Part shown: one piece after another, positions 1-64,000 of the stretch
Layout of the letters: the number at the start of each line of letters is the position of its first letter
Numbering within the stretch: position 1 is the stretch's first letter
Assembly: GCA_963702475.1 (NCBI GenBank)
Contig: CAVPCT010000005.1
Span: 736,001-800,000 of the forward strand
Direction of reading: 5' to 3'
Source of the DNA: an uncultured Thermoleophilia bacterium
Lineage (GTDB): Bacteria > Actinomycetota > Thermoleophilia > UBA2241
DNA length: 64,000 bases
Made by a program: the position numbers and the translations under genes
The notes under the pieces: generated by a model
Told to the model about the DNA's origin: nothing
The model's input: the letters and a program-made list of their open reading frames with translations, nothing else
Database searches by the model: none

Positions 1-623
1 ACCTCGGCTTCCTCGCGCCGCGGCTCGCGGAGGCACGGCGCGTGCTGGCCGCCGACGGCTCGCTGTTCTTCCACATCGACAGCCGCGAGGCCCACTACTG
101 CAAGATCCTGCTCGACGGGATCTTCGGGCGCGCTGCGTTCCTCAACGAGATCGTCTGGGCCTACGACTACGGAGGCCGGCCCCGCTCCCGCTGGCCGGCC
201 AAGCACGACACCATCTTCTGGTACGTGGCCGACCCGCTCCGCTACGTGTTCCGCTACGACGACATCGACCGCATCCCCTACCTGGCGCCGGGGCTGGTCG
301 GCCCCGAGAAGGCCGCGCGCGGCAAGACGCCCACCGATGTGTGGTGGCTCACCATCGTGAGCCCGACCGGCAAGGAGAAGACCGGGTACCCCACTCAGAA
401 GCCGATCAAGCTGCTGGAGCGCATCGTGAGCGTGCACTCCGACCCCGGCGACCTCGTTCTGGACTTCTTCGCCGGCAGCGGGACGACGGGGGAGGCCGCC
501 GCCCGGCTGGGGCGCGCGTACCTGCTGGTGGACGACAACCCGGAGGCGGTGCAGGTGATGGCGACTCGACTCGCCTGGGATGGGCCGGAGGTGGTCGTCC
601 TGCCGGCGCCGGAAGAGCCCTGA
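1..623 (+). CDS. Site-specific DNA methyltransferase, N6A/N4C family (5' partial)
   Basis: Frame open from the window edge; motifs YPTQKPIKLLERIV and VLDFFAGSGTT (SAM-binding FxGxG). Confidence 0.9.
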   Translation, partial: LGFLAPRLAEARRVLAADGSLFFHIDSREAHYCKILLDGIFGRAAFLNEIVWAYDYGGRPRSRWPAKHDTIFWYVADPLRYVFRYDDIDRIPYLAPGLVGPEKAARGKTPTDVWWLTIVSPTGKEKTGYPTQKPIKLLERIVSVHSDPGDLVLDFFAGSGTTGEAAARLGRAYLLVDDNPEAVQVMATRLAWDGPEVVVLPAPEEP

Positions 624-629
624 ACGACG

Positions 630-659
630 GAGGGGCCGGCTCTCGCGAGTCGGCCCCTC
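630..659. terminator. Hairpin between convergent MTase and ferredoxin genes
   Basis: GAGGGGCCGGCTC-tcgc-GAGTCGGCCCCTC inverted repeat. Confidence 0.6.
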
Positions 660-685
660 ACAAGCTCAGGCGTTGTGCGTGTACC

Positions 686-940
<255 letters not shown>

Positions 941-1957
941 TCAAGAAAGCTCGCGGTCGTCGGGGTAGAGCTCCACGAGCGCCACGGCCGCCGCCCCGAT
1001 GAAGCCGGCGTCGGGGCCGAGAGCGGCCGGGACGACGCGCACCTGATCACGTTGCGGTCGCAGGCCGCGGGCGGCCAGCACACGCCGGGCAGGCCCGAAC
1101 AGCAGCTCGCCGGCGGCGGCCGCGCCCCCGCCTATCACGATGAGTTCGGGATTGAAGACGTTGACGAGCGTCACGAGCCCGGCGCCGAGCAGCTCGCCGA
1201 TACCGGCGAGCACCTCCGCGGCGCCGGGGTCGCCGGCGAGCGCCAGCCGCGTGAGCAGTGGACCGTCGACCCTCTCGCCGGCGGCGAGCGCCCGGCCCAG
1301 ACCGGACCCGGGGTGCTCGATGGCGTAGGCGAGAGCGGCCTTGCCCATGGCCGGCCCCGCCACGAAGGCCTCGAGACAGCCGTGGTTGGGGCAGTTCGCG
1401 GGACACGGCGGGCCGTCGACGTCGACGATGATGTGACCCAACTCGGCGGCGGCGCCACTCGAGCCCCGGTAGAGACGGCCGCCGCAGACGATCCCCCCGC
1501 CGACGCCCGTGCCCAGCGTGAGCATGAGCATGTCGCGGCTACCCACGCCGGCCCCGAAGACGGCCTCGCCCAGGGCGGCCGCGTTGGCGTCGTTGTCCAC
1601 GACCACCGGGATCCCCAGGCGGGCCTCCAGAAGGTCGCGCAGCGGGACGTCGGCGAGCGGGAGGTTCACAGATTCGACGACGCGGCCGGCAGCGAAGTCG
1701 ACCATGGATGCCACTCCCACGCCCACGGCATCCACGGCCTCCCCGGCCACGAGGTGGTCCACGCACTCGGCGACCGAAGCGAGACAGGCCTCGCGGGAGG
1801 ACAACTCGGTGGCCGTCGTGAACCGCGCCTCCAGGCGTGGCGTCTCTTCGGGAGTGAGCGAACGCGACCCCGCCGCGGGCAGACGCGCACGGAGGAGCGC
1901 GGCGGCGATCTTGGTGCCGCCGATGTCGACACCCACGATGGTGCGTCTGGGACCCAC
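941..1957 (-). CDS. ROK-family sugar kinase (glucokinase-like)
   Basis: GVDIGGTKI, DNDANAAALGE, LGTGVGGG, ELGH and a Cys-rich CPANCPNHGCLE motif; start (GTG 1957) inferred. Confidence 0.88.
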   Translation of the reverse strand: MGPRRTIVGVDIGGTKIAAALLRARLPAAGSRSLTPEETPRLEARFTTATELSSREACLASVAECVDHLVAGEAVDAVGVGVASMVDFAAGRVVESVNLPLADVPLRDLLEARLGIPVVVDNDANAAALGEAVFGAGVGSRDMLMLTLGTGVGGGIVCGGRLYRGSSGAAAELGHIIVDVDGPPCPANCPNHGCLEAFVAGPAMGKAALAYAIEHPGSGLGRALAAGERVDGPLLTRLALAGDPGAAEVLAGIGELLGAGLVTLVNVFNPELIVIGGGAAAAGELLFGPARRVLAARGLRPQRDQVRVVPAALGPDAGFIGAAAVALVELYPDDRELS

Positions 1958-2101
1958 GACGTTCCCGAGCTTACCATTGGTGTACACTCGCGGCTGCAGG
2001 AAACGCCCGCCTGGAGGCGTAGTCAGGCGCAAGGCCGAACGCCCCGCTCCCCGTGACCATCCCGACGCTGGGCCGTGCCTGCGCAGGAGCGCGAGCAGCT
2101 G

Positions 2102-3277
2102 ATGCGAGACGACGACAACTCGGGCCCCAAGCCCTACAGGACATACAAGGCCGGCCGCGCCAGGCGCACCTCCCTCGACGACGAGCTGGCCGGCGTGAGG
2201 CCCTCCAGCCGGCCGCATCCTGTCTCATCCAGCGATCCCCGTGACTCCCGCGACGACGGGCGGCGCGGCGTGGACGGAGCCGATGTCGCCGCCTCGGGCG
2301 GGTACAACCGCTACGCGGCGACCGCGCCCGGCGATGCGGCGCCCAAGGGACCCCGTGGACGTCGGCGGTTCCGCTGGTGGTTCATCCCCGTCGGCCTGCT
2401 GATCGCGATCGTCGTGGCCGGGGTCGTCGTCACCGTGATCGCCTGGCCGGGGTACCAGAAGTTCGACCGGGCCGTCGACAAGGCCAACACGCGCGTCGAC
2501 AGCAGGACCCGCGCCCAGCTGAGCCCGGACACGGGCTGGATCTGGCGCAAGGGCACCACCATCCTGCTCTTCGGGGTGGACAGCAAGGCCGGTGAGCCGG
2601 CGCGCTCAGACACCATCCTGCTGATGCGCTTCAACCCGGGCACGAAGACGATCAACCAGCTGTCGATCCCGCGCGACACCCGTGTGCAGCTCCCCAACGG
2701 TACCGTCGACAAGATCAACGCGGCCATGTTCTGGGGCGGCCCGGCCATGGCGGTCCAGACCGTGGAGGAGTTCACCGGCATCCCCGTGAACCACGTCATG
2801 ATCGTGGACTTCAAGGGCTTCCCGCGCCTCGTCAACGCCACGGGCGGCGTCGACATGTACGTCCCCAAGACCGTCAGCACGGTGGCGGGGTCCGCCGGGC
2901 GCACCGTGACCTTCAAGAAGGGCACGCACCACTTCGACGGCAAGAACGCCATGCTCTACGTGCGCATCCGCTACGCCGACGACGACTTCCACCGCGCGGC
3001 GCGCCAGCAGGCCTTCGTGCAGGCGCTCCAGAAGAAGATCGCGCAGCCCGGCAACATCACGAAGCTGCCGGAGATCGGCAAGAGGTTCATGAGCGGCGTA
3101 GCCACCGATCTCACCACCAACGAGCTCCTGCAGCTCGCCTTCCTCAAGTGGCGGGCCAAGGGCGGCAAGAAGCTGGTGATGGAGGGCACGCCGGGCTACG
3201 AGGGCGGCGTCGCGTACGTGTTCCCGCCCGACGCGGCCGAGAAGGAGAAGCTCATCAGCAGGTTCCTCGGGCGCTGA
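2102..3277 (+). CDS. LCP (LytR-CpsA-Psr) family cell-wall glycopolymer transferase
   Basis: Single N-terminal TM; RSDTILL, SIPRDT, KINAA, YVRIR, DFHRAARQQ motifs. Confidence 0.9.
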   Translation: MRDDDNSGPKPYRTYKAGRARRTSLDDELAGVRPSSRPHPVSSSDPRDSRDDGRRGVDGADVAASGGYNRYAATAPGDAAPKGPRGRRRFRWWFIPVGLLIAIVVAGVVVTVIAWPGYQKFDRAVDKANTRVDSRTRAQLSPDTGWIWRKGTTILLFGVDSKAGEPARSDTILLMRFNPGTKTINQLSIPRDTRVQLPNGTVDKINAAMFWGGPAMAVQTVEEFTGIPVNHVMIVDFKGFPRLVNATGGVDMYVPKTVSTVAGSAGRTVTFKKGTHHFDGKNAMLYVRIRYADDDFHRAARQQAFVQALQKKIAQPGNITKLPEIGKRFMSGVATDLTTNELLQLAFLKWRAKGGKKLVMEGTPGYEGGVAYVFPPDAAEKEKLISRFLGR

Positions 3278-3337
3278 CACGGCCCCTTCTCAGCCCGGGG
3301 TGCCCCTGCCGCGCACCACTCGCTGAGGCCTCTGGCG

Positions 3338-4147
3338 TCAGTACTCCACAGCGACGAGCGCCAGACCGCGCGCCGGCGCCGTCTGCCCGGCCCGGCGGCG
3401 CTCCCTGCTCTCCAGTGCGGCCGCGAGGCCGCCGACGGTCATGCGTCCCTGAGCGACGTCGACCATGGACCCCACGGCGACCCGCACCATGGTGTGCAAG
3501 AAGCTGCCGGCGCGGATGGTGAACACCCGCTCCGCGCCGGCCGGCACGCCGGGCGCGGCCGGGGCCGGCGCCCACCCCGCCTCAAGGACCTCCCTCACGC
3601 AGCTGTGGTATGCGTGCGCCGACGGCGTGAGCGCCGCGAAGTCGCGCCGGCCGGGCAGCAACGCCGCCGCCTCCGCCAGCAGCTCCACGTCCACCGGCCC
3701 GCGCACCTGCCAGACGAAGGCCCGGTCGCGGACCGGACGGGCGCGCGAGAGCCATAGACGGTACTCGTAGGTGCGCGAGACGGCTTCGCGCGCGACGAAG
3801 CCGGCAGGCGCCTGCGCCACGCGCAGCACGGAGACGTCGTCCGGGAGCAGTCCGTTGAGGGAACGCAGCAGGCCCTCCGGGCGCAGGTCGCGGGCCACAC
3901 AGCGGTACGAGGCGACCTGCGCCCAGGCGTGCACTCCGGCGTCGGTGCGCCCGGCGACGCTGAGGCGCACCGTCTCGCGCAGCACCTTCCCCAGAGCCTC
4001 CTCCAGCAAGCCCTGCACGGTGCGCTCGCCGGGCTGGCGCGCCCAGCCGCGATAGGCCGTGCCCTCGTACGAGAGGTCGAGCCGCCAGGTCGTGCCCGGC
4101 TCCTCGGCCTCGGGTGACTCCGTCTCGATCAACGGATCGTTCGACAC
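3338..4147 (-). CDS. truA: tRNA pseudouridine(38-40) synthase
   Basis: YEGTAYRGW, AGRTDAGVHA, SFLHTMVR, TAPARGL; start inferred from RBS. Confidence 0.92.
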   Translation of the reverse strand: MSNDPLIETESPEAEEPGTTWRLDLSYEGTAYRGWARQPGERTVQGLLEEALGKVLRETVRLSVAGRTDAGVHAWAQVASYRCVARDLRPEGLLRSLNGLLPDDVSVLRVAQAPAGFVAREAVSRTYEYRLWLSRARPVRDRAFVWQVRGPVDVELLAEAAALLPGRRDFAALTPSAHAYHSCVREVLEAGWAPAPAAPGVPAGAERVFTIRAGSFLHTMVRVAVGSMVDVAQGRMTVGGLAAALESRERRRAGQTAPARGLALVAVEY

Positions 4148-4211
4148 CAGCACCTCTCCCGATCCCGCCTTGCGCGAGCACCGTGCAAGGCGGGGGTCCG
4201 CTGCGGGCATC

Positions 4212-4997
4212 CTACAGGAGCAGTCCGACGGCGATGATGGTCGCCGTGAGCAGGAGCAGCACGGCGTCGGCCGGACGGGCGTGCAGCGGGTAGAGGCGAG
4301 TGCGCACCACGCCGGGGCGGTAGCAGCGGGCCTCCATGGCGACGGCGAGGTCGTCGGCACGGCGGAAGCTCAGCACGAACAGCGGCACCAAGACGGGGAC
4401 AAGCGCCTTGGCCCTCGTCAGCGGTCCCCCGCTGCTGAAGTCGGCGCCGCGGGCGCGTTGCGCGCGCATGATCGTCTCGAGCTCCATCAACAACGTGGGG
4501 ATGAAACGCAGGGCGATCGTCACCATGAGCGCCAGCTCATCGGTGGGCACGCGGAGGCGACGCAGCGGCCGGCCCAGCCAGGCGAGGCCGTCGGTGAGTG
4601 CGATCGGCGGCGTGGTGAGGGTGAGCACCGAGCCGACGAGCACGAGCACCACGAGGCGCAGGGTGAGGTACGCGGCCGTCTGCACGCCCCCCCAGGACAG
4701 GTGCAGGGGCCCGAAGCTCCAGAACGCCTCGTCGGCGGGCGCGAACAGCACCTGCACCACGAAGGTGAGCCCCACCAGCCACAACAGCGGACGGAAGGCT
4801 CGCCAGAACCACACCGCCGGCACGCCGCTGAGCAGGTAGGCGACGAGCGAGGCGGCGGCGTAGAAGCCGAGGGCCAGAAAGGAGTCACGCACGAAGAGCG
4901 CCACAGCCACGGCCGAGACCGCCACGAACTTGGTCCTGGGGTCGAGGCGGTGGATGACCGACGCACCCGGGTAGTACTGCGCGATGGCCGCCTTCAC
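4212..4997 (-). CDS. ecfT: ECF transporter transmembrane component
   Basis: HRLDPRTK, ALRFIP, AQRARG, AMEARCY motifs. Confidence 0.92.
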   Translation of the reverse strand: MKAAIAQYYPGASVIHRLDPRTKFVAVSAVAVALFVRDSFLALGFYAAASLVAYLLSGVPAVWFWRAFRPLLWLVGLTFVVQVLFAPADEAFWSFGPLHLSWGGVQTAAYLTLRLVVLVLVGSVLTLTTPPIALTDGLAWLGRPLRRLRVPTDELALMVTIALRFIPTLLMELETIMRAQRARGADFSSGGPLTRAKALVPVLVPLFVLSFRRADDLAVAMEARCYRPGVVRTRLYPLHARPADAVLLLLTATIIAVGLLL

Positions 4998-5851
4998 ACG
5001 AGGACCTCAGCAGCAGCCGCCACCGTCCGCGGCGCCAGAGACGGGTCGCGGCCGAGGCGCCGCCAGAGCTGCACGAGGAACGGTTCGCGCAGGCGCCCGG
5101 CCACGTCGAGTCCGCCGGAGGACCCGAAGTCCCAGGCGCCGGCGGTCACGACCTTCCCGTGCCCCAGCACGAGATGCTCCTCGCACAGGGCCCATGCCAG
5201 GTCGACGTCGTGCGTGGCGAGGACGACGGTCACACCGCCGGACCGTAGCCGCTCGAGGACCGCGACGAGGTCGCGCCGTGTGCGCGGGTCCAGGCTCACG
5301 AACGGTTCGTCGAGCAGCAGCAGACGCGGCTTCATGGCAAGGACGCCGGCGAGTGCCAGCCGCCGCCGCTCGCCGCCCGACAGCGCGTACGGGTGCCGAT
5401 CGGCGAACTGCGCCGGGGCGAGACCGACCAGGTCGAGCGCCTCGTCGACGGCCGCGTTCACGACTTCCCCGCTCCACCCCAGACGGCGCGGGCCGAAGGC
5501 CACGTCTTCACGGGCCGAGGCAGCGAACAGCTGCAGCTCGGCCGTCTGGAACACCAGGCCGGTCTGGCGCCGGGCGAGCGCGTAAGCGCGGTCGCCCGGC
5601 CTGAGCCCGTCGAGCACCACCGCTCCGCTCTCCGCCTCGTCCAGGCCCTTCACCACCTGCAGCAGTGTCGACTTACCGGCGCCCGAGGCGCCGAGCAGGG
5701 CCAGCGAGCCGCCCGGCGCCAGACTGAAGCTGACGTCGCGCAAGGCAGGCAGCCTCTCCCTCGCCTCTTCGTAGCTGAAGGCCAAGGCCTCGCACGCCAG
5801 GCTCATGCCCGGAGAGGCCGCGATGCCGCCGGCGGGCGTCGCGGCGCTCAT
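4994..5851 (-). CDS. ecfA2: ECF transporter ATPase A2
   Basis: Walker A GASGAGKST, LSGGERRR, LLLDEP; adjacent to ecfT. Confidence 0.88.
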   Translation of the reverse strand: MSAATPAGGIAASPGMSLACEALAFSYEEARERLPALRDVSFSLAPGGSLALLGASGAGKSTLLQVVKGLDEAESGAVVLDGLRPGDRAYALARRQTGLVFQTAELQLFAASAREDVAFGPRRLGWSGEVVNAAVDEALDLVGLAPAQFADRHPYALSGGERRRLALAGVLAMKPRLLLLDEPFVSLDPRTRRDLVAVLERLRSGGVTVVLATHDVDLAWALCEEHLVLGHGKVVTAGAWDFGSSGGLDVAGRLREPFLVQLWRRLGRDPSLAPRTVAAAAEVLV

Positions 5852-6699
5852 CAGGGCACTTCCAGCGCGCGCGCCAGCTCGTCCAGCGTGAGTGGCGGCC
5901 CGGCGAGCTCACGACCGCGCTCCGCGAGCGCCAGCGCGAGCTCTCCCGCCGGAGGCAGCCCGAGCCCGAGGCGGCGCAGCAGCGCATGGTCGCCGTACAG
6001 ACCGCGTACGGGGCCATCATAGGTGACGGCGCCCCGCTCCAGCGCCACCACCCGGTCCGCGCCGACGGCTTCGTCCATCTCCTGTGTCACGAACACGATG
6101 GAAAGCCCCTCGCTCCGGAGCCCTTCGACGGCGCCCAGCACTTCCTGCCGTCCGGCGGGGTCGAGCATGGCCGTGGGCTCGTCGAGCACGAGGACACGGC
6201 GCGGAACGGCGAGGACGCCGGCGAGCGCCGTGCGCTGCTTCTGCCCCCCCGAGAGCAGATGCGGCTCGCGCCGGCGCAGGTCCTCCAGCCAGAACCTGGC
6301 CAGCATCTCGTCCACCCGTTCGCGGATCTCGTGCGGCGGCCAGGCGAGATTCTCGAGGCCGAAGGCGATGTCCTCCTCCACGCACTGCGCCACGAGCTGG
6401 TTCTCCGGGTCCTGGAAGAGCACCCCGACGTCCTGCCGCGCCGCCACCCTGCCCTCCTCAGTGAGGAGATCGTGACCGCAGGCGACGGCCGCGACGCCCC
6501 CGGTGGGCCGCTCCAGCCCGCCGAGGATACGCGCGAGCGTGGACTTGCCGGAGCCGTTGGCGCCGACCAGGGCGACGAACTCCCCGGCCGCCACGCACAG
6601 ATCCACGCCCGTGAGCGCGTCGCTCTCTGCGCCCGGGTAGCGATACTGCAGACCGGATACGGAGAGGACGGCGGAGGTCTGGGCGAAGGCATGGCTCAT
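5851..6699 (-). CDS. ecfA1: ECF transporter ATPase A1
   Basis: GANGSGKST, FQDPENQ, LSGGQKQR, LDEPTAMLDP. Confidence 0.9.
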   Translation of the reverse strand: MSHAFAQTSAVLSVSGLQYRYPGAESDALTGVDLCVAAGEFVALVGANGSGKSTLARILGGLERPTGGVAAVACGHDLLTEEGRVAARQDVGVLFQDPENQLVAQCVEEDIAFGLENLAWPPHEIRERVDEMLARFWLEDLRRREPHLLSGGQKQRTALAGVLAVPRRVLVLDEPTAMLDPAGRQEVLGAVEGLRSEGLSIVFVTQEMDEAVGADRVVALERGAVTYDGPVRGLYGDHALLRRLGLGLPPAGELALALAERGRELAGPPLTLDELARALEVP

Positions 6700-6821
6700 G
6701 ACTGCCGAAGCTTAGCGCATCGCCGCCAAGGGCCCGGCGGGCCCTGCGCGCAGGCCGCTCGGACGCCGGGTCGTCACGCCGGCCGAGGCGTGGCGGCGAG
6801 TGCCCGCACCACACAACGACG

Positions 6822-6859
6822 CGAGGGGCGGGAGGCCCTTGCGGCCGCCCGCCCCTCGC
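6822..6859 (-). terminator. GC-rich hairpin after rplQ
   Basis: GCGAGGGGCGG...CCGCCCCTCGC inverted repeat just downstream of the rplQ stop. Confidence 0.55.
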
Positions 6860-6879
6860 CCGAGCAGTCTGCTGTATGC

Positions 6880-7230
6880 CTAGACGAGCTCGATGTACGC
6901 CTGCTCGCTGCCGTCGCCGGGGCGCGGCCCGAGCTTGATGATGCGCGTGTAGCCTCCGTTGCGGTCCTTGTAGCGCGGCGCAACGTCGTTGAACAACTTG
7001 TAGACGATCTTCTTGTTGCGCAGCATGGCGATGGCCTGGCGCCGTGCGTGCAGGTCGCCGCGCTTGCCGAGCGTGATGGCCTCTTCGACCATGGGGCGCA
7101 CCTCTTTGGCGCGCATGACACCGGTCTTGACCTTCTCGTGCTCGAGCACCTGGCAGGCGAGACCCGAGATCAGCGACCGGCGCTGGTCGGGGGCCATGTT
7201 GAACTTGCGGCCTGACTTCTGATGGCGCAT
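6880..7230 (-). CDS. rplQ: 50S ribosomal protein L17
   Basis: MRHQKSGRK...GGYTRIIKLGPRPGDG; ATG 7230. Confidence 0.97.
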   Translation of the reverse strand: MRHQKSGRKFNMAPDQRRSLISGLACQVLEHEKVKTGVMRAKEVRPMVEEAITLGKRGDLHARRQAIAMLRNKKIVYKLFNDVAPRYKDRNGGYTRIIKLGPRPGDGSEQAYIELV

Positions 7231-7231
7231 G

Positions 7232-8179
7232 TTACTCGTCACCCCGCAGAGAGAGGCCCCGCTCGGCAAGCTTGTCCTTGACCTCGTCGATGCTCTTCTT
7301 GCCGAAATTCGGGATGTTGAGCAGCTCGGCCTCGGTCTTTGAGACCAGGTCGCCGACGGTCTGGATTCCCTCGCGCTTGAGGCAGTTGTACGAACGGACG
7401 CCGAGCTCGAGCTCCTCGATGAGCACGTCGTCCATGCCCCCACCGGCAGACGTCGCGGTAAGACCCTCTATGGGGTACTCCTCCGTGGACCGCGTGCGGT
7501 CGGGGTCGGTGAAGATCGACATGCGGTCCACGAGGATCTCGGCGGCCTCGCGCAGGGCTTCCTCCGGCATGAGGGCGCCGTTCGTGGTGATGTCGAGGAT
7601 GAGCTTGTCGTAGTCGGTGCGCTGGCCCACACGGGCGCTCTCGACGCGGTACGAGACGCGCTTGATGGGACTGAAGATGGAGTCGATCGGGACGACGCCG
7701 ATGACAGTCTCGGGCGTCTTGTTACCCTCGGCCGGCACGTACCCCGTGCCCCTGCGTACGGTGAGCATCATCTCGATCACGCCGCCGTCGGACAGGGTGG
7801 CGATGTGGTGATCCGGGTTCAGGATCTCGAGCTCGGCCGGGATGTCGATGTCGGCCGCCACGACCTTGCCGGGCTTGTCCTTGTACAGGCGCACCTGCAC
7901 TTCATCGAGCTCGCCGTGCAGACGGCACACGAGCTCTTTGAGGTTGAGGATGATATCGGTGACGTCTTCTTTGACGCCCTTGATGGTGGTGAACTCGTGG
8001 GCGACGCCCTCGATCTTCACCGAGCTCACCGCCGCGCCCTCGAGGGACGACAGGAGGACCCGGCGCAGCGCGTTGCCGAAGGTGTGCCCGAACCCGCGGT
8101 CGAGGGGTTCCACCTCGAAGCGCGCCCGGTTCGCGGCGAGCTGTTCGCGCGTGATGTTGGGCATCTGGAACTGGAGCAA
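7232..8179 (-). CDS. rpoA: RNA polymerase alpha subunit
   Basis: [22 protein letters not shown]; alpha-[18 protein letters not shown]. Confidence 0.98.
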
Positions 8180-8224
8180 CTGGCCTCCCTAGATGTGGTC
8201 TTCGCCGCGGGTCAGCTGCAGCGG

Positions 8225-8845
8225 TTACTTGCTGTAGAGCTCGACGATCAGCTGTTCCTGGACCGGGGTGTCGATCTCGTCGCGCGTAGGCGCGCGCAGG
8301 ATCTTGCCGGTGAGGTTGTCGTGGTCGACCAGCAGCCAGGGGGCCACGGACGACGTCAGGTCGGTGGCGGCGCGCACCGTCTCGGCGGCCTTGCTGTTGG
8401 GACGGACGGAGACGACGTCGTCGGGACGGACCTGGTACGACGGGATGTCTACCTTCTTGCCGTTGACCAGGAAGTGCTCGTGACGCACGAGCTGGCGGGC
8501 CTGACGGCGCGAGGCGCCGAAGCCGAGGCGGTACACCACGTTGTCGAGCCGCATCTCGAGCAGGGTGAGCAGGGTCTCACCGGTGATGCCCTGCTTGCGG
8601 CTGGCGACCTCGTAGTAGTGATGGAACTGCTTCTCGAGGACCTGGTAGTACCTGCGGGCCTTCTGCTTCTCGCGAAGCTGCAGGAGGTACTCGGACTGCT
8701 TGATGCGGCCGCGGCCGTGCTCACCCGGCGGGTACGAGCGACGCTCGACGGCACACTTGTCGGTCAGGCAGCGCTCTCCTTTCAGGAAGAGCTTCTCTGC
8801 CTCACGACGGCACTGCTTGCACTGGGCTGAGGTATCTCTCGCCAC
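8225..8845 (-). CDS. rpsD: 30S ribosomal protein S4 (Cys/Zn type)
   Basis: CKQCRRE...[13 protein letters not shown]...LIVELYSK. Confidence 0.98.
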
Positions 8846-8855
8846 GTGGACCTTC

Positions 8856-9254
8856 CTAGACCCGGCGACGCTTACGCGGGCGGCAGCCGTTGTGCGGCAC
8901 CGGCGTCACGTCTTTGACACTGATGATCTCAAGGCCAGCGGCCTGGAGGGAACGCACGGCGGTCTCGCGGCCGGACCCCGGACCGCGCACGAACACCTCG
9001 ACTTTCTGGAGGCCGTGCTCCATGCCCTTCTTGGCACAGGACTCGGCCGTGACCTGGGCGGCGAACGGCGTGCTCTTGCGGGAGCCCTTGAAACCCACCG
9101 ACCCGGCGCTCTCCCACGCGATGACGTTGCCTTCCTTGTCGGTGAGGGTCACCAGCGTGTTGTTGAACGATGTCTTGATGTGCGCCTGACCGACCGCGAT
9201 GTTCTTGCGGACCTTACGGCGCTGACGCCCTTTGGCTCTCTGCGGCTTAGCCAC
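8856..9254 (-). CDS. rpsK: 30S ribosomal protein S11
   Basis: [23 protein letters not shown]. Confidence 0.98.
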
Positions 9255-9284
9255 TCTGTTCTACTCCTCTGGCCTGACTCGCGG

Positions 9285-9656
9285 TCACTTCTTGCGCTTG
9301 CCGCTGATGGTCCGCTTGGGACCCTTGCGGGTGCGGGCGTTGGTGCGCGTGCGCTGCCCGTCGACCGGCATGCCACGACGGTGGCGGATGCCGCGGTAGC
9401 AACCGATGTCCATGAGCCGCTTGATGTTCTGCGAGCGCTCGCGGCGCAGGTCGCCTTCGACCGTGACTTCACGGTCGATGGACTCGCGCAGGCGAACGAT
9501 CTCCTCTTCAGTCAGGTCGCGGACCTTGGTGTTGGGATCGATACCCACCAGGCCCAGCACCTTGTTGGACGTGGAGCGTCCGATGCCGTAGATGTAGGTG
9601 AGCCCGATCTCGACCCGCTTCTGCGGCGGGATGTTGACGCCTGCGATTCGTGCCAT
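9285..9656 (-). CDS. rpsM: 30S ribosomal protein S13
   Basis: [10 protein letters not shown]...[13 protein letters not shown]. Confidence 0.98.
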
Positions 9657-9665
9657 GCGGAACCC

Positions 9666-9779
9666 TTACCCCTGCCTCTGACGATGGCGAGGATTGGCGC
9701 AGATCACCTGCACCGTGCCGTGACGGCGGATGATCTTGCACTTCTCACACATCGGCTTGACTGACGCTCTTACCTTCAT
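9666..9779 (-). CDS. rpmJ: 50S ribosomal protein L36 (absent from ORF track)
   Basis: Manual translation [37 protein letters not shown]. Confidence 0.97.
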
Positions 9780-9851
9780 CGGTCTTCCTCGCTCGAGCGT
9801 GCGGCGCGCCCTGTGGCACGCCGCACACCGCTTCCACGCGACCAGCGGCCG

Positions 9852-10073
9852 CTACTTGAACCGGTACGTGATCCTGCCCCTGCTGAGATCGTAGGGCGAA
9901 AGCTCGACCTTGACCCTGTCGCCGGGCAGGATGCGGATGTAGTTCATGCGCATCTTGCCGGAGATGTGGGCGAGCACTTCGTGGTTGTTGTCGAGGTGCA
10001 CCCGGAACATGGTGTTCGGGAGGGCCTCGATGACCTCACCTTCTATCTCGATGGCTTCTTCTTTGTTCGCCAT
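9852..10073 (-). CDS. infA: Translation initiation factor IF-1
   Basis: [25 protein letters not shown]. Confidence 0.98.
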
Positions 10074-10150
10074 ACTCCCTACTCGTCGTCAGACAGCGGC
10101 CTGACATACTACCACACTCACGTAAGGCCGCAAAACACGACCCGGTCGCG

Positions 10151-10918
10151 TCACGCGCCGCTCTTCTCCGAGCGCCGGCGCGTCAGCACTCTCGGCTTCT
10201 TCTTGCCCACCGCGACGGTGTGCTCGAAGTGCGCCGAGAGCGAACCGTCCACCGTGGAGATGCTCCAGCCGTCGTCGGCCACGTACACTTCGTGCCCGCC
10301 GGCGTTGACCATGGGCTCGATGGCGAAGACCATGCCTTCTTCGAGCCGGGGCCCCCGATCGGGCTCCCCGTAGTTGGGTATCTGCGGGTCCTCGTGCATC
10401 TCGCGGCCGACGCCGTGGCCCACGAGGGAGCGCACGACGCTGAAGCCGGCCGCCTCCACGACCTCCTGCACGGCGTGCGAGACGTCGCCGAGACGCCGGC
10501 CCTCATGACACTCCGCCAGGGCCGCCTCGAGCGACTCGGCCGTCACGTCCAGGAGACGCTGCGCCTCCGGCTCCACGGCTCCCATGGCCAGCGTGATGGC
10601 CGAGTCGGCCACGTACCCGTCCAGGGTGACGCCGACGTCGATGCTGAGCACGTCACCCTCGCACGCACGGTAGGTACCGGGGATGCCGTGCACCACCATG
10701 TCGTTCGGCGATGTGCAGATGGACGCGGGAAAACCCCGGTAGCCGAGAAAGGTGGGCGCTCCGCCGCGCTTACGGATGAGACGCTCAGCCAGGCGGTCCA
10801 GCTCCTCCGTGGCGACACCCGGGCGCGCCTCTGCGGCGAGCATGTCGAGGCAGTCGGCCAGAATGACGCCGGCGGCGTCGATCTTCGCGACCTCTGCTGC
10901 GGACTTGCGGACGATCAC
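10151..10918 (-). CDS. map: Methionine aminopeptidase type I
   Basis: VVHGIP, GHGVGREMHEDP, FAIEPM, SAHFEHT. Confidence 0.97.
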   Translation of the reverse strand: MIVRKSAAEVAKIDAAGVILADCLDMLAAEARPGVATEELDRLAERLIRKRGGAPTFLGYRGFPASICTSPNDMVVHGIPGTYRACEGDVLSIDVGVTLDGYVADSAITLAMGAVEPEAQRLLDVTAESLEAALAECHEGRRLGDVSHAVQEVVEAAGFSVVRSLVGHGVGREMHEDPQIPNYGEPDRGPRLEEGMVFAIEPMVNAGGHEVYVADDGWSISTVDGSLSAHFEHTVAVGKKKPRVLTRRRSEKSGA

Positions 10919-10926
10919 GACTCAGT

Positions 10927-11001
10927 CCGTCCCTCGCGGAGCCCATCGGGCCGAGGGCCGCTCACTACCACTACGGCTGCTGCGTGGCCTACGGGCATGA
11001 G
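10927..11001. repeat. Dispersed ~75-bp repeat, copy 1 (adk-map intergenic)
   Basis: About 83% identical by manual alignment to 27375-27450; identical core CGGGCCGAGGGCCGCTCA. Confidence 0.85.
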
Positions 11002-11048
11002 TGTCGAGTGCACCTGCGGCGCACCCGACGTTGATCCGCCTTCGGTGA

Positions 11049-11705
11049 TCAAACCGCAAGGATCGCCTTGACCTGCTCGTAGACTTCATCCGGGGCCTTG
11101 CCGCCGCCGAACGCGCTCGCGAGCACGCCCCTCTGCGTGTAGTACCCGATGAGCGGCGCCGTCTGGCTCTCGTAGACGCCGATGCGGTTGCGCACCGTCG
11201 CCTCGGTGTCGTCGGCTCGCTGCGTGAGCTCGCCTCCGTCGAGGTCGCAGACGCCGTCGGCCTTCGGCGGGTCGAAGGTGACGTTGTAGATCTTGCCGCA
11301 CACTGCGCAGGAGCGGCGACCGGCGATGCGCTGCACCAGCTCATCGGCGGGGACGTCGATGAGCACGACGTGGGTGATGCCCCTGCCGGCCTCGGCCAGC
11401 ATGGTGTCGAGCGCCTCAGCTTGCGGTACCGTGCGCGGGAAGCCGTCGAGCAGAAAGCCCTCCGCGGCGTCCGGCTCGGCCAGCCGGTCCCGGACGACGC
11501 CGATGACGACCTCGTCCGGGACCAGCTGGCCGCTCTCCATGTACTTCTGCGCCTCGCGACCCATCCCGGTGCCCTTGGCGACCGCCGCGCGCAGCATCTC
11601 ACCTGTGGAGACGTGCGGCAGCCGGTAGTCGACCACGATGCGTTCGGCCTGCGTGCCTTTGCCCGCACCGGGGCCGCCGAGGAGGATCACGTTGCGCTGG
11701 GTCAT
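11049..11705 (-). CDS. adk: Adenylate kinase
   Basis: GGPGAGKGTQA, LDGFPRT, Zn-type lid CAVC...CDLD. Confidence 0.98.
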   Translation of the reverse strand: MTQRNVILLGGPGAGKGTQAERIVVDYRLPHVSTGEMLRAAVAKGTGMGREAQKYMESGQLVPDEVVIGVVRDRLAEPDAAEGFLLDGFPRTVPQAEALDTMLAEAGRGITHVVLIDVPADELVQRIAGRRSCAVCGKIYNVTFDPPKADGVCDLDGGELTQRADDTEATVRNRIGVYESQTAPLIGYYTQRGVLASAFGGGKAPDEVYEQVKAILAV

Positions 11706-11714
11706 CGCCGTCTC

Positions 11715-12974
11715 CTACTTGAGGAAGCCCTCGTAGTGCCGCATGAGCAGCTGGGCCTCCATCTGCCGCATCGTGTCGAGCGCCACGCCCACCACGATCA
11801 GCAGGGACGTGCCACCGAAGTAGAAGGGCACGTTCAGGAAGCGTGACATGATCCACGGCAGCACTGCCAGAGCGGCGAGGAACAGGGCCCCCGGCAGAGT
11901 CAGCCGCGTGAGGATGCGGTCGAGGTACTCTGCCGTCGGTCGGCCGGGACGCACGCCCGGCACGAAACCGCCGTACTTCTTGAGGTTGTCGGCCTGGTCG
12001 ATCGGGTTGAAGGTCACGGCCGTGTAGAAGTACGTGAAGATGATGATGAGGATGGCCTCGAGGATGATGAACAAGAAGGTGCTCGGGCCGATCCAGTCGT
12101 TGATCCAGGTGCCGATGCCGCCGCCCAGGAACTGGGCGAAGGTCGGCAGGATCATCATCATGGACGAGGCGAAGATCACCGGGATGACGCCGGCCATATT
12201 GACCTTCAGAGGGATGAACGTGCTGGTGCCACCCATCATGCGCCGCCCGACCACACGTTTGGCGTATTGAACGGGCACGCGGCGCTCGCCGCTGGTGATC
12301 CAGATGACGCCGACGATCACCGCCAGGGCGATCACGAGGAAGAGCACGATGGTGATCAAGCTCATCGTGAACAGCTTGGCGGTACCTGACGGGATGCGGG
12401 ACACGATGCTGATGAAGATGATGATCGACATGCCGTTGCCGAGGCCGCGCGCGGTGATGAGCTCACCGAGCCACATCACGAACACGGCGCCGGCCACGAG
12501 GCTGACGATGATGAGCAGGGCGCGCCACCAGTTGAGGTCGGGCAGAGCGTTCTGGCTCCGGAACAGGAACACGTAGCCGACCGCCTGGACCGTAGAGAGG
12601 GCGACGGTGAGCCAGCGCGTGTACTTGGTGATGATCTTCTGCCCCTGCTCGCCTTCCTTGGCCAGATCCTCGAGCTTGGGGATGACCACGGTGAGCAGCT
12701 GCATGATGATCGACGCCGTGATGTACGGCATGATGCCAAGCGCGAAGAGGGCGACGCGCGCGAGCGCGCCGCCCGAGAACAGGTCGAGGAAGCCGATGAC
12801 GCCCGCCCCGCCCTTCTCGAAGAACTCGCGCAGCGCGTCGAGGTCGATGCCCGGCACGGGCACGTAGGCGCCGAAGCGATAGATCGCCACCATCGCCGCC
12901 GTGAAGAGGAGCTTCGCGCGAAGGTCCGGGATCTTCCAGGCGTTGACGAGCGACTGCCAGAGCTTGTTGTTCAC
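11715..12974 (-). CDS. secY: Preprotein translocase SecY
   Basis: ALGIMPYITASII, PGVRPG, FGGTSLLIVVGV. Confidence 0.98.
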   Translation of the reverse strand: MNNKLWQSLVNAWKIPDLRAKLLFTAAMVAIYRFGAYVPVPGIDLDALREFFEKGGAGVIGFLDLFSGGALARVALFALGIMPYITASIIMQLLTVVIPKLEDLAKEGEQGQKIITKYTRWLTVALSTVQAVGYVFLFRSQNALPDLNWWRALLIIVSLVAGAVFVMWLGELITARGLGNGMSIIIFISIVSRIPSGTAKLFTMSLITIVLFLVIALAVIVGVIWITSGERRVPVQYAKRVVGRRMMGGTSTFIPLKVNMAGVIPVIFASSMMMILPTFAQFLGGGIGTWINDWIGPSTFLFIILEAILIIIFTYFYTAVTFNPIDQADNLKKYGGFVPGVRPGRPTAEYLDRILTRLTLPGALFLAALAVLPWIMSRFLNVPFYFGGTSLLIVVGVALDTMRQMEAQLLMRHYEGFLK

Positions 12975-12995
12975 AGCAGGGTTCCCCCCGCGCCG

Positions 12996-13472
12996 TTAGA
13001 GGAGCTCGGCTGTGCCGCCGGCCGCCTCGATCTTTTCCACGGCGCTCCGCGAGTACAGTTGCATGCGCACCTTGAGCACCTTGTCGAGATCGCCGCCGCC
13101 GAGGACCTTGATGGGCGTGCGGGTGTTCTTGACGATGCCCTTCGCGACGAGCGCCTCGGGAGTGACCTCATCGCCGGCCGCGAACGCCTGCGAGAGGCGG
13201 CCGACGTTGACCGGGACGGCGTAGGTGCGGAACGGACCGATGGGCATGGCCCTCTTGGTGTGGTTGCCGCGCAGCTTGCCCAGGCGCATGTAGAGCGGCA
13301 TCTGGCCGCCCTCATAGCCGGGGCGAACGCCGCCGCCGGAGCGGGAGTTGTAGCCCTTGTGGCCCTTGCCGCTCGTCTTGCCCTGACCGGTGCCCTTACC
13401 GCGACCGAGACGCTTGGTGTCTTTGGTGGAACCGGGGTTGGGGCTGAGGTTGTGCAGTCCTAGTTCAGCCAT
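12996..13472 (-). CDS. rplO: 50S ribosomal protein L15
   Basis: GKTSGKGHKG, EGGQMPL. Confidence 0.97.
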   Translation of the reverse strand: MAELGLHNLSPNPGSTKDTKRLGRGKGTGQGKTSGKGHKGYNSRSGGGVRPGYEGGQMPLYMRLGKLRGNHTKRAMPIGPFRTYAVPVNVGRLSQAFAAGDEVTPEALVAKGIVKNTRTPIKVLGGGDLDKVLKVRMQLYSRSAVEKIEAAGGTAELL

Positions 13473-13473
13473 G

Positions 13474-13668
13474 TCACGACTTCTTCGTTACCGGGCGCGC
13501 CTCGACGAGGAACGCGACCTTGTTGACCATGCCGCGGATCACGGGAGTGTCCTCGTGCACCACGGTGTGGCGGATACGCTTGAGCCCGAGCGCGCGCAGC
13601 GTGCCGCGATGTTCCGGCCGCCGCCCTATCGCGCTCTTGATCTGGGTGATCTCGAGATAGGCGGTCAT
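13474..13668 (-). CDS. rpmD: 50S ribosomal protein L30
   Basis: [10 protein letters not shown]; position between rpsE and rplO. Confidence 0.96.
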
Positions 13669-13673
13669 GGCGA

Positions 13674-14225
13674 TCAGGCCTCCCCACCCGCGGCAGCGGC
13701 ATCCGTCTGGGGATGATCGATGCCGAGCACTTTGCTCACCGGGATGCCGCGCAGGCGCGCCACGCCTTCGGGCGTCTTGAGCGCCTGCAGCCCTGCCACG
13801 GTGGCGCGCACCAGGTTGATCGGGTTGGTGGTGCCGAGCGACTTGGTGAGGATGTCGCGCACCCCGGCCAGCTCGAGCACGGCACGCACGCCGCCGGCGG
13901 CGATGACGCCGGTACCGGGCGCGGCGGGCTTGAGCAGCACCCGCGCCGCGCCGAAACGGCCGATGACCTCGTGCGTGGTGGTGGTGCCGTTGTACCGCGG
14001 CACCGTGAACAGGTTCTTCTTCGCGTCCTCGATCGCCTTCTGGATCGCCAGCGGCACCTCGCGCGCCTTGCCGTAGCCGGCGCCCACGTGTCCGTTCTCG
14101 TCACCGACGACGACAAGGGCAGTGAAGGAGAACCGCCGGCCGCCCTTGACGACCTTGGCGACGCGGTTGATGTCGACGACGCGCTCTTTGAGCTCGTTGC
14201 CTTCGCTGAATGATCCTCTAGCCAC
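13674..14225 (-). CDS. rpsE: 30S ribosomal protein S5
   Basis: [21 protein letters not shown]. Confidence 0.98.
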
Positions 14226-14243
14226 GGGGTCCTTTACTCCTTC

Positions 14244-14597
14244 TCAGAAAACAAGGCCGCCCTCGCGGGCGCCCTCGGCGAGGGCCTTGACCCGGCCGTG
14301 ATACAGATAGCCGGACCTGTCGAAGACGACCCGCTCGATGCCTTTGTCCTTGGCGCGCTGCGCGAGCAGCTCGCCGACCTTCTTCGCGACCTCGGACTTC
14401 TTGAGCCCGGCGCCGTCGACTTCGCCAGAGCGCGCCGCCGCGATGGTGCGGGCGCCGGCGTCGTCCACGAGCTGCGCGTAGATGGCCTTGTTCGAGCGGA
14501 ACACGGAGACGCGGGGCCGCTCGGGGGTGCCGCTCAGACGTCCGCGGATGCGGCGCTTGCGCCGGGCGCGGGCCTCTCTGATGTTGCGTGCGCTCAT
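14244..14597 (-). CDS. rplR: 50S ribosomal protein L18
   Basis: [23 protein letters not shown]. Confidence 0.97.
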
Positions 14598-14627
14598 GAC
14601 CTTGACGTTCCTCTTCTCTCAGGCAGC

Positions 14628-15161
14628 CTAGGCGCGCTTGCCGACCTTGCGCTGCACGTACTCGCCGGCGTAACGGATGCCTTTGCCTTTGTACGGCTCC
14701 GGCGGGCGGATGGACCGCACCTTGGCGGCAACTTCGCCCACGACCTGCTTGTCGATGCCCCTGACCAGGACCACGGTGGCCTGCGGGGTCTCGAACGAGA
14801 CGTGCTCCGGCGGGTCGATGACCACAGGGTGGCTGTAACCGACCAGCAGCTCCAGCGCTTCGCCCTTGATGCTGGCGCGGTAGCCGACCCCGACGATCTC
14901 AAGACGCTTCTCGAAGCCGTCGGTGACGCCCGTGACCATGTTGGCGATCAGCGTGCGGGTCAACCCGTGCAGCGAGCGGTGCTGGCCGCTGTCGGTGGGC
15001 CGCTTGACCTGGATGACGCCCTCGCCGACCTCGATCTCCATCTCACGCGGCACGCGCTGCGTGAGCTCGCCCTTGGGGCCCTTCACCGTCACGACGGCGT
15101 TGTCGTACGAGAAGTCGACGCCCGCGGGCAGGGGGATTGGTGCTCTTCCGATCCTCGACAT
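14628..15161 (-). CDS. rplF: 50S ribosomal protein L6
   Basis: MSRIGRAP...PEPYKGKGIRY. Confidence 0.98.
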   Translation of the reverse strand: MSRIGRAPIPLPAGVDFSYDNAVVTVKGPKGELTQRVPREMEIEVGEGVIQVKRPTDSGQHRSLHGLTRTLIANMVTGVTDGFEKRLEIVGVGYRASIKGEALELLVGYSHPVVIDPPEHVSFETPQATVVLVRGIDKQVVGEVAAKVRSIRPPEPYKGKGIRYAGEYVQRKVGKRA

Positions 15162-15170
15162 GTGACGTCC

Positions 15171-15569
15171 TTACCAGATGAAGCAGATCACTTCGCCGCC
15201 CAGGCCCAGCTTGCGCGCCTCGGCGCTGGTGACGAGCCCACGGGAGGTGGAGATGACCGCAGTGCCGAGCCCTCCGAGCACCTTGGGCAACGACTCCTTC
15301 TTGGCGTACACACGACGCCCAGGCTTGGAGACGCGCTTGATGCCGGAGATGACACGTTCCCTGTTCTTGCCGTACTTGAGCTCGACGAGGAGGACCTCGC
15401 CGTGCTCCCCCAGCTTCTGCTCGTAGCCGGCGATGTAGCCCTGCTCGAGCATGAGGCGGGCGATCTCGGCCTTCATCCTGGAGGCCGGGATCTCGACGAT
15501 GCTGTGCCGCGCGGTGCTGCCGTTGCGGATGCGGGTGAGCATGTCGGCGATAGGGTCAGTCATGGACAT
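15171..15569 (-). CDS. rpsH: 30S ribosomal protein S8
   Basis: [20 protein letters not shown]. Confidence 0.98.
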
Positions 15570-15581
15570 GGTATCGCCTCC

Positions 15582-15767
15582 TCACCAGCTCGACTTGGTC
15601 AGACCCGGGATGACGCCCTGGTGCGCCACTTCGCGCAGGCAGATGCGGCAGAGCCCGAACTTGCGATAGTAGCCGCGAGGGCGGCCGCACCTGGCGCAGC
15701 GGTTGTACTCGCGCACCTTGTAACGCTGCTTGCGCCCCGCCTTCACAACGAGGGATGTCTTTGCCAT
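15582..15767 (-). CDS. rpsN: 30S ribosomal protein S14, Zn-binding type Z
   Basis: RCARCGRP...LCRICLR, 61 aa. Confidence 0.97.
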
Positions 15768-15778
15768 GCCAGATGCTC

Positions 15779-16321
15779 CTAGTTCGACCGGAACGGCATG
15801 CCCATCTTGGTAAGCAGGGCACGTCCTTCCTCGTCCGTCTTGGCGGTGGTCGTGATGATGATGTTGAGGCCGCGGAACTGCTCCACGGAGTCGTAGTCGA
15901 TCTCCGGGAAGATGGTCTGTTCCTTGACGCCCATGGCGAAGTTGCCGCGCCCGTCGAACTGGTTCGGGTCGATGCCGCGGAAGTCACGGATGCGCGGCAG
16001 GGCGATGGAGACGAGACGATCGATCATCTCGTACATGCGCTCGCCGCGCAGGGTCACGCGACAGCCGATCGACATGCCCTCGCGCAGCTTGAAGCTCGCG
16101 ATGGACTTGCGCGCCTTCGTGATCGACGGCCGCTGGCCGGCGATGAGCGCCAGGTCCTCGACGGCGTCGTCGAGCAGCTTGGCGTTGGTCTTGGCCTCAC
16201 CGACACCCATGTTGAGGGTGACTTTGGTCACCTTGGGCACTTCCATCACGTTGCGGTAGCCGAACTCGGTCATGAGCTCGGGCACGATTTGCTTGCGATA
16301 CTTGTCCTTGAGCCTGGCCAT
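15779..16321 (-). CDS. rplE: 50S ribosomal protein L5
   Basis: [20 protein letters not shown]; alternative start GTG 16327. Confidence 0.97.
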
Positions 16322-16323
16322 CG

Positions 16324-16659
16324 TCACGCCTTGTCGATGTCTTTGCCGCAGTTGGCCTTGCGGCAGATGCGGACCTTGCCGCCGTCGGCGGTCAGCCTGA
16401 AGCCGACGCGCGTGGGCTGGCCGCAGGCTGGACAGACGAGCATGACGTTGGAGACGTCGATGGACCCCTCGCGCTCGATCACGCCGCCCTGCGGGTTCTT
16501 CTTGGGGTTGGGCTTGGTGTGCTTCTTCATCATGTTGAGCCGCTCGAGCACGACGCGACCCGTCTCGGTGTCGACGCGACTCACCTTGCCGGTCTTCCCG
16601 GCTTCCTTGCCGGACACGACCTTGACCTGGTCGCCCTTCTTTATCTTCACCTTGCTCAT
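16324..16659 (-). CDS. rplX: 50S ribosomal protein L24
   Basis: [14 protein letters not shown] (KOW), C-terminal CPAC...CRKANC. Confidence 0.97.
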
Positions 16660-16691
16660 CTCTACAGCGACTCCCTCACCGGCGCGAGGCC

Positions 16692-17060
16692 TCAGAGGAC
16701 CTCAGGGGCCAGCGACACGATCTTCATGAAGTTCTTCTCGCGCAGTTCGCGGGCCACGGGGCCGAAGATGCGCGTACCGCGCGGGTTACCCTGGTTGTCG
16801 ATCAGCACGGCGGCGTTCTCGTCGAACGCGATGTAGGTGCCGTCCTTGCGACCGTACTCCTTCTTGGTGCGCACGATGACGGCGCGCACGACGTCGCCCT
16901 TCTTCACGCTGCCGCCGGGCGTGGCGACCTTGACGGTACCGACGATGATGTCGCCGACCGTGCCGTAGCGTCGCCTCGAGCCTCCCCGGATCCGGATGCA
17001 GAGGATCTCGCGGGCGCCCGTGTTGTCGGCGACTCGTAGTCTGGACTCAACCTGGATCAT
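16692..17060 (-). CDS. rplN: 50S ribosomal protein L14
   Basis: [20 protein letters not shown]. Confidence 0.98.
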
Positions 17061-17081
17061 GTGTTTCCTCTGCCGGACTGC

Positions 17082-17522
17082 TTACTTAGCTTTTTCGAGG
17101 ATCTCGATGAGCCGCCACCGCTTCGTGGCGCTCAGCGGGCGCGTCTCGACGACACGCACGAGATCGCCGACGCCGGCCGCGTTCTGCTCGTCGTGCACGT
17201 GCAGCTTGCTCGAGCGCCGCACGACCTTGCCGTACCGCTCGTGCTTCTGCGCCACGTCGATGCGCACGACCACGGTCTTGTCCATGGCGTCGCTGACGAC
17301 GATGCCGCGACGCTCCTTGCGCCCGGGCACCTTGGCCGGAGCCTGGTGCTCAGCCTTGGCCCTGGCTTTGGCGGCCGACACCTTCTTGACGGTCGTGCTC
17401 GCGGCGGCGGCAGCGGCCGCCTTCGGCGCCGACTTCTTGGCGGCCGTCTTCTTGGCTGCCGGCTTGCGCGCGGCCGTCTGCTTGGCCGCCGGTTTGCTGC
17501 TGTCTGTCTTCTTTGTCGCCAT
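17082..17522 (-). CDS. rpsQ: 30S ribosomal protein S17 with Lys/Ala-rich N-terminal extension
   Basis: Core [14 protein letters not shown]...[13 protein letters not shown] preceded by ~65 aa K/A/P-rich segment; ATG overlaps the rpmC stop. Confidence 0.95.
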
Positions 17523-17737
17523 CAGGCTTCACCACCGGCTGCTTTGCGCAAGCGCTCCCGCTCCGCCTGCATGGTGAGCAGGCGCGCGATCTCGCGGCGC
17601 GTAGCGTTCAACTTGTGCGGGTTGTCGAGTTGCCCGGTGGCGTGCTGGAAGCGCAGGTTGAAGAGCTCCTTGCGCGTGTCCTTCAGGCGCAATACGAGCT
17701 CGTCGTCGGACAGCTCACGGAGCTTGCTAGCCTTCAA
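17522..17737 (-). CDS. rpmC: 50S ribosomal protein L29
   Basis: [15 protein letters not shown]. Confidence 0.96.
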
Positions 17738-18152
17738 GGAGACTGCCCTCCCTCGTCACGAACTTGCACTTCACGGGCAGCTTGTGGGCCGCCAGGCGCA
17801 TGGCCTCTCGGGCCACCGGCTCACTGACGCCGGCCAGCTCGAACATGACCTTGCCGGGCTTGACCACGGCCACCCACGACTCGGGCGAACCCTTGCCGCC
17901 GCCCATACGGGTCTCGGCGGCCTTGCGCGTGATGGGCTTGTGTGGGAACACGTTGATCCACACCTTGCCACCACGTTTGATGTAGCGCGTCATGGCAACA
18001 CGGGCTGCTTCGATCTGGCGGTTGGTGACCCAGCCGCACTCCAGCGCCTTCAGGCCGTAATCGCCGAAGTCGACACTGGTGCCGCCCTTGGCGGTGCCGG
18101 CCATGCGACCGCGTTGCTGCTTTCTATGCTTCACTCTCTTCGGCAGGAGCAT
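17727..18152 (-). CDS. rplP: 50S ribosomal protein L16
   Basis: [23 protein letters not shown]. Confidence 0.98.
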
Positions 18153-18173
18153 CGTCTACGTCCTCTCTACCGT

Positions 18174-19094
18174 TCAGCCCTGAGTGCCGGGCTGGGACGG
18201 CTTCTCCGGCGCCGGCTTGGGCGGCGGAGCCTGGCGGCCCATCGGCGCCCTTGGGCCGACCGAAGGGCGCGACTGCCCGTCACGACGCGGGCCACCGGGG
18301 CCGCGCCCGCCGCCCTGGCGACCACCGGGGCCGCGGCCTGGGCCGCCCGGACCGCGACCGCCGCCGGGGGCGCCGTCACGGCGCGGACGCCGGTCGCCGC
18401 GGCCGCGATCGTCGCGGCGCTGCTCGTCGCGCTCCAGACGCGCCTTGGCCTCGTCCATGGGGTAGCCCTCGGGCAGGATCTCGCCCTTGTTGATCCAGAC
18501 CTTCACACCGATGCGGCCGAAGGTGGTGCGGGCCTCACGGAAGCCGTAGTCGATGTCCGCGCGGAGCGTGTGCAGGGGCACGCGGCCCTCGCTGTAGTGC
18601 TCGTTGCGCGCCATCTCGGCGCCGCCAAGGCGGCCGCCGCAGCGCACGCGCATGCCGGCGGCGCCGGAACGCATGGCGCTCGTGAGCGCGCGCTTCATGG
18701 CGCGGCGGAAGCTCACGCGGTTCTCGAGCTGCTCGGCGATGGACTGCGCGACCAGCACGGCGTCGAGCTCGGGCCGCTTGACCTCGATGATGTTGACCTG
18801 GACGTTCTTCTTCGTCATCGCGTGGATCTCTTTGCGCAGCGCGTCGACCTCAGAACCGCTCTTGCCGATCACGATGCCGGGGCGGGCGGTGTGGATGTCG
18901 ATGGTCACGTTGTTCTGGTCTTTGCGGATGATGATGCGCGACAGACCAGCGTGCGCGAGCTTGCGCATGATGTGCCGGCGGACGGCCTCGTCCTCGGCGA
19001 GGAACTGCTTGAATTCCTTCTCCGTATACCAGTGCGACTTCCAGTCGTGGATGACGCCGACGCGGAAGCCGCCCGGATGCACCTTCTGGCCCAC
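18174..19094 (-). CDS. rpsC: 30S ribosomal protein S3 with Gly/Arg/Pro-rich C-tail
   Basis: [10 protein letters not shown] (GTG 19094), [14 protein letters not shown]. Confidence 0.97.
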
Positions 19095-19438
19095 TAGGAA
19101 CGGACCTCCCTCTGCTCCACGGCGATGGTGATGTGGCTGCTGCGCTTGCGGATGCGGTTCACGCGGCCCATGGCCCGGAACTGCCACCGCTTGAGGGTGG
19201 GACCCTCGTCGACGCGAGCTTCCTTGACGTACAGATCGTCGGCCGAGAGCCCGTTGTTGTTCTCGGCGTTGGCGACGGCCGAGTTCAGCACCTGGGTCAC
19301 GACGCGAGCTGCGTTGCGGTTCGCGAAGAACAGCGTGCTGCGCGCCTCCGCCACGGACTTGCCGCGGATGAGGTCGACGACCTCACGCGCCTTGCGCGGC
19401 GCGATGCGGATGTACTTCGCCTGTGCTCTGACTGCCAT
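19094..19438 (-). CDS. rplV: 50S ribosomal protein L22
   Basis: [24 protein letters not shown]. Confidence 0.97.
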
Positions 19439-19445
19439 GAGTTGA

Positions 19446-19724
19446 CTACCTTCTGGCCGAGCGGTCGCCCTTGATGTGACCGCGGAACGTGCGCGTGAGC
19501 GCGAACTCGCCCAGCTTGTGGCCGACCATGGACTCGCTGATGAAGATGGGTACGTGCTTGCGTCCGTCGTGGACGGCGATCGTGTGGCCGACCATGTCGG
19601 GGAAGATCGTCGAGGCCCGTGACCAGGTCTTGATCATCTTCTTCTGGCCGGCGGCGTTCATATCCACGATGCGCTTGAGAAGGCGCTCGTCGACGAACGG
19701 ACCTTTCTTGGCTGACCTGCTCAA
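19446..19724 (-). CDS. rpsS: 30S ribosomal protein S19
   Basis: [16 protein letters not shown]. Confidence 0.98.
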
Positions 19725-19739
19725 GAGGTGCCTCCTGCC

Positions 19740-20578
<839 letters not shown>

Positions 20579-20579
<1 letters not shown>

Positions 20580-20869
20580 TACCTGCCACCCTCGAAGAAT
20601 TCGATCTTGTCGCCGGGCGCGAGCTGCACGACGGCCTTCTTCCAGGCCGCGGTGCGGCCACGCGACATGCCGCGCCGTTTGGGCTTCGGCTTGATGTTCG
20701 CGGTGCACACGGCGACCACTGTGACGTTGAAGAGCTGGGCGACCGCCTGGGCGATCATGGTCTTGTGCGCGTCCGGGTGCACCTGGAAGGTGTACCGGTC
20801 GTGGTCGATCTGCCCGTAGCTCTTCTCGGAGATGATCGGCTTGATGATGATCTTTTCGGCTTCAACCAT
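20579..20869 (-). CDS. rplW: 50S ribosomal protein L23
   Basis: [15 protein letters not shown]. Confidence 0.97.
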
Positions 20870-20872
20870 GTG

Positions 20873-21895
20873 TCACGCCTCGTTCAGGGCGGCGTACGCC
20901 TTCTCGGTGAGGACCAGTGAGCGGGCACGCAGCACCTGCTCGGTGGAGAGCGCGCCCACCTCGCTGACCTCGGCGTAGCGCAGGTTGCGCACCGACTTGG
21001 CCACGGCAGGCTCGTCACAGGTGACGAACAGCACCGGGGCGCCGATGTCGAGGTTCACAAGGAAGTCGTTGACCGCACTCGTGCTGGGCTCGGCGAGGTC
21101 CAGGCCACCGGCGACGAACACGTTGCCGTTCTCGGCGCGGTTGCTGAGCGCCATGGCCAGAGCCTTGCGCACCACCTTGCGGTTGACCTTGATGTCGAAG
21201 GCGCGCGGGTGCGGACCGAACGCGACACCGCCGCCCGTGCGCACCGGCGACTTGACGCTGCCGGCACGGGCGCGGCCCGTGCCCTTCTGGCGGTACAGCT
21301 TGGCCGTGGAGCCGGAAACCTGGCCACGAGTCTTCGTGGACGCGGTGCCACGGCGCCTGGCAGCCTGCTCCGCGCGCACCACGAGGTGCAGCGTGTTGAC
21401 GTCGGCCGGCACGGCGAAGAGCTCGGCCTTGAGCTCACGCTCCTCGAGCTGCTTGCCGGTCGCGTCGACAACGGTGGCCACGCCGGCGCTGCCGTGACGC
21501 GGCTCGTGGACCTCGCGCACGTGGCGCGGCTTGGGCGGACGCTCGGCCCTGACGGGCTTGGCGGCCGGCTTCTCGGCCTTTCTGGGCGCAGCCTTGGCGG
21601 CCCTGGGCTTCGTCGCTTTGGCCGCCGGCTTCTCTGCCTTCTTGGGCGCAGCCTTGGCGGCCGGCTTCTTGGCGGGCTTCTCCGCAGGGGCCGGAACGGC
21701 CTGCTCGGCCGTGGCTTCGGCCGGAGATCCGGCGGCGTCGGGAGCAGCCTCGGCGGCCGGCTCGTCGGCGGCCGGAGCAGCCTCGGGCGCAGCCTCTGCG
21801 AAGGCGGCTTCGGGCGCAGCCGTCTCGGGAACCTCGGCGGCCTCAGGCGACGTGCTCTCGACGTCCGGGTTCTGCTTGGTCTCGTCGGTGCTCAC
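20873..21895 (-). CDS. rplD: 50S ribosomal protein L4 with ~130-aa low-complexity N-terminal extension
   Basis: Core RGTASTKTRGQV, RQKGTGRARAGS; GTG 21895 just after the rplC stop with GAGGTG RBS. Confidence 0.93.
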   Translation of the reverse strand: MSTDETKQNPDVESTSPEAAEVPETAAPEAAFAEAAPEAAPAADEPAAEAAPDAAGSPAEATAEQAVPAPAEKPAKKPAAKAAPKKAEKPAAKATKPRAAKAAPRKAEKPAAKPVRAERPPKPRHVREVHEPRHGSAGVATVVDATGKQLEERELKAELFAVPADVNTLHLVVRAEQAARRRGTASTKTRGQVSGSTAKLYRQKGTGRARAGSVKSPVRTGGGVAFGPHPRAFDIKVNRKVVRKALAMALSNRAENGNVFVAGGLDLAEPSTSAVNDFLVNLDIGAPVLFVTCDEPAVAKSVRNLRYAEVSEVGALSTEQVLRARSLVLTEKAYAALNEA

Positions 21896-21897
21896 GG

Positions 21898-22512
21898 TCA
21901 CCTCGCCTTGATGACGACGACGGAGTTCTTGGCGCCGGGCACCGAGCCCTTGATGAGCAGGAGGTTGTTCTCGACGTCCCTGCGGACGATCTTGAGGCCC
22001 TGCTGGGTGACGCGCTGCGCCCCCATGTGCCCACTCATGCGCATCCCCTTGAACACACGGCTGGGGTAGGCGCTGGCGCCGATGGAACCCGGCTGCCGGA
22101 CGTTGTGCGAACCGTGGGTCTCGGGGCCGCGGCCGAAGTTGTGCCGCTTGATGGTGCCCTGGAACCCTTTGCCCTTGCTCACACCAGCGACGCTGACGGG
22201 CTGGCCGTCCTCGAACGCCTCCACCGTGACGACATCGCCGACCTTGAGGTCGCCGACGCCGTCGAACTCGGCCAGATGGCGCATGCCGTGCTTGAGACCA
22301 GCCTTCTTGAGGTGGCCGAGCTCGGGCTTGCTGATGTGCTTGTCGCGGCACTCCTCAAAGGCGAGCTGTACGGCCTCATAGCCGTCGTTGCCGAGGGTGC
22401 GGATCTGGGTGACCGGACAGGGACCAGCCTGGACGACCGTGACGGCCACGACGTTGCCGTCGTCGTCGAAGAGCTGGGTCATGCCGACCTTTTTGCCGAT
22501 GATGCCTGCCAT
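21898..22512 (-). CDS. rplC: 50S ribosomal protein L3
   Basis: GKKVGMTQ, SKGKGFQG, KGSVPG. Confidence 0.98.
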   Translation of the reverse strand: MAGIIGKKVGMTQLFDDDGNVVAVTVVQAGPCPVTQIRTLGNDGYEAVQLAFEECRDKHISKPELGHLKKAGLKHGMRHLAEFDGVGDLKVGDVVTVEAFEDGQPVSVAGVSKGKGFQGTIKRHNFGRGPETHGSHNVRQPGSIGASAYPSRVFKGMRMSGHMGAQRVTQQGLKIVRRDVENNLLLIKGSVPGAKNSVVVIKAR

Positions 22513-22514
22513 CG

Positions 22515-22823
22515 TCAAAGCTTGATCTCGATGTGGACACCGGCGGGCAGATCGAGACGCATCAGCTGGTCGACCGTCTTGGGGGTCGGCTGATGGATGT
22601 CGATGAGCCTCTTGTGCGTGCGGATCTCGAAGTGTTCGCGCGAGTCCTTGTCCTTGAACGGGCTCTTGATGACGCAGTACACGTTCTTCTCCGTAGGTAG
22701 CGGCACGGGGCCAGAGATGGTCGCGCCGCTGCGCTGCGCTGTCTCCACGATGGACTGCGCGCTGCGCTCGATCAGCTCGTGATCGTAAGACTTCAACCTG
22801 ATGCGTATCTTCTGCTGAGCCAC
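22515..22823 (-). CDS. rpsJ: 30S ribosomal protein S10
   Basis: [28 protein letters not shown]; GTG 22823. Confidence 0.98.
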
Positions 22824-22911
22824 TCTAGCCTTCTCTGTCCTGTTCACGTGGCCGGGTGTGTCCCTCACGCGAGCGCGACGAAGCGCGCCCGGCCATTGCA
22901 GTGTGCTGGTT

Positions 22912-24120
22912 CTACTCGAGGATCTTGGTGATAGCGCCGGCGCCCACAGTGCGGCCGCCCTCGCGGATGGCGAAACGCAGGCCCTCTTCCATGGCGATCG
23001 GCGTGATGAGCTTGACTTCCATCACGGTGTTGTCGCCCGGCATGACCATCTCGACGCCCTCTTCGAGGGTGATGACGCCGGTCACGTCGGTGGTGCGGAA
23101 GTAGAACTGTGGGCGGTAGCCGTTGAAGAACGGCGTGTGGCGCCCACCTTCGTCCTTGGACAGCACGTACACCTGCGTGAGGAAGTGCGTGTGACCGGTG
23201 ATGCTCGCCGGCTTGCAGCACACCATGCCGCGCTCGACCTCTTCGCGCTTGGTGCCACGCAGGAGCAGGCCGATGTTGTCGCCGGCACGACCCTCGTCGA
23301 GCAGCTTGCGGAACATCTCGACGCCGGTGACGGTGGTCTTCATCGGCTTCTCGCGCATGCCGACGATCTCGATCTCCTCGCCGACCTTGACGACGCCGCG
23401 TTCCACACGACCGGTGGCGACAGTGCCACGGCCGGTGATGGTGAAGACGTCCTCGACGGGCATGAGGAACGGCTTGTCGACGTCGCGCTCGGGCTCGGGC
23501 AGATACTCGTCGAGGGCGTTGGTGAGCTCGACGATGCTGCTGCACCACTCGCAGTCGTCCTTGCCGCAGCCGCACTCGAGCGCCTTGAGCGCCGAGCCCT
23601 TGATGACCGGAAGATCGTCACCGGGGAACTCGTACTCGCTGAGGAGCTCGCGGACCTCCATCTCGACCAGTTCGAGGAGCTCGGGGTCATCGACGAGGTC
23701 GACCTTGTTCATATAGACGACGATGTGCGGCACGTTGACCTGGTGGGCGAGCAGGATGTGCTCACGCGTCTGAGGCATGGGGCCGTCGTCCGCGCCTACG
23801 ACGAGGATGGCGGCGTCCATCTGGGCGGCGCCAGTGATCATGTTCTTGATGTAGTCAGCGTGGCCCGGGCAGTCGACGTGAGCGTAGTGACGCTTCTCGG
23901 TCTCGTACTCGACGTGCGCGGTGGCGATGGTGATGCCGCGCTCGCGCTCTTCCGGCGCCTTGTCGATCATGTCGAAGGCGGTGAACTCGGTGGAGCCCAC
24001 GCCGCGGTTGTGCAGCACCAGCGTGATCGCAGCGGTGAGGGTGGTCTTGCCATGGTCGACGTGACCGATGGTGCCCACGTTCATGTGCGGCTTGCTGCGG
24101 TCAAACTTCTGCTTGGCCAT
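22912..24120 (-). CDS. tuf: Elongation factor Tu
   Basis: [29 protein letters not shown]. Confidence 0.99.
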
Positions 24121-24203
24121 GTCTGCTACTCCTTTTCCCGAAACCCGGAGAGGTAGAGTTCACACAAAAAGCGGCGCGGCAGCCTGCCGCACCAAAGGTC
24201 GGC

Positions 24204-24233
24204 AGTATACACGAACTCCGCCGGCCTGGGCAA
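24204..24233 (-). promoter_or_regulatory. Internal sigma70-type promoter for tuf
   Basis: Minus strand TTGCCC-N18-TATACT. Confidence 0.55.
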
Positions 24234-24263
24234 CTGGTCGGTCAGACTTCACGCGCGCGTCCG

Positions 24264-26339
24264 TCACGCCCCGCGCACCTTGGCGACGATGTCGTTGGCG
24301 ATCGAAGCAGGCACCTCCGCGTAGTGCTTGAACTGCATCGTGTACGTCGCGCGCCCCTGCGTGGCGGAGCGCACGTCCGTGGCGTAGCCGAACATGGTGG
24401 AGAGCGGGACGGTGGCCGTGATGACCTGGGCGTTGCCGCGCGGCTCCATACCGTCGATGTGGCCGCGGCGCGCGTTGAGGTCGCCCATCACGTCGCCCAT
24501 GTACTCTGCCGGCGTGACCACCTCGACGGCCATCATGGGCTCCAGAAGCACGGGCTTGGCCTTCTGGGCTGCGTTCTTGAACGCCAGCGAGCCTGCGATC
24601 TTGAAGGCCATGTCCGAGGAGTCGACCTCGTGGTAGCTGCCGTCCACCAGCGCCACCTTGATGTCGACCACGGGGTAACCGGCGAGCACGCCGGTGCTCA
24701 TGGCCTCCCGGATGCCGTCATCGACGGCCGGGATGTAGTCGCGCGGGATGGTGCCGCCGACGATGCGGTTCGAGAACTCATAGCCGGCGCCGGCCCCGTT
24801 GGGCTCCATCTCGATGACGACGTGGCCGTACTGGCCGCGGCCGCCGGTCTGACGGACGAACCTGCCCTCGACCTTGGTGACCTTGTTGCGGACCGTCTCC
24901 CGGTACGCGACCTGGGGCTTGCCGACGTTGGCGTCGACGCCGAACTCGCGCACCAGACGGTCGACGATGATCTCGAGGTGCAGCTCGCCCATGCCGGCGA
25001 TGATGGTCTGGCCCGTCTCCTCGTCGGTGTTGACGCGGAAGGTGGGGTCCTCCTCCGCCAGCCGCTGCAGCGAGTTGCCGAGCTTCTCCTCGTCGGCCTT
25101 GGTCTTGGGCTCGATGGCCACGAAGATGACCGGCTCGGGGAACTCCATGGACTCGAGCACGACGGGCTTGTCCGGCACCGTGAGCGTGTCGCCGGTGCCG
25201 GTGTTCTTGAGCCCCACGGCCGCGGCCAGCTCACCCGCATAGACCTCCTCGCGGTCCTCGCGGTGGTTGGCGTGCATCTGCAGGATGCGGCTGATGCGCT
25301 CACGTTTGTTCTTGGTGGCGTTGAGCACGTAGGAGCCGGCCTTGAGGGTGCCGGAGTACACGCGGAAGTAGGTGAGCTTGCCCACATACGGGTCGACTGC
25401 CACCTTGAACGCCAGGGCGGCGAAGGGCTCGTCGTCGGCGGTGCGCCTGGTGGCCTCGTCGCCGTTAGGCTTGACGCCCTTGACCGGCGGTACGTCGAGC
25501 GGCGACGGCAGGTAGTCGACGATCGCGTCCATGAGCGGCTGGACGCCCTTGTTCTTGAAGGCCGAGCCACACAGCACCGGTATGATGCTGATGTCCAGGG
25601 TCGCCTTGCGGATGACCTCCCTGAGGTGCTCGGGCGTGATGTCCTCGCCCTCCAGATAGGCCTCGAGCAGGTGGTCGTCGTGGTCGGCGATGGCCTCGAC
25701 CAGCTTGAGGCGGTACTCCTCGGCCAGCTCCTGGTGGTCGTCGGGGATGTCGACCACTTCGAACTCGGTGCCGAGCTCGTCCTGATAGACCAGCGCCCTC
25801 ATCTCGATGAGGTCGATGATGCCGCGGAAGTCCGCCTCGCGGCCGATGGGGACCTGCAGCGCCACCGGGTTGGCGCCCAGACGGTCGACCATCATCTCGA
25901 GGCCGCGGAAGAAGTCGGCGCCGATGCGGTCCATCTTGTTGACGAAGGCGATGCGCGGGATGCCGTACTTGTCGGCCTGGCGCCACACCGTCTCGGACTG
26001 GGGCTCGACGCCCCCGACGGAGCAGAACAGGGCGATGGCGCCGTCGAGCACGCGGAGGCTGCGCTCGACCTCCATGGTGAAGTCCACGTGCCCGGGCGTG
26101 TCTATGATGTTGATCTGCGTGTCCCGCCAGGCGACGGTGGTGGCGGCCGACGTGATGGTGATGCCGCGCTCCTGCTCCTGCGCCATCCAGTCCATCACGG
26201 CTGCGCCCTCGTGGACCTCGCCGATCTTGTGCGTCTTCCCGGTGTAATACAGGATGCGCTCGGTCGTCGTGGTCTTGCCGGCGTCGATGTGCGCCATGAT
26301 GCCGATATTGCGCGTGTTGTGCAGCGAGTGCTGTCGCAT
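24264..26339 (-). CDS. fusA: Elongation factor G
   Basis: [27 protein letters not shown]. Confidence 0.99.
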
Positions 26340-26408
26340 GTTCCCTATCGTCGTCCTTCCACGCGAAAGCCCCTCACCGACGAAGGTCAGTGAGGGGCCT
26401 CCGAGGGA

Positions 26409-26879
26409 TTACCAGCGGTAATGCGCGAAGGCCTTGTTGGCCTGCGCCATCCTGAAGATGTCGTCCTTCTTCTTGAACGCGCCGCCCTGGCCGGCCAGAG
26501 CATCGAGCATCTCAGCGGCCAGGCGCTCGGCCATGACCTTCTCGCGACGCTCGCGCGAGAAGCTGACCAGCCAGCGGATGGCGAGGGTGCGGGCGCGGCG
26601 GCCCGGCACCTCGACCGGCACCTGATAGGTGGCGCCGCCGACTCGCCGGCTGCGGACCTCGAGGTGCGGCGTGAGCGCCTGCACGGCGTCCTGCATGACC
26701 TCCACCGGGTCTCGGCCGGACTTCTCGCGCACGATCTCGAGCGCGCCGTAGACGATCTGCTCGGCAGTGCTCTTCTTGCCGTCGAGCAGGACCTTGTTGA
26801 TGACCTGCGTGACGAGCTTGCTGTTGTACACCGGGTCCGGCAGGACCTCACGGCGCGTGATGGTGCCTCTGCGCGGCAT
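26409..26879 (-). CDS. rpsG: 30S ribosomal protein S7
   Basis: [21 protein letters not shown]. Confidence 0.98.
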
Positions 26880-26882
26880 GTC

Positions 26883-27260
26883 TTACCTCGTTCCCTTGCC
26901 CTTGGCACCGTAGCGCGAACGGGCCTTCTTGCGATCGGCGACGCCGGAGGCGTCGAGCGTGCCGCGGATGACCTTGTAGCGCACGCCCGGCAGGTCCTTG
27001 ACACGGCCGCCACGCACGAGCACCACCGAGTGCTCCTGCAGGTTGTGGCCGACGCCGGGGATGTACGTGGTGACCTCCATGCCGTTGCTGAGCCTGACTC
27101 GAGCGACCTTGCGCAGGGCGGAGTTCGGCTTCTTCGGAGTGGTGGTGTACACGCGCGTGCACACGCCGCGCTTCTGGGGCGAACCCTTGAGCGCCGGCGT
27201 CTTGGCGCGCTTCACTTTGCTCTCGCGCCCTTTGCGAACGAGCTGGCTGATGGTTGTCAT
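26883..27260 (-). CDS. rpsL: 30S ribosomal protein S12
   Basis: [20 protein letters not shown]. Confidence 0.99.
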
Positions 27261-27308
27261 CTGACCTCTCTGGACTCTCAGTGATGCCGCTCAGAACAAC
27301 GGCCATGT

Positions 27309-27337
27309 AGTGTAGCGAACCCGGGCTGCGGCCGCAA
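27309..27337 (-). promoter_or_regulatory. Putative rpsL promoter
   Basis: Minus strand TTGCGG-N17-TACACT. Confidence 0.55.
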
Positions 27338-27365
27338 CACGCTTTCGCGCGGCGGCCGCAGCCCG
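27322..27365 (-). terminator. 14-bp inverted repeat downstream of rpoC
   Basis: CGGGCTGCGGCCGC (27322-35) / GCGGCCGCAGCCCG (27352-65). Confidence 0.55.
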
Positions 27366-27374
27366 TCGATCACG

Positions 27375-27446
27375 CCGTCGCTCGCTGAGCCCTGCCGGGC
27401 CGAGGGCCGCTCAGTACCGTTACGGCTGCTTCGTTGCCCACAGGCA

Positions 27447-27450
<4 letters not shown>
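27375..27450. repeat. Dispersed ~75-bp repeat, copy 2 (abutting rpoC stop)
   Basis: Aligns with 10927-11001 in the same orientation. Confidence 0.85.
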
Positions 27451-31703
<4,253 letters not shown>

Positions 31704-31728
31704 GTTCGCTCCCTCTGCCTAGGCGGGG

Positions 31729-35475
<3,747 letters not shown>

Positions 35476-35777
35476 GCGAGTCTCCTCTGACTAGCGTCTG
35501 GCAGGGAAGAAAGAGCACACCATACCGAGGAAGAGTGGTATGGCCGCAGGCAACGCACGACCGAGAACATTACCACGATTACCCATGCTGACGCAAGAGG
35601 GAGTTTCTGTGCCCCATCAAGTGGCCCGATTCCCGAGCGGGGCCGAAGAAAACGCGAGGGGCCGGGGCGCCGCACAGGCGGCCCCGGCCCCTTCGTACAG
35701 CTCTGGCGAGCTGAGCGGCGCTACTCCTATCGACCGCCGCAGGCGGGTCGACTGGCGGTGCGCCGGAGGTTCACCGA

Positions 35778-36164
35778 CTACTTGATCTCGACGGTGGCGC
35801 CGGCGTCCTCGAGCTGCTTCTTGGCCTCCTCGGCCTCGTCCTTGGTGACGCTTTCCTTGATCGGCTTCGGGGCGCCCTCCACGACGTCCTTGGCCTCCTT
35901 GAGGCCCAGGCCGGTGAGCGCACGCACGACCTTGATGACCTGGATCTTCTGGTCGCCGAAGGCGGCGAGGATGACGTCGAACTGGGTCTTCTCCTCCTCA
36001 GGCTCCGCGGCTGCGGCACCGGCGACCGGAGCGGCGGCGACGGCCATGGGAGCGGCCGCGCTGACGCCGAACTCCTCTTCGAGCGCCTTGACCATCTCGC
36101 TGAGCTCGAGCACGGTCATGCCCTTGATGGCCTCGATCAGCTGATCCTTGGTAAGTTCTGCCAT
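35778..36164 (-). CDS. rplL: 50S ribosomal protein L7/L12
   Basis: [18 protein letters not shown]; ATG 36164. Confidence 0.98.
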
Positions 36165-36225
36165 TTCTCGGTTCACCTCACGTGGGGCTTGAAAGCCTTG
36201 CTGGACAGGGTGGTGCGGCGGCGGC

Positions 36226-36756
36226 TCACGCCTCGCCGGCGGCGGCGCGCTGCTGCGCCACCTGGTCGAGGGCACGCACGAAGCCGCTGATCGTGCCCTG
36301 GAGGACGGTGACCAGGCCCGTCATGGGCGCGGCCATGGTACCGACGAGCTGAGCGACGAGGACGTCGCGCGGCGGCAGGCTGGCGATGGCCTTGACGGCG
36401 GCGGCGTCGATGCGGCTCGACTCGAGCACGCCGCCGCGCACCTCGAGCTTGGGGTGCGTGCGCGCGAACTCGGACAGGGCCTTGGCGGCGGCGGCGACGT
36501 CGTCACCGCAGAAGGTGACGCCGGTGGGGCCGCTGAGCAGGTCCTTGACGACCTCGCGGCCGGACCTGTCGGCGGCGATGCCGCCGAGCGTGTTCTTGAC
36601 GATCTTGAACCGCGCGCCGCTCTCACGGAGCTTGCCGCGAAGCTCCGCGAGCTCGGCCACCGTGAGGCCGCGGTAGTCGCTGACGAACACGTTCTGCGTG
36701 TCCGTCAGAAGCTGCGTCACCTCGGCGATCACGGCCTCTTTCTCGTTTCTCAGCAT
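36226..36756 (-). CDS. rplJ: 50S ribosomal protein L10
   Basis: [19 protein letters not shown]. Confidence 0.97.
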
Positions 36757-36774
36757 CTCGACCTCTCAGTCGCA

Positions 36775-36900
36775 AACAAAAACCCGCTCCCGAAGCGGAA
36801 GCGGGCACGGGCGGCAAAGCCGGGCTCGATTCGCCTCGGGTGGGCGGGCCCGGATGGACCCCTTCGGCTCCCGCAGGAGCACCGACCTTCTTCGGCCGCG
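36775..36900 (-). promoter_or_regulatory. L10 leader (rplJL autoregulatory RNA) with intrinsic terminator
   Basis: Upstream of rplJ: CCGAAGAAGGTCGG...CCCACCCGAGG followed by hairpin CCCGCTTCCGCTTCGGGAGCGGG and TTTTTGTTT. Confidence 0.75.
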
Positions 36901-36924
36901 GCGCACGAGGCGCCGCGAAGCGGC

Positions 36925-36954
36925 AGTATAGAACGCACTACGGGGCGCCGGCAA
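36925..36954 (-). promoter_or_regulatory. Putative rplJ promoter
   Basis: Minus strand TTGCCG-N18-TATACT. Confidence 0.6.
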
Positions 36955-36974
36955 CTGCCGGCGCCCCGTAGTGC
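36935..36974 (-). terminator. Perfect 19-bp inverted repeat after rplA
   Basis: GCACTACGGGGCGCCGGCA-ac-TGCCGGCGCCCCGTAGTGC. Confidence 0.65.
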
Positions 36975-37682
36975 TCACGACTCCAGCAGGTCGCGCGTGC
37001 GCGCAGGGTCCAGCTCGACGCTGGGGCCCATGGTGGAGGCGATGTTGACGCTCTTGATGTACTTGCCCTTGGCGGCGGAGGGCTTGGCGCGCACGATCTC
37101 GTCCAGCACCGCGCCATAGTTCTCCACCAGCATCTCCTCGGTGAAGGACTTCCTGCCGATGCTGAGGTGCACGATGCCCGAGCGGTCGGTGCGGTACTCG
37201 ACCTTGCCGCCCTTGGCGTCGCTGACGGCCTTGCCGACGTCGAACGTCACGGTGCCCGACTTGGGGTTCGGCATGAGGCCGCGCGGACCGAGGATACGGC
37301 CGAGCTTGCCCACCGTGCCCATCATGTCGGGCGTGGCGATGGCGATGTCGAAGTTGAAGACGCCGTCCTGGACCTGCTTGGCGAGGTCCTCGCTGCCGAC
37401 GATGTCGGCACCGGCGTCGCGAGCCTCGCGGGCCTTGTCGCCCTCGGCGAACACGGCCACGCGCATCTCCTTGCCGGTGCCGTGCGGCAGCACGGTGGTG
37501 CCGCGCACGATCTGGTCGGCGTGGCGCACGTCGACGCCGAGGCGGAAGTGGACCTCCACGGTCTCATCGAACTTGGCGCCGGGCAGCGTCTTGAGCAGGC
37601 GCATGCCCTCGAGGGGTGAGTAGAGCCGCCCGGGCTCGACGGAGCGTTTGGCGGCGACGTAGGTGCGGCCCTTCTTGGCCAT
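36975..37682 (-). CDS. rplA: 50S ribosomal protein L1
   Basis: [23 protein letters not shown]; ATG 37682. Confidence 0.98.
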
Positions 37683-37764
37683 TCGCGTACCTCCTGTGGT
37701 GCAAACGGCGACAGCGATCGCCTCCCACATCGGCGGGACCGGCAATGAGCCGGCCCCGCAGGGG

Positions 37765-38193
37765 TCATGCTTCGACGACCTCCACGCCCATGCTGCGGGC
37801 GGTGCCCTCGATGATCTTCATGGCGGCGTCGACGTCGTTGGCGTTGAGGTCGGGCAGCTTGGTCTCGGCTATGGCGCGGACCTGGTCGCGCGTGACCTTG
37901 CCGACCTTGTGACGGTTGGGCTCGCCCGAGCCCTTGTCGAGACCGATGGCCTCGCGCAGCAGCACGGCCGCCGGCGGCGTCTTGGTGACGAACGTGAACG
38001 AACGGTCTTCGTACACGGAGATCTCGACCGGCACGACGCTGCTGCTCGAGCCCTGCGTCTGGGCGTTGAACGCCTTGCAGAACTCCATGATGTTGACGCC
38101 GTGCTGGCCCAGGGCGGGGCCGACGGGCGGAGCCGGACTGGCGGCGCCGGCGGCGATCTGCAACTTGATCTTGGTGAGGACCTTCTTGGCCAC
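37765..38193 (-). CDS. rplK: 50S ribosomal protein L11
   Basis: [24 protein letters not shown]; GTG 38193. Confidence 0.98.
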
Positions 38194-38216
38194 TGCTTGC
38201 CTCGCTTGCTGCTCGG

Positions 38217-38741
38217 TTAGGACGTCTTCTTGACCTGGTCGAAGGCGAGCTCGACCGGCGTCTCGCGGCCGAAGATCGACACCATGACCTTGAGCCGGCT
38301 CTGGTCGAGGTTGACCTCGACGACGTCGCCGGAGAAATCGCTCAGCGGACCCGAGGTGACGCGGACGTTCTCGCCCACGCTGAACTCGGCCTTCTGCTTG
38401 GGCCGCTCCACGGAGGCCGTGTGCATGATGCGGTCGACCTCGGCGCGCGACAGCGGGACAGGTTTGTTCTGCGCGCCGACGAAGCCGGTGACGCCCGGGG
38501 TGTTCTTGACCAGCGACCAGGTGTCGTCGGTGAGCTCCATCTGCACGAGCACGTAGCCCGGGAAGACGCGCCGCTCGCTGGTGATCTTCTCGCCGTCCTT
38601 GGTCTCGACGACCTGCTCGGTGGGCACCACGATCTGGTGGATGCGCTCCTCCTGGTGCATGGACTGGCGCCGGTGCTCGAGGTTGGCCTTGACCTTGTTC
38701 TCGTGCCCCGAATAGGTATTGACGACATACCACTTATACAC
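38217..38741 (-). CDS. nusG: Transcription termination/antitermination factor NusG
   Basis: [31 protein letters not shown]. Confidence 0.98.
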
Positions 38742-38753
38742 GCGTGACCCGCC

Positions 38754-39098
38754 TCACTTGATCACCGAGAGGATCACGTCGACGGCCTTGGCGAAGACGA
38801 CATCGAGGACGCCCGTGTAGACCGTCGCGATGCCGACCGCGACGAGCACGACGAGGGTGGACTGGATGAGGTCCTTGCGCGTCGGCCACGTGACCTTGCC
38901 CAGCTCGATGCGGACATCCCGCAGGAACCTGCCGAGGCCGCGCTTCTCGCCCGACCTGCCGGACTTCGCAGGCGCCTTGGACTTCTGCTGCCCGCGACGC
39001 GCCGGCTTGGCGTCCGCCCGTTTGGCGACGGACTTGCCGCCTGACGCGGGCTTGCCCTTGCCGGACTTGTCCTGTCTGTTGTCCGAAGTCTTCGCCAC
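38754..39098 (-). CDS. secE: Preprotein translocase SecE
   Basis: ELGKVTWP plus one TM; between tRNA-Trp and nusG. Confidence 0.95.
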   Translation of the reverse strand: MAKTSDNRQDKSGKGKPASGGKSVAKRADAKPARRGQQKSKAPAKSGRSGEKRGLGRFLRDVRIELGKVTWPTRKDLIQSTLVVLVAVGIATVYTGVLDVVFAKAVDVILSVIK

Positions 39099-39118
39099 TC
39101 AACCGCTCCGATGGTCGT

Positions 39119-39194
39119 TGGCAGGGCTGGAGGGACTCGAACCCCCGACCCCCGGTTTTGGAGACCGGTGCTCTACCAATTGAGCTACAGCCCT
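39119..39194 (-). tRNA. tRNA-Trp (CCA)
   Basis: AGGGCTGTAGCTCAATTGGTAGAGCACCGGTCTCCAAAACCGGGGGTCGGGGGTTCGAGTCCCTCCAGCCCTGCCA; 76-nt cloverleaf with encoded CCA end. Confidence 0.97.
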
Positions 39195-39215
39195 AAGAAC
39201 ACAAGGGGGGAACGC

Positions 39216-39365
39216 TCAGCGCGTCTCCTTGTGCACGGTGTGCGTCCCGCACCAGCGGCAGTACTTCTTCAGCTCGATGCGGTCCGGATCGTTCTTCTTG
39301 TTCTTGTTGGTGTGATAGTTGCGACGCTTGCACTCCTGGCAAGCGAGGGTGACCAGCTGGCGCAC
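39216..39365 (-). CDS. rpmG: 50S ribosomal protein L33 (Zn type; absent from ORF track)
   Basis: Manual translation [49 protein letters not shown]. Confidence 0.96.
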
Positions 39366-39699
39366 GTCGTCGTCCTTTCAAAAAGAAGCACGTAAGGATA
39401 GCAAGGGTGCACCGCGAGGGTCAACGCGGGTCCTCACGGCTCCCCGGCGCGGACCTCACGCCGCGCCGACCACGGCGGCGCAGTATAGCAGACGCCGCCG
39501 GGCCGGCAAACCGCGCACGATGGGCGAGGCGACCTGACCGCCTCTGGCCCTGCGGGCAGGCGACCTCGCCCGACGCCCGCGCCCGCAGGCTTCGCGCGGC
39601 GACGCGATGAGGTACGGTGTCTTGGTACGCTTCGGACCGGAGGGACCGTCCGGCACACCGGTGCCGCGGCGGGACCAGGAGAGACGGGGACCGTCACAC

Positions 39700-40703
39700 G
39701 TGACCGACGACACACCGACGACAGGCTCACCTGCGGCCCACGGCGGGCGCCCGCACAGGCCCGTCCCGCCGCCGGAGGTGCCGGGCGGGACGACGGGCGG
39801 TCCGGCGCAGGGAGGGTCGCCGGGCGGCCGCGCGCCCGCGAGCGCCGCGGAAGGCGGCATGGCGCCCGGGCGGGTAGCCGCGCCTCCGATGGTGGCCCCG
39901 GGAGTGCAGCCCCTCCCCCCGCCCCCTCCCTCGGCGTCACCGGAGGTGCTCGCGGGGAGGCGGCGCTCGACCGGTCGGGCGCCGGCCCGCACGCCCACCT
40001 CGGACCCGAGGCACGAGGCCCGCTGCGCCGTGAGGCGGCGTGGGGCTGGCGGTCCGGGCTGGCGGGGCTGGCCGTGGGGTTCGGCCCCGAGATGCTCCTG
40101 TACGCGGTATCGCTCGGCGTCGTCGCGGCCGACACGCAGGACACCGCGGTGACCACAGCCTCGGCCGTCGCTCTCGTCCTCATCTCGCTCCTGGTGTACG
40201 GATGGCACACCGCGGCGGCCTGGTTCTTCTCGGTACGCGTGGCCGGCCAGGGGCTGTCGGCCTGGGGGTTCCGCCTGCCCACACGCGCCTTCTTCTGGAC
40301 CATCCCCGCGGCGCTCGCCGTGGTCTACGCGGTGAGCATCGTCCACGACGTGGTCGTCGACCCCGAGCAGCAGGACATCGTCGGCCAGTTCCCGCACACC
40401 CCGCTCGGCATCGCGCTCTTCGTGCTCCTGGCGGTGATCATCGCACCGCTGGCCGAGGAGGTCTTCTTCCGCGGCTTCCTGTTCCGCGCCTTCGCCTCCT
40501 CCTGGGGGTGGGTGACCGGCGCCGTGGTCTCCGCGGCCGTGTTCGGCGTGGCTCACGTTCAGCTGGACGTGTTCTTCCCCCTCTTCGCCCTCGGCCTCAT
40601 GCTCGCGTGGGTGTACAAACGCACCGGGTCGCTGTGGACCAGCATCGCGCTGCACGCGCTCTTCAACGGCCTCTCAGTGCTCGTCTGGGCGGTCGGAGGC
40701 TGA
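39700..40703 (+). CDS. CPBP/Abi (CAAX-protease-like) intramembrane metalloprotease, apparent frameshift near 39955
   Basis: APLAEEVFFRG, FGVAH, HALFN motifs in 40074-40703; the upstream Pro-rich part (GTG 39700) joins if one G is added to the GGGG run at 39954-57. Confidence 0.8.
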
Positions 40704-40770
40704 GGGTCACCGCCGACGGCGGCGCGGTCGCACGAGCGCGCGGCGCGCAGCGGCGCGAGCGGAGCGCCGG

Positions 40771-41595
40771 TCAGCCCAGCAGCGTGGGCTTGCGCAACTC
40801 CCGGCAGTGGCAGTCGTCGTCGTCCGGAAGCGTTGCCAGTGCCGTGAGCAGGATGCGGGCCATGAGCGCCGAGTCTTCTCGGAACATGGTGGCCAGCACC
40901 TCGTGCTCCCACTCCTGCACCACGCCCTCTCCGTAGTTGACGACGAGGTAGATGCCCGCGTAGCAGGCGCCGATGTCGCGGGCCAGCCACACCTCGGGGC
41001 AGAAGCTCTGGCCCACCACGTCGCCGAGCGTCTGCAGGTGGCGGACCTCGGCCGGCGACTCGAAACGCGGCCCTTCGGTGACGACGTAGGTGCCCCGCGA
41101 GAACAGGCGGCGCGAGGGGGCCAGCACGCGCGCCGCCCCGAGAAGCGCCTCTCGACCGGTTTCGCACACCGGGTCGCGCATGATGAGCAGGTGGCCGCCG
41201 GCCACCAGGCCGTAGCGATCGCGGTCGGTGGTCTGGTCCACGAAGTCGTCGACCACGATGAAATCGCCCGGGTCGAGCAGGTGGTTGAGGCTGCCGACGC
41301 CGGCGTCCGAGAGGATCCTCCTGACGCCGGCCCTATGCAGCACGCTGAACACCTGGCGGGAGGCGCGCCCGCGCGAGACGCCCTTGCGCCAGCCGTGCAG
41401 GCGCACGTGCAGGACGGCCCGCCCGCCGATCTCGAACAACGTGAACGGCGGGCTCTCGCCCCACGGCGTCTCGAAGACGAGGTCGCGCTCGACGAGGCGA
41501 GCGGCAGGATGGAGTTCGCCGGGAAACGCGGCGGCCAGCGAGCCGGAACCGCCGATGACGGCGAGCCTGGCGTCGGGGATCGCCGCCACGCTCAA
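40771..41595 (-). CDS. MTAP/MTIP-family purine nucleoside phosphorylase
   Basis: AVIGGSG, ETPWG, GVGSL, DFVDQT, EGPRFESPAE, C-terminal CHC; start overlaps upstream stop. Confidence 0.85.
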   Translation of the reverse strand: MSVAAIPDARLAVIGGSGSLAAAFPGELHPAARLVERDLVFETPWGESPPFTLFEIGGRAVLHVRLHGWRKGVSRGRASRQVFSVLHRAGVRRILSDAGVGSLNHLLDPGDFIVVDDFVDQTTDRDRYGLVAGGHLLIMRDPVCETGREALLGAARVLAPSRRLFSRGTYVVTEGPRFESPAEVRHLQTLGDVVGQSFCPEVWLARDIGACYAGIYLVVNYGEGVVQEWEHEVLATMFREDSALMARILLTALATLPDDDDCHCRELRKPTLLG

Positions 41596-42377
41596 TACCC
41601 CGCCAGGTCGGGCGTGACGCGCAGCGTCATGAGCTGCACGTGGTCGCCGTGGTCGGACGTGTACCGGCTCAGCGCCTGGTCCAGCGAGGGCGGCAGTCCG
41701 CGCACCTCGCCGAGTACGCTCTTGCCGCGCGCCACCGCATCGCCCAGAGCGACCTGGGGTCTCGCTATGTGGGTGACCACCAGCAGCAACGAGGGGTCGC
41801 GGGCCAGCTGGATGGCGATCTCCACGTCCGCGTAGCGCCCGAGGATGCGGTACTGCTTGATGGCCGTGACCTTGCCGTCGACGGGGCTGACCACCGCGGA
41901 GCCCGGCACGGCCCCGACGTCGAGCCCCGACGTTGCGGGAGACGTCTGCGTCCCCGTGCCGTCCATGAGGTAGTACTGCACGCCGCCTCCTCCGGCAAAG
42001 ACGCCGGCGAGCGCTTCTCCGAGACCGCCGCCGCCGAGACGCTCCCCGGCCGGCGAGAACGGGACGGTACCTTCGTAGTCCACCGGATGATAGGCGATCG
42101 CCGTGGTGACATCGCGAGCCACCGGCAGGACGACATCGACACCGTCGACGCTGGCCACCACGACCTCGCCGGCATCGCCCGGACTGGCGTCGGTCGCGGG
42201 CAGGGCGGCGCTCTGCGGCACCCGGGCCGGGGTCTCCCCGGGGACGGCGTACGCAGCCCACACCGCGACGGCGATGAGGGCGACGAGGACGGCCAGGGCG
42301 ACTATGCGCCGGCGCAGGATCTGGTTCCGGCGACGAGGGCTGTCGCTCCGCCGACGGCCTTCCGGAGCGGTGCGCAT
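41592..42377 (-). CDS. Membrane-anchored M23-peptidase-like protein (degenerate)
   Basis: N-terminal TM; GLDVGAVPGSAVVSPVDGKV, VTHI, VALGDAVARG resemble the M23/LytM fold. Confidence 0.6.
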   Translation of the reverse strand: MRTAPEGRRRSDSPRRRNQILRRRIVALAVLVALIAVAVWAAYAVPGETPARVPQSAALPATDASPGDAGEVVVASVDGVDVVLPVARDVTTAIAYHPVDYEGTVPFSPAGERLGGGGLGEALAGVFAGGGGVQYYLMDGTGTQTSPATSGLDVGAVPGSAVVSPVDGKVTAIKQYRILGRYADVEIAIQLARDPSLLLVVTHIARPQVALGDAVARGKSVLGEVRGLPPSLDQALSRYTSDHGDHVQLMTLRVTPDLAGY

Positions 42378-42604
42378 GACCTGAGCAACGTACACGCGCC
42401 GCTCCGCGGTCGCAAGCCGGCTGGCGTTCAGGACCACCGCGAACGCGTCACGGCCTCCCCGCGACCGTTGTCACCCCTGACGATGGTTCATGCGATGCAG
42501 CACTCAATGTCGGTCGCCTCCGGCCGATACCCGGGATAGGCGGACGTTCCACCGCAGAGCGCCCGGAACCACGTTGACACCACTGCTGGGCTCGGAGGTG
42601 AGCC

Positions 42605-43132
42605 GTGAAGTCCCGTCAAGGGAAGCTCTCGCTGCTGGTGGCGCTCGCGGTCCTCGTGTTCGCGGCGTGCGCCGCACCCTCCCTTGCAGGTACCCAGCTC
42701 AACCCCTACGAGCAGCAGCTGGTCAAGTACATCAACCAGGAGCGCGCGAAGCAGGGTCTCAAGAAGCTCAAGGTGCACGCCGACCTCGTCGCGGCCGCAC
42801 GCGCGCACTCGACCGACATGGGGATGAACAAGTACTTCCAGCACGACTCCCTGGACGGCTCCACCTTCGTCAAGCGCATCGTCGCCGCCGGGTACGAGCG
42901 TGAGGGCTACGACTCCTGGAAGGCCGGCGAGACCATCGGCTGGGGCGCCGGCCTGTTCTCCAGCCCCGTGGTGATCGTCCAGCAATGGATGGAGTCGCCC
43001 GCCCACAAGGCCGTCATCCTCAACAAGTCGCTCAGGGAGATCGGCGTCGGTGCGGTGAGCACCGAGGGCTACGGGTCCATAGAGGGCACCGTCTGGTTCT
43101 TCACCATGGATGCGGCCGCGCGCGCCAAGTGA
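42605..43132 (+). CDS. Secreted CAP/SCP-domain protein
   Basis: Signal peptide; INQERAKQGL, AARAHSTDM, YFQH, GETIG, WMESPAHKAVIL. Confidence 0.9.
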   Translation: MKSRQGKLSLLVALAVLVFAACAAPSLAGTQLNPYEQQLVKYINQERAKQGLKKLKVHADLVAAARAHSTDMGMNKYFQHDSLDGSTFVKRIVAAGYEREGYDSWKAGETIGWGAGLFSSPVVIVQQWMESPAHKAVILNKSLREIGVGAVSTEGYGSIEGTVWFFTMDAAARAK

Positions 43133-43247
43133 CGGACGGACGCGCGCGGTGACCTCGAAGGGGCGCGGATGCGCCCCTTCTCGCGTACGGGCACGTGTCG
43201 CCGGCCGGCGAGCGGCCGCCGTCCGGGCAGTCGAGTAGGATGACCGC

Positions 43248-45653
43248 GTGAGCGCGAGCACGGACACGGCAGGGGGCGGCGGCGCGACGGAGCGCCGCCT
43301 CGCGGCCCTGTTCCGTGAGGGCGGTCACGAACAGGTGGTGGCCGTCGCCCACGAGGCGGCGCGCCGGGGGCGCGCCGCCTCGCTGCCCGACGACCTGCCG
43401 GAGGCGCTCCGCGAGGCGCTCGTCGCCGCCGGCGTCGGCGAGCTCTACGGCCACCAGCGCGCGGCGTACGACCTGCTGGCCGCCGGCAGCCACGTCGTCG
43501 TCAGCACCGGCACGGCGAGCGGCAAGAGCCTCTGCTACCAGCTCGCCGTGCTCGATGCATACGCGCGCGACCCGCAGAGCCGCGCGCTCCTCCTCTTCCC
43601 CACCAAGGCCCTCGCCCAGGACCAGGCGCGCAAGCTGTCCGGCCTGCGGCCCGACCGCAGCGCGCACGGCAAGAATCTGCGGCCCGCCGTGCCGGCCATC
43701 TACGACGGCGACACGCCCAAGGACGTGCGCGCCGACGTGCGGCGCAACTCCACCATCCTGCTCAGCAACCCCGACATGCTGCATCTCGGCATCCTGCCGA
43801 GCCACGAGCGCTGGGCCGAGTTCCTGCACCATCTGCGCTTCGTCGTGCTCGACGAGGCCCACGTCTACCGCGGCGTGTTCGGCAGCCACGTCGCCCAGGT
43901 GGTCCGCCGCCTGCGCCGCCTGTGCGCCTACTACGGCGGCGACCCGCTGTTCGTGCTCACCTCCGCCACCATCGCCGAGCCGCAGGCCTTCGCCGAGCGC
44001 CTCGTGGGCGTGTCGTTCACGGCTGTCGACGAGGACCAGGCGCCGCGACCGGAGCGCACGGTGGTGTTCTGGAACCCGCCGCTCGAGGACCCGGCGGCGG
44101 GCACCCGGCGCAGCGCCCTGGCCGAAGCGAGCTACGTCACGGCCGAGAGCGTGCTTGCCGGCGCGCGCGTGATCGCCTTCGCCCCCACGCGCAAGGCGGC
44201 GGAGTTGGTGTACGGGCACGTGCGCCGCCGCCTCGAGGACCGCGACCCCGGCGGCGCCGCGGCGCGCGTCATGCCCTACCGTGCCGGCTACACGCCGCAG
44301 CAGCGGCGCGACATCGAGCGTCGCCTGTTCGCGCACGAGCTCGACGCCGTCGTGGCCACGCAGGCGCTCGAGCTCGGTATCGACGTCGGCAGCCTGGACG
44401 TCTCGCTGGTCACCGGCTTTCCCGGCACGGTCACCAGCCTGCGCCAGCGCTGGGGCCGGGCCGGCCGCAAGGGGCACGGCTGGGCCGTGCTGGTGGCCGG
44501 CCAGGACGCACTCGACCAGTACTTCATGCGCGAGCCGGAGCTGCTGCTCTCGCGCCGCGTCGAAGAAGCCATCATCGACCTGCACAACCCGCACATCTCG
44601 GCGCGTCACCTGGAGGCCGCCGCGTACGAGCGGCCCCTCACGCCGTCGGACGAGGCCTACTTCGGCGCCGAGGGCATGCTCACCGCGGAGCGCCTGGCCG
44701 AGTCCGGCCGGCTCCGCCGCCACGCGGACGGCCTGGTGTGGGGGCAGCCCCACTCGCCGGCCGCCGAGACGAGCCTGCGCACCGCCGGCCGCGAGCAGTT
44801 CGTCATCGTCGAGCGCCACAGCGGCGAGCTCATCGGCACGCTCGAACACGAGCGCGTGTTCCGCTTCGCCCACCCGGGCGCCGTGTACCTGCATCTGGGC
44901 CGCAGCTACCTCGTCACCGGCCTCGACCTCCCCGGCCGCACGGTGCTCGTGGAGGACTTCGACGGCACGTACTACACGCAGGCCAAGGTGGACAAGAACG
45001 TGCTCATCGCCGGGCAGGCGGGCATGCGTCCCCTGCCCGGCGGCCCGCTGTTCTTCGGCGAGATCGAGGTCACCGAGCAGGTCATCGCCTACCAGAAGCG
45101 CGACATGACCGACCAGCACATCATCGACACCACGAGCCTCGACCTGCCCGAGCAGACGTTCACCACACAGGCCTTCTGGCTGGCCGTGCCCGCCGCCACC
45201 GTCGATGGGGCTCTGGGCCCGCTCGTGCCCGCCCTGCCTGAAGAAGTCGGGCACGCCGACAAGCCCCGCGGTCCAGAGACGGTCGTCCCCGGATCGTTGC
45301 ACGCCGCCGAGCACGCCCTCATCGCCCTGTTGCCGCTCTACGCCATGTGCGACCGCTGGGACATCGGCGGCCTCAGCACGCCGTGGCATTGGCAGACCGA
45401 CGTGGCGAGCATCTTCGTGTACGACGGCTACCCGGGCGGCATCGGGCTCGCGAAGCGCGGCTACGATGCCTTCGAGAGCCTCGCCGCCGACGCCGCTGCG
45501 CTGGTAGCCGCCTGCCCCTGCGAGAGCGGCTGCCCGAGCTGCGTGCAGAGCCCCAAGTGCGGCAACCTCAACGAGCCGCTGCACAAGGCCGGGTCGGTGG
45601 CCCTGCTGCGTGCGCTGCTCGGCCACCCGCCGGCCGGCGCTCTCCGTGCCTGA
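43248..45653 (+). CDS. DEAH-box helicase with DUF1998 (Hrq1/MrfA/SftH-like)
   Basis: TGTASGKS, PTKALAQDQ, LDEAH, TSAT, ALELGIDVG, QRWGRAGR; C-terminal YDGYPGG and CPCESGCPSC. Confidence 0.93.
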   Translation: MSASTDTAGGGGATERRLAALFREGGHEQVVAVAHEAARRGRAASLPDDLPEALREALVAAGVGELYGHQRAAYDLLAAGSHVVVSTGTASGKSLCYQLAVLDAYARDPQSRALLLFPTKALAQDQARKLSGLRPDRSAHGKNLRPAVPAIYDGDTPKDVRADVRRNSTILLSNPDMLHLGILPSHERWAEFLHHLRFVVLDEAHVYRGVFGSHVAQVVRRLRRLCAYYGGDPLFVLTSATIAEPQAFAERLVGVSFTAVDEDQAPRPERTVVFWNPPLEDPAAGTRRSALAEASYVTAESVLAGARVIAFAPTRKAAELVYGHVRRRLEDRDPGGAAARVMPYRAGYTPQQRRDIERRLFAHELDAVVATQALELGIDVGSLDVSLVTGFPGTVTSLRQRWGRAGRKGHGWAVLVAGQDALDQYFMREPELLLSRRVEEAIIDLHNPHISARHLEAAAYERPLTPSDEAYFGAEGMLTAERLAESGRLRRHADGLVWGQPHSPAAETSLRTAGREQFVIVERHSGELIGTLEHERVFRFAHPGAVYLHLGRSYLVTGLDLPGRTVLVEDFDGTYYTQAKVDKNVLIAGQAGMRPLPGGPLFFGEIEVTEQVIAYQKRDMTDQHIIDTTSLDLPEQTFTTQAFWLAVPAATVDGALGPLVPALPEEVGHADKPRGPETVVPGSLHAAEHALIALLPLYAMCDRWDIGGLSTPWHWQTDVASIFVYDGYPGGIGLAKRGYDAFESLAADAAALVAACPCESGCPSCVQSPKCGNLNEPLHKAGSVALLRALLGHPPAGALRA

Positions 45654-45819
45654 GCCCGGCCGGAGAGCCGGCGCGCCGGCGCCCCGCCGGCACGTCCGCA
45701 CCGCCGGGGCGCCGGCGGCAGGGCGGTGATGCCCGAAGGCCGCCGAGCTTGACGGTGCGCTATCATGGAGATAGGCCGTGAAGCGTCGCCGCGGGAGAGC
45801 CCGATCCTGGAGGAGAGGC

Positions 45820-46245
45820 ATGGTGAAGAGCGTGCGGTCCAGAGCGTCCAGCGCTGCGGTCCTCGCACTCGCCGTGTTCGCAGCGGCCATGGTCCTCGGC
45901 GCCGCCGGGCCGGCGGCGGACGCCGGCGCGCGGACGCGCGCTCAGGGTCCCACACTGGTCGCCGGTATCTCGACGCACTATCCCTGCGGCGACCCGGTGT
46001 GGTTGCGCGCCCGCCTCAAGGACGGCTCCGCGGTCAAGGGCACCCGCGTGACGTTCTCGTTCAAGCTCACGTCGGGGGCGGTGAGGCTGCACGCGACGAC
46101 CGACGCCAAGGGCATCGCCCGAGTCAGGATCCAGCCGACCGCCGAGACGGCGCAGCAGGGCGTGAGGGTGCGGGTGGTGGCGAAGGCCGTCTACGAGGGC
46201 AAGACCCTGACGGCGACCACCTGGTTCACGCCGAAGTACTCCTGA
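45820..46245 (+). CDS. Secreted hypothetical protein, Ig-like beta-sandwich
   Basis: Strong RBS GGAGGAG, signal peptide, ATTDAKGIA motif typical of Ig-like domains. Confidence 0.65.
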   Translation: MVKSVRSRASSAAVLALAVFAAAMVLGAAGPAADAGARTRAQGPTLVAGISTHYPCGDPVWLRARLKDGSAVKGTRVTFSFKLTSGAVRLHATTDAKGIARVRIQPTAETAQQGVRVRVVAKAVYEGKTLTATTWFTPKYS

Positions 46246-46347
46246 GGACCCTGAAGCCCGGCGGTCGCCGGGCGAGCAGCGAAGCCCGAGGCCGGGTTTC
46301 GTGCGGCACGCTGAGGGCCCAGGCCGGCCGCCGCCGGCGGCGCTGAG

Positions 46348-48040
46348 TCAGGCAGGCGTGCCCGCCTGCCCGGCCACGGCGTCCTCGCCGAGCAGCTGGG
46401 TGGCGCGCAGGCCCAGGTAGAGCTCGACGATGTCGTCGGGATCCTGCAGGTCCACGCCGAGCAGGCTCTCTATGCGCCGCAGCCGCTTCTGCAGGGTGTT
46501 GCGGTGCACGAACAGCGCCTCCGCCGTAGGCTGGATGGCCCAATGGTGGTCCAGCCACACGCGCAGGGTCGTCACCAGCTGCCCGTGCCGGCGCCGGTCA
46601 TACTCGATGAGGGGAGCCATGGTGCGGCGCGCCATGTCGGCCAGCGCCTCCTCGCTCTGGCCCGCGAGCAGTCGAAAGCGCCCGCTCATCGCCTCGAACA
46701 GCACGAGCCCGTGCGTGTCCACCCCGCGGGCCGCCGCCGCGGCCGCGTCCGTGGCCTCCTGGAGGGCCCGGCGCCCGTCGAGAGGGTCGGCGTGGGCGGC
46801 GGAGGCGCCGACCGTCAGCGTGACGTCGTAGGGCTCGCCGGCGGCGTACGCCTTGAACACCAGCAGCAGGTCGCGGGCCGACCCGGCGCCCACGACGGCC
46901 GCGCCGTCGGGCATCAGCAGCGATATCGAGCGCCGCCCGGGACGGCTGAGAAACGGGATGAGGCGGTCGCCGAAGAAGCTGTCGACCGCGTCCGTCAGCG
47001 CGTCCTCCTGCTCGGTCATGGGGCGCCGCGGAGCGCCTGGGAGGTGCTCGATCTGGCAGAGCGCGAGCCGCCACGGCTCGCGCAGGTCGAGCCCGTGCTC
47101 GAGCACCCAGGCGGTCGAGCTCCTCGGCGGTGGACGTGCCCGAGACGACCTCGCGCAGCAGGCGCTGGCGCATACGCTGGGTGGCCACGATCTCGTCGCG
47201 GCGCCGCAGCAGGTCCAGGGTGACCAGACGCTGCAGGAACGACAGCGCCATGTGCGCGAACTCGGTGCTGGACGGGTGCCCCACCTGCGCCACGAGGAGC
47301 CGCTCCACCTTGCCGTACAGCACGACCTCGCGGCAGAGGAACGCCTCGTCGCCTGCCTCCACGAAGCCCAGGGGGGCCAGTGAGGGCGTCGCGGCCCCCC
47401 AGGCGTTCCACGCCTTGGCCGCCGTGCGCGCCGGGTCTCGCGTACCCGCGAACCCCACCGGGGCGCCCGTGCCGTCCAGCAGCAAGAGCGGCAGCCCGAT
47501 GAGCGACGCCACCTTGCCCAGGAGCTCGTCGACCGGGGCGTCGGCGATGAGCAGGTCGAGCAGGTCGTTCTGCATGGCCACGGTGCGGCGCAGACGGTGG
47601 AGATCGCCCGACGAGAGCGCGTGGTACACGTACGAGAAGACGGAGCGTACGGCGAGTGGCGGATGGATCTCGAGGATGGGCAGCTTGAGCCGCACGGCGT
47701 GCTCGACCACAGCCGGCGGCACCACGTCGATGAAATGGCCCATGGCGATCGCGAGGGCGGCCGTGTCGATGGCGGTGAGGCGGTCCAGCAGCCGCACGGC
47801 GGCCTCGTCGTCACCGGCGAAGTTGCGTCCCGAGACGACGAGCACGCTCTCGCCGGAGAGGTAGGGAACGGGGTCCTCCGCATCCGAGAAGTGGATGCCC
47901 TTGACCACGCGACCGAGGCCGGCGGCGCCCGTGGCCGTCGTCAGCCCGAGGCCGGAATCCTCAACCAGCTCACGGACCGTCAGGGCCCGTTCGCCGCCCT
48001 CCGTCGCCACCTCGGCGCCCTCGCTTTCGTCATAAGCCAC
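46348..48040 (-). pseudogene. PucR/CdaR-family transcriptional regulator split by a frameshift at ~47113
   Basis: N-terminal PucR domain (LTVRELV...GLGRVV...DPVPYLSG) in one frame and C-terminal HTH (TAEALFVHRNTLQKRLRRIE) in another; one extra base in GACCGCCTGG. Confidence 0.8.
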
Positions 48041-48200
48041 GGGTGTTCATTTGCACACCGAATCGCCGAAGAGTGTGCGTCCGGGTGCCATTGTAACGCT
48101 CGCGCCAAGCGTACACTACGTGTGTACTCCAGCACAGACGACAGCACCCGGCCTCCGCTCCGCGGAAACGGCCGCACGAGATGATGAAGAGGAGAACACG

Positions 48201-48581
48201 ATGTACTCCACCGCTTGGATCACGGCCCACGACCTGAGCCTGGTCTTCGATCCGCAGGGCCGCTTGTGGCACTTCCGCTCCACCTCGCACAGCGCTCCCT
48301 CCATCGGCGCCGCCCTGGAGGGCACCGACATGGTCATCACCCTGGCGACGCCCGGTGCGGGCCCCGGCGACCTCGCCGTCGAGCTCGACGGCAGCGTGCT
48401 GAAGATCACCGGGGAGGCCGGGAGCCTGCGCGGTCTGGTGGCTACCGTGGGGCTCCCCAAGCACGTCGAGCTCCATGCGCTGGAGACGGCCTACGGCGAC
48501 GACGCCTTCGTGGTCCGCGTGCCGCTCGCCCCGGCGACCCTGGAGGCCCCCGAGCGGCAAGCGGTGCCGGTCGCCTGCTGA
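48201..48581 (+). CDS. Divergent Hsp20/alpha-crystallin-like protein
   Basis: GAGGAG RBS; PG...DLAVELDGSVLKITGE...LP...AYGDDAFVVRVP matches the sHSP pattern. Confidence 0.65.
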   Translation: MYSTAWITAHDLSLVFDPQGRLWHFRSTSHSAPSIGAALEGTDMVITLATPGAGPGDLAVELDGSVLKITGEAGSLRGLVATVGLPKHVELHALETAYGDDAFVVRVPLAPATLEAPERQAVPVAC

Positions 48582-48745
48582 CGCAGCTGCACACAGGCCC
48601 GCCGGCCCCCTACGGTCTGGGCCTTTCCCCCTGCGAGGGCCGGGAGCAGCTCGCTGTTCCCGGCCCTCGGCGCGTACGCACGCGTGTGCGCACGGCCCGC
48701 GCTGGGATAGGCTGCGGCAAGCCTCCCCCGACAGACCGGATACGC

Positions 48746-49933
48746 ATGCAGGACCCCTTCGTCATCGAGCGACTGGACCCCGGGCACATCGACGAGCTCG
48801 CCCCCCTGTGGGCGGCGCTGCTCGATCACGTGGCGGCTCTGCCGGCCGCGCTCGTGCCGGTGCGCCCGGCCGACGAGTCCTGGCCCCTGGAGCGGCGCGA
48901 CGTGCTCGCGGCACTGGCCGGCGACGGCTTCGTGCTCGTCGCCCGCGACGCCGGCCGGACCGTCGGCTACGCGCTCGTCGAGGTCGAAGGCCCGGACCCG
49001 GTCTGGTACACCGGCGACACTCACGCGCACCTTGCGGCGCTGGTCGTCGCGCCCGAGCGCCGCGGGACGGGCGTCGGGAGCGCGCTGCTCGACGCCGTCG
49101 ACGAGGAGCTCGCCCGCCGCGGCGTGGAGGACGTGGAGATCGGCGTGGACACCGGCAACGAGGTCGCGGCCCGCCTGTACGAGAGCCGCGGCTACCGTCC
49201 GGACTTCCGCATCTACTACGGGTCGCCCGGCCGCAGGCCGTGGGCCTGCCTGCGGCGCGAGGAGGAGGACCGCCGGGCCGGGCGCGGCCGCTTCGCCCCG
49301 CCCGGCACGGCGGGCACGCGAGAGCCCGAGCCCGCGTCCGGCCCCGCCTCCGGCCAGCCGGACGCTGCGCAGACGCAGGATGAGCCGCCGGCGGCCGGCC
49401 GCCCCGGCGGCGGCGATTCGGCCGAGCTCGTCATCGAGCCCCTCCCCGCCGCCGAGCTCGACCACCTGGAGCCGCTCTGGACGGTGATGCAGCAGGACCA
49501 CGCCGGCCTGTGGGACGTGCTGCCGGCGCGCGATCCCGACGACTCCTGGCCGCGCCGCCGGCAGCGGTACGCGGACTGGCTGGCGTGCGGAGACTCCTTC
49601 GTCGTCGTGGCGCGCCGCGGCGACAGGCTCGTCGGCTACTTCATGGTGGCGGTCGCCGAGGGCGACGAGACCTTCGCCACCGGCGAGCGGCTGGCGGAGC
49701 TCGAGTCGCTCGTCGTGCTGCACGAGGAGCGCGGCAACGCGATCGGCGAGCAGCTCTTCCAGGCCGGCATGCGGCGCCTGGAAGAGCTGGGCGTGGACGA
49801 CGTGATCAGCGGCGTGCTGCACGGCAACGCCTTTGCGCGCCGCTTCCACGAGAGGCACGGCTTCGTGCCGTTCGTCGACTTCCTGTACGCAAAGCGCGCC
49901 GACATCCAGGCTGCCGGAAGGAGGCCGACGTGA
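48746..49933 (+). CDS. Tandem two-domain GNAT acetyltransferase
   Basis: Two homologous units (LAPLW.../LEPLW..., VAPERRGTGVG / VLHEERGNAIG, LYESRGY / FHERHGF). Confidence 0.85.
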   Translation: MQDPFVIERLDPGHIDELAPLWAALLDHVAALPAALVPVRPADESWPLERRDVLAALAGDGFVLVARDAGRTVGYALVEVEGPDPVWYTGDTHAHLAALVVAPERRGTGVGSALLDAVDEELARRGVEDVEIGVDTGNEVAARLYESRGYRPDFRIYYGSPGRRPWACLRREEEDRRAGRGRFAPPGTAGTREPEPASGPASGQPDAAQTQDEPPAAGRPGGGDSAELVIEPLPAAELDHLEPLWTVMQQDHAGLWDVLPARDPDDSWPRRRQRYADWLACGDSFVVVARRGDRLVGYFMVAVAEGDETFATGERLAELESLVVLHEERGNAIGEQLFQAGMRRLEELGVDDVISGVLHGNAFARRFHERHGFVPFVDFLYAKRADIQAAGRRPT

Positions 49934-50446
49934 ACGCAGCCGAGGTGACGCGCGGCCGGAAGAGCGACGAGCTGCCGCGCTACGTGAGCGTGATCGGCGC
50001 GAGCCGGGCCGACGCGGCCCTCATGGCGACGGCCGAGGAGCTCGGCGAGCTGCTGGCGAGCCGCCGGCTTCACCGTGGTGTGCGGCGGCCGCGAGGGCGT
50101 CATGGAGGCCGTGGCGCGCGGCGTGAGGCGGCGAGGGGGCGTCTCCCTCGGCATCCTTCCGGAGGAGGACCGCCGCCGCGCCGCCCCGGACCTCACCTAC
50201 ACCATCTGCACCGGCATCGGCCACGCCCGCAACCTGAGCGTCGTAGCCAGCGGCGACGTGGTGATCGCCGTGGGCGGGGCCTGGGGAACGCTCAGCGAGA
50301 TCGGCCTGGCGCGGAGCATCGGGCGCCCCGTGATCCTGCTGGGCACGTGGCGGATCCTGCCGCCGCAGGGAGGCGAACTCGACGGGGTGCGGCGGGCGTC
50401 CACACCCGCCGAAGCCGTCGAGCTCGCCGTCGCGGCGCTCGTCTGA
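49930..50446 (+). pseudogene. LOG/TIGR00725-family Rossmann protein with frameshift at ~50063
   Basis: YVSVIGAS...AEELGELLA in one frame and VVCGGREGVMEAV, ARNL, GGAWGTLSEI in the next; removing one C restores the frame. Confidence 0.8.
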
Positions 50447-50547
50447 CCGCCGGTCCACGCGAACGTCAACCACTCGCGCGGTCGGCGGGGACGTCTCCCG
50501 GCTTGCGCGGCTGCTACAGTACCCACTACGTCGTTGAATCCGGCCCA

Positions 50548-53433
50548 GTGAGCCGCCCCTTGTCAGGAGAACCTCACATCCTCGGCCCCGTGGCGGCGAA
50601 GCTCTCCAGGCCGGTCACGGCAGGAGCGGTCCTTCGCCCCGAGACCGTCGCCGCCTTCGATGCAGGTCTTCGCCGCCGTCTCACGGTCGTCTGCGCACCC
50701 GCCGGCTACGGCAAGTCCACGGCCGCGGCGGCCGCTACCGCCGAGCTCGGCGTCGACTGCGTGTGGTACAAGCTGGACCTGCTCGACCGCGATCCCGTCC
50801 TGTTCCTGGCATCGCTCGCCGAGGCGCTTCGTGACCGCGCCCCCCAGTTCGGCGAGCCGATCCGTGAACGACTCAGATCGTCGGGGAGTGAGCCGTTCCC
50901 GCTCTCCCACCTGCAGGCCATGTTCGTCCGTGAGTGCGAGACCCACCTCGGCAATGCTGCCGTCCACCTGGCGCTCGACGACTTCCACGAGGCCGCGGAG
51001 TCCAGCGCCACCACGTCGGCGCTCGACTACCTCCTCGCCAATCTCCCGCGAGGCTTTCGCTTCGTGGTGATCGGCAGATACGACCCGTCCCTGCGACTCG
51101 CCAAGCTCAGGCTGGAGGACCAGGTGGGCCTGGTCGACGCCGGCGTCCTGCGCTTCAGTGTCACGCAGGCCGCCGCCGTCCTCGAGGCACGCACGGGGGT
51201 GCGACCCGAGCCCCACCACGTGCGACAGCTGGTCGACATCACAGAAGGATGGCCGGCGAGCATCGTGTTCGCCGGCCTTGTCCTCGACTGGCAGGCACCC
51301 GACCGAGTCGACGCCGCCCTCTCGGACCCGCGCCTCAAACAGGATATCTACTCGTACCTCGCGGAACAGGTGTACGCCAGCGAGGATCGCGCGACCAGGG
51401 CCTTCCTCAAGCGGACCTGTTGCCTGGACAACCTCACCGTGGACCTCGCCGGGCGCGTGGGACGCACGCGGTTGGCCGCCAAGAGACTCGCGCATCTCGC
51501 GGCCAAGAGTGTCTTCACGTTCGCGACCGCGGACGAGGGGGCGTACCGGTACCATCGCCTGTTCCGGGACTTCCTCAGGCAGAAGTTCGTCCAGGACGAG
51601 GGCGAGGGGGCGTTTCGCAGGTTGCACGTCGAGACCGCGGAGGTACTGGAGGACGCCGGGGAGACGGAGCTGGCGATCGAGCTCTTCCTCGATGCCAACG
51701 AGCCGCGAGAGGCGCTGCGCATCGTCGCCGCCGTGGGTGAGGCCATGCTCGCCGACGTGCCGTCGGACCGGCTCGCATCCTGGCTGGAGCGACTGCCCCC
51801 AGACCTCAGGTCCGGTGAGCCGTGGCCGCTGCTCCTGGAGGCACAACTCCGCTGCCGCGAAGCCGACTACGGGCGCGCGCTGAACGGCATCGGCGAGGCC
51901 GAGCGCCTCTTTCGCGCGACCGCCGACGACGCCGGATTGTACGAGTGTCTGTCGATGCGCGAAAGCGCGCTGTTCTGGCGCGGCGACACCGCCGCGGCCA
52001 TGGACGCATGCCGCGAGGCGCTGGAACGCGCCGGCACCGACGCCCAGAGGATCCACTCGCTCCTCAGCCTCGGCTCCGCCGCCGTCGAGGCACGAGACTG
52101 GGCGCTCGCGGACGACTCGTTCGCCCGCGCGGACGACCTCGCCCTGACGACCGATCCGCGCGAACGCCCGCGCGCACAGGCTCTCCGATCACACGCGCTG
52201 TACTACCAAGGGTTCGTTCGGGAGGCACGCGAAGCAATGCCCGACACGCGCGACCTAATAGTGTCACCGTCACTCCATGTTGCCGCGACCAACACCTTGG
52301 GCATGATCCGCACCGCCCTCGGCGACTACCAAGGGGCCCTGGCCTGTCTGGGCGAGGCCCTCGAGGCCGCACGGCGGTTCGGGTTCGCCGCCCCGCGCGA
52401 CATGATTCTCGACAACATCGGGCTCGCCACGGGCTCCTGCGGCGACCTCCTCGCCGGCCTCGAGCACGTCCGCGCCGCGGCTCGTGGTGACGCCTACGAG
52501 CAGCAGCCCGGCCTGCGAGCCTGGGCGCAGTGCCACGAGGCCACCCTGCTTCGGAGGGCCGGTCATGTGGAGGAGGCGCGACTGGCGGCGGAGCAGGTCG
52601 TGATCCAGGCGCGCGCGCTGGACGACACCTACGCGCGCCTCAACTTCGAGGCCAACCTGCTGTTCGCACGTGGTCTGCTCGGCGACGACACGAGAGACGG
52701 CATGGACCAAGTGGCAAGGCGTGCCGATGGGCTGCAGCTTGCCTTCGTGGCGCTCAAGGCGCGCCTCTTCGCGGCCGTCGTCGCCGACACGAGGGGGCAC
52801 GCGAAAGACGCGGAGGCGCGCCTGGCGCACTGTCTGCCGCGGCAGCTTGAACTGGGCCACCTGCATGTGGTGACCCAGGAGCTGTGCCCGCGGCCGCACG
52901 CCGCTCTGAGGGCGCTGTCGGTGCTGGAACGTGCCGGGCTTCATCGGCGACTCATGGACGCGCTCGCGCTCCACCCCGGGTTCGCGGAACTCGCCGACAC
53001 CCTCTGCGCCGGACGCGCCGACCTCGCCGCGCTCGCCGTGGACGCGGCGCGGCGCTCCGCCCCCGATGCCGTGCTCACGCGCGTGCTGCGCGCTGCGGGG
53101 CGTTGCGGTCGGGACAACGTGGCCGCGGCGGTGGAGCGGGCGCGCACGGCTCGTCCCACGGCCACCGGGCGCGCCGCCGCCATGCTGGAGCGGCTCACGC
53201 CCCGCGAACGCGAGGTCCTGTCGCTCATGGCGGACGGCCTGCGCAACCGCGACATCGTCGCGCGTCTGTTCCTCTCCGAGTCGACGGTGAAGACTCACGT
53301 CTACCACATCTTCACCAAGCTCGAGGTGAAGACGCGGGTCGAGGCGGTCCTTCTCCATCACGATGCGCTCCCGTCACCCGGAGCCGCGGCGCATCTCAAC
53401 CCCCGCATACCGGGAGATACGACCGCGGTATGA
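50548..53433 (+). CDS. MalT-like STAND ATPase / TPR / LuxR-HTH transcriptional regulator
   Basis: APAGYGKST, LALDDFH, TEGWPA, YRYHRLFRDFL, TPR-like helices, C-terminal LTPREREVL...TVKTHVYHIFTKL; start approximate. Confidence 0.9.
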   Translation: MSRPLSGEPHILGPVAAKLSRPVTAGAVLRPETVAAFDAGLRRRLTVVCAPAGYGKSTAAAAATAELGVDCVWYKLDLLDRDPVLFLASLAEALRDRAPQFGEPIRERLRSSGSEPFPLSHLQAMFVRECETHLGNAAVHLALDDFHEAAESSATTSALDYLLANLPRGFRFVVIGRYDPSLRLAKLRLEDQVGLVDAGVLRFSVTQAAAVLEARTGVRPEPHHVRQLVDITEGWPASIVFAGLVLDWQAPDRVDAALSDPRLKQDIYSYLAEQVYASEDRATRAFLKRTCCLDNLTVDLAGRVGRTRLAAKRLAHLAAKSVFTFATADEGAYRYHRLFRDFLRQKFVQDEGEGAFRRLHVETAEVLEDAGETELAIELFLDANEPREALRIVAAVGEAMLADVPSDRLASWLERLPPDLRSGEPWPLLLEAQLRCREADYGRALNGIGEAERLFRATADDAGLYECLSMRESALFWRGDTAAAMDACREALERAGTDAQRIHSLLSLGSAAVEARDWALADDSFARADDLALTTDPRERPRAQALRSHALYYQGFVREAREAMPDTRDLIVSPSLHVAATNTLGMIRTALGDYQGALACLGEALEAARRFGFAAPRDMILDNIGLATGSCGDLLAGLEHVRAAARGDAYEQQPGLRAWAQCHEATLLRRAGHVEEARLAAEQVVIQARALDDTYARLNFEANLLFARGLLGDDTRDGMDQVARRADGLQLAFVALKARLFAAVVADTRGHAKDAEARLAHCLPRQLELGHLHVVTQELCPRPHAALRALSVLERAGLHRRLMDALALHPGFAELADTLCAGRADLAALAVDAARRSAPDAVLTRVLRAAGRCGRDNVAAAVERARTARPTATGRAAAMLERLTPREREVLSLMADGLRNRDIVARLFLSESTVKTHVYHIFTKLEVKTRVEAVLLHHDALPSPGAAAHLNPRIPGDTTAV

Positions 53434-53500
53434 TTCGCTTCCCGCTCCCGCTGGCTACGATGCGTTCCCCATCAACCCAGCCTCGGCAACAGGAGCGAAG

Positions 53501-54520
53501 ATGGAAGCATCCACATCCGTCGTCTACATCGAGTCGAACCGCATGAGCCAGCGCAAGAAGACGGTGATCGACCTCCTGCGTGCCGGCGAGGACTTCGTGT
53601 CGGGCGAGGCCATGAGCGCGCAGCTCGGCATCTCGCGGAACGCCGTGCACAAGCACATCAAGTCGCTGCGCCGGCGGGGCTACCGCATCCTGGGCGTCTC
53701 CCGTCGCGGTTATCGTCTGGAGGAGGAGCCGAGCCGTCTCTCCATGGCGCACGTCACCGACCGCACGGCCGGCAGCGCGTTCGCCCGCTCCTACCGCTAC
53801 TACGACGAGATCGAGTCGACCAACGTGGAGGCCAAGTCGCTCGCCAACAGCGGCGCCCCCGAAGGCACCGTGGTGATCGCCGAGTCGCAGACTGCCGGAC
53901 GCGGCCGGCTCGGGCGCCGCTGGACGTCCCCGGCGGGCAAGGGACTGCTCTTCTCCGCACTGCTGCGTCCGGCCTTCCCGATGGGCGACGCCCACATGCT
54001 CACCCTGGTGGCGGCGTGCGCCGCCGCCGAGGCCATCGAGTCGCTCGCCGACGTGGCGGTGGCCATCAAGTGGCCCAACGACCTCTTCATCGGCGACCGC
54101 AAGGTGGGCGGCATCCTGCTCGAGGTGGCCGGCGAGCAGGATGAGGTCGACTGGATCGTCGTGGGCATGGGCGTCAACGTGAACACCGAGTACTCTGAGT
54201 TGCCCGTCGCGCTGCGCAGAACAGCGACGTCCCTGAAGATGACCACGGGCGCCCCGGTCGACAGGAGTGAGCTCCTCGCGCGGCTGCTGCTCGCACTCGA
54301 CGGCCACTACCGGCGTGCGCTGTCCGACGGCTTCGAGCGCGCCTTGAGTGAGTTCAGGAGCCGGGACTACCTCGTGCGCCGCACGGTGAGCGTCCAGACT
54401 CGCGAGGGCGCGGTGGTGGGCGAAGCCGTCGGTATCGACGAGCGCGGCGCCCTGCTCGTGCAGGTGCCTCACCGCTCGGTGCGTTCGTTCCACTCCGGCG
54501 ACGTCACCCTCGCCACCTGA
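53501..54520 (+). CDS. birA: Bifunctional biotin-protein ligase / biotin repressor (class II)
   Basis: N-terminal wHTH (SGEAMSAQLGISRNAVHKHI), QTAGRGRLGR, IKWPND, KVGGIL; AGGAG RBS. Confidence 0.95.
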   Translation: MEASTSVVYIESNRMSQRKKTVIDLLRAGEDFVSGEAMSAQLGISRNAVHKHIKSLRRRGYRILGVSRRGYRLEEEPSRLSMAHVTDRTAGSAFARSYRYYDEIESTNVEAKSLANSGAPEGTVVIAESQTAGRGRLGRRWTSPAGKGLLFSALLRPAFPMGDAHMLTLVAACAAAEAIESLADVAVAIKWPNDLFIGDRKVGGILLEVAGEQDEVDWIVVGMGVNVNTEYSELPVALRRTATSLKMTTGAPVDRSELLARLLLALDGHYRRALSDGFERALSEFRSRDYLVRRTVSVQTREGAVVGEAVGIDERGALLVQVPHRSVRSFHSGDVTLAT

Positions 54521-54526
54521 GCCGCA

Positions 54527-54569
54527 CGCGCCCCGGGAGGTCGTCACCTTGACAACCTCCCGGGGCGCG
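54527..54569 (+). terminator. 20-bp inverted repeat after birA
   Basis: CGCGCCCCGGGAGGTCGTCA-cct-TGACAACCTCCCGGGGCGCG, one mismatch. Confidence 0.6.
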
Positions 54570-54610
54570 CCCTACATTGTCACCTCTGTTCTCCGGAGCA
54601 AGGTTGACGA
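54549..54610 (+). promoter_or_regulatory. bioY promoter and putative BirA operator
   Basis: TTGACA-N18-TACATT followed by imperfect dyad TTGTCACCT-N15-AGGTTGACGA resembling the BirA box. Confidence 0.55.
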
Positions 54611-54611
54611 T

Positions 54612-55163
54612 TTGCAGCAGCTTCAGGCGCGCGAGGTCGCCTACGCCGCCCTCTTCGCGGCCCTCATCGCGGCAGGCGCGTTCGTGGCCGTCCCGCTCGG
54701 CCCCGTGCCCTTCACCCTGCAGGTACTCGTGGTGCTGCTCGCGGGCCTCGTGCTGGGCCCACGCGGCGGTACGCTCGCTGTCGCTGCCTACCTCGTCCTG
54801 GGGCTCGTCGCTCCGGTCTATGCCGGCGGCACGTCGGGCGTCGGCGTCCTCGTCGGACCGACGGGCGGGTATCTGTGGGGCTTCGTTCTCGGGGCCGCTG
54901 CCGCGGGTCTCGTGGCGCGGCGCACCGGACCGAGGCTCCTGGGTCTGACGGCCGCGGCCCTCGCGGGACTGGTGCCGATCTACGCGCTGGGTACGACGTG
55001 GCTGGCGTTCCAGCTCCACCTGGACGCCGGGGCGGCCATAGCCGCCGGCGCGCTGCCGTTTCTCACCGCCGACCTGGTGAAGGCAGGAGCCGCCGCCCTG
55101 GCGGCGAGAAGCCTGCTCAGCCTGCCGCTGGGTCTTCCCGAGCCTCAGACGAGAGGCCGCTGA
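54612..55163 (+). CDS. bioY: Biotin ECF S-component
   Basis: PVPFTLQ, GPTGGYLWGF, IYALG, LPF..DLVK; TTG 54612 with GGAG upstream. Confidence 0.92.
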   Translation: MQQLQAREVAYAALFAALIAAGAFVAVPLGPVPFTLQVLVVLLAGLVLGPRGGTLAVAAYLVLGLVAPVYAGGTSGVGVLVGPTGGYLWGFVLGAAAAGLVARRTGPRLLGLTAAALAGLVPIYALGTTWLAFQLHLDAGAAIAAGALPFLTADLVKAGAAALAARSLLSLPLGLPEPQTRGR

Positions 55164-56550
55164 CGTCGGCCAGCGCCCGGCCGCGGAGGCGGAGGTTGAT
55201 GCGCCCGCGCTCGTACTCGACCATGAAGTCGGTCGAGCTGCCGTCCCTGTACGCGAGGTCCTTGTCGCGCAGGACCCGGGCCAGCGCCTCCACGTAGTCC
55301 TTCTCGAGGGTCTTGCCCGAAGCCCCGCGCAGCTCCTTGAGCGCCTCGAACGAGCTGCGCGCCGAGTGGTACGGCCGGTCCGACGTCATCGCGTGGTACG
55401 AGTCGGCGACCGCGAGGATCTTGCTCAGCTCGGGGATGTCGTCGCCCTTCATGCCGGACGGGTAGCCGCTGCCGTCCAGCCGCTCGTGATGGTACCGGAC
55501 GATGTCGGCCACTCCCTGGTACGCGACCAGGTGCGAGAGCACCTCGGCGCCCTTCTCCGGATGCTCTCTGACGCAGGACCAGTCCTGCTCGTCGAGGACG
55601 GTCGTCTTGCGGAGCACGGCGTCGGGTACTCCGACCTTCCCCAGGTCGTGGAGGAGGCCCGCGAGGTGCAGCGCCTCGGCCTGCTCCTCCGGCAGGCTCA
55701 GCACCATGGCCATGTCGCGGCAGTACATGGCGACCGCGGCAGAGTGCTGGGCAGTGTACTCGTCCTTGCTGTCGAGCAACACCACCATGGCCGCCGCCAG
55801 GCCGATGTTCATCTCGAGATACTGGTCGCTGAGCTCCTTCTGCCGGGTCAGATGCTGCTTCTCGCGGACCAGCAGCTTGAACATGTACTGGCTCGAGAAC
55901 AACGGGATGAACAGGAGCGCCACAGCGACGATGCCAGCCTCGGCGTACAAGGCGGCAATGGCCAAGCCGAGCAGAAGAAGCACGCCCAGGGAGCGCATGA
56001 AGGGCGGCATCTCCTCACGCCAGAAGGAACCAAGGTGTCTCTGGTACTTGACCCGCATGCCCATGCTGACCAGCGCGAGATTGGCCGCTTCAAAAGTAAC
56101 CGCAGCTGCAGCGCCGGCCGCGAGCAGCGAAACCGAGAGGGAGTCCGGAGGCACGTCGAGCGCTCGTGACACCGCCTCGAAGACCATGGTGGCCAGAAAC
56201 ACCGAGAGCACCGTGTTGGCCACGTTGAAGACGACGACGACGCGGGACTCCTCGCGCCAGGCGCCCCAGAGCCCGAGCACGAGCGCCACGGCGAGCGCCG
56301 GCACGCGGCCGGTGTACATGATCGCGAGAAGGAGCGGCAGGTTGCCGGCGGCGAGCGTGACGCGTTCCGACACCTCGACCGACATCTCGTCGGCGATCAC
56401 CGCGAGGACGGCGAACACCACTGCGTCGCGCAGCACGGTCGTCGTCAGGACAACGGAGCCCGGGTACAGCAGGGCGTAGCCCACGGCAAGCGAGCCCGCT
56501 GCGGCCAGCCCGACCGCGAACGCGCGGAAGTTGCGCTCAGCTATCGACAC
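55117..56550 (-). CDS. Polytopic-membrane HD-GYP domain protein (putative cyclic-dinucleotide phosphodiesterase/receptor)
   Basis: About 7 hydrophobic segments, then KDEYTAQHS, LHDLGK, HPEKG, HHERLDGSGYP, VADSYHAMTSDRPY; GAGGTG RBS. Confidence 0.93.
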   Translation of the reverse strand: MSIAERNFRAFAVGLAAAGSLAVGYALLYPGSVVLTTTVLRDAVVFAVLAVIADEMSVEVSERVTLAAGNLPLLLAIMYTGRVPALAVALVLGLWGAWREESRVVVVFNVANTVLSVFLATMVFEAVSRALDVPPDSLSVSLLAAGAAAAVTFEAANLALVSMGMRVKYQRHLGSFWREEMPPFMRSLGVLLLLGLAIAALYAEAGIVAVALLFIPLFSSQYMFKLLVREKQHLTRQKELSDQYLEMNIGLAAAMVVLLDSKDEYTAQHSAAVAMYCRDMAMVLSLPEEQAEALHLAGLLHDLGKVGVPDAVLRKTTVLDEQDWSCVREHPEKGAEVLSHLVAYQGVADIVRYHHERLDGSGYPSGMKGDDIPELSKILAVADSYHAMTSDRPYHSARSSFEALKELRGASGKTLEKDYVEALARVLRDKDLAYRDGSSTDFMVEYERGRINLRLRGRALADVSGLSSEAREDPAAG

Positions 56551-56611
56551 TCCACCTCACCCGGGTCCTCGGTGTGGCGTCTATCGGCAGCACCTGGGGC
56601 GGGCTTGAGGG

Positions 56612-56692
56612 TCAGTGGATCTTGCTGCTGCCGCCACCGGCCACGAGCGCAAGGAGGAGGGAGGCGAGGGTGCGTTCTATCTTCTTGCTCAT
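56612..56692 (-). CDS. Small peptide B, 26 aa: MSKKIERTLASLLLALVAGGGSSKIH
   Basis: ATG 56692 16 nt after the peptide A stop, G-rich RBS-like GGGGCGGGG; basic N-region, hydrophobic core, GGG, polar tail. Confidence 0.7.
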   Translation of the reverse strand: MSKKIERTLASLLLALVAGGGSSKIH

Positions 56693-56708
56693 GATGACCC
56701 CGCCCCAG

Positions 56709-56792
56709 TCAGTGAAGCTTGGCGTAGTCGGCCGTGATGTGGAGCTTGGCGTAGTCGGCCGTGATGTGGAGCTTGGCGTACTCAACGAACAT
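56709..56792 (-). CDS. Small repeat peptide A, 27 aa: MFVEYAKLHITADYAKLHITADYAKLH
   Basis: Perfect AGGAGG RBS 5 nt before ATG; 27-nt repeats in frame; GC3-rich codons; stop immediately after the third YAKLH. Confidence 0.8.
   Translation of the reverse strand: MFVEYAKLHITADYAKLHITADYAKLH
56712..56780. repeat. 27-bp tandem repeat, ~2.5 copies
   Basis: AGCTTGGCGTAGTCGGCCGTGATGTGG x2 + AGCTTGGCGTA. Confidence 0.95.
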
Positions 56793-57102
56793 GGAATCCT
56801 CCTAAAGTCCCGGCGACAACTGCCGATGAATTGTGGTTGACGACTGCCTTGGCACTCTCGCAGCGACGCTCGCGGAAGCCCACCCCTCAGGCTTTGGACA
56901 TCCCGCGCAAAGCGGCGCGTGAACGATTGCCAGAATGGACAACACATTTTGTGGCGCCCGCGGCAATCGTCATCCCAAGCTTGCCAGCACCCTCGCGCAC
57001 GCACGCGCGAAGGCGAGTCGTGCCGAAGCCTGCGCGAAGGAGCGGTGACCGGCCCAGCGAAGCTCTCCGGGTCACCGCGGTCGTCCGGCGCCGGGAGGCA
57101 TC

Positions 57103-58344
57103 ATCGAGGCCAACAGCATCAGGCGGGTCGACAGGAGGACCAGCGCCCGCCGCGCGTCGCTCGCGCGCAACGGCAACTTCGCGCTCCTGTGGGCGGGCCA
57201 GTTCGTGTCGCAGCTGGGCGACAGGCTGGCGATGGTCGCACTGCCGTGGCTGGTGTACCGCGCCACCGGGTCGGCCCTGAGCACGGGCGTCGCCTTCGCC
57301 CTCTACACGTTGCCCTACGTGCTGTTCGGAGCCTTCGCCGGCGTGCTCATCGACCGGTTCGACAAGCGCCTGGTCATGATCGCCTCCGACCTTGTGCGGG
57401 TCGCGCTCGTGATGCTCGTGCCGCTGGCGGCGCAACGGTCTCTCTGGGCCGTGTTTGTGTTGAGCTTCCTCATCGCGAGCGCCGCCGTGTTCTTCGACCC
57501 CTGCAAGCTCGCGCTCCTGCCGGATCTGGTCCCGCGTGAGAAGCTGCTGCGCGCCAACTCACTGCTGGCCACCGGCGAGAACCTCACCGAGATCCTGGGG
57601 TACACCGCCGCGGGGTTCGCGCTCGCGTACATCTCGACCACCAACGTCTTCCGCATCGACGCGGCCACCTTCGCGGTGTCGGCCGCGTCGCTGGCGCTGA
57701 TCCGCTACAGGGCCCCGGTGCGGGCGGCGACGGAGAAGGCCGCCCGCTCGTTCTGGCGCGACCTGCGCGAGGGCTTCGCCTTTCTCCGGCACCACCGCGG
57801 CCTGCTGACGAACACCATCATGGTCGTAGGCTGCGTGGCGGGGCTCGGGGCGTCCTACCCGCTCGCCTTCCTGCTCGCGGTGGACGTGTTCGACGCGGGC
57901 ACGGCGGCATTCGGCGTGTTCGAAGGGATGGTCGGCCTCGGCTACCTCGTGGGCTCGCTCGCGCTGGCGGCCCTGGCCCAGCGTGTGCCGCAGGGCCGCG
58001 CCATGGTCGCGGGGCTGATGCTCATGGGCGCGAGCCTGTCTCTGGTGGCCGCGGCCGGGGGCGTGTGGATCGCCTGCATCCCGTTCGCGGTCCTCGGCGT
58101 GGCCAACGCGGCGGCGCTCATCGCGATCGACACCTACCTGCAGAACGTCGTGCCCGAACACCTTCGCGGCAGGGTGTTCGGCACGCGGTTCACGCTCACG
58201 CAGGGCGTCTACGCGCTGGCGGTGCTCGCCGGCGGCGCGCTCGCCACCATCGTGGACATCCGCGTGCTCTTCATCGTCTGCGGCCTGCTGATCGCCGTGC
58301 CGGCGCTGGCGGGCCTGTTCGTGCGCGAGATCCGCGACGCGTGA
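57103..58344 (+). CDS. MFS transporter (DHA3/macrolide-efflux-like), start uncertain
   Basis: RNGNFALLWAGQFVSQLGD, GVLIDRFDKR, DLREG, HLRGRVFG; the first canonical start (57205) lies inside TM1. Confidence 0.85.
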   Translation: MEANSIRRVDRRTSARRASLARNGNFALLWAGQFVSQLGDRLAMVALPWLVYRATGSALSTGVAFALYTLPYVLFGAFAGVLIDRFDKRLVMIASDLVRVALVMLVPLAAQRSLWAVFVLSFLIASAAVFFDPCKLALLPDLVPREKLLRANSLLATGENLTEILGYTAAGFALAYISTTNVFRIDAATFAVSAASLALIRYRAPVRAATEKAARSFWRDLREGFAFLRHHRGLLTNTIMVVGCVAGLGASYPLAFLLAVDVFDAGTAAFGVFEGMVGLGYLVGSLALAALAQRVPQGRAMVAGLMLMGASLSLVAAAGGVWIACIPFAVLGVANAAALIAIDTYLQNVVPEHLRGRVFGTRFTLTQGVYALAVLAGGALATIVDIRVLFIVCGLLIAVPALAGLFVREIRDA

Positions 58345-58440
58345 GCGTGCTTCTGACCTCAGGCGGTCGGTGATAGCCTAGGTCCGGCCCGCGGCGGTCG
58401 CGGGCCTCGGCGTCCCCGCCCAGAGCGGGACGCGAACGCC

Positions 58441-59769
58441 ATGAGCACCTCGTCACCTGCACAGACTCCCACGCTCCCCGGCATGCCACGCTCCGCTTGG
58501 CTGCAACTCGGCGTGGTCTGCGTGGCCGAGTTCGTGGTGTGGACGGGCTTCGGCGCCATCATGCCGTACCTGCCGATCTTCCTGAAGGACCAGGCGCACA
58601 GCTCCATGTTCATGATCGGCGTCATCGCGGCGTCCTTCTACCTCGGCACGCTGCTGTTCTCGTCGCCCTTCGGCTGGCTCAGCGACACCGTCGGCCGCAA
58701 GCCCGTCATGCTTGGCGGCATCGTCCTGTACTCACTCGCCATGTTCCTGTTCACGCGCACGGCCGACCCCTGGTGGTTCGTGCTGTTCCGCTTCATGGAG
58801 GGCGTCGGCACGGCCGCGGTGGCGCCGGCGGCCATGGCGCTGGTGGCCGACATCACCACCGAACAGACGCGCAGCAGGGCCTACGGCATCCTCACCTCGG
58901 CGCAGTTCGGCGGACTCATCGTGGGGCCGGCGCTGGCGCCGCCCATCTACCACATGGCGGGCGGCGGCGTGTCAGGCTTCTACGCCATCTTCTACTTCGG
59001 CGCCGCCTTGGCGGCGGCCACGACCGTCCTCGTCGCCGCGCTCATCCGCGAGCCGGCCGTGACGCACCGCAGAAAGGCGGCGCGCGCCGGCAAGAAGGCC
59101 GAACGACCACCCTACCGGGCCATCCTCTCGCCGCCCATCATCGCCTTCCTCGTCATCGGGTTCACCGCCCACCTCTCCATGGGCGGCTGGGAGGTGGTGT
59201 GGAGCATCTGGCTCGAGCATCTCGGCGCGTCCATGACGTACATCGGCCTCACGTGGGTCGCCTTCAGCGTGCCCATGCTGCTCTCGTTCGCCGGCGGCAT
59301 GCTGGCCGACAAGTACAGCCGCTTCACCCTCATGTTCGTGGGCTACACGATCTCGGCCGTGTCCTGGATCCTGTACGGGACGACCACCAACCTCACGTTC
59401 TTCATCGTCATCAACGTCGTCGAGGGCCTCGCCATAGCGTTCTCGTACCCGCCCAAGCAGGCCTTTCTCATCCAGGTGAGCCCCCCGAAGTGGCTCGGCA
59501 CCGTGACCGGCATAGAGGCCACGTCGATGCAGCTCGCCGGCATGATCGGTACGTTCCTCGCACCGGTGCTGTACGGCTGGATGTCGGGGTACGTGCTGGC
59601 CCTGGGCGGAGTGGTCAGTCTCGTCGGCCTGGCCGCCACCGCGCCGGTGCTGCACCGCGAGTGGCGGCGCCTCTCGGCGCAGGGGCCCGTGCCGAGCACG
59701 AGCGAGCTGGAGAGCCGCGACGGCGCGCTGCCGGTGACGACGGCGGAACCGCCCTCGAGCCGGGAGTGA
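58441..59769 (+). CDS. MFS transporter (DHA1/TetA-like)
   Basis: GWLSDTVGRKPV (motif A), RFMEGVG, GLIVGPALA; ~12 TM. Confidence 0.9.
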   Translation: MSTSSPAQTPTLPGMPRSAWLQLGVVCVAEFVVWTGFGAIMPYLPIFLKDQAHSSMFMIGVIAASFYLGTLLFSSPFGWLSDTVGRKPVMLGGIVLYSLAMFLFTRTADPWWFVLFRFMEGVGTAAVAPAAMALVADITTEQTRSRAYGILTSAQFGGLIVGPALAPPIYHMAGGGVSGFYAIFYFGAALAAATTVLVAALIREPAVTHRRKAARAGKKAERPPYRAILSPPIIAFLVIGFTAHLSMGGWEVVWSIWLEHLGASMTYIGLTWVAFSVPMLLSFAGGMLADKYSRFTLMFVGYTISAVSWILYGTTTNLTFFIVINVVEGLAIAFSYPPKQAFLIQVSPPKWLGTVTGIEATSMQLAGMIGTFLAPVLYGWMSGYVLALGGVVSLVGLAATAPVLHREWRRLSAQGPVPSTSELESRDGALPVTTAEPPSSRE

Positions 59770-59814
59770 GATGAGGGCGCCCGCCCCGGCCGGTCGCGAG
59801 ACCCCGGACTGCCC

Positions 59815-60897
59815 TCAGGAGCGGCGCACCTCGCGGTAGAGGGTGTCCCTCTGCACGGGAACGCGTCCGGCGGCGCGGATGAGCCCCACCATCTGCGGCA
59901 CGTCGCACTGGTTGCGTACGCCGGCGGCCGCCACCACGTTCTCTTCGATCATGGTCGAACCCATGTCGTTGGCCCCGAAGGCGAGTGCGACCTGCCCCAT
60001 GCGCAAGCCCTGCGTGACCCAGGACGCCTGGATGTTGGGCACGTTGTCCAGGTAGATGCGGCTGACGGCCAGCAGGCGCAGGTAGTCGACGCCGGTGGCG
60101 GGGACGTGGCCGGCCGCAAGCTCCGTGTTGCCGGCCTGGAAGGTCCACGGGATGAACGCCGTGAAGCCGCCGGTCTCGTCCTGGAGCTCACGGATGCGGC
60201 GCAGATGCTCTACGCGTTCGGCGACCGTGTCGAGCGAGCCGAACATCATGGTCGCCGTGGTCTTCATGCCCAGGCCGTGCGCCGTGCGCATCACGTCCAG
60301 CCAGACATCGGTGGGTATCTTGTGCGGGCTGATCTCCAGACGCACGCGGTCGACCAGCACCTCCGCCCCACCGCCGGGCAGGGAGTCGAGGCCGGCGGCC
60401 CGCAGGCGCCGCAGCGTCTCCTCCACGCTGAGGCCGCTGACCTTGGCGATGTGGACGACCTCCGGCGGCGAGAGCGAGTGGATGTGGATGGGATACGCCG
60501 CCTTGATGCCGCTGAAGACACGCTCGAACCAGCAGATGTCCAGGTCGGGGTGCAGGCCGCCCTGCATCATGATGGCGGTGCCTCCGAGGGCGAGGGTCTC
60601 CTCCACCTTGCGGTGGATCTCGTCCTCGCCGAGCAGATACCCCTGCCCGCTCCCCGGCTTCTTGTAGAAGGCGCAGAAGCGGCAACCGGAGATGCAGTAG
60701 TCGGTGTAGTTGATGTTGCGGTCGACGATGAAGGTGACGTCGTCGCCGGGGTGGAGGTGGCGACGGACGGCGTCGGCGCGCGCGCCGACGCCGAGCAGGT
60801 CGCCGGACTCGAGCAGGGCGACCGCTTCGCCGTCGGTGAGGCGGGCCGGCGGCGCCGGGCCGCCGGGCGGCACGGAGACGGTCTCGCGGGCGCTCAT
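59815..60897 (-). CDS. mqnC: Cyclic dehypoxanthine futalosine synthase (radical SAM)
   Basis: FIVDRNINYT, CISGCRFC, MQGGLHP, PGGGAE, FIPWTFQ, NIQASWVTQG, NDMGSTMIEENVV. Confidence 0.92.
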   Translation of the reverse strand: MSARETVSVPPGGPAPPARLTDGEAVALLESGDLLGVGARADAVRRHLHPGDDVTFIVDRNINYTDYCISGCRFCAFYKKPGSGQGYLLGEDEIHRKVEETLALGGTAIMMQGGLHPDLDICWFERVFSGIKAAYPIHIHSLSPPEVVHIAKVSGLSVEETLRRLRAAGLDSLPGGGAEVLVDRVRLEISPHKIPTDVWLDVMRTAHGLGMKTTATMMFGSLDTVAERVEHLRRIRELQDETGGFTAFIPWTFQAGNTELAAGHVPATGVDYLRLLAVSRIYLDNVPNIQASWVTQGLRMGQVALAFGANDMGSTMIEENVVAAAGVRNQCDVPQMVGLIRAAGRVPVQRDTLYREVRRS

Positions 60898-61397
60898 GGG
60901 AGCCCCTCGCCCGCGAGATCGAGCGCGAAGTGGACGAGGTACTCGCCGTAGGGACCAGGCTCGCGGTGGACGGAGACCCCCTCGATCGTCTCCTCGCCCG
61001 GGACCACGGCGAAGCCCAGACCGGTGTGGAAGGCGATCGAGACCGTGTTGACCGGCGCCGTGACGGCGCGGACCACGGAGCGGCCGCGCGCCCGCGCACC
61101 TGCGCAGAAGCGCCGGTAGAGGTCGCGGCCGAGACCCACGCGCCGCCACGCCGGGTGCACCCCGCAGAAGTGCACGTAGGCCTCCTCCGGATGGTCGCCA
61201 CAATCGAAGCCCACGAGAAAGCCGACCAGCCGATCCTCGTGCTCGACCACCAGCGAGGCCGAGCGGAAGTGCTCGAAGAAGACCCGCGGGACCATGGCGC
61301 GCAGGTCCCGGCCGCCCCACCACTCGGGCATCACGGCCATGACCCTGGCGTGATCGTCCGGAATGGGGCGGCGGAAGACGAGCGAGGAGCAGGACAC
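60894..61397 (-). CDS. GNAT-family acetyltransferase
   Basis: EWWGGR, YVHFCGVHPAWRRVGLG, VTAPVNTVSIAFHTGLGF. Confidence 0.85.
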   Translation of the reverse strand: MSCSSLVFRRPIPDDHARVMAVMPEWWGGRDLRAMVPRVFFEHFRSASLVVEHEDRLVGFLVGFDCGDHPEEAYVHFCGVHPAWRRVGLGRDLYRRFCAGARARGRSVVRAVTAPVNTVSIAFHTGLGFAVVPGEETIEGVSVHREPGPYGEYLVHFALDLAGEGLP

Positions 61398-61404
61398 GGC
61401 GCGG

Positions 61405-62415
61405 TCACCCGCCGGCGGGGGTCGCCGGTGCCGTGACCGGGCCGCCGCCGGTCGCCGGCGCAACGGCCGGGCCGCCGCCGGGACCGCCGGAGCCGGGTGC
61501 GCGGAACATCGCAGCGTCGAGGTCGGGCGCCGCGACGAGCTCGCCCGCAGCCACGGCGCGCCGGTAGAACTCGTCCAGCCCGGCGCGGTACTCCCGCGCG
61601 AACTCGAAGCGGAGCTTGCGGAAGTACTCGAGCAGGTAGCGCCGGCTGAAGTCGTACCGCTGCGCCGCCGCGCCCGCCGTCTCCTCCGGACGCGCGGCGC
61701 AGCGGTCGCGCGAGGCCAGGAGCGCCGCGCCGACCGCCGCGGCCGCCTGCGGCCGCGCGGCGGCGAACTCGCGACGCACGGCGCACACGGCGAAGACCAT
61801 GGGCATCCCGGTGACGGTACGCCACTCCTCGCTGAGGTCGTAGTGAAACGGGTAGACCTCGGCGCGCAGCACGTACAGCGCCTCGTCGCCGATGAGCAGC
61901 AGCCCGTCGGCGTCGGCGAGCACCTCCGCCAGCGACCCACGCCGCGGGACGAAGTCGGGCTCCATGCCCCACTCCCTGCAGAGCACCTTGAGGAGGCAGA
62001 TGGACGTAGCGCTCTTCTCGGTGAGCGCGATGCGGCGCACCTCCCGCAACGGCACACGCGTGAACAGCTGCACCGAGTCGACCGCGCCGAAAGCGCTGAT
62101 GGACACGTCCGGCAGAAGCGCCAGCTGCGGCGCGGCCCGCGCGAACGCGATCGACGAGGGCAGGGCGACGTCGATGAGGTCGTCCACCAGCATCTCGTTG
62201 AGTTGCGATGGGTACCCCTCGACGATCGTCGCGGACAAGCCGCGCCTCGCGAGCTCCTCCTCGAAGTGGTGGTAGAGCGGAAAACAGTTCACGAACTCGA
62301 TGCGGCCGACGCGAACGGGTTGAACCTCACCCTCACGTCGAAGGAGAGACTCCCGATGGGCGCCGGCCTCCGGTCCCGACGGACCGGCGCCCTCAGGCGG
62401 AGGCGCCGGCGTCAT
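61405..62415 (-). CDS. mqnA: Chorismate dehydratase (start uncertain)
   Basis: RVGRIEFVNCFP, GAVDSV, SATS, LLIGDEAL, DLSEEW...GMPMVFAV. Confidence 0.9.
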   Translation of the reverse strand: MTPAPPPEGAGPSGPEAGAHRESLLRREGEVQPVRVGRIEFVNCFPLYHHFEEELARRGLSATIVEGYPSQLNEMLVDDLIDVALPSSIAFARAAPQLALLPDVSISAFGAVDSVQLFTRVPLREVRRIALTEKSATSICLLKVLCREWGMEPDFVPRRGSLAEVLADADGLLLIGDEALYVLRAEVYPFHYDLSEEWRTVTGMPMVFAVCAVRREFAAARPQAAAAVGAALLASRDRCAARPEETAGAAAQRYDFSRRYLLEYFRKLRFEFAREYRAGLDEFYRRAVAAGELVAAPDLDAAMFRAPGSGGPGGGPAVAPATGGGPVTAPATPAGG

Positions 62416-63526
62416 CGTAGCGACGCACCACGTTGTAGAGCGTGTCGCGCTCGACGGGGACGCGGCCGGCGGCGCGGATCACGCGGACGAGCTCAGCCTT
62501 GCTGAGCTCCTGCCCGGTGTCGACGCCGGCCGCGTGGCTGATCTTCTCCTCCACCACCGTGCCGTCCAGGTCGTTGACCCCGAACACGAGCGAGACCTGC
62601 GCCAGCTTGAGCCCGACGTTGATCCAGAACGCCTTGATGTGGCGGAAGTTGTCCAGCACGAGACGGCCGACTGCCAGCATGCGCAGGTCGTCGAACCCGG
62701 TGGGCCCGGGCAGGTCGCTGAGGCCGGTGTGCGCGGGCTGGAACGACAGCGGGATGAAGGCGTTGAACCCGCCGGTGTCGTCCTGGAGCTCGCGCAGGCG
62801 GACCATGTGGTCGGCGAGCTCTTCCGGCCGTTCCACGTGTCCGTAGAGCATGGTGGCGTTGGACTTGAGGCCGGCCTCGTGTGCGGCCCGCATGACGTCG
62901 AGCCATTCCTGCCCGGAGATCTTGCGCTCGCAGATGAGGTCGCGCACGCGCCCGCTGAACACCTCGGCGCCGCCGCCCGGCAGCGAGCCGAGGCCCGCCT
63001 GCTTGAGCTTGGTGAGCACCTCCTGCACGGGCTTGCCGCTGATGCGCGCGAAGTGGGCGATCTCGCTGGCCGTGAACGCCTGGATGTGCACATCGGGGTC
63101 GAGCTCACGGAGCGCGTGCATCATGTCCAGGTAGTACTGGAACGGCAGGTCGGGGTGCTCCCCGCCGACGATGTGGATCTCGCTGACGCCGCCCTCGGCA
63201 AGGGTCTCGCGGGCCTTCTCCACGACCTCGTCCACGCTCAGGGTGAAGGCGTCCGCATCCCCTTCGTCGTGACTGAACGCGCAGAACAGACAGCGGTTGC
63301 GGCAGACGTTGGTGTGGTTGATGTGGCGGTTGCGGATGAAGAAGACCTCGTCGCCCACGTCGCGGGCCCGGACGAAGTCGGCCATGGCGCCCAGCGCCAG
63401 CAGGTCGTTGGTCTCCAGCAGCGCCCTCGCCTGGGACGCGTCGAGACGGTCACCGGCCTCGACGGTGTTCCAGACACCTTCCAGGCCCGCACGCGCGGTG
63501 AGGGCAGCGATCTCGGTGGGATGCAC
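62393..63526 (-). CDS. mqnE: Aminodeoxyfutalosine synthase (radical SAM)
   Basis: NRHINHTNVCRNRCLFC, EIHIVGG, SNATMLYGHVE, HIKAFW, DGTVVEEKISHAAG. Confidence 0.92.
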   Translation of the reverse strand: MHPTEIAALTARAGLEGVWNTVEAGDRLDASQARALLETNDLLALGAMADFVRARDVGDEVFFIRNRHINHTNVCRNRCLFCAFSHDEGDADAFTLSVDEVVEKARETLAEGGVSEIHIVGGEHPDLPFQYYLDMMHALRELDPDVHIQAFTASEIAHFARISGKPVQEVLTKLKQAGLGSLPGGGAEVFSGRVRDLICERKISGQEWLDVMRAAHEAGLKSNATMLYGHVERPEELADHMVRLRELQDDTGGFNAFIPLSFQPAHTGLSDLPGPTGFDDLRMLAVGRLVLDNFRHIKAFWINVGLKLAQVSLVFGVNDLDGTVVEEKISHAAGVDTGQELSKAELVRVIRAAGRVPVERDTLYNVVRRYDDAGASA

Positions 63527-63545
63527 GGGGCAGACTCCAGACGTA

Positions 63546-64000
63546 TCAGCTGTAGCGGTCGACGACGTGCGCCGCCACCTGTTCGAGCAGGTCGCGCTCG
63601 ACCGCACCGGGACAGCCGGCGAGCACACTGCGAGCCTGCTCAATGTACCCCAAAGCGGCCGCGCGGGCACGCTGAAGGGCGCCGCTGCCGGCGATGACGC
63701 TGAGGGCTTCGTCCACCTCGTGTGCCGTGAGGTCCCGGCGTGCCAGGAGCGCCCTCAGTCCCGGTTCCGCCTCGAGCGCGTAGATCATCGGCAGCGTCAC
63801 CGTACCGTCGCGGACGTCGGTGCCCGGGCGCTTGCCGGTCGAGTGCTCGTCGCCGCTGCAGTCGAGGATGTCGTCGAACACCTGGAAGGCGAGGCCGATG
63901 AGGCGGCCGTACTCCGCAAGGGACGCGGCCGCCGGAGCCGCTTCGCCCAACAGCGCCCCAAGGCGGCACGCCGCAGCGAAGAGATCGGCGGTCTTGCGCT
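63546..64000 (-). CDS. Polyprenyl diphosphate synthase (5' partial)
   Basis: KTADLF, GLAFQVFDDILD, GKRPGTDVRDG.TLP. Confidence 0.9.
   Translation of the reverse strand, partial: RKTADLFAAACRLGALLGEAAPAAASLAEYGRLIGLAFQVFDDILDCSGDEHSTGKRPGTDVRDGTVTLPMIYALEAEPGLRALLARRDLTAHEVDEALSVIAGSGALQRARAAALGYIEQARSVLAGCPGAVERDLLEQVAAHVVDRYS

What the first reader, a model, noticed from the sequence alone, without database searches (positions are those of the whole stretch)
56709..56803. Multi-core repeat micro-peptide MFVE-(YAKLH-ITAD)2-YAKLH
Seen: a 27-bp tandem repeat reads in frame as three identical YAKLH units. Each unit is preceded by an acidic residue (E, D, D), and the last ends exactly at the stop. 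The one nucleotide difference within the YAKLH codons is synonymous (CTC/CTT Leu). There is no signal peptide. Inference: this resembles a polyprotein precursor cut after D/E into several copies of one core, or a multivalent intracellular ligand or antagonist. A Tyr/His cross-linked RiPP is conceivable, but no modifying enzyme is adjacent.
Basis: partly seen in the sequence, partly recalled or inferred. Interest (0 to 1): 0.8.

Follow-up and report, generated by a model that had tools for sequence, protein, structure and literature searches.

The report
Repeat mini-peptide upstream of c-di-GMP sensor
A tiny unannotated gene that repeats a Lys-hydrophobic-His motif is real and conserved in one family of uncultured Thermoleophilia, where it copies the tail of a neighbouring 26-residue membrane peptide encoded in front of a c-di-GMP-degrading membrane sensor, pointing to an undescribed peptide input to that sensor.

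Summary
On the minus strand (56792..56709) an AGGAGG-led 27-codon ORF reads MFVE-(YAKLH-ITAD)2-YAKLH-stop. The conserved unit is not YAKLH. It is [KR]-hydrophobic-His at the C-terminus.

In 55 of 62 related loci an SD-led mini-ORF at this position ends in that motif. It carries 1-4 units, with repeat periods of 5, 6, 8 or 9 residues, so the unit was amplified several times independently. The 7 disrupted copies all lie in assemblies of 30 contigs or fewer, and 5 of them have frameshifted flanking genes.

A second small ORF follows directly (pep2, 56692..56612, MSKKIERTLASLLLALVAGGGSSKIH). It is a single-helix microprotein ending in the same motif. Next comes a MASE9-like HD-GYP phosphodiesterase. 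An MFS_3 exporter is divergent.

pep2-like microproteins precede MASE9 genes across Actinomycetota (18 of 28 loci). The tail-only pep1 was found only in this family.

Tyr is not conserved, the genome has no P450, and acidic linkers are not conserved. The RiPP and cut-after-D/E readings therefore fail.

Best reading (inferred): pep1 is a helix-less, tail-only paralogue of the microprotein that supplies soluble, dosage-tunable copies of its tail to the sensor system. Function is untested.

The parts
56709..56792 (-). pep1: 27-codon ORF MFVE-(YAKLH-ITAD)2-YAKLH plus TGA, with three [KR]-hydrophobic-His units, the last at the C-terminus
   Evidence: ORF list and sequence. An SD-led mini-ORF ending in the same motif sits at the same position in 55 of 62 related loci. 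Neither this peptide nor six relatives' pep1 peptides are in the 15-billion protein collection.
56798..56803 (-). Shine-Dalgarno AGGAGG of pep1, 5 nt before the ATG
   Evidence: Read. GGAGG- or GGGGG-type sites precede pep1 in the relatives.
56712..56780 (.). 27-bp tandem repeat, 2.6 copies, 97% matches
   Evidence: Tandem Repeats Finder.
56612..56692 (-). pep2: 26-residue microprotein MSKKIERTLASLLLALVAGGGSSKIH. It has a basic N-terminus, one hydrophobic helix, a GGG segment and the tail S-K-I-H.
   Evidence: The profile matches 58 of 79 other genomes of the family and gives no credible match in 321 other genomes of the class. Entropy by codon position is 0.65/0.36/1.19. Two strain variants are synonymous. 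The exact sequence is in the protein collection, unnamed.
55117..56550 (-). MASE9-like membrane domain plus HD-GYP (HD_5) c-di-GMP phosphodiesterase, 477 aa, with the motif HHERLDGSGYP
   Evidence: Pfam: HD_5 7e-39; MASE9 22.8 bits, just under the 24.3 cut-off. 29 of 35 orthologues hit MASE9 at E<=0.01. Downstream of pep2 in 61 of 63 loci; the other 2 lack downstream DNA.
57205..58344 (+). Divergent MFS_3 (DHA3/EntS-like) transporter
   Evidence: Pfam and NCBIfam. Divergent from pep1 in 60 of 63 loci; the other 3 lack upstream DNA. The whole region is syntenic in the family, so this adjacency is weak evidence.
56821..56844 (-). Conserved 5' leader block GTCGTCAACCA..(T/C)ATCGGCA upstream of the pep1 RBS
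   Evidence: Invariant columns in 19 aligned leaders. Also visible in other genera.
56581..56589 (-). Conserved block TGCCGATAG between pep2 and the HD-GYP start, complementary to ATCGGCA of the leader block
   Evidence: RNAalifold pairs the two blocks in 19 of 19 sequences, but no pair varies, so a helix is neither supported nor refuted.

Best explanation
pep1 is a real, translated, family-conserved mini-gene. It is a helix-less, 'tail-only' paralogue of the adjacent 26-residue single-helix microprotein pep2. pep2 belongs to an undescribed group of about 25-residue microproteins encoded directly upstream of MASE9-type membrane sensors in Actinomycetota. Here the sensor is a MASE9-like HD-GYP c-di-GMP phosphodiesterase.

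The functional unit of pep1 is x-x-[KR]-hydrophobic-His, the same motif that ends pep2. The unit has been amplified in frame several times independently, giving 1-4 units. In this genome there are 3 units with a 9-residue period.

Proposed mechanism (inferred): pep2 sits in the membrane with the MASE9 domain, N-terminus inside and K-hydrophobic-H tail at the outer interface. pep1 supplies free or multivalent copies of that tail. These copies compete with or mimic the tethered tail at whatever site reads it. The number of units sets the dose, and the outcome is modulated c-di-GMP hydrolysis. To reach an outer site pep1 would need export, for which the divergent MFS_3 pump is the obvious but unproven candidate.

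Shown: the ORFs, their conservation, the shared tail, synteny with the sensor, and recurrent amplification. Inferred: translation (from comparative evidence only), membrane topology, any binding, export, and the effect on the enzyme.
For: (1) Conservation of pep1. 55 of 62 loci with upstream DNA have an SD-led mini-ORF ending [KR]-[MILV]-H-stop. In the window's six frames only 2 of 1756 stop-preceded tripeptides fit the motif.

(2) The constraint is on the peptide. The middle codon varies among ATG/ATT/ATC/CTN/GTN. Lys is AAG or AAA, His is CAC or CAT, and the stop is TGA, TAG or TAA. Choice of His codon differs between pep1 and pep2 within single genomes, e.g. G021, G006 and G072. That argues against gene conversion or an RNA motif.

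(3) Different repeat architectures. I read periods of 5-6 residues (SFKIH, SPVKVH, PTKLH...), 8 (GGKMH-IxF; LDT-xGKMH) and 9 (YAKLH-ITAD). Three genomes have two separate mini-ORFs instead.

(4) Shared tail. In 56 of 56 loci where both tails are readable, Met in pep2 goes with Met in pep1 (30 loci) and non-Met with non-Met (26 loci). The Met state occurs in two genera. One exception, G010, was found separately. In G088 the similarity extends to G-N-x-K-I-H.

(5) pep2 is protein-coding and helix-like. It co-occurs with the sensor: HD-GYP lies downstream in 61 of 63 loci. The three family genomes without an HD-GYP orthologue (G061, G019, G054) also lack pep2.

(6) pep2-like sORFs precede the orthologous gene in a second family (6 of 6 loci, tail RWxW). 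They also precede MASE9 genes in 18 of 28 Actinomycetota loci. Only 4 unrelated hits came from 396 control windows. Some lineages carry 2-3 tandem full copies.

(7) Tail-only mini-ORFs were found only in this family: 0 of 35 loci elsewhere.

(8) Passages of Galperin & Chou (bioRxiv 10.1101/2021.11.05.467447) predict that MASE9 binds its ligand within the membrane.

(9) A parallel. The genome's other MASE9 gene is preceded by a secreted S8 peptidase whose C-terminus is a tandem W-T-K-[FY]-[KRA] array, conserved in 24 of 25 loci.
Against: There is no direct evidence of translation or expression. The RNA-library contigs that were laid do not show transcription of this stretch.

Nothing here shows that pep1 or pep2 touches the sensor.

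By the positive-inside rule the pep2 tail should face outward, while pep1 has no signal peptide. The model therefore needs an export step that is not shown.

The MFS adjacency may be mere synteny. LuxR-BirA-BioY-HDGYP...MFS-MFS-Mqn is collinear, apart from BioY, MFS1b or Mqn hits missing in some, in all 10 loci of several genera examined.

7 of 62 loci have a disrupted pep1. I attribute these to indel errors, because all 7 are in assemblies of 30 contigs or fewer and 5 of the 7 have frameshifted flanking genes, against 10 of 55 intact loci (Fisher p=0.007). The contig-count contrast alone is not significant (7 of 41 against 0 of 21, p=0.08). G009 has intact flanking genes.

In G001 and G072 the middle nucleotide repeat is out of frame although the ORF and its final unit are intact.

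G007 has two mini-ORFs ending K-L-R, not H, and no pep2.

The sensor's MASE9 match is below Pfam's cut-off.

Related genomes are not independent, so the tail concordance rests on few evolutionary events.
Confidence: 0.4

Rival explanations
1. pep1 (and perhaps pep2) is a cis-acting leader ORF. What matters is the act of translating it or terminating on it, for example a stall at K-hydrophobic-H-stop. This would control translation or transcription of the downstream pep2/HD-GYP genes. The peptide itself would have no role in trans.
For: The position fits: SD-led small ORFs sit directly upstream of, and on the same strand as, a regulatory enzyme gene. Both ORFs end in the same three residues plus a stop. 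That would fit a shared termination-linked signal. The leader also carries invariant nucleotide blocks outside the ORFs, including a complementary pair ATCGGCA/TGCCGAT flanking both ORFs. pep2's nearly constant length of 25-26 residues would also suit a nascent-chain sensor; that is a recalled analogy with TnaC.
Against: There is no terminator-like site (0 found). The leader folds less stably than shuffled controls (z=+2.3). No predicted pair of the long-range helix covaries. Internal K-hydrophobic-H units are followed by sense codons, and they have been amplified repeatedly with different periods. A stop-linked signal does not predict that. pep2 has the composition of a membrane helix and is found phylum-wide next to MASE9 genes with quite different tails. 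Synonymous sites in pep2 vary freely.
Confidence: 0.2
2. pep1 is a leaderless multi-core precursor of an exported product. The product could be a peptide signal, a metal-binding X-X-His peptide or a modified RiPP. It would be cut into units ending in His, possibly modified by an unlinked enzyme, and pumped out by the divergent MFS_3 transporter.
For: Recurrent in-frame multiplication of a short unit is what multi-copy signal or natural-product precursors show. For example, Phr pre-peptides carry repeated autoinducer units (passages of PMC5199041). An EntS/Mef-like MFS_3 exporter is divergently placed in 60 of 63 loci. It was not found next to the orthologous sensor in the sister family, which also lacks pep1. 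A conserved module elsewhere in the genome couples a radical SAM/SPASM enzyme, a secreted protease with a tandem WTK[FY]K array and a MASE9 sensor.
Against: No protease, maturase or P450 lies in the locus. pep1 has no leader or recognition sequence, and its linkers are not conserved. The exporter adjacency may be plain synteny. The hydrophobic position is Met in only 30 of 56 loci, so a Met/His metal site is not general. This rival overlaps with the export variant of my best explanation.
Confidence: 0.12
3. pep1 is a decaying remnant of a duplicated pep2 gene and has no function of its own.
For: Other lineages carry 2-3 tandem full-length copies of the microprotein gene. The pep1 units resemble the 3' end of pep2, for example GGC GGC AAG ATG CAC against GGC GGC GGC AGC AAG ATG CAC TGA. 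7 of 62 loci are disrupted.
Against: The start, the SD and the terminal motif are kept in 55 of 62 loci across about 10 genera whose HD-GYP proteins are only 60-76% identical. Units were re-amplified in frame several times. All 21 loci from assemblies with 100 or more contigs are intact.
Confidence: 0.05
4. The repeat acts at the nucleotide level, as a protein-binding DNA or RNA motif, and the open frame is incidental.
For: In 9 loci (the 7 disrupted ones plus G001 and G072) some nucleotide copies of GCAAGATGCACATC are kept although they are out of frame (periods 23, 25 or 26 nt).
Against: Across genera the nucleotide sequence of the unit changes (ACCAAGCTGCAC, ATCAAGGTTCAC, GTCAAGATTCAC) while the residues K-hydrophobic-H and the following stop stay. 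Repeat spacing ranges from 15 to 27 nt. The out-of-frame cases cluster in loci whose flanking genes are also frameshifted.
Confidence: 0.03

Closest known systems
Small membrane proteins that modulate membrane sensors (e.g. MgrB with PhoQ; recalled, no call)
   Same: pep2 is an sORF product with a single hydrophobic helix, encoded next to a membrane sensor gene. The association is conserved across families.
   Different: pep2 has no sequence relation to any of them and hits nothing in Pfam or NCBIfam. Its partner would be a MASE9-type c-di-GMP enzyme, not a histidine kinase. No known case, to my recollection, has a second gene that encodes only repeated copies of the small protein's tail.
Phr-type pro-peptides with duplicated autoinducer units (Even-Tov et al. 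2016, PMC5199041; passages read)
   Same: Several identical or near-identical copies of a 5-6-residue unit lie within one small precursor. Copy number varies between relatives. The active end is C-terminal.
   Different: Phr precursors carry a Sec signal sequence and pair with cytoplasmic Rap (TPR) receptors in Firmicutes. pep1 has no signal sequence, and its neighbours are an HD-GYP sensor and an MFS pump in Thermoleophilia.
Biarylitide precursors BytA (MRYYH, MRYLH, MRHAH) with P450 BytO (review PMC12002111; passages read)
   Same: These are very small SD-led unannotated ORFs in Actinomycetota. Many single-unit pep1 forms also start M-R and end in His (MRKGAKIH, MRFSAKIH-like).
   Different: The defining P450 is not found in the genome. 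The residue two positions before His is Lys or Arg, not an aromatic. pep1 has 8-33 residues, not 5.
Leader peptides of attenuators and arrest peptides (his leader, TnaC; recalled, no call)
   Same: Short ORFs upstream of a regulated gene, with a repeated or terminal critical motif.
   Different: There is no terminator or alternative hairpins. The downstream gene is not biosynthetic. The repeated unit is a 5-9-residue block, not a run of one codon.
Microcin C system: heptapeptide gene mccA with MFS exporter MccC (recalled, no call)
   Same: A minimal peptide gene lies beside an MFS efflux pump.
   Different: There is no MccB-type adenylyltransferase and no C-terminal Asn. No antibiotic-type cluster was seen among the nearby genes scanned.

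Membership tests
Biarylitide / P450-crosslinked minimal RiPP | Cytochrome P450 (BytO-type) encoded next to the precursor | tested here: not met
   PF00067 finds nothing in the whole 93.8%-complete genome, while the same search rings in 8 of 14 control genomes. Neighbours are HD-GYP, MFS, BioY, BirA and Mqn genes.
Biarylitide / P450-crosslinked minimal RiPP | Aromatic-x-His (or aromatic-x-aromatic) core at the C-terminus of a roughly 5-residue precursor | tested here: not met
   The residue at -3 is Lys or Arg in all intact relatives. Tyr occurs only in G000 and G020 and at -5. Length is 8-33 residues.
Multi-core RiPP precursor (cyanobactin- or dikaritin-like) | Conserved recognition or cleavage sequences flanking each core, and a maturase or protease in the cluster | tested here: not met
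   Linkers are not conserved or are absent. No protease or maturase lies in the locus.
Phr/RRNPP signalling pro-peptide | N-terminal secretion signal on the precursor | tested here: not met
   pep1 has no hydrophobic segment. pep2 has a signal-like n/h/c layout, but cleavage is not testable here.
Phr/RRNPP signalling pro-peptide | Adjacent cytoplasmic TPR receptor (Rap/NprR/PlcR type) | tested here: not met
   Adjacent genes are a MASE9-like HD-GYP and an MFS_3.
Transcription attenuator leader peptide | Intrinsic terminator and mutually exclusive hairpins between leader ORF and regulated gene | tested here: not met
   0 terminator-like sites. The leader's folding energy is weaker than shuffles, z=+2.3. 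No covarying pairs.
HD-GYP c-di-GMP phosphodiesterase (the downstream gene) | HD_5/HD domain with the HHExxDGxGYP motif | tested here: met
   HD_5 7e-39. HHERLDGSGYP is read in the translation. H354, E356, D359, G360, G362, Y363 and P364 are invariant in 35 orthologues. Catalysis is not testable here.
MASE9 membrane sensor domain (the downstream gene) | Match to PF20972 over its curated cut-off | tested here: inconclusive
   The window protein scores 22.8 bits against a cut-off of 24.3. 29 of 35 orthologues match at E<=0.01, best 1.7e-6.
Small membrane-protein partner of a sensor (pep2) | Physical association with the sensor's membrane domain | not testable with these tools
   Only conserved adjacency is available.

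The most novel reading that the evidence does not exclude
MASE9 sensors are receptors for gene-encoded short basic-aromatic/His peptide motifs. In this Thermoleophilia family the motif is presented in two forms. One is tethered, as the outward tail of the microprotein pep2. The other is free: pep1, a leaderless multi-copy peptide exported by the divergent MFS pump. pep1 would then act as an autoinducer-like agonist or antagonist that couples cell-cell or envelope peptide signalling to c-di-GMP turnover. The second MASE9 module of the genome (radical SAM/SPASM, secreted S8 protease with a WTK[FY]K array, MASE9-PP2C) would be a processed, possibly cross-linked version of the same principle.
Probability: 0.15. 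Interest if true: 0.85.

Novelty: new variant of a known kind. Interest (0 to 1): 0.68.

Why it matters
Passages of the one relevant paper my search found (Galperin & Chou preprint) predict only that MASE9 binds its ligand within the membrane and name none. This locus offers concrete, synthesizable candidates. One is a 26-residue microprotein conserved next to MASE9 genes across Actinomycetota. The other, in one family, is a second mini-gene that encodes nothing but 1-4 copies of that microprotein's tail. That makes the question of what feeds into MASE9-type c-di-GMP enzymes directly testable with peptides, two-hybrid assays and phosphodiesterase assays. It also shows how gene callers miss functional ORFs of 8-33 codons: none of the 7 pep1 variants tried is in a 15-billion-protein collection. 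Finally, it gives a clean natural example of repeated, independent in-frame amplification of a three-residue motif.

Tried and rejected
- **Complex prediction.** pep2 (alignment A3) against residues 1-245 of the sensor (A2) scored 0.03 and 0.06 against a mark of 0.32. The tool's verdict is 'no answer'. The partner is under the calibrated 30 residues, so this counts neither way.
- **Expression.** 20 of the 21 public runs listed hold part of the stretch. Of the 4 laid, the metatranscriptome X20 covered only parts of the HD-GYP gene, mostly (9 of 10 records) at 90-95% likeness. X16 ('RNA?', possibly DNA) covered pep2 but also intergenic DNA. Neither gives evidence of transcription.
- **RNA families.** Rfam gave nothing relevant in 55800-57600.
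- **Protein families.** Pfam and NCBIfam gave no family for pep1 or pep2.
- **A mis-specified look-up.** In one search the fourth reference was off by one codon. One search repeats it correctly.
- **Nucleotide-level repeat.** I took this seriously after seeing out-of-frame copies. I rejected it because the out-of-frame copies cluster with frameshifted flanking genes and because of the codon-level pattern across genera.
- **Cleavage after acidic residues, and a Tyr-His crosslink.** Both rejected.
- **Met/His copper or ATCUN-type metal site.** Not general, because Met is present in only 30 of 56 loci. G007 ends in Arg.
- **MFS as dedicated exporter.** Downgraded, because the whole 15-kb region is collinear in the family.
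- **Long-range leader helix.** It is invariant, so it is uninformative.
- **Literature.** Searches for 'MASE9', 'HD-GYP' + 'small membrane protein' and 'microprotein' + 'c-di-GMP' + 'phosphodiesterase' + 'transmembrane' found no description of these peptides. The Galperin & Chou preprint has 0 occurrences of 'peptide', 'small protein' or 'upstream'. Its supplementary figures (for example the MASE9 alignment) could not be seen and may bear on topology.
Full report
**1. The observation**

The feature is on the minus strand. An AGGAGG site (56803-56798) lies 5 nt before ATG 56792. The ORF runs to TGA 56711-56709 and reads MFVEYAKLHITADYAKLHITADYAKLH. Tandem Repeats Finder reports a 27-bp unit, 2.6 copies, 97% matches at 56712-56780. 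The Leu codons are CTC, CTC and CTT, so the single difference is synonymous.

The degenerate coding pattern for YAKLH occurs three times in the 4.3-Mb genome, all here, and never in the reversed control. Contigs of an independent public run match 56276-56780 without a difference, and no run showed an indel. Short contigs break inside the array, however, so the copy number itself is not independently confirmed.

**2. What lies around it**

Seventeen bases after the stop of this ORF (pep1) a second small ORF starts. This is pep2, 56692-56612, MSKKIERTLASLLLALVAGGGSSKIH. It has a basic N-terminus, one hydrophobic helix, a Gly run and a four-residue tail that again ends K-hydrophobic-H.

Sixty-one bases further on begins a 477-residue protein. 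It has an HD-GYP domain (HD_5 7e-39; motif HHERLDGSGYP) behind a multi-pass membrane domain that matches MASE9 just under Pfam's cut-off (22.8 against 24.3 bits). 29 of 35 orthologues match MASE9 at E<=0.01.

Divergent from pep1 is an MFS_3 (EntS/Mef-like) transporter. Rfam finds nothing relevant. Neither peptide matches Pfam or NCBIfam.

**3. Relatives**

Record titles of related contigs name uncultured Thermoleophilia MAGs. The 361-nt leader matched 17 of 24 other genomes of the genus and 0 of 16 from other families.

A profile of pep2 matched 58 of 79 other genomes of the family. In the 321 other genomes of the class it gave only 3 marginal matches (E 6e-4 to 7e-3), all inside 230-439-codon frames.

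I compiled 63 loci from 62 genomes. The HD-GYP gene follows pep2 in 61 of 63 loci; the other 2 lack downstream DNA. The MFS gene is divergent in 60 of 63; the other 3 lack upstream DNA. The wider region (LuxR-type ATPase, BirA, BioY, HD-GYP | MFS, MFS, Mqn genes) is largely collinear in all 10 loci of several genera that I examined; BioY, MFS1b or Mqn hits are missing in some. Adjacency of the MFS gene is therefore weak evidence by itself.

**4. pep1 in the relatives**

In 55 of the 62 loci with upstream DNA, an SD-led mini-ORF at the pep1 position ends [KR]-[MILV]-H-stop. The rest of the peptide is free to vary. Examples:

| Form | Examples |
|---|---|
| One unit | MRKGAKIH, MIVTMTKLH, MRSPMKMH, MTRSAAKIH |
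| Two units in one ORF | MASAPTKLHQPTKLH, MHHSFKIHSFKIH, MRSPVKVHSPVKVH |
| Three units, main clade of the genus | MRFGGKMH-IKFGGKMH-IRFGGKMH |
| Four units | MRFCGKMH-(LDTCGKMH)3 |
| Two separate mini-ORFs | G067, G079, G102 |

The counts per locus are as follows.

| Arrangement | Loci |
|---|---|
| One unit | 26 (includes the disrupted L008, counted through a spurious TTG start) |
| Two units in one ORF | 9 |
| Two ORFs of one unit each | 2 |
| Three units | 16 |
| Four units | 2 |
| Two ORFs of two units each | 1 |

So YAKLH and the acidic residues before it are particular to this genome. Its nearest relative G020 has S-YAKLH and a second YAKLH one base out of frame. The conserved unit is K/R-hydrophobic-His.

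In the window's own six frames only 2 of 1756 stop-preceded tripeptides fit this motif.

**5. Peptide or nucleotide repeat?**

Seven loci lack an intact pep1 because some nucleotide repeats are spaced 25 or 26 nt apart (G020, G017, G011, G013, G009, G022) or because a single-base insertion shifts the frame of a one-unit ORF (G045). Two more (G001, G072) have the middle repeat out of frame, but the ORF and its final unit are intact. This first suggested a nucleotide-level element.

Three points argue against that.
- All 7 disrupted loci are in assemblies of 30 contigs or fewer. None of the 21 loci from assemblies of 100 contigs or more is disrupted. That contrast alone gives p=0.08.
- 5 of the 7 have frameshifted HD-GYP or MFS genes in the same 3 kb, against 10 of the 55 intact loci (p=0.007). 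I take few long contigs plus frameshifts to indicate indel-prone long-read assemblies. That is an inference.
- Across genera the nucleotides of the unit change while the residues stay. The middle codon is ATG, ATT, ATC, CTN or GTN. Lys is AAG or AAA, His is CAC or CAT, and the stop is TGA, TAG or TAA.

G009, with intact flanking genes, remains unexplained.

**6. pep2 is coding and tied to the sensor**

Entropy by codon position is 0.65/0.36/1.19. A strain variant in one run differs at two positions of pep2, and both changes are synonymous (codon positions worked out by hand). pep2's exact sequence, and that of the main clade, are in a 15-billion-protein collection without a name, on 4 and 65 contigs. 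Seven pep1 variants are not in it.

Three family genomes without an HD-GYP orthologue (G061, G019, G054) also lack pep2.

In a sister family the orthologous gene (41-46% identity) is preceded in 6 of 6 loci by a 25-31-residue ORF of the same build. The tail there is RWxW, for example MKVKIFGFITALATLLAASGGRWTW. Those loci have no MFS match and no tail-only mini-ORF.

Among 28 MASE9 loci with at least 186 nt of upstream DNA, drawn from across Actinomycetota, 18 have such an ORF just upstream. Their tails are of the types TVRW, QTRW, AARW, GARH, HWKW and SKWA. Four further loci have one elsewhere in the locus. The same filter hit an unrelated ORF in only 4 of 396 windows. Some lineages have two or three tandem full copies. 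The tally includes four genomes flagged as unpublished; I used none of their loci.

**7. The two tails go together**

In all 56 loci where both tails can be read, Met at the hydrophobic position of pep2 goes with Met in pep1 (30 loci) and non-Met with non-Met (26 loci). The Met state is found in the main clade of the genus and in three genomes of another genus.

G010, found separately, is an exception: pep2 ends RMH and pep1 ends KLH. G082 has R-L-H in both. G007 has two mini-ORFs ending K-L-R and no pep2.

His-codon choice differs between pep1 and pep2 within genomes, so gene conversion is not the cause. Related genomes are not independent, so this rests on few events.

The unit of the main clade (GGC GGC AAG ATG CAC) resembles the 3' end of pep2 (GGC GGC GGC AGC AAG ATG CAC TGA). 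In G088 the likeness extends to G-N-x-K-I-H. pep1 therefore looks like a copy of the microprotein gene that lost its helix.

**8. Mechanism**

Shown: two SD-led small ORFs share a terminal motif. They are conserved with a MASE9-like HD-GYP gene. The tail-only gene is family-specific and was repeatedly amplified in frame.

Inferred: pep2 inserts N-in/C-out, by the positive-inside rule, beside the MASE9 domain. Passages of the Galperin & Chou preprint predict that MASE9 binds its ligand within the membrane. pep1 would provide free or multivalent copies of the tail that compete with or mimic it, with the unit number setting the dose. Export would be needed, and the MFS pump is a candidate only.

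The main rival is cis-acting leader ORFs. It is disfavoured for four reasons: there is no terminator; the leader folds less stably than shuffles (z=+2.3); no pair covaries; and internal units are followed by sense codons.

The leader does carry invariant blocks: GTCAACCA..ATCGGCA, its complement TGCCGAT after pep2, and GTGTTGTCCATTCTGGCAATCG further upstream. Their role is unknown.

**9. Rejected readings**

A biarylitide-type Tyr-His RiPP fails: no P450 is found in the genome and Tyr is not conserved. The defining features were taken from passages of PMC12002111. Cutting after D/E fails because linkers are not conserved. The neighbouring radical SAM genes are MqnC/E-type, with a VitK2_biosynth gene between them.

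**10. A parallel seen in passing**

The genome's other MASE9 gene (MASE9 + SpoIIE phosphatase, outside the window) is preceded by a secreted S8 peptidase. The C-terminus of that peptidase is a tandem array of W-T-K-[FY]-[KRA] (15-nt period, 10.4 copies). The array is conserved in 24 of 25 family loci, with about 1 to at least 14 copies. A divergent radical SAM/SPASM gene is present in 9 of 10 loci examined. So both MASE9 sensors of this family are preceded by genes with tandem short Lys-containing repeats. This raises the odds of the peptide-ligand reading a little. It is one further case, not a test.

**11. Comparison and novelty**

The closest analogies are these:
- small membrane-protein modulators of sensors (recalled);
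- Phr pre-peptides with duplicated autoinducer units (PMC5199041, passages);
- minimal RiPP genes (PMC12002111, passages).

pep1 meets the defining features of none of them. Three literature searches found no description of these peptides.

**12. Verdict**

The finding is a real, conserved and unannotated peptide gene. It is a tail-only, amplifiable paralogue of an undescribed MASE9-associated microprotein. Function is untested.

Noticed in passing
L202:517-4128 and L176:1251-2963 (own genome, G000:C5:~254000-259200, outside the window): A second MASE9 module. A radical SAM/SPASM gene is divergent from a signal-peptide-bearing S8 peptidase. The C-terminus of that peptidase is a tandem W-T-K-[FY]-[KRA] pentapeptide array (15-nt period x10.4). 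A MASE9-SpoIIE (PP2C) gene follows directly. The array is conserved in 24 of 25 family loci with about 1 to at least 14 copies. The radical SAM gene is present in 9 of 10 loci. It looks like a candidate modified-peptide or sensor system in its own right.
   Followed up: partly
L124-L129, and L146-L175 without L171: SD-led ORFs of about 25 residues (basic N-terminus, one hydrophobic helix, [AG]G[AG], and a tail ending [KR]-W/H/F) lie upstream of MASE9 genes. They are present in 6 of 6 loci of a sister family and 18 of 28 loci across Actinomycetota. 2-3 tandem copies occur in L154, L156, L163 and L165. My three searches found no description of them.
   Followed up: partly
window 56821-56844 and 56581-56589 (minus strand): Invariant leader block GTCAACCA..ATCGGCA, and its complement TGCCGAT about 230 nt downstream, bracket both small ORFs. 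RNAalifold pairs them in 19 of 19 sequences, but nothing varies. It could be an RNA helix or two protein-binding sites.
   Followed up: partly
window 56924-56945 (minus strand): Block GTGTTGTCCATTCTGGCAATCG in the divergent promoter region, seen nearly unchanged in several relatives (e.g. L013, L016; partly L002, L018). It is a near-palindrome TTG(T)CCA..TGGCAA and a possible operator shared by the MFS gene and the peptide operon.
   Followed up: no
window 56699-56708 and 56594-56603 (minus strand): A perfect 10-nt inverted repeat CTGGGGCGGG / CCCGCCCCAG brackets pep2 and covers its RBS region. It forms the only helix kept in the centroid fold. The main clade has CTGAGG / CCTCAAG at the same places, which I saw by eye. 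It may control pep2 translation.
   Followed up: no
L122 (G007:C4:204000-207400): This genome has two SD-led mini-ORFs, MRQSWKLR and MRKSWKLR, that end in Arg instead of His. It has no pep2 upstream of an intact HD-GYP orthologue.
   Followed up: no
L033 and L046 (G059, contigs C278 and C191): One genome bin holds two versions of the locus with different pep1 sequences (MRFSGKMHISQSGKMHVSYSGKMH and MRFGGKMHIKFGGKMHVRFGGKMH). This is either strain mixture or a duplication.
   Followed up: no
window 59815-63670 (minus strand): Futalosine-pathway menaquinone genes: two MqnC/E-type radical SAM genes around a VitK2_biosynth gene. On the other side of the HD-GYP gene lie BirA and BioY at 53363-55163. 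These are ordinary housekeeping genes, collinear across the family.
   Followed up: yes
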